From contig JBBDTI010000072.1 of assembly GCA_040904565.1 (NCBI GenBank), positions 73,122-91,926 of the forward strand: a DNA stretch of 18,805 nt, in the 5' to 3' direction. This DNA is from Rhodothermales bacterium (GTDB taxonomy: Bacteria > Bacteroidota > Rhodothermia > Rhodothermales > VXPQ01). This document shows, piece by piece, positions 1 to 18,805 of this stretch (position 1 is the stretch's first letter; every line of letters begins with the position of its first letter). Position numbers and translations under genes: made by a program. A model generated the notes under the pieces. That model saw only the letters and a program-made list of their open reading frames with translations, had not been told where the DNA came from and made no database searches.

Positions 1-1631
1 TCGACGTTGTCACCGTACGTTGCACGGAACTCATATTCCTCGCCCGGCACCAGCGTGGCTTGGGCTTCCGCGCGTACGCTGCTCTCGGTGACCTGGATAT
101 TCCTGGCCTTGCCCATGTCGGAAAACTGCACGCGCCGTCCGGAGGGGCGATAACCCAGGCTGAGCCCGCTGAAGCTCTGTCTGGTGATTTGAGGCGACAG
201 CTTCTGACCGCCTGAGCACGACAGCGAGGCGCGGACCGTATATTCTTGCGCCTCGATCGTCGGCAACCGGACGGTCTGATCGAACGTACCGCTCGGTACC
301 GTAAAGAAGTGCGTAAAAACGACCCCTGATGAAAGGCCGACCGTAACGTACCCCATCCGCCCCGTAGGCAGCAGTACGCCCACATTGCGCGTCAGGGATT
401 GACCGCCCGGCACGACGAACCCGGTTCTGATCGTCCGACTGGTACCGAGTCCTGCAATGCGCACCCAGTTGATGGTCTGAGGCGCGGCATTCGCGGAATT
501 GTCGAACGTGACGGTCATCAGGCGGCTCTTTGGAATCACGCGACGCCAGCTCCACCAGGAGCGACGGTGGCGATGCCAGCTGGCCGCACCGACCTTGTTG
601 GGCGAAGACGCAGCGGCGTCGACCAGCGGCTGCATGTCCACGTTCGCACCTTCTCCACCTACGCAGATCGTCGCGACGACCGTCGGACGCTCGCCGAGCG
701 TGAACGGAACGGCACCGAGGTTGACCTCTTCCAGCCCGTCTATCGACGTGACGACGACATCGGCGTCGTCGACCAATCCCGCTTCGATGGCATCGTACAA
801 TTCTTCATTGTCGACCTCATTCGTCAACGTAAAGGCACATTCACCGGCCTCTTCACCCGCCTCGTAATCGAAGGCCACCTTTCCGGAAGCGTCCGACATC
901 CCGAAGCCGGCCACGCCGAGCAGCGCCTCTTCTTCATTCTCTTTGAGCTGCGACGGAACGGCATCCAGGCCCTCATCGAGGTCGAAGACCTGCAGGTCCG
1001 TCGTGATCTGACCGGTTAACGCCGTACCGTCGGAGCCTAGCGGCTTCGTGCCCTTTTCCACCTTCGCACTCGTGCTGGCCTGCACGTTGTTCTGTTGCGG
1101 CGTCGTGACCGTCACGGACTCCGCAACGCCGGTTTCAGCGGAAGACTGGGTCTGTGAATTCTGTACGCCGGAGGTACCTTGCATCGTGGTTTGCACCTTG
1201 TCCGGCAGCAGCTGAACGGTCACGTTGTTTCCACCCGAATCGACCAGCGCGACATCGACCGTCTCCGACAGATAGCCATCGGCCTCGACGCTAAGACCGA
1301 ATTCGACCGGACTGTTCTCGGTGGGCAGAACGGAATTCTGTATGCCGAAGGTGACCACGCCGCCAGAAGCCCGGATATCGGTAATCGGGTCGCTGTAAAC
1401 GTCGATGATGACGCCTGCATTCTGCCCGGTGAACGAGAGCACCGCACCGGGAATGGACTCGAGCGTCTCGTAGTCGAGCACCTGCGCCGAGACGGTCGTG
1501 TTAATTTCTTCGAGTTCGATGATCAGATCGAAATCGTCGGCGGCCTTGTCGAGTCCGCTTAGATCACATCCTGCGAGAAGGAACGCGACGAGAACCACGC
1601 CGGCGAGAGATCGAAGCGTTTGGATACTCAT
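1..1631 (-). CDS. Large lipoprotein of unknown function, 3'-truncated by the window edge (>543 aa)
   Basis: Not in the ORF track. My translation from ATG at 1631 gives MSIQTLRSLAGVVLVAFLLAGCDLSGLDKAADDFDLIIELEEINTTVSAQVLD... and stays open with no stop to position 1 (...EYEFRATYGDNV). It has a signal peptide II with an LAG|C lipobox and a beta-rich composition. Confidence 0.85.
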   Translation of the reverse strand, partial: MSIQTLRSLAGVVLVAFLLAGCDLSGLDKAADDFDLIIELEEINTTVSAQVLDYETLESIPGAVLSFTGQNAGVIIDVYSDPITDIRASGGVVTFGIQNSVLPTENSPVEFGLSVEADGYLSETVDVALVDSGGNNVTVQLLPDKVQTTMQGTSGVQNSQTQSSAETGVAESVTVTTPQQNNVQASTSAKVEKGTKPLGSDGTALTGQITTDLQVFDLDEGLDAVPSQLKENEEEALLGVAGFGMSDASGKVAFDYEAGEEAGECAFTLTNEVDNEELYDAIEAGLVDDADVVVTSIDGLEEVNLGAVPFTLGERPTVVATICVGGEGANVDMQPLVDAAASSPNKVGAASWHRHRRSWWSWRRVIPKSRLMTVTFDNSANAAPQTINWVRIAGLGTSRTIRTGFVVPGGQSLTRNVGVLLPTGRMGYVTVGLSSGVVFTHFFTVPSGTFDQTVRLPTIEAQEYTVRASLSCSGGQKLSPQITRQSFSGLSLGYRPSGRRVQFSDMGKARNIQVTESSVRAEAQATLVPGEEYEFRATYGDNV

Positions 1632-1692
1632 GATGCCGATAAATCTTTGAGACGAAGAGTGGACAGATGAGATGGTGAGATGGGAGGTGCCT

Positions 1693-2367
1693 TTATCGTC
1701 CCATGAACTTGTAGGAGACACCGACGGATACCAGCGGGTACAGGACGATGCCGCTGAGATTTTCTTCCAGCTCCGCCGCCTCGCCCGCGGTGGGTGCTAT
1801 CATCCCCGTTCCCTCCATGGATACGGCCGGTGAATCCGTGTAGAGAATGCCGAGGTCGAACACGAAAGCCAGCTTGCCGCCCGGTCGAACCGAGTTGCCG
1901 AAACCCACTCCGACGTACGGATTGATGCTCGCCTTATGCGATACCTCGGCGGTCAGCGAGCCGATCTTCTCCGGCGCGAATTCCTTCTCGTTGAGGGTGT
2001 ACGATTCCAGAGGGAGAATGGTCGACGTCACGTGGTTGTTGTTGTATACGAGGCCCGCCGTCAACCGGACGCCGCGGCGAACCGGGAAGAAATCGACCAG
2101 CGCACGAGCCGAGCCGAGCGACAGATCCGAATCGGCGCGAATGCGGATTTCCTCATCGTCGATATCATCGGATCTCGAATAGGAATAAGCGTTCGCGCCC
2201 GCGCGGAGGTTGATCTTATTCGAAAGCGCACCGGTGAGCTCGACGCCGGGGCCCATGCTTCCAGCCCGAATTCCAACGGCCAAATCCTGAGCGTGCAAAG
2301 GTGCCGGCCTGACCGCGATTACGAACAGTGCAGAGAACAGCGCAACGCAGACTAGATATTGTTTCAT
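1693..2367 (-). CDS. Small outer-membrane beta-barrel protein (uncharacterised OMP family)
   Basis: Signal peptide ending LHA|Q, amphipathic strands (GIRAGSMGPGVEL, PYVGVGFG, FVFDLGILY) and a C-terminal beta-signal VGVSYKF. It is co-oriented with and 61 bp upstream of the lipoprotein. Confidence 0.75.
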   Translation of the reverse strand: MKQYLVCVALFSALFVIAVRPAPLHAQDLAVGIRAGSMGPGVELTGALSNKINLRAGANAYSYSRSDDIDDEEIRIRADSDLSLGSARALVDFFPVRRGVRLTAGLVYNNNHVTSTILPLESYTLNEKEFAPEKIGSLTAEVSHKASINPYVGVGFGNSVRPGGKLAFVFDLGILYTDSPAVSMEGTGMIAPTAGEAAELEENLSGIVLYPLVSVGVSYKFMGR

Positions 2368-2575
2368 GGGAAGCGTGGCACACGTGGAAAAACGGTGGGT
2401 GATTCGAATACGGGAAGGCAGGGCGTCTCCCGACAGCTGTTCCCTCAGAGAGTGACCATAGGCACGGCCTCTCTACACGAAAATCGGTCGTAAATTAGGA
2501 GGAAAACAAATCCGATACGAACGTTTCATCAGCGGCGTGAAAATATAAATATCAGCAGAATCACATCCGGAGCGT

Positions 2576-4003
2576 TCAGGCCGATTCATCCGCCACGCCG
2601 AGCTGTTCGGCGGCGTCGCGGATGAGGGCATCAGCCCGATCGCCCGACGCTGCTTCGGAATAGATGCGGAGCACGGGCTCCGTGCCGGACGGGCGTACGA
2701 GAAGCCACCCGCCGTCCACCAGGTGTTTGAACCCGTCGAGCGTATCCAGTTCGTGAACCGGCTCGCCCGCTATCTCCGCGAGGCCCCCCTCCTCCCGGAG
2801 GCGCTTCAGCACGTTCTGCTTCCTCGCCTCCGTCGTGTGCAGATCGATGCGCCGGCACACGTGGGGGCCGAACTCGTCGTGCAGCTCTTCCACGAGTTCC
2901 GAGAGCTTTCGCCTCCGCTTGGCCATCATCTCCAGGATCAGAAGCCCGATATAGAGGCCGTCCCGCTCCGGAATGTGCCCCTTCACGGCGATGCCGCCCG
3001 ATTCTTCACCGCCTACCAGCACGTCCTCCTCGACGATCCTCGACGCGATGTACTTGAATCCGATCGGCGTCGTCTCGAGCGGAAGGCCATACGCCGCCGC
3101 CATGCGGTCGATGAGCGACGTTGTGGAGACGGTCTTGACGACGAGGCCGGAGAGATGCTGCTCCGTGTGGAGGTACTTGACGAGCAGCGCCACGATGGTG
3201 TGTGAATCGACGAAGCGGCCTCGTTCGTCGTACATCCCTACGCGATCGGCATCCCCGTCATTGGCGAGTCCGGCCGCCGCTCCGCGATCGATCACCGCTC
3301 GAGCGAGCCCGGCGAGGTTGCGCTCGATGGGTTCGGGGGCCTCTCCGTCGAAACCCGGATTCCAGGTGCTACGGATTTCCTCGACCCTGTCTTCACCTAT
3401 CAGCCGTGAGAGGAGGCCCTGCCCGGACCCATACATGGCGTCGTGGACCACGAGCAGGCCGGACGACCGGATCGCCTCCAGATCGAGGCGGCCTCTCAGG
3501 TAGTCGAGGAAATCGTCGGTGACGGGCCGGCGTTCGATCCGCCCTTCCGCCTGCATGCGCTCGAGTCCGGGCGGCGCGACGGCATCACCACCGAGCCGGG
3601 GAAGCTCCCCCTGCACGGCGGAAACCATTTCCGGTGGTGCCGATCCTCCAAAATCCGCCTTCAGCTTGAACCCGTTGTATTCGGGCGGATTGTGACTTGC
3701 CGTGATCACCACGCCCACGTTGGCCTCGTAGGCCTTCGTCGCCCAGCTCACCGCCTGCGTCGGCGTGAAGGCATCGGCCAGCATGACCGTAACCTCCTGA
3801 GAGGCAAGCACGCGTGCCACGTATTCGGCAAACTGCCGCCCCATGAACCGCGTGTCGTATCCCACGACGGCGCGAGGGGCGTCGCCGTGCTGCCGCCGAA
3901 GCCACCGCAGCGTGGCGCGGGAGACCGTGTCCAGGTTGCGGAACGTAAAATCATCCGCGATGATACCGCGCCAACCGTCCGTTCCGAAGGTGATGTTTGT
4001 CAT
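2576..4003 (-). CDS. Phosphoglucomutase/phosphomannomutase family protein (alpha-D-phosphohexomutase)
   Basis: Motifs FGTDGWRG, catalytic TASHNP, metal-binding DGDADR, sugar-binding GGEESGG and C-terminal RPSGTEP. Confidence 0.95.
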   Translation of the reverse strand: MTNITFGTDGWRGIIADDFTFRNLDTVSRATLRWLRRQHGDAPRAVVGYDTRFMGRQFAEYVARVLASQEVTVMLADAFTPTQAVSWATKAYEANVGVVITASHNPPEYNGFKLKADFGGSAPPEMVSAVQGELPRLGGDAVAPPGLERMQAEGRIERRPVTDDFLDYLRGRLDLEAIRSSGLLVVHDAMYGSGQGLLSRLIGEDRVEEIRSTWNPGFDGEAPEPIERNLAGLARAVIDRGAAAGLANDGDADRVGMYDERGRFVDSHTIVALLVKYLHTEQHLSGLVVKTVSTTSLIDRMAAAYGLPLETTPIGFKYIASRIVEEDVLVGGEESGGIAVKGHIPERDGLYIGLLILEMMAKRRRKLSELVEELHDEFGPHVCRRIDLHTTEARKQNVLKRLREEGGLAEIAGEPVHELDTLDGFKHLVDGGWLLVRPSGTEPVLRIYSEAASGDRADALIRDAAEQLGVADESA

Positions 4004-4276
4004 GCGTATACGATGGGCTGTTGCCGGCTCCCGGGGATACGTTTTGAAGGGCCTTTAACGTAGGCAATATCTGCCTGTGACGCACGGTTCGGTTGGTGTG
4101 GCTCGTGCGGGTGCCGGACTGATGCCCGAAGGGCGTCACCCCGGACTTCCATCCCCTGGTCGACGTCTCATGATGAGATCGCGTCCCAAATCGTAACACC
4201 GCCTTGCACCGTTCTCATAACACCCTGTCATCCCGCTTCTCGAGTGGAGCACCATGCAGGCCTGAACCACAAAACG

Positions 4277-4293
4277 TGGCACGCCTCTTGTGG
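4277..4293 (+). promoter_or_regulatory. Putative sigma54-like (-24/-12) promoter upstream of the pilus locus
   Basis: TGGCACGCCTCTTGTGG has a perfect TGGCACG -24 box with GG-N10-GT spacing (canonical is GG-N10-GC). The same motif recurs at 7620 and 8875. Confidence 0.45.
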
Positions 4294-4447
4294 AACACTA
4301 AGAACGAAGATAAGGTAGCAAATATGGGTAGTTTCTCCACCGGACACCCCGTACGTTACACAGGTACCCGCGCCAGGTACGCTTGTTAGTTAGTTACCCT
4401 GGCAGAACGGCCTTCACCAGAGCGACCTTCATCCCCATTCCACCCGC

Positions 4448-5161
4448 GTGATCCAAAAGGTCCTCATACTCTCGATTGCCCTCGCTTTTACGGTGACCTG
4501 TGCGCGCGCTCAGGAAGAAGAGCGCGAGAGCATCCGTATTGAGGCGGAGCTTATCACCGGAACGGATGCCCTGACCGGGCAGACGGCGGACTCGTTTGAT
4601 GGACAGGCAACGCAGGCGCCGGGTATTGCGCCAGGAATCGCGCCGGGGGATACGGGCGAGCCCGGCACGGATGACGCCGGCGTAGGCGACGATCCGCAGA
4701 CCGGGCAGCAGCAGGCCGTCGGGCAGCAGCCCGAAGGTGGACAGCAACCCGCTGCCAATCAACCGCAGCAGAGCGTCAATGATGTTGCTGCCCAACTTGC
4801 CGGCTCCGCGCTGTCGGGGAACTTGAGCCTCGCGGACACCGCGATGGTCGCCGCTCTGAACGCCGGAAGCCGGTCGCAACGCCAGAATGTGGATGCCCTG
4901 GTTTCGATCACCGTGATCGACGCCGACGGCAATATTAGAACCTCGACGATGCGGAACGGGGATTTGAATCCCGAGCTGCTCGCTCCGTCCGCCGGCCTCC
5001 GCACGACCTTCGGCGCCGACCCTAGTGTGGGTCAGGACGCGGCGTTCGTGCCGCAGCAGGCGCAGACGGCGGCACAACAGTCAGTATTCGCCGGCGACAT
5101 CATGCGCCGATCCGCGGGTACGACGTATTTCTACATTCAGGTCTGCAGCTGCGGGCTATAG
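4448..5161 (+). CDS. Secreted hypothetical protein, Gln/Gly/Pro/Asp-rich, first gene of the pilus locus
   Basis: GTG start, signal peptide ending ARA|Q, low-complexity GIAPGIAPG and QQP repeats. Its stop is 4 bp before the next ATG (5166). Confidence 0.7.
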   Translation: MIQKVLILSIALAFTVTCARAQEEERESIRIEAELITGTDALTGQTADSFDGQATQAPGIAPGIAPGDTGEPGTDDAGVGDDPQTGQQQAVGQQPEGGQQPAANQPQQSVNDVAAQLAGSALSGNLSLADTAMVAALNAGSRSQRQNVDALVSITVIDADGNIRTSTMRNGDLNPELLAPSAGLRTTFGADPSVGQDAAFVPQQAQTAAQQSVFAGDIMRRSAGTTYFYIQVCSCGL

Positions 5162-5165
5162 GGAG

Positions 5166-5744
5166 ATGAACCTGACGAGACGATCCATATCGAGCAGCGT
5201 ACCGGGTGCGGCCCGCCTGGTGAGATACCTCTCCTTGCTGGCTGCCCTCGCGCTAGCCGGCGTGCATGCCGGCCTGGCCCAACAGATTCGGAGAACGACG
5301 CCCGTCGCCGCTAATATCGGCATTGAGGTTCAAATCGCACAGTCCCTCTCGCTGGTTGCAACAAACGACCTGAGTTTCGGGCAAATTCCGACGTCGAATG
5401 CAGGCGGACAGGTGTTCATCCGCCACGACGAGCCGGATGCCGGCCGTTTCGAGTTGCGGGGCTCCGGAAGCAACGATATCGTCGTGAACTACGTCGCTCC
5501 CACGCAGCTTACGAACGAATCCGGGGCGGGCGTCATCGGCGTCAATCTCGAACTCTACGGAACGACGTCCCAGGGAAATGCCTCAAGCGCGGAGCGCCTG
5601 CTGCAGAATGAAACCGTTTCGTTGTCGGGTGGCCGCTACTTCTTTTTCGTGGGCGGCGAGCTCGTAATCGGTCCGGTTTCCTCCAATCCGCCCGGCATCT
5701 ACGTCGGCGAATTCGAGTTGGAAGTTTCCTACCTCAACTTATGA
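5166..5744 (+). CDS. DUF4402-like / chaperone-usher pilin subunit (probable minor pilin)
   Basis: Start reassigned to ATG 5166 (same frame as the 5025 ORF). Signal peptide ending GLA|Q, NDLSFG motif and C-terminal PGIYVGEFELEVSY, matching the G-x-Y-x-G alternating terminal strand of this pilin type. Confidence 0.75.
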   Translation: MNLTRRSISSSVPGAARLVRYLSLLAALALAGVHAGLAQQIRRTTPVAANIGIEVQIAQSLSLVATNDLSFGQIPTSNAGGQVFIRHDEPDAGRFELRGSGSNDIVVNYVAPTQLTNESGAGVIGVNLELYGTTSQGNASSAERLLQNETVSLSGGRYFFFVGGELVIGPVSSNPPGIYVGEFELEVSYLNL

Positions 5745-5961
5745 ACTTTGCATGAATTATCCTTGAGAGACTTAGCATATTGGCGTGGACGGCGCGAACT
5801 GTCGTACCATTTATCTGCACAATATTCTGTAAAGTGAGATGGATACGACGAGCCAACCTTCGCGAGTGCACTGACCAGACGGCATTCTTTCTACCGACAG
5901 AAACCACCGTCTGAACCACCATTTGAACATCAACATCCCCATCCACCGAACACACAAGACC

Positions 5962-6459
5962 ATGAAGAGAGCACTATTAACCGCATTTTTGACCGTGGCG
6001 CTCGTGGGTGCCGCGCAGGCGCAGAGCAATCTGTCGCAATTCCAGAATCTCACGGAGGCTACGGCAGATGTCACCGTGTTGACCACAATTATTCAGCCGA
6101 TTACGGCTAACACCACGGGGAATATCGACTTTGGAATCGTTGAGCACGATCCAAGTGGAACTACGTCCGGGATTAACGCGCTGGAAACGGCTACGCTTGA
6201 CGTGACGGCGTTCCCAGGCTCCACCATTGACGTTGAAGGGGACGCGACAGTAACTCTCAACGCTGCTGATGGGGGTGGAGGAACGGTAACGTTCAACCCG
6301 GCCGGACCCAATACGGATAATATTACCATTCCGACTGGTGGCGGGGCATCGGCTACCCGGACCGGTATTGACCTCTCGGGTACGCTCTCGATTGACGGCA
6401 ACGCATTCGGCGGTTACAATGGGACGTATACGCTGACGTTTAACTACAGCTCGATCTAA
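5962..6459 (+). CDS. DUF4402-like pilin, probable major subunit (165 aa)
   Basis: ATG 5962 gives MKRALLTAFLTVALVGAAQA|Q. It has GNIDFG and C-terminal GGYNGTYTLTFNY motifs, is Thr/Gly/Asn-rich, has its own AT-rich upstream region and is followed by a strong terminator. Confidence 0.78.
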   Translation: MKRALLTAFLTVALVGAAQAQSNLSQFQNLTEATADVTVLTTIIQPITANTTGNIDFGIVEHDPSGTTSGINALETATLDVTAFPGSTIDVEGDATVTLNAADGGGGTVTFNPAGPNTDNITIPTGGGASATRTGIDLSGTLSIDGNAFGGYNGTYTLTFNYSSI

Positions 6460-6522
6460 ATCGAGTTCGAAGCGCCTACGGGCAGATAGGCCAGGCTCCT
6501 GCATAACTATTCTGCCGATCAT

Positions 6523-6563
6523 AGGGGAGTGCCGCAAGCACATTGCGCGCACTCCCCTTTTTG
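6523..6563 (+). terminator. Rho-independent terminator after the probable major pilin
   Basis: AGGGGAGTGC-CGCAA-gcaca-TTGCG-c-GCACTCCCCT is a ~15-bp stem with one bulge, and its final T begins a TTTTTG tract. Confidence 0.85.
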
Positions 6564-6657
6564 TATCGGAAATATGTCGGTGTATCGCGCCGGATCAACC
6601 GTCCGGCGATGATCGTACGCCCCGTCAATCGTCACGCCCGCCACGTTCCACCATTCC

Positions 6658-7593
6658 ATGGCACGTATCGAAGCCGTATTTCGCCGATATCTCGCCGTCT
6701 TCGCGGTCCTTGTCTCTGCGTTTGGACCGAGTAGCACCGTGGCACAGGGCCCGCCTCAATACTTAGAGGTCGTACCGCTGTCCGACCTGGATTACGGGGT
6801 GCTCTCGAGCGGGGCCGGATCCGTCACCGTCGATACGGAATATCCGTACATCGCGTCGTTTCAGATTCGCGCGCGGCTGGCGCTCCCGCCGGGTACGTTT
6901 CCGGAGGTGGATCTTACCTTCGTGCCGCCGGCGTCGCTTTCGGGTCCCGGTGACGCGATCCCGTACACCATGAATGCGTCCACGAACTCACAGGTGGACA
7001 ACCCGGACGGATCGACGCCCGTCAGCGGCACGACGGCGAGAATCACGCTCGAGAACTATGAGGGCACCGAACAGGGTCTTCCCGTATACAGTGCCTATGC
7101 CTACGCGTTCGGCACGATCGACGTCTCGTCCTCGGCCCACGGTGGCTATAACGCGTCCCTTCAGCTGCGAGCGGAGCCCGTCTTCAACGTCCCCCCAATC
7201 TGTCTATCCGACGAATGGAATCCCAACCGCAGGTATCGCGCGGGAGACAGCGTCACGTATGATGGAGCCGCCTGGGAAGCCAACCGCCGCACGCGAGGTG
7301 ACGAACCGGGTGCGTGGCCCGGAGGAGGCGACGATGATGACGATGAGGATGAGGACGAAGATGATGATGACGAAGAAGACGACGAAGATGGTGGCGGCAG
7401 CCGGATTACCATCTGCCACATTCCCCCAGGCAATCCCGGAAATCAGCAGACGATGACCGTTTCACGGAATGCGCTTTCGGTGCACCTCGGTCACGGGGAC
7501 CACGAGGGGCCTTGCCTTGGTGACGGTGACGGTGACGATGACGACGGTTTTGGACCCGGCAGTCCATGGGACCTTATTACGACCTGCCCATAA
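6658..7593 (+). CDS. Pilin-domain protein with C-terminal CBM5/12-like domain and His/Cys insert (putative tip adhesin)
   Basis: Signal peptide, pilin domain with SDLDYG and GGYNASLQL, then EWNPNRRYRAGDSVTYDGAAWEA..TRGDEPG...SPW (ChtBD3/CBM5-12 pattern). That domain is interrupted by a 20-residue D/E run and ITICHIPPGNP...HLGHGDHEGPC. Confidence 0.75.
   Translation: MARIEAVFRRYLAVFAVLVSAFGPSSTVAQGPPQYLEVVPLSDLDYGVLSSGAGSVTVDTEYPYIASFQIRARLALPPGTFPEVDLTFVPPASLSGPGDAIPYTMNASTNSQVDNPDGSTPVSGTTARITLENYEGTEQGLPVYSAYAYAFGTIDVSSSAHGGYNASLQLRAEPVFNVPPICLSDEWNPNRRYRAGDSVTYDGAAWEANRRTRGDEPGAWPGGGDDDDDEDEDEDDDDEEDDEDGGGSRITICHIPPGNPGNQQTMTVSRNALSVHLGHGDHEGPCLGDGDGDDDDGFGPGSPWDLITTCP
7330..7389 (+). repeat. 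GAN trinucleotide tract encoding 20 consecutive Asp/Glu
   Basis: gacgatgatgacgatgaggatgaggacgaagat... translates to DDDDDEDEDEDDDDEEDDED. Confidence 0.9.
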
Positions 7594-7619
7594 TGCCGTA
7601 CTTTGCCCATCATGACCCG

Positions 7620-7636
7620 CGGCTTCACTTTTGTGG
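7620..7636 (+). promoter_or_regulatory. Putative sigma54-like promoter upstream of the chaperone
   Basis: CGGCTTCACTTTTGTGG has the same GGC-N7-TTGTGG spacing as 4277 and 8875 and lies in an AT-rich intergenic gap. Confidence 0.3.
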
Positions 7637-7710
7637 AATATTTTTCGCAAATTTGGCAGGTGATTGCTAGTCTCGCTTATTCCTCTTCATTTCCAGACCG
7701 CACGTCCGTC

Positions 7711-8550
7711 ATGGCCCGTCGACTCAACCTGGTTCTAATGGCGGTCGTCGTTGTAGCGGCCTTCTGTGCCACATCGACGAAGGCGCAGGTATCCGTGGCA
7801 CCCACCGCGCTGTTCCTCAACGACCAGGAACGCTTCGGTACACTCTACATCGGCAACCCGACGTCGACACCGCAGGAGGTGACCATCGGTTTCCGGTTCG
7901 GGTATTCGACGGCGGACTCGACGGGAGCCGTGTACGTCGAGTTCAACGACTCGACGGCCGCGGAGCGGTATTCCATTGCGGAAAACGTTCGCGCGTTCCC
8001 GCAGCGGTTCATCCTCCCGCCGGGTGAAACCCAGGTCGTGCGTATGACGGCCCGGCCCCCGGCGGATTTCGAAGAGGGCTGGATGTGGTCGCGCGTGGTG
8101 ACGACGTCGACCCCGCAGGTCAGCTTTCAGGATACCACGGCGTCGGGCGTACAGGCTAATCTCATCTTCCGCCTGCAGCAGGTCACGGCCCTCTTCTACA
8201 CGAAAGGTGATCCGGAAGTCACGTTGAACGTTGTCGACGTATCGGCGCGCGTCGATTCCAACGAAGTGATCGTTCATGCTGAGATGAACAAGGAAGGCGA
8301 ACGTCCCTTCTTCGGCCGCGTCAATGCCCGGCTTCAGAATGCGGATGGGGACGTAATTGCGGAGGAGATGAACCTGATCGCCGTGTACGTGCCGGAGCGG
8401 CGGCGTTTCGTTATCACCCTGCCGGAAGACGTATCGGAGGGACAGGATCTTCAGGTGGAGCTCACCATCACGCCCGACCGGCAGGACATTCCGTCGGAGT
8501 ACGTCCTCGATTTCTCGCCCATCGTCGCGACGACGCCTGTCACCTGGTAA
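7711..8550 (+). CDS. Periplasmic pilus chaperone (PapD-like, two Ig domains)
   Basis: Start reassigned to ATG 7711. Signal peptide ending TKA|Q, then VSVAPT..F..GTLYIGNP and the characteristic FPQRFILPPGETQVVRM motif. It is 279 aa and lies between the pilins and the usher. Confidence 0.85.
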   Translation: MARRLNLVLMAVVVVAAFCATSTKAQVSVAPTALFLNDQERFGTLYIGNPTSTPQEVTIGFRFGYSTADSTGAVYVEFNDSTAAERYSIAENVRAFPQRFILPPGETQVVRMTARPPADFEEGWMWSRVVTTSTPQVSFQDTTASGVQANLIFRLQQVTALFYTKGDPEVTLNVVDVSARVDSNEVIVHAEMNKEGERPFFGRVNARLQNADGDVIAEEMNLIAVYVPERRRFVITLPEDVSEGQDLQVELTITPDRQDIPSEYVLDFSPIVATTPVTW

Positions 8551-8874
8551 CGTTCGGGCACCGATCCGGCAGACTCTGGACCGGTTCTTCCTGATGGGTC
8601 GGATCGGGCGGTCGGATCTATGTGGGCTCGAGGACGTATTCCCGCATCCTGAAGCGAACGACCATCCTCTAACGAACGATCGCTGTATCCGTCCGCCGTC
8701 CCACTATCGCGGCGGGCTCGTCTCAAAACGATACGTCCACCGACGAGCGTTGACGGGAAATCCGCTCATCCCCACCCAACTGCGGATTCCCCTCCTGCAC
8801 TCGACGCATTCTGACCTGATCGGGAGCCCTTTACGCGGGACCCGCGGCTTAAATAGTACGCCTCTCTCCTATTT

Positions 8875-8891
8875 AGGCATGCTTGTTGTGG
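8875..8891 (+). promoter_or_regulatory. Putative sigma54-like promoter upstream of the usher
   Basis: AGGCATGCTTGTTGTGG has GG-N10-GT spacing and ends 30 bp before ATG 8922. Confidence 0.35.
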
Positions 8892-11627
8892 TCGGTTGTC
8901 GAGACCAGAACCTCGTGCCAGATGTCCACCATCCCCGACCGAATACCGACCCGCTCACATCCCGTGAGCCTCCGGCAGCGCCTGACCCGCGCCTCCCTGG
9001 CATTGGTCTACCTGCTCGTCGGTTTTGGATCGGATGAGGTCGTTGCCCAGGAAGCCCAGCCGGCAGACGATCTGATGGAGGTCTTCTGGGAGTTCCGGTA
9101 CTCCGGGGGCGTCAATACGGTGATCGAGTCGCGCTACGACGGGCAGCGGTTCTACATCTCCATGGGCGACCTATTCGGCGCCCTCCAGGTGAATATCGTT
9201 CAGGAGCCGTCTCAAAACATGGTGCACGGCTTTTTCGTGGATACGAGCCGCCCGTACGAGATCGATTTCAATGCGGGGCGGATGCTGCTCGGCAACACGG
9301 AAATCCGCTTTGATTCCACGGATTTCGTCAGGGAAGAACTCGGCTACTTCCTGGAGCTGAGTCTCTACGAACCGCTGTTCGATATGACGATCACGCTCGA
9401 TGAGCGTAACCTGAGTATGTCGCTTACGACGCCGGACGAGATGCCGGTGGTCGCGGAGGCCCGGCGCCGGGCCAACCGCGTCATCCGAGAGGAGCAGACG
9501 TTCCTGCAGCGCAACGCTCCGCTGCTATTCGACCGCGATCGATCCGTCGCCAGCGGCGGGGTCGTCGGCTATCGTATGTCGACCCAGATGACGGGGACAT
9601 CTCCTCGAGCGTCCTTGAACCTGCGCGGCGGCGGGGAGCTCCTGGGAGGCGACCTGGAACTCGGCCTCAGTGGTAATTACGCCACGGTGGTGACCAGTGG
9701 AGAGTCCTTCAACTTCGACGTCGACTCGTGGCGGTGGCGCTACGTTACACGCAACCTTCCGGCACTTCGGCAGGCACAGGTAGGTGAGCTTTCGTCGGAT
9801 GGACTGCGCTCGTTCTCGTATCGCGGTGCGCGCATATCGAACGATCCGGTCGACGTGCAGCGCTTCTTCGGCTCGTATCCCATGCGCATCGAGTCCGAGC
9901 CGGGCTGGGAGGTCGAAATCTACCTCAACAACCAGCTCATCGACGTCCAGCAGAGCGACGCGACGGGCGTCGTCAATTTCTCCGTGCCGATTACGTATGG
10001 TTCGACATCGGTGACCGTCCGCGAGTACGGACCTACGGGCGAGTATCGAGAATCGCAGCGCCGCATCCAGGTACCGTTCACCTTCGTCCCTCCTGGAGAG
10101 GTCCGCTACAACCTCTTTGCGGGCCAGGCGCTCAATGGCGACAGGGAGCTGGTACAGGCGACGACCTCGATCGGTATTACGAGCTGGCTGACGGCGAAGT
10201 GAGGATTCGATTACGTGACGGCCGACGAATCGAGACCGGGCGAGGAACTCGCCAATCTGTCCTGGGGATCGGTATCGGCCCGCATCGGGCCGTCCTACAT
10301 TTTTACCGTACGAGCGGCCCCCGGCGCGCTCTACAGTGCATCGGCCAACGCCTTCTTCCCGTCGCTGGCTTCGTTCGCTCTCAACTTTACCCAGTACGAG
10401 GAGAATCGCATCTACAATCAGTCCGGGCGGCAGCACGAATCCCGCGCCACGATGAATCTGCCGCTGCGGCTGGGTTCTCTACCGGTGAATCTGCGCACGA
10501 CGGTGAGCGAGCGGATGGACGGCAATGATACCTTCGCATTCACCGGGCAGCAGAACGTGACGTTCAATCCGGGCGTCTTCCGGCTGGACTTAGGGTTTCG
10601 CGGTGACGCCCGGTATATCAACGAAGCGCTGGTACCCTCGAGCATGCGGTTCGAGCCGCGCCTTGGCTATTCCTTCGCGCGCGGCAGCGGCGTTCCGCGT
10701 CCGCTGCGTGGTCTGCTTCTCTCCGTCCGCTCCAGTTACGACGTCAGGGACAGCGACTTTCTGAGTCTCACCGCGAATTTCTCGCGGCGCATCGGCGGCA
10801 GTCTTCGGCTGCAAACGGACATCGGGCAGCAGTTTCAGCGAAATGAGACGACATTCACCGTACGGTTGTCGATGGACCTGAACTCGATCCGAACGACGAC
10901 CGGCGCGCGTATCCGTACGGCCAACGCGCCCTCCTTTACGCAAGACGTGAGCGGAGCACTGAGCTACGATACGGCTTCCGGCCGCCTGGCCGTATCCAAC
11001 CGCGACTGGGTCGGGCGCTCGGCCGCGACGATCCGCATGTTCGTCGATTACAACGGGAACGACCGGCACGACGAAGACGAACCTATCATCGAGAACGGCG
11101 GGGTATCCTTCCGACGCGCCGTATCGACGCAGCGCGGTCCGGACGGGCACCTCCTCGTCTACAATCTGCAGGCCTACGAGCAGTACAATCTGACCGTCGA
11201 CCAGAGCCGCATCCGGAATCCGTTCTGGGTGCCCAAGATGGAGGAGTTCTCGTTCGTGACGGATCCGAACGTGCACAAGCTGATCGAAATCCCCTTTCTC
11301 GTTACGGGTGAGGTATCGGGGTCCGTGCTTCGCGAAGGGGACGCCGGGCTCCGGGCCGTACCCGGACTCCGGCTGCACGTCGAGCAGATCGACGGCACGC
11401 AGTCCTATGAGGAGCCCGTCTTCTCGGACGGATCGTTCTACAAGCTGGGCATTCTTCCTGGCTCGTATCGGGCCTGGGTAGACTCTTCGCAGACACAGAT
11501 ACTCGGCGTGACGTCGGATCCCCCGGTGCAGGAATTCACCGTCGCGCCGTCGGAGATGGGGGATTCCGTCGATGGGATCGATTTCGTCCTGCGCCAGCCG
11601 GATGCCGACGAGGCCGAAGACGGCGAG

Positions 11628-11702
11628 CCGGCAGATGACGCGCCCGAAGACGCCCCTCCGGCAGACGAGGCGCCTGAAGATGCCGCCCCGGCAGACGACG
11701 CG
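11628..11702 (+). repeat. Intragenic 30-bp tandem repeat (2.5 copies) encoding an acidic PADDAPEDAP linker
   Basis: Units beginning ccggcaga start at 11628, 11658 and 11688 and encode PADDAPEDAP / PADEAPEDAA / PADDA. Confidence 0.85.
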
Positions 11703-11723
11703 GATGCGGCCGATTCGGGCCCG

Positions 11724-11882
11724 TACGTGGTCGAGGAGGGACTCGAAGGATTCGAGGGACTCCGCGAGATCGCACGTCGGGTGTACGGCGACACCTCGCT
11801 GTGGCCGAAGATCTGGCTGGCGAACACGGACCTGCTCGACGATCCGAGCGATCTGACGGCCGGGATGGAACTCGTGATTCCG
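11724..11882 (+). other. LysM-like peptidoglycan-binding domain at the usher C-terminus
   Basis: YVVEEG....GLREIARRVYGDTSLWPKIWLANTDLLDDPSDLTAGMELVIP follows the LysM pattern YxVxxGDTLxxIAxxxYGxxxxWxxIxxANxxxxxxPxxLxxGxxLxIP. Confidence 0.85.
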
Positions 11883-11972
11883 GAGCAGGCACCGCTTACG
11901 CCGATCGAGCGTGCGGCCGGTGCAGGATACGAAGCCGAGCTCGAGACGGACGCGCCTGACGACGAATAGGCC

Positions 11973-13670
11973 CTACCGCCGCTCCATCAGCTCGCGGGCG
12001 CTTTTCAGGGCAGCGTCGGTGATCTCGGCGCCGCTCATCAGGCTGGCCACGTGCTCGGCACGCATCTGGTCGGACAGCCGACGGATCCGCGTCTTCGTCC
12101 GACCGTCCTCGACGTGCTTTTCGACGAGGAAATGGACGTCGCCCCGCGCGGCGATCTGCGGCAGATGCGTGATGGCGATGATCTGATGGCTGGAGGCGAG
12201 TTCGTGCATCGCCCGGCCGACCTTGCCGGCCACCGCCCCGGAGATGCCCACGTCGATCTCGTCGAAGACGAGAATGGGAAACTGCTCGCTCTTGGCCAGG
12301 ATGCTCTTCAGGGCCAGCATGATGCGGCTGATTTCACCGCCCGACGCCACTTTGGCGAGCGGGCGCGGCTCCTCGCCGAGATTCGTCGAGATGTAAAACT
12401 CTACCCGATCCATTCCCGCCTCGTAGGCCGCGGCTCGGCGTCCATCCTCCAGTCGTATCCAGCCGTCTTCCCTCAGGTCGACGTCGAACGTCACGCGAAA
12501 GCGGCAGTCCGGCATGCCCAGCCGAGCGCACTCCTCCTCGACGGCCTTCTCGATCCGTCCAGCCACCTCCTGCCGCCGCTCGCTGAGCTGGAGGGCGGCC
12601 TCCGAGAGTGATTCCCGGGCCGCGTCGATCTCGCCGGTCAGCCGCTCCAGCTCTCTGTCAAAATTCTGCGCCGTTTCGTACACCTCGCCGATTTCCCGAC
12701 GGTGTTCCAGCACGGCGTCCAGCGTGCCGCCGTACTTCCGCTTGAGTCGTTCGAGCTCGCTGACCCGCGACCTGATCTCGTCCAGTCGTTCGGGATTAAA
12801 CTCGACGTCCGCCCCATAATCCTGCAGGAAGGCCGCCGCCTCCGACGTGATGATGCGCGCCGAATCGATCTCTTTCAGCGTCTCCTCGAACTGCGCGTCG
12901 ATCTCCACCACCTCCCGCAGCTCGTTGTGCACCTCGACGAGCTGGTCGTGGATCGAGCGGTTTCCATCATATAGAAGTTCGTACAACCGCGTCGAAACGT
13001 CGTACAGGCGCTCGGCATTTTCCAGCACGCGCCGCTCGCCATCGAGCGTCTCCTCCTCGCCTTCCTGCGGATTGACGCGGTCGATCTCCTCGATCTGGAA
13101 ACCGTAGAGCTCCTTTTTCTCCTCTAGCTCCCGCTTCCGCGTTCGAAGCCGATTTCGGGCTTGCGTGAGTTCCGCGACCTTCGCATAGCGTTCTGCGTAC
13201 GTCCCCCGCGGTTCGTCGAGCTGCCCGAAGCTGTCCAGCAGCCCCACGTGCGTCGAGACGTCGAGGAGCGACTGATGCTCGTGCTGCCCGTGCAGGTCGA
13301 TGAGGTGAGACGCCACCTCGCGCATTACCTGCAGCGTGGCCGGCGTGTCGTTGATGAATCCACGGCTGTACGACGTGGTAATCTCGCGTCGGAGAATCAC
13401 GACGGGCTGGGGGTCGATAGCGTTCTCGTCGAGGATAGCCGCAATGGAGGGATCGTCCGCGTTCCCGAACACGCCCTCGATCACCGCCTTCGACGCCCCC
13501 GACCGCACGGTGTCCGTCGAGGCGCGCTCACCCAGGATCATTTGCAGCGCACCGACGAGAATGGATTTACCGGCACCGGTTTCGCCCGTAATAATGTTCA
13601 GGCCCGCGTCAAACTCGACGCGGAGCTCTTCGATGAGCGCGTAATCTCGAACGTAGAGCGACCTAAGCAA
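11973..13670 (-). CDS. recN: DNA repair protein RecN
   Basis: Walker A TGETGAGKS, IDLHGQHEHQSL, coiled coil, signature ASGGEISR, Walker B VFDEIDVG and ITHLPQIAA. It is 565 aa with a TTG start. Confidence 0.97.
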   Translation of the reverse strand: MLRSLYVRDYALIEELRVEFDAGLNIITGETGAGKSILVGALQMILGERASTDTVRSGASKAVIEGVFGNADDPSIAAILDENAIDPQPVVILRREITTSYSRGFINDTPATLQVMREVASHLIDLHGQHEHQSLLDVSTHVGLLDSFGQLDEPRGTYAERYAKVAELTQARNRLRTRKRELEEKKELYGFQIEEIDRVNPQEGEEETLDGERRVLENAERLYDVSTRLYELLYDGNRSIHDQLVEVHNELREVVEIDAQFEETLKEIDSARIITSEAAAFLQDYGADVEFNPERLDEIRSRVSELERLKRKYGGTLDAVLEHRREIGEVYETAQNFDRELERLTGEIDAARESLSEAALQLSERRQEVAGRIEKAVEEECARLGMPDCRFRVTFDVDLREDGWIRLEDGRRAAAYEAGMDRVEFYISTNLGEEPRPLAKVASGGEISRIMLALKSILAKSEQFPILVFDEIDVGISGAVAGKVGRAMHELASSHQIIAITHLPQIAARGDVHFLVEKHVEDGRTKTRIRRLSDQMRAEHVASLMSGAEITDAALKSARELMERR

Positions 13671-13868
13671 GGCAGGCGAATGGATTTGAATGGGATGCCT
13701 TCAACACAAGACACATGCGCGACCGAAACGTAACGCGCGGGACGTCAGCTTCCAAGGCGCTCTACCTACTTATGCCACACCTGTTAGCCACGATGGGCGT
13801 CGGCTGGCGGATACCTCGCGGACTGCTTCGCTCGTCGGGCCTCGCGCCGCTGACCCGGCGGCTTAATC

Positions 13869-16800
13869 TTACGCCGACTCCCGCGAAAGCAGCACCCACC
13901 CTTCATCAATTTTCGGCTCGGCGTACTTGTACTTGAGCGTTTGTGTTTGTCCGGTAGCGGGATTCTGGATCGTGACCTTTTCATTGCGGCCGATCTTGTT
14001 CTCCACGACGACCGTTTCCTGCTGCGAAGACGGATCGCGTTCGGCGGATGATTGCTGTCCGCCGCCGGCCTTGACGCCGTAGGTAGGCTCCATCGAGTCG
14101 TGCTGTGTCTTGGCCCGCTTCGGGTCCAGGCGCCGCCGCGCGGCAGCCCTCTTCTTCGCCGCCTGATCGCTGACGAGCGGTCCGGCCTTATAGACGAACG
14201 AGACGACCTCTTCATTGACCGTCTCCATCATCTCGGAGAACAACTTGAAGGCCTCCATCTTGTACTCGACGAGGGGATCGCGCTGTCCGTAGGCGCGCAG
14301 CCCGATGCCCTCCTTCGTCTCATCGAGCTCGCGCAGATGCTCCGTCCACTTCTCGTCGATGATGTTGAGCATCGCCGTACGCTCGAGCGTGTCGTTAATA
14401 ATGCGCCCTTCCGTGCCGAGAGCCTCTTCCACCTTCACGACGGCCCGCAGAAGGCGCCGGCCGTTCGTGAAGTCCACGAACACGCGGCTGGGGCGCTTGT
14501 CCTCGTCCTGCTCCATGACCTGCTTCATGCCCTCGTGGAACGGCAGGGCGAGGGCCTCGCGCTTCCTGCGATAGAACTTCAGCGCTTCGTCATAGACGAG
14601 CTGACCGACGCCGTCCTCACCGAGGGCGACGAATCGCTCGCGCTCCAGATCGAATTCGAACGCCAGCTTCCGGAGCACCTCCTCGTGGAGCTCGTCCAGA
14701 TTGCCGGCACCGTAATGCTTCTCGACGATCTCGGCGATGACCTCCTGCAGCATTTCGAGGATCTCCCCGTGGAACCGGTCGCCCTTCAGGGCATGCAGGC
14801 GATGGTCGTAGATCACCTGCCGCTGCGCGTTCAGCACATCGTCGTATTCGAGCTGGCGCTTGCGTATCGCGAAATTATTCTGCTCGACCTTCTTCTGCGC
14901 TCGGGTGATGCTCTTGTTGACCCAGGGATGCGTGATCACGGCGCCCTCTTCGAGGTTGAGGCGATCCATGACTTTCGAGACGCGGTCCGATCCGAAGAGG
15001 CGCATCAGATCGTCTTCCAGGGACACGTAGAACTGGCTTTCTCCGGGATCCCCCTGACGGCCCGCGCGGCCGCGCAGCTGGAGGTCGATGCGGCGGCTTT
15101 CGTGCCGTTCCGTACCCAGAATGGCGAGTCCGCCTACCTCACGCACCCCCTCGGCGAGCTTGATGTCCGTACCGCGACCGGCCATATTCGTCGCAATCGT
15201 GACGGCGCCTATCCGTCCGGCTTCGGCCACGATGTCGGCCTCCGCCTTGGCCCGATCGCGCCGCGCGTTGAGCACGTTGTGCTTAATGCCCGCGCGCTGC
15301 AGCATGCGCGAGAGCGTCTCCGAAACCTCCACGGACGTCGTACCGACCAGGACGGGCTGTCCCGTCTCGTTGTATTCCGAGATCTTCTCGATGGCGGCGC
15401 GGAATTTCTCGCGGCGCGATTTGAATACGAGATCGTCCTTGTCGTCGCGTACGATCGGCTTATTGGTCGGCACGACGACGACGTCGATTTCGTAGATCTT
15501 CCAGAACTCCTCCGCTTCCGTTTCAGCGGTGCCGGTCATGCCGGACAGCTTGTTGTAGAGACGGAAGTAATTTTGCAGGGTGATGGTGGCATAGGTCTGC
15601 GTGGCCGCCTGAACCTGCACGTCCTCCTTCGCCTCGATCGCCTGGTGGAGACCGTCCGAGTACCGGCGGCCCGACAGCACGCGCCCGGTGTGTTCGTCCA
15701 CGATCTGGACGCGTCCTTCCTGTACGATATATTCTTTGTCCTTCTCGTACAGCGTATAGGCCTTCAGCAGCTGTTCGATGGCGTGCAGCCGCACGGCGCG
15801 CTCGGAGTACAGGTTATAGAGCTGACGCTTCGCCTCCTCTTCCTCTTTCTCGAGGAGGCGGGTGTCGTTCATCAGCTTGTTTTCCTTCTTTTCCTCGTCG
15901 AGCGAATCGTCGGATTCAATCACTTCCTCGAGCTCTCGGCGCTTCCGGGCGTATTCGGCCTCGATCGACGCGATCTCCTCACCCATGTCGGGCAGCACGA
16001 AGAGATCCTCGTCCTCCCCGGCCGAGCGCGCGGCAAATTCTCGGCCTTTTTCCGTCAGCTCGATCGCGTGCTGCTTCTCCTCCAGGGCGAAGTACATGGC
16101 GTCGTCCACGTACGGCATGTTCTTCGCGTTGTCCTGCAGGTAGAAGAACTCCGTCTTCCGGAGCAGCTGCCCGACGCCGGGCTCTTGCAGGAGCTTCTGC
16201 AGCTTCTTATTGCGCGGGAAACCGCGCGAGGCGCGGAGGAGCGCCAGTCCGGCTTTATCCTCCAGCCCGCCGGCGTGCTTGCGATCCCCCGCTTCGAGCG
16301 CTTCATCCCGCTCCTTCAGCTTCTGCTCGGCCTCGCTGGCAAAGCTGGCGACGATCTTCTGCTGTGCGTAAACCAGGTTTTCGATGGTCGGCTTGAGCTC
16401 CTTGAACCGGTCGTCGTCGGACTCCGGCACCGGTCCCGAGATGATGAGCGGCGTACGCGCCTCGTCGATCAGGACGGAGTCGACCTCATCGACGATAGCG
16501 AAGTGGTGCTCGCGCTGGACGAGCTGTTCCGGCTCGACGACAAACGAGTTATCGCGGAGATAATCGAAGCCGAATTCGTTGTTCGTGCCGTACGTGATGT
16601 CGGCCCGGTACGCTTTGCGACGTCCCTCGGAATGCGGATCGTACCTGTCGATGATGTCGACGGTGAGGCCGTGGTACTCGAAAATCGGCCCCATCCACTC
16701 CGCATCGCGCTCCGCCAGATACGGGTTGACGGTAACGAGGTGGCAGCCGCGCCCCGCCAGCGCGTTGAGGTAGAGCGGCAGCACGGCGACGAGCGTCTTC

Positions 16801-17384
16801 CCTTCACCGGTCTTCATCTCGGCGATACGACCCTGGTGCAGCACGACGCCGCCGAGCAGCTGCACGTCGTACGGAACCATGTCCCACTCCACGAGGGAGC
16901 CGCCCGCTTCCCACTCTTCCCCCAGCATGCGACGGCACGTCTCCTTGATGACCGCAAAGGCCTCCGGGACGAGGCTATCGAGCGTCGCCTCGACCGTGTC
17001 GAGCCATTCCTCATCCAGTGCGTCGAGCTCATCGTAGAGCTCCCTGCGCTCGTTCAGTGAGAGTTCGTTATCCCCATCGTCCTGTCCGTTTTCAGGCAGC
17101 GCCGGTGCCTGGCCGTCCGTCCCCTCCGACAACTCCGCGTTGAGCCCCACCGTCTCCCGCTGCCCCTCGCGGAGACGCCGATTGATTTCTGCTTGACGAG
17201 CCTCGATGTCGGCGAGGGCTTCCTGGATCCTCTGCCTGAAATCGTCCGTCTTCCCCCGGAGCTCGTCATCGGTCAGATCGGTTAGATCTTCGCAGCGCTC
17301 GTTGATCTGTTCGACGATCGGCCAGAGCTTCTTGATCTCGCGCTCGTTCTTATCGCCGAAGAGGGATTTGAAAAAGTCTATCAT
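13869..17384 (-). CDS. secA: Preprotein translocase subunit SecA
   Basis: Motifs AEMKTGEGKT, YGTNNEFGFDYLRDN, VDEVDSVLIDEARTPLIISG, ATNMAGRGTDI, GTERHESRRIDLQLRGRAGRQGDPG and QRDPLVEYK. Confidence 0.99.
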   Translation of the reverse strand: MIDFFKSLFGDKNEREIKKLWPIVEQINERCEDLTDLTDDELRGKTDDFRQRIQEALADIEARQAEINRRLREGQRETVGLNAELSEGTDGQAPALPENGQDDGDNELSLNERRELYDELDALDEEWLDTVEATLDSLVPEAFAVIKETCRRMLGEEWEAGGSLVEWDMVPYDVQLLGGVVLHQGRIAEMKTGEGKTLVAVLPLYLNALAGRGCHLVTVNPYLAERDAEWMGPIFEYHGLTVDIIDRYDPHSEGRRKAYRADITYGTNNEFGFDYLRDNSFVVEPEQLVQREHHFAIVDEVDSVLIDEARTPLIISGPVPESDDDRFKELKPTIENLVYAQQKIVASFASEAEQKLKERDEALEAGDRKHAGGLEDKAGLALLRASRGFPRNKKLQKLLQEPGVGQLLRKTEFFYLQDNAKNMPYVDDAMYFALEEKQHAIELTEKGREFAARSAGEDEDLFVLPDMGEEIASIEAEYARKRRELEEVIESDDSLDEEKKENKLMNDTRLLEKEEEEAKRQLYNLYSERAVRLHAIEQLLKAYTLYEKDKEYIVQEGRVQIVDEHTGRVLSGRRYSDGLHQAIEAKEDVQVQAATQTYATITLQNYFRLYNKLSGMTGTAETEAEEFWKIYEIDVVVVPTNKPIVRDDKDDLVFKSRREKFRAAIEKISEYNETGQPVLVGTTSVEVSETLSRMLQRAGIKHNVLNARRDRAKAEADIVAEAGRIGAVTIATNMAGRGTDIKLAEGVREVGGLAILGTERHESRRIDLQLRGRAGRQGDPGESQFYVSLEDDLMRLFGSDRVSKVMDRLNLEEGAVITHPWVNKSITRAQKKVEQNNFAIRKRQLEYDDVLNAQRQVIYDHRLHALKGDRFHGEILEMLQEVIAEIVEKHYGAGNLDELHEEVLRKLAFEFDLERERFVALGEDGVGQLVYDEALKFYRRKREALALPFHEGMKQVMEQDEDKRPSRVFVDFTNGRRLLRAVVKVEEALGTEGRIINDTLERTAMLNIIDEKWTEHLRELDETKEGIGLRAYGQRDPLVEYKMEAFKLFSEMMETVNEEVVSFVYKAGPLVSDQAAKKRAAARRRLDPKRAKTQHDSMEPTYGVKAGGGQQSSAERDPSSQQETVVVENKIGRNEKVTIQNPATGQTQTLKYKYAEPKIDEGWVLLSRESA

Positions 17385-17732
17385 ATCGTGCGGCTATCCT
17401 GAATACAACGTACCGGGCCCGGTCGCCGGAAGATGGGTCGATTGGCGGCAGGCAGAAACCCACACTTATCGGCCGTGATTCTCACGCCACGAAGGGGGAT
17501 CCGTTCCCCGCGACCGCCTGCACGCCGCTCAAAAACGATGCCTCGGTGTGATGAAACCGGTATTCATGCCAATTCGGCGTCTGAACGCGCGCTGCTCGAC
17601 CGAACCATGTGACGATCCCGCAGTATAGAGGGAGCCGCGGCCTTTAGGGGCGTCGAACCGATGCGTAACATACGTTGTGCCGTCGGATTCTTTCTCGAAG
17701 CACTTGTGGCAACCTTCCTCGTAGCCTTCACC

Positions 17733-18704
17733 ATGCCCATACGATCTGCACGGATTGCCTGCCTCGTGCTGCTTTTCGGCGTCGCTGCAACGGTCTCGAA
17801 GGTGCAGGCGCAGACCGCGTTCTCGTTTCTACGCCTGGATCCGTCGGCCCGAGCCGCGTCGCTGGGCGGCGCCTTTTCCGCGGTGTTCGACGACGACGTA
17901 AACGCACTGTTCTACAACCCGGCGCTCCTCAACGATTCGATGCACCGGGCGCTGTCAGTATCCTATCTAAACCACGTCGCAGGCGTTAACGGCGGCTTCG
18001 TCGCACATGCTCGCCACGTGGACGGCCTCGGTACGCTGGGTGCCGGACTCCGATACGTAGGCTGGGGCCGTCTGGATGGATACGATCAGGAAGGTAACGA
18101 GACTGGAGACTTCGGTGCCGGCGACGCCGCACTCACGCTGTCCTTCGCCCGGGCGGAGCAGGATCGGTTTCAATACGGCGCCGGGATCCACGCCGCGTTC
18201 TCAAGCATCGACACCTACAGTGCGACGGCTCTCGCCGCCGACGTGGGCGTCGCTTATCACTTCCCCGACCATCTGCTCACGCTGAGCGCGTCGGCCAACA
18301 ACGTGGGCGTAGTACTCGACCGGCTCGGCGCGTCGCGCGACGAACTACCGCTCGATCTACGCATCGGGCTGTCGAAGCGACTGGCGTACGTGCCCCTCCT
18401 CATTTCCGTTTCCGGATACGATCTGAACCGTGTAGGGGAGGATTCAGGAAACGGAAGCTTCATCGCCGGCGCGTTTCGCCACGTGGCCTTCGGAGGCGAG
18501 TTTCGGTTCAGCGAGGCATTCAACGTGCGTCTGGGTTACAATCACCGTAGACACCAGGATCTCAAGATGAAAAGCCGGCTCGACCTGGCTGGACTCGGAG
18601 TCGGCGTCGGCATCAAGGTCTCAACGTTCCGCTTCGACTACGCATTCAGCTCCTGGTCGTCGCTCGGCGGACTCCATCGCTTTACGCTGCGCACGGTCAT
18701 CTGA
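17733..18704 (+). CDS. porQ: Type IX secretion system beta-barrel PorQ (PorV/PorQ family)
   Basis: Likely start ATG 17733 with a signal peptide ending VQA|Q. Motifs FLRLDPSARAASLGG, FYNPALL, PLDLRIG, RLGYNHRRHQDL and FDYAF. The GYNxRRxxD/EL segment points to PorQ rather than PorV. Confidence 0.75.
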   Translation: MPIRSARIACLVLLFGVAATVSKVQAQTAFSFLRLDPSARAASLGGAFSAVFDDDVNALFYNPALLNDSMHRALSVSYLNHVAGVNGGFVAHARHVDGLGTLGAGLRYVGWGRLDGYDQEGNETGDFGAGDAALTLSFARAEQDRFQYGAGIHAAFSSIDTYSATALAADVGVAYHFPDHLLTLSASANNVGVVLDRLGASRDELPLDLRIGLSKRLAYVPLLISVSGYDLNRVGEDSGNGSFIAGAFRHVAFGGEFRFSEAFNVRLGYNHRRHQDLKMKSRLDLAGLGVGVGIKVSTFRFDYAFSSWSSLGGLHRFTLRTVI

Positions 18705-18733
18705 GAAAACTATCTGAGTGCGGGTATTTGAGG

Positions 18734-18805
18734 GCGACCACCTGAGAGCGACCACCTGAGGACGACCTACCTGAGAGCGACCTACCTGAGAGCGACCTAC
18801 CTGAG
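18734..18805. repeat. Tandem repeat of a 14-15 bp unit GCGACC(T)ACCTGAGA, at least 5 copies, running off the window end
   Basis: Units start at 18734, 18748, 18762, 18777 and 18792. Degenerate copies (gtcatctgaga, aactatctgagt, gcgggtatttgagg) extend back over the porQ stop. Confidence 0.92.

Follow-up and report, generated by a model that had tools for sequence, protein, structure and literature searches.

A CBM5/12-like domain interrupted by acidic linkers and a Cys/His mini-domain in a putatively secreted protein of a Rhodothermales bacterium

The window analyzed here, a stretch of 18,805 nucleotides from the genome of a Rhodothermales bacterium, contains the gene of P0001, a protein whose only full-length match in its own genome is itself (Table 1). 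A first-pass annotation, made from the sequence alone, had described a carbohydrate-binding module (CBM) of type CBM5/12 that starts at C182 (codon 7201–7203), runs to a GDEPGA motif ending at position 7314, and is then split by a run of acidic residues and a Cys/His module. We rechecked the coordinates and residues given for the split CBM, the acidic run, and the module on the translation and found them to be correct. The 20 acidic residues placed inside the loop turned out to form one uninterrupted run. The insert as a whole contains 28 Asp or Glu and two Lys or Arg residues. The motif GDGDGDDDD (aa 288–296) lies in its second linker, and PGSPWDLITTC (aa 300–310) stands near the end of the protein, shortly before the stop codon at 7591–7593. 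P0001 has four Cys residues in total, at positions 182, 253, 286, and 310.

Table 1. Features of P0001 and its gene (positions in the window; aa, residues of P0001)
Feature	Positions	Strand	Basis
P0001 gene, 311-aa putatively secreted protein, stop codon included	6658..7593	+	ORF list and translation
Signal-peptide-like N-terminus (aa 1–30) with hydrophobic core, ending in TVAQ	6658..6747	+	Sequence inspection
N-terminal domain (aa 31–176), possibly with a DUF4402-like pilin fold	6748..7185	+	59% identity to the orthologue P0199
CBM5/12 part 1 (C182–W220): staple Cys, core Y193, R210-R211 at the aromatic-pair site	7201..7317	+	PF02839, phylum profile, pLDDT >90, alignments with solved CBM5 domains
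Insert of 79 residues (aa 221–299) in the last CBM loop	7318..7554	+	MAFFT gap and P0199 loop at the same site
Run of 20 Asp/Glu (aa 225–244)	7330..7389	+	GAT/GAC/GAA/GAG triplet repeats
Cys/His mini-domain (aa 249–286; I250–C286 = 7405–7515)	7402..7515	+	AF2, invariant columns, family search
Second acidic Gly/Asp linker (aa 287–299)	7516..7554	+	GGTGAC repeat
CBM5/12 part 2 (aa 300–311): last strand, core W304, C-terminal staple C310	7555..7590	+	Matrix, profile, AF2, conservation in P0199

The Pfam family PF02839 matches aa 186–220 with 29.3 bits (cut-off 26.2); in a six-frame search of the genome, in which this is the sole CBM5/12, the score was 33.1 bits. On Pfam alone, the CBM appears complete, because the match covers profile positions 1–43 of 44 and puts the last Trp of the family on W220. 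This would agree with a tandem arrangement, in which a CBM ending at W220 precedes a linker, the mini-domain, and a short, unrelated tail, with no nesting at all. However, about eight further residues follow EPGx in solved CBM5 chains, and a domain ending at W220 would leave the staple residue C182 without a partner.

We built a profile from nine CBM5/12 domains of the same phylum, leaving the query out. Its positions 3–40 match aa 182–218 of P0001 with 33.6 bits, and the sole other piece is aa 301–311, corresponding to positions 43–53. Taken alone, this last-strand piece is a weak match in HMMER (–1.7 bits, conditional E-value 0.2 for one sequence), which speaks for a tandem arrangement. On a last-strand matrix that likewise excluded the query, however, the same residues score 14.0 bits, compared with 3.2 bits for the next-best site in P0001, and the surroundings of W220 are not found among the six best sites. 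A score of at least 14.0 bits is reached by 45 of the 4,866,230 11-mers of the six-frame translated genome and, at the ends of ORFs, by one in 36,675, which is P0001 itself. All four MAFFT modes opened a single gap of ∼80 columns at the insert, with the same split each time, and the split profile matched solved CBM5 domains from end to end (E-value 6.4e-11 for 2d49). The last strand reads SPWDLITTC (aa 302–310) in P0001 and SPWQLIGQC in the solved domain 4txg.

For structure prediction, alignment A1, which combined CBMs with modules, was discarded, since it misplaced the second halves of the CBMs onto the module. The nested fold was modeled from alignment A2. The two halves had already been joined in A2 by MAFFT, so that the AF2 model is not independent of this alignment. 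Within this limit, the question raised by the first-pass annotation, whether the two halves fold together, is answered positively: with the insert present, both pack into one CBM5 fold, with pLDDT values of >90 for aa 185–215, ∼89 for strand 304–309, and below 60 for the insert. In the VIA fold search, the model matched the CBM5 of SmChiB (8yug) with a Z score of 8.1 and an rmsd of 1.6 over 50 aligned residues (model range 5..135). Further matches were 4hmc (Z 7.9) and 2d49 (Z 7.6, 50/53 aligned), with model ranges extending to 135/136 and thus spanning the insert. Since only 41 residues are available before the insert, an alignment of 50 residues implies that the C-terminal strand belongs to the fold, and AF2 and VIA both put the tail there. 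The orthologue P0199 keeps both CBM halves as well, here around a different insert, a 38-residue acidic loop with His and Gly but no module, beyond which its last strand reads RPWDLVTIC. Profile, matrix control, AF2 model, and orthologue hence agree with the early proposal of a CBM5/12 that begins at C182 and closes about 80 residues later with PGSPWDLITTC. Given alignment, statistical control, model, fold match, and orthologue, we consider it highly probable that the C-terminus of P0001 has a nested architecture, with the module inside an interrupted CBM5/12 scaffold, and a tandem arrangement very improbable.

According to excerpts of PMC8449059, CBM5 domains have a disulfide bond linking N- and C-terminus and a core Tyr and Trp (Y265 and W299 in CjCBM5). 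Such a pair of terminal Cys is present in many, but not all, members of the family. In the alignments, C182 and C310 fall in columns where five of the nine phylum CBMs, as well as 2d49, 4txg, and 9x9r, also have Cys; a sixth phylum CBM carries the C-terminal Cys alone. A2 has two invariant columns, Y193 and W304, which represent the CBM5 core aromatics. The same excerpts state that chitin binding by CBM5 needs a consecutive Y-W or W-W pair, and that a third substrate-binding aromatic, located three positions ahead of the core Trp, is carried by the last-loop segment (PMC8449059). In P0001, R210-R211 take the place of the aromatic pair, aligned with the WW of 7okr, 9fbp, 2d49, L020, and L024, which makes chitin binding by this CBM doubtful. 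Together with an insert that leaves from the binding face, this substitution suggests that the domain is probably no longer a classical chitin binder. No GH18 enzyme was found in the genome of P0001, which is 95% complete. The idea of a basic CBM facing the acidic insert was dropped, since the CBM part has a net charge of –1. In P0199, the aromatic-pair site is Arg-Phe, so that some carbohydrate affinity may remain.

Both linkers of the insert are encoded by DNA repeats, the acidic run with a period of 3 (12.7 copies) and the Gly/Asp linker by GGTGAC with a period of 6 (4.2 copies); the GC3 of the acidic run is 0.40, compared with 0.68 for the whole gene. Acidic flanks are not a family-wide trait of the module, since at least 40% Asp/Glu in the 20 upstream residues was found in just 10% of its copies. 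P0199 can be seen as a natural module-free counterpart of P0001. In a search with the region of aa 176–222, only the P0001 fragment itself was returned, and a metagenome scan with aa 31–220 gave 131 pattern matches with no relative among them. Searching 150 further genomes of the order with P0001 gave nothing but module matches, in 16 of these genomes, and P0199 matched none of the order's other 284 genomes.

The module itself has a much wider distribution. We defined its family by alignment A5, with the signature vCH-PPGNP-...-H-x2-HGD-x2-G-x-C over ∼38 residues. A family search, of the kind proposed in the first-pass annotation, mapped the hosts of the module: the family comprises at least 10,617 representatives at an E-value of ≤1e-3 (50% clustering), both bacterial and archaeal, and a single protein can contain as many as 22 copies in tandem. 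A search with the eight closer sequences of alignment A4 placed the module at no fewer than 535 loci in named genomes, which belong to numerous phyla of Bacteria and to four groups of Archaea. Partner domains include PKD, FG-GAP, cadherin-like, TSP3, RTX, and CHU_C, and a crude heuristic assigned a signal-like hydrophobic N-terminus to 149 of the 179 family proteins starting with Met. Among 196 other module proteins, no further combination with a CBM5/12 was found. The His/Cys segment, initially treated as a local oddity, belongs instead to a mobile and very large family of repeats, of which P0001 has one copy.

We found no model of the module in a local copy of Pfam-A (searched with 7 and then 132 family proteins) or in NCBIfam 20.0 (5 proteins); PF27070, a tag on two matches, was rejected as a name, since it is absent from module-only proteins. 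In the ESM Atlas, the best score was 0.85, in unnamed clusters, and literature searches with the sequence motifs of the module gave no paper on it among the titles listed; we found no solved structure either. AF2 confidently predicted a β-β-α fold for a 45-residue piece (mean pLDDT 92.5, pTM 0.70), with strands at 4–9 and 19–24 and a helix at 25–33, which corresponds in P0001 to a strand at 249–254, the PPGNP loop, a strand at 264–269, and a helix at 270–278. The small size of the domain precludes a decisive fold score: VIA gave a best Z of 3.2, for chains like the N-domain of ribosomal protein L9, and Foldseek returned nothing at E ≤1e-3.

An alignment of 81 module sequences contains seven invariant columns: C253, H254, H276, H279, G280, D281, and C286. 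The count of two Cys and four His in the module, given before, is correct, but family-wide conservation holds for only three of these His (H254, H276, and H279) and not for H282. We analyzed the conservation pattern in 627 gap-free copies from the 198 top-scoring proteins of the family. Both Cys are kept in all 627, and 582 have an unchanged set of H254, H276, H279, and D281 (HHHD). Of this set, one residue is changed in 13 copies, two in 4, three in 4, and all four in 24, and about 0.004 four-fold changes would be expected under independence. The 24 four-fold changes fall in 8 proteins, 19 of them in three proteins, and thus reflect few independent events. The constant Cys pair, and the fact that these four residues are kept or lost together, suggest a disulfide bond plus a His3-Asp metal site. 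The metal-binding loop envisaged before is therefore plausible as far as this pattern goes, and, going by sequence conservation, we slightly favor the assignment of HHHD as a metal site. For the Cys residues, the nested pairing proposed in the first-pass annotation fits well, since the outer pair occupies the positions of the CBM5 N-to-C disulfide and the inner pair is invariant in the gap-free copies; both C182-C310 and C253-C286 are likely to be disulfide bonds.

The β-β-α layout, with a Cys ending strand 1, two His ending the helix, and both Cys as the most conserved residues, would also suit a zinc-finger-like Cys2His2 knuckle, in which C253 and C286 serve as metal ligands together with two His and no disulfide is formed. 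The copies that lost HHHD argue against this, because all 24 lack H9, H31, H34, and D36 (module numbering) and retain both Cys, whereas HHHD persists in two copies that lack the first Cys. These separate losses indicate that the Cys pair and the His/Asp set behave as separate units. Moreover, the hosts look extracellular, where paired Cys usually form disulfides. No zinc-finger structure is found among the 50 VIA matches listed, which is uninformative at Z ≤3.2. We therefore regard a Cys2His2 knuckle as improbable. A miniature His-Me (HNH-like) nuclease finger seems hardly credible, even though the β-β-α fold, the His ending strand 1, a conserved loop Asn, and a helix His occur in the module and its spacing may resemble that of the HNH motif. 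Up to 22 tandem copies in surface-type proteins are unlike a catalytic domain, the residue preceding the His is a Cys and not the second His of HNH, no HNH chain is among those 50 VIA matches (best Z 3.2), and Foldseek returned nothing at E ≤1e-3.

We also considered that the insert might be a mere spacer, made of slippage-prone acidic repeats and a common bead domain without a ligand of its own, with the CBM still binding polysaccharide. The triplet and hexamer repeats encoding the linkers would fit such a spacer, as would the different, module-free acidic loop of P0199 and the occurrence of the module elsewhere as up to 22 beads between unrelated domains. On the other hand, the CBM5 aromatic pair is Arg-Arg, a GH18 chitinase was not found in the genome, and the loops of both orthologues are acidic and bear His, which suggests selection for composition. 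The loop also exits from the segment that belongs to the binding face of CBM5 in the excerpts of PMC8449059. We consider a mere spacer unlikely.

The genomic neighborhood appears to provide a pilus context for P0001, as we infer from the adjacent genes encoding DUF4402 proteins. Similarity of the N-terminal domain to these neighbors is weak: a BLASTP match to one of them (E-value 0.007) covers the last strand only, and hhalign gives a probability of 18% (E-value 0.0013). Against Pfam, aa 30–180 did not match DUF4402 (PF14352) or any other family even at E ≤5, a literature search on DUF4402 found no paper, and the downstream 'chaperone' and 'usher' genes gave no significant match to a chaperone or usher family. 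A position of P0001 as an adhesin at the tip of a fiber is based on this operon context and the weak DUF4402-like similarity, and we propose it tentatively.

Based on these observations, we suggest the following model. P0001 would be the secreted product of an operon of the DUF4402, chaperone-usher-like type, and its last 130 residues form a domain within a domain. The CBM5/12 fold, stapled by C182 and C310, would act as a rigid frame, in which the last loop, connecting the EPG turn to the final strand with its Trp, has been opened. This loop carries two repeat-encoded poly-acidic tethers and one mobile 38-residue β-β-α mini-domain, itself probably held by the disulfide C253-C286. Its His3-Asp site could bind a divalent metal such as zinc, thereby stabilizing the fold or bridging to a ligand. 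The CBM would then be more likely to display an acidic, His-rich element at the surface of a pilus-like fiber than to bind chitin in the classical way. This overall account, of a nested domain with disulfides and a metal site displayed on a pilus-like fiber, is the one we are inclined to accept. A bolder reading is that the module is a new extracellular metal-binding mini-domain (disulfide plus His3-Asp), one of the more broadly distributed bacterial and archaeal domains still lacking annotation. The CBM5/12 of an adhesin carried on a pilus would then have become a loop-display scaffold, its carbohydrate face disabled by the change from WW to RR and its binding-face loop fitted with an acidically tethered knob that binds metal. 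We offer this combination as speculative; if true, it would represent a device for metal-ion-dependent or mineral-surface attachment.

P0001 provides a clear natural case in which a CBM of just ∼50 residues has taken up a folded domain, and the pair of P0001 and P0199, with and without the module in the loop, informs how tiny scaffolds tolerate loop grafts. The conservation pattern of the module makes the disulfide and the His3-Asp metal site a directly testable prediction. A 'CBM5/12' without the chitin aromatic pair, in a genome in which no GH18 was found, also calls for caution in annotation by domain name.

Several known systems share features with P0001. With CBM5/CBM12 domains (PF02839; ChBD of S. 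griseus ChiC, 2D49; S. marcescens ChiB; CjCBM5 of C. japonicus, 6Z40), it has in common the Pfam score, the fold (Z 7.6–8.1), the staple Cys, and the core Tyr and Trp. It differs from them by the 79-residue insert in the last loop, by R210-R211 in place of Y-W or W-W, and by the fusion to a pilin-like domain instead of an enzyme. The module may resemble the classical β-β-α metal fingers (C2H2 zinc fingers and His-Me fingers) in its ∼30–40 residues, its β-hairpin plus helix, and the His at the C-terminus of the helix. It is set apart by a Cys pair independent of the His/Asp set, an extracellular setting, and tandem arrays, and our searches returned no significant structural or sequence match to such fingers. 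Like TSP type 3, RTX, and DUF4215 Cys-rich repeats, the module is short, arranged in tandem, and set between acidic linkers, and its hosts are adhesin-like mosaic proteins, several of which contain TSP_3, HemolysinCabind, or DUF4215 as well; the module has its own signature, however, and its putative ligands are His and Asp rather than the Asp/Asn ligands of calcium. Finally, P0001 is comparable to the two-domain chaperone-usher tip adhesins FimH and PapG, since it likewise combines a pilin-like domain, whose pilin nature is weakly indicated, with a binding-type domain and is encoded next to DUF4402 pilin-like and candidate assembly genes. The lectin domain of FimH and PapG is N-terminal, and the domain order in P0001 is the reverse.

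Every coordinate and residue quoted by the first-pass annotation for the C-terminus of P0001, a 311-residue secreted protein, was right on rechecking. The protein contains exactly four cysteines (residues 182, 253, 286 and 310). Residues 225–244 are 20 consecutive Asp/Glu, and the 79-residue insert at 221–299 holds 28 D/E and only 2 K/R. The Pfam model CBM_5_12 matches residues 186–220 with 29.3 bits (cut-off 26.2), aligning profile positions 1–43 of 44. Taken alone, this Pfam match suggests a complete domain, and the main rival to a nested architecture is accordingly a CBM5/12 that ends at residue 220 and is followed by unrelated sequence. The evidence that points the other way comes from a family alignment, a profile with a statistical control, structure prediction with a fold match, and an orthologue.

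For the alignment, we compared P0001 with nine CBM5/12 domains, all from other genomes within its phylum. Five of the nine carry C-x4-W at the start and W-x-x-[LIV]-G-x-C at the end, and a sixth (L019) has the C-terminal Cys only. All four MAFFT modes placed P0001 against these domains with one gap of ~80 columns, the first Cys being C182 and the last strand with its Cys being SPWDLITTC. A profile built from the nine domains without P0001 aligned residues 182–218 to positions 3–40 (33.6 bits), followed by a collinear second piece, residues 301–311 at positions 43–53, which is weak by itself (–1.7 bits). As a statistical control, we used the emission scores of positions 43–53 as a last-strand matrix. 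Within P0001, this matrix gives 14.0 bits at 301–311 and at most 3.2 bits elsewhere; across the genome's six-frame ORFs, 14.0 bits is attained by 45 of 4,866,230 11-mers, and among 36,675 ORF ends by one, P0001 itself.

AlphaFold2 modeling of residues 176–311, which depends on the CBM5/12 alignment supplied to it, scored the first CBM part above 90 in pLDDT, the strand 304–309 at ~89 and the insert below 60. The model matches SmChiB (8yug; Z 8.1, rmsd 1.6 Å, 50 residues aligned), a Moritella chitinase (4hmc; Z 7.9) and S. griseus ChiC (2d49; Z 7.6, 50 of 53 residues), with matched ranges running from model residue 5 to 135/136. Since 50 residues are aligned and only 41 precede the insert, the C-terminal strand belongs to the matched fold. 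Searched against solved CBM5 sequences, the split profile also aligns end to end (2d49, E 6.4e-11), and the solved chain 4txg ends in SPWQLIGQC, close to SPWDLITTC of P0001.

The orthologue P0199 (264 residues), which comes from another assembly, was found by a region search with the N-domain of P0001, over which the two proteins share 59% identity. In a global alignment, its first Cys and first CBM part are as in P0001, the module is absent from its 38-residue acidic, Gly- and His-containing loop, and it closes with RPWDLVTIC. The last strand is therefore conserved across two different inserts. The first-pass annotation had proposed structure prediction with and without the insert, and P0199 provides the natural, module-free counterpart to that comparison. 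Together, these results bear out the nested CBM5/12: we hold it to be very probable that the domain of P0001 is split by the insert, and a domain complete at residues 186–220 to be highly improbable. The P0199 loop (residues ~219–255; NAHDWHDDDGDGDEGHG...) is acidic and contains three His, so acidic/His composition is common to both loop versions. No other whole-protein relative of P0001 was found among the order's remaining 284 genomes or in a metagenome scan. The CBM5/12 is the sole one in its genome, and few genomes carry such a domain: 4 of 151 in the order and 5 of 401 in the phylum sample.

Features of the window around the P0001 gene
Feature	Coordinates	Strand	Remarks
DUF4402 gene upstream of P0001	5025–5744		Pfam E 3e-10
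DUF4402 gene upstream of P0001	5923–6459		Pfam E 0.002, under cut-off
P0001 gene	6658–7593	+	ORF, 311 residues; feature under study is its last 390 bases
ORF downstream of P0001	7603–8550		no significant family match
ORF downstream of P0001	8883–10202	+	no significant family match
ORF downstream of P0001	10215–11969	+	no significant family match
PorQ type IX secretion gene	17661–18704

P0001 starts with a signal-peptide-like segment, and the presence of the PorQ gene marks the host as a T9SS-bearing bacterium; the G+C content is ~61%. Reading 4448–11969 as a chaperone-usher-like pilus locus finds partial support: a Pfam search with the N-domain gave no match, and this domain is weakly like the neighboring DUF4402 proteins (BLASTP E 0.007, last strand; hhalign probability 18%). 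The DUF4402 cluster is headed by a 237-residue ORF at 4448–5161 (+), which runs past the annotated start of the ORF that follows; it has a signal-like start, a long Gln/Pro/Gly/Ala-rich low-complexity region and no family match. A third DUF4402 match (G000:C61:10445–10813, +; 38.8 bits, full-length profile) sits on a different contig, so the genome may have a second locus with this type of pilin. The last two ORFs downstream of P0001 lie in a common frame with one TGA between them (10200–10202); joined, they would encode a protein of ~1,030 residues with a weak TcfC E-set-like match (E 0.14) and a LysM-like C-terminus, and may represent an usher-like gene whose TGA reflects a break, a sequencing error or readthrough. 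SecA (13869–17384, –) has 1,171 residues, and the SecA_DEAD profile of 290 positions is spread over residues 6–628, which suggests a motor domain with a large extra insertion beyond the usual preprotein cross-linking domain.

The insert contains a 38-residue Cys/His mini-domain, the module (residues 249–286). All 48 matches of a first homology search contain vCH-PPGNP-...-H-x2-HGD-x2-G-x-C, and, except for P0002, a fragment of P0001 itself, they share only the module (11–25% of the query). Mapping its hosts with the module alone, as the first-pass annotation had advised, revealed a very large family. A profile of 14 copies, searched against cluster representatives, matched 10,617 at E ≤ 1e-3, 3,554 at E ≤ 1e-10 and 189 at E ≤ 1e-30, and a single protein had as many as 22 matched stretches. 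In species-representative genomes, a scan gave at least 535 loci in bacteria and archaea. The best 80 of these are mostly from Bacteroidota (Cytophagales, Flavobacteriales, Saprospiraceae, Bacteroidales, Rhodothermales), and also include Planctomycetota, Acidobacteriota, Nitrospirales, Chloroflexia, Anaerolineales, Gammaproteobacteria, Myxococcales, Leptospiraceae, Omnitrophota, Patescibacteria, Gemmatimonadota, Gaiellaceae, Lentisphaerales, Oligoflexia and Ignavibacteriae, as well as the archaeal Nitrosopumilaceae, Woesearchaeota, Thermoplasmatota and Methanobacteriota. The P0001 genome has one copy. Of 132 family proteins scanned, 83 show no Pfam family whatever, while 49 carry surface-protein domains (DUF5666, PKD-like, SpaA_2, FecR, FG-GAP, cadherin-like, TSP_3, RTX, CHU_C and others). 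A bead-string architecture is exemplified by a Bacteroidia MAG (L047:592–3027, +) with eight copies in 2.5 kb; one short copy has no PPGNP loop, and H-Q-A-HGD replaces H-L-A-HGD in several. No model for the module is present in local Pfam-A or NCBIfam 20.0, though a newer Pfam release may hold one, and a literature search for the motif returned nothing relevant. With an 81-sequence alignment, AlphaFold2 modeled residues 246–290 at a mean pLDDT of 92.5, predicting a strand (249–254), the PPGNP loop, a second strand (264–269) and a helix (270–278); fold searches returned nothing stronger than Z 3.2, with matches to small, common arrangements.

Among 663 module copies from 198 proteins, the two Cys are kept in 648 and 642, H9, H31 and H34 (H254, H276 and H279 of P0001) in 620, 617 and 605, G35 (G280) in 647 and D36 (D281) in 619. 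Both Cys are present in all 627 copies ungapped at these sites. In 582 of them the H-H-H-D set is intact, and one, two, three or all four residues are changed in 13, 4, 4 and 24 copies, respectively; if the sites were independent, ~0.004 four-change copies would be expected. The 24 belong to eight proteins, three of which contribute 19. Conversely, the first Cys is replaced by Thr in two copies that keep H-H-H-D. Since each can persist without the other, the Cys pair and the H-H-H-D set are two separate units. The inner (C253–C286) and outer (C182–C310) pairs probably both form disulfides. The inner pair, most simply a disulfide, would tie strand 1 to the C-terminal segment and bring H254 beside the H279–D281 segment. 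Because the H-H-H-D set is kept or discarded as a whole, we slightly favor H254, H276, H279 and D281 as a putative metal site. Of the four His originally noted, H282 is not conserved. Of the proposed metal-binding loop on a CBM scaffold, the nesting is confirmed, and metal binding is plausible on grounds of residue conservation. Additional Cys, one or two per family member, occur at several loci (L044, L051, L072, L088, L101 and others), placed behind the second strand (TIC/TLC), behind HGD (HGDC) or at both positions; they point to either a second, optional disulfide or a free thiol close to the predicted metal site. We regard this very widespread, apparently unnamed mini-domain, with its predicted disulfide and His3-Asp site, as the more valuable by-product of the analysis.

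GAT-type triplet repeats and a GGTGAC repeat underlie the acidic stretches of P0001, whose GC3 is low; these stretches look like slippage-expanded tethers. Acidic flanks are enriched family-wide (mean D+E 18.5% upstream of the module versus 11.4% overall) but are not general, as D+E reaches 40% or more in 10% of copies.

Madland et al. (J Biol Chem 2021; PMC8449059) describe CBM5 as stabilized by a disulfide between its N- and C-terminal ends, with a core of two aromatics (Y265 and W299 in CjCBM5), an almost fully conserved consecutive Y-W or W-W pair important for chitin binding, and a third surface aromatic, Y296, three residues N-terminal of the core Trp. P0001 likewise has the staple cysteines (C182, C310) and core residues (Y193, W304). 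In place of the aromatic pair, however, it has R210-R211 (R-F in P0199), and its insert falls in the stretch from this pair to the core Trp, where CBM5 has its third binding aromatic. No GH18 was found in its 95%-complete genome. As read from these residues, P0001 thus has a CBM5/12 fold whose usual chitin-binding face is altered twice.
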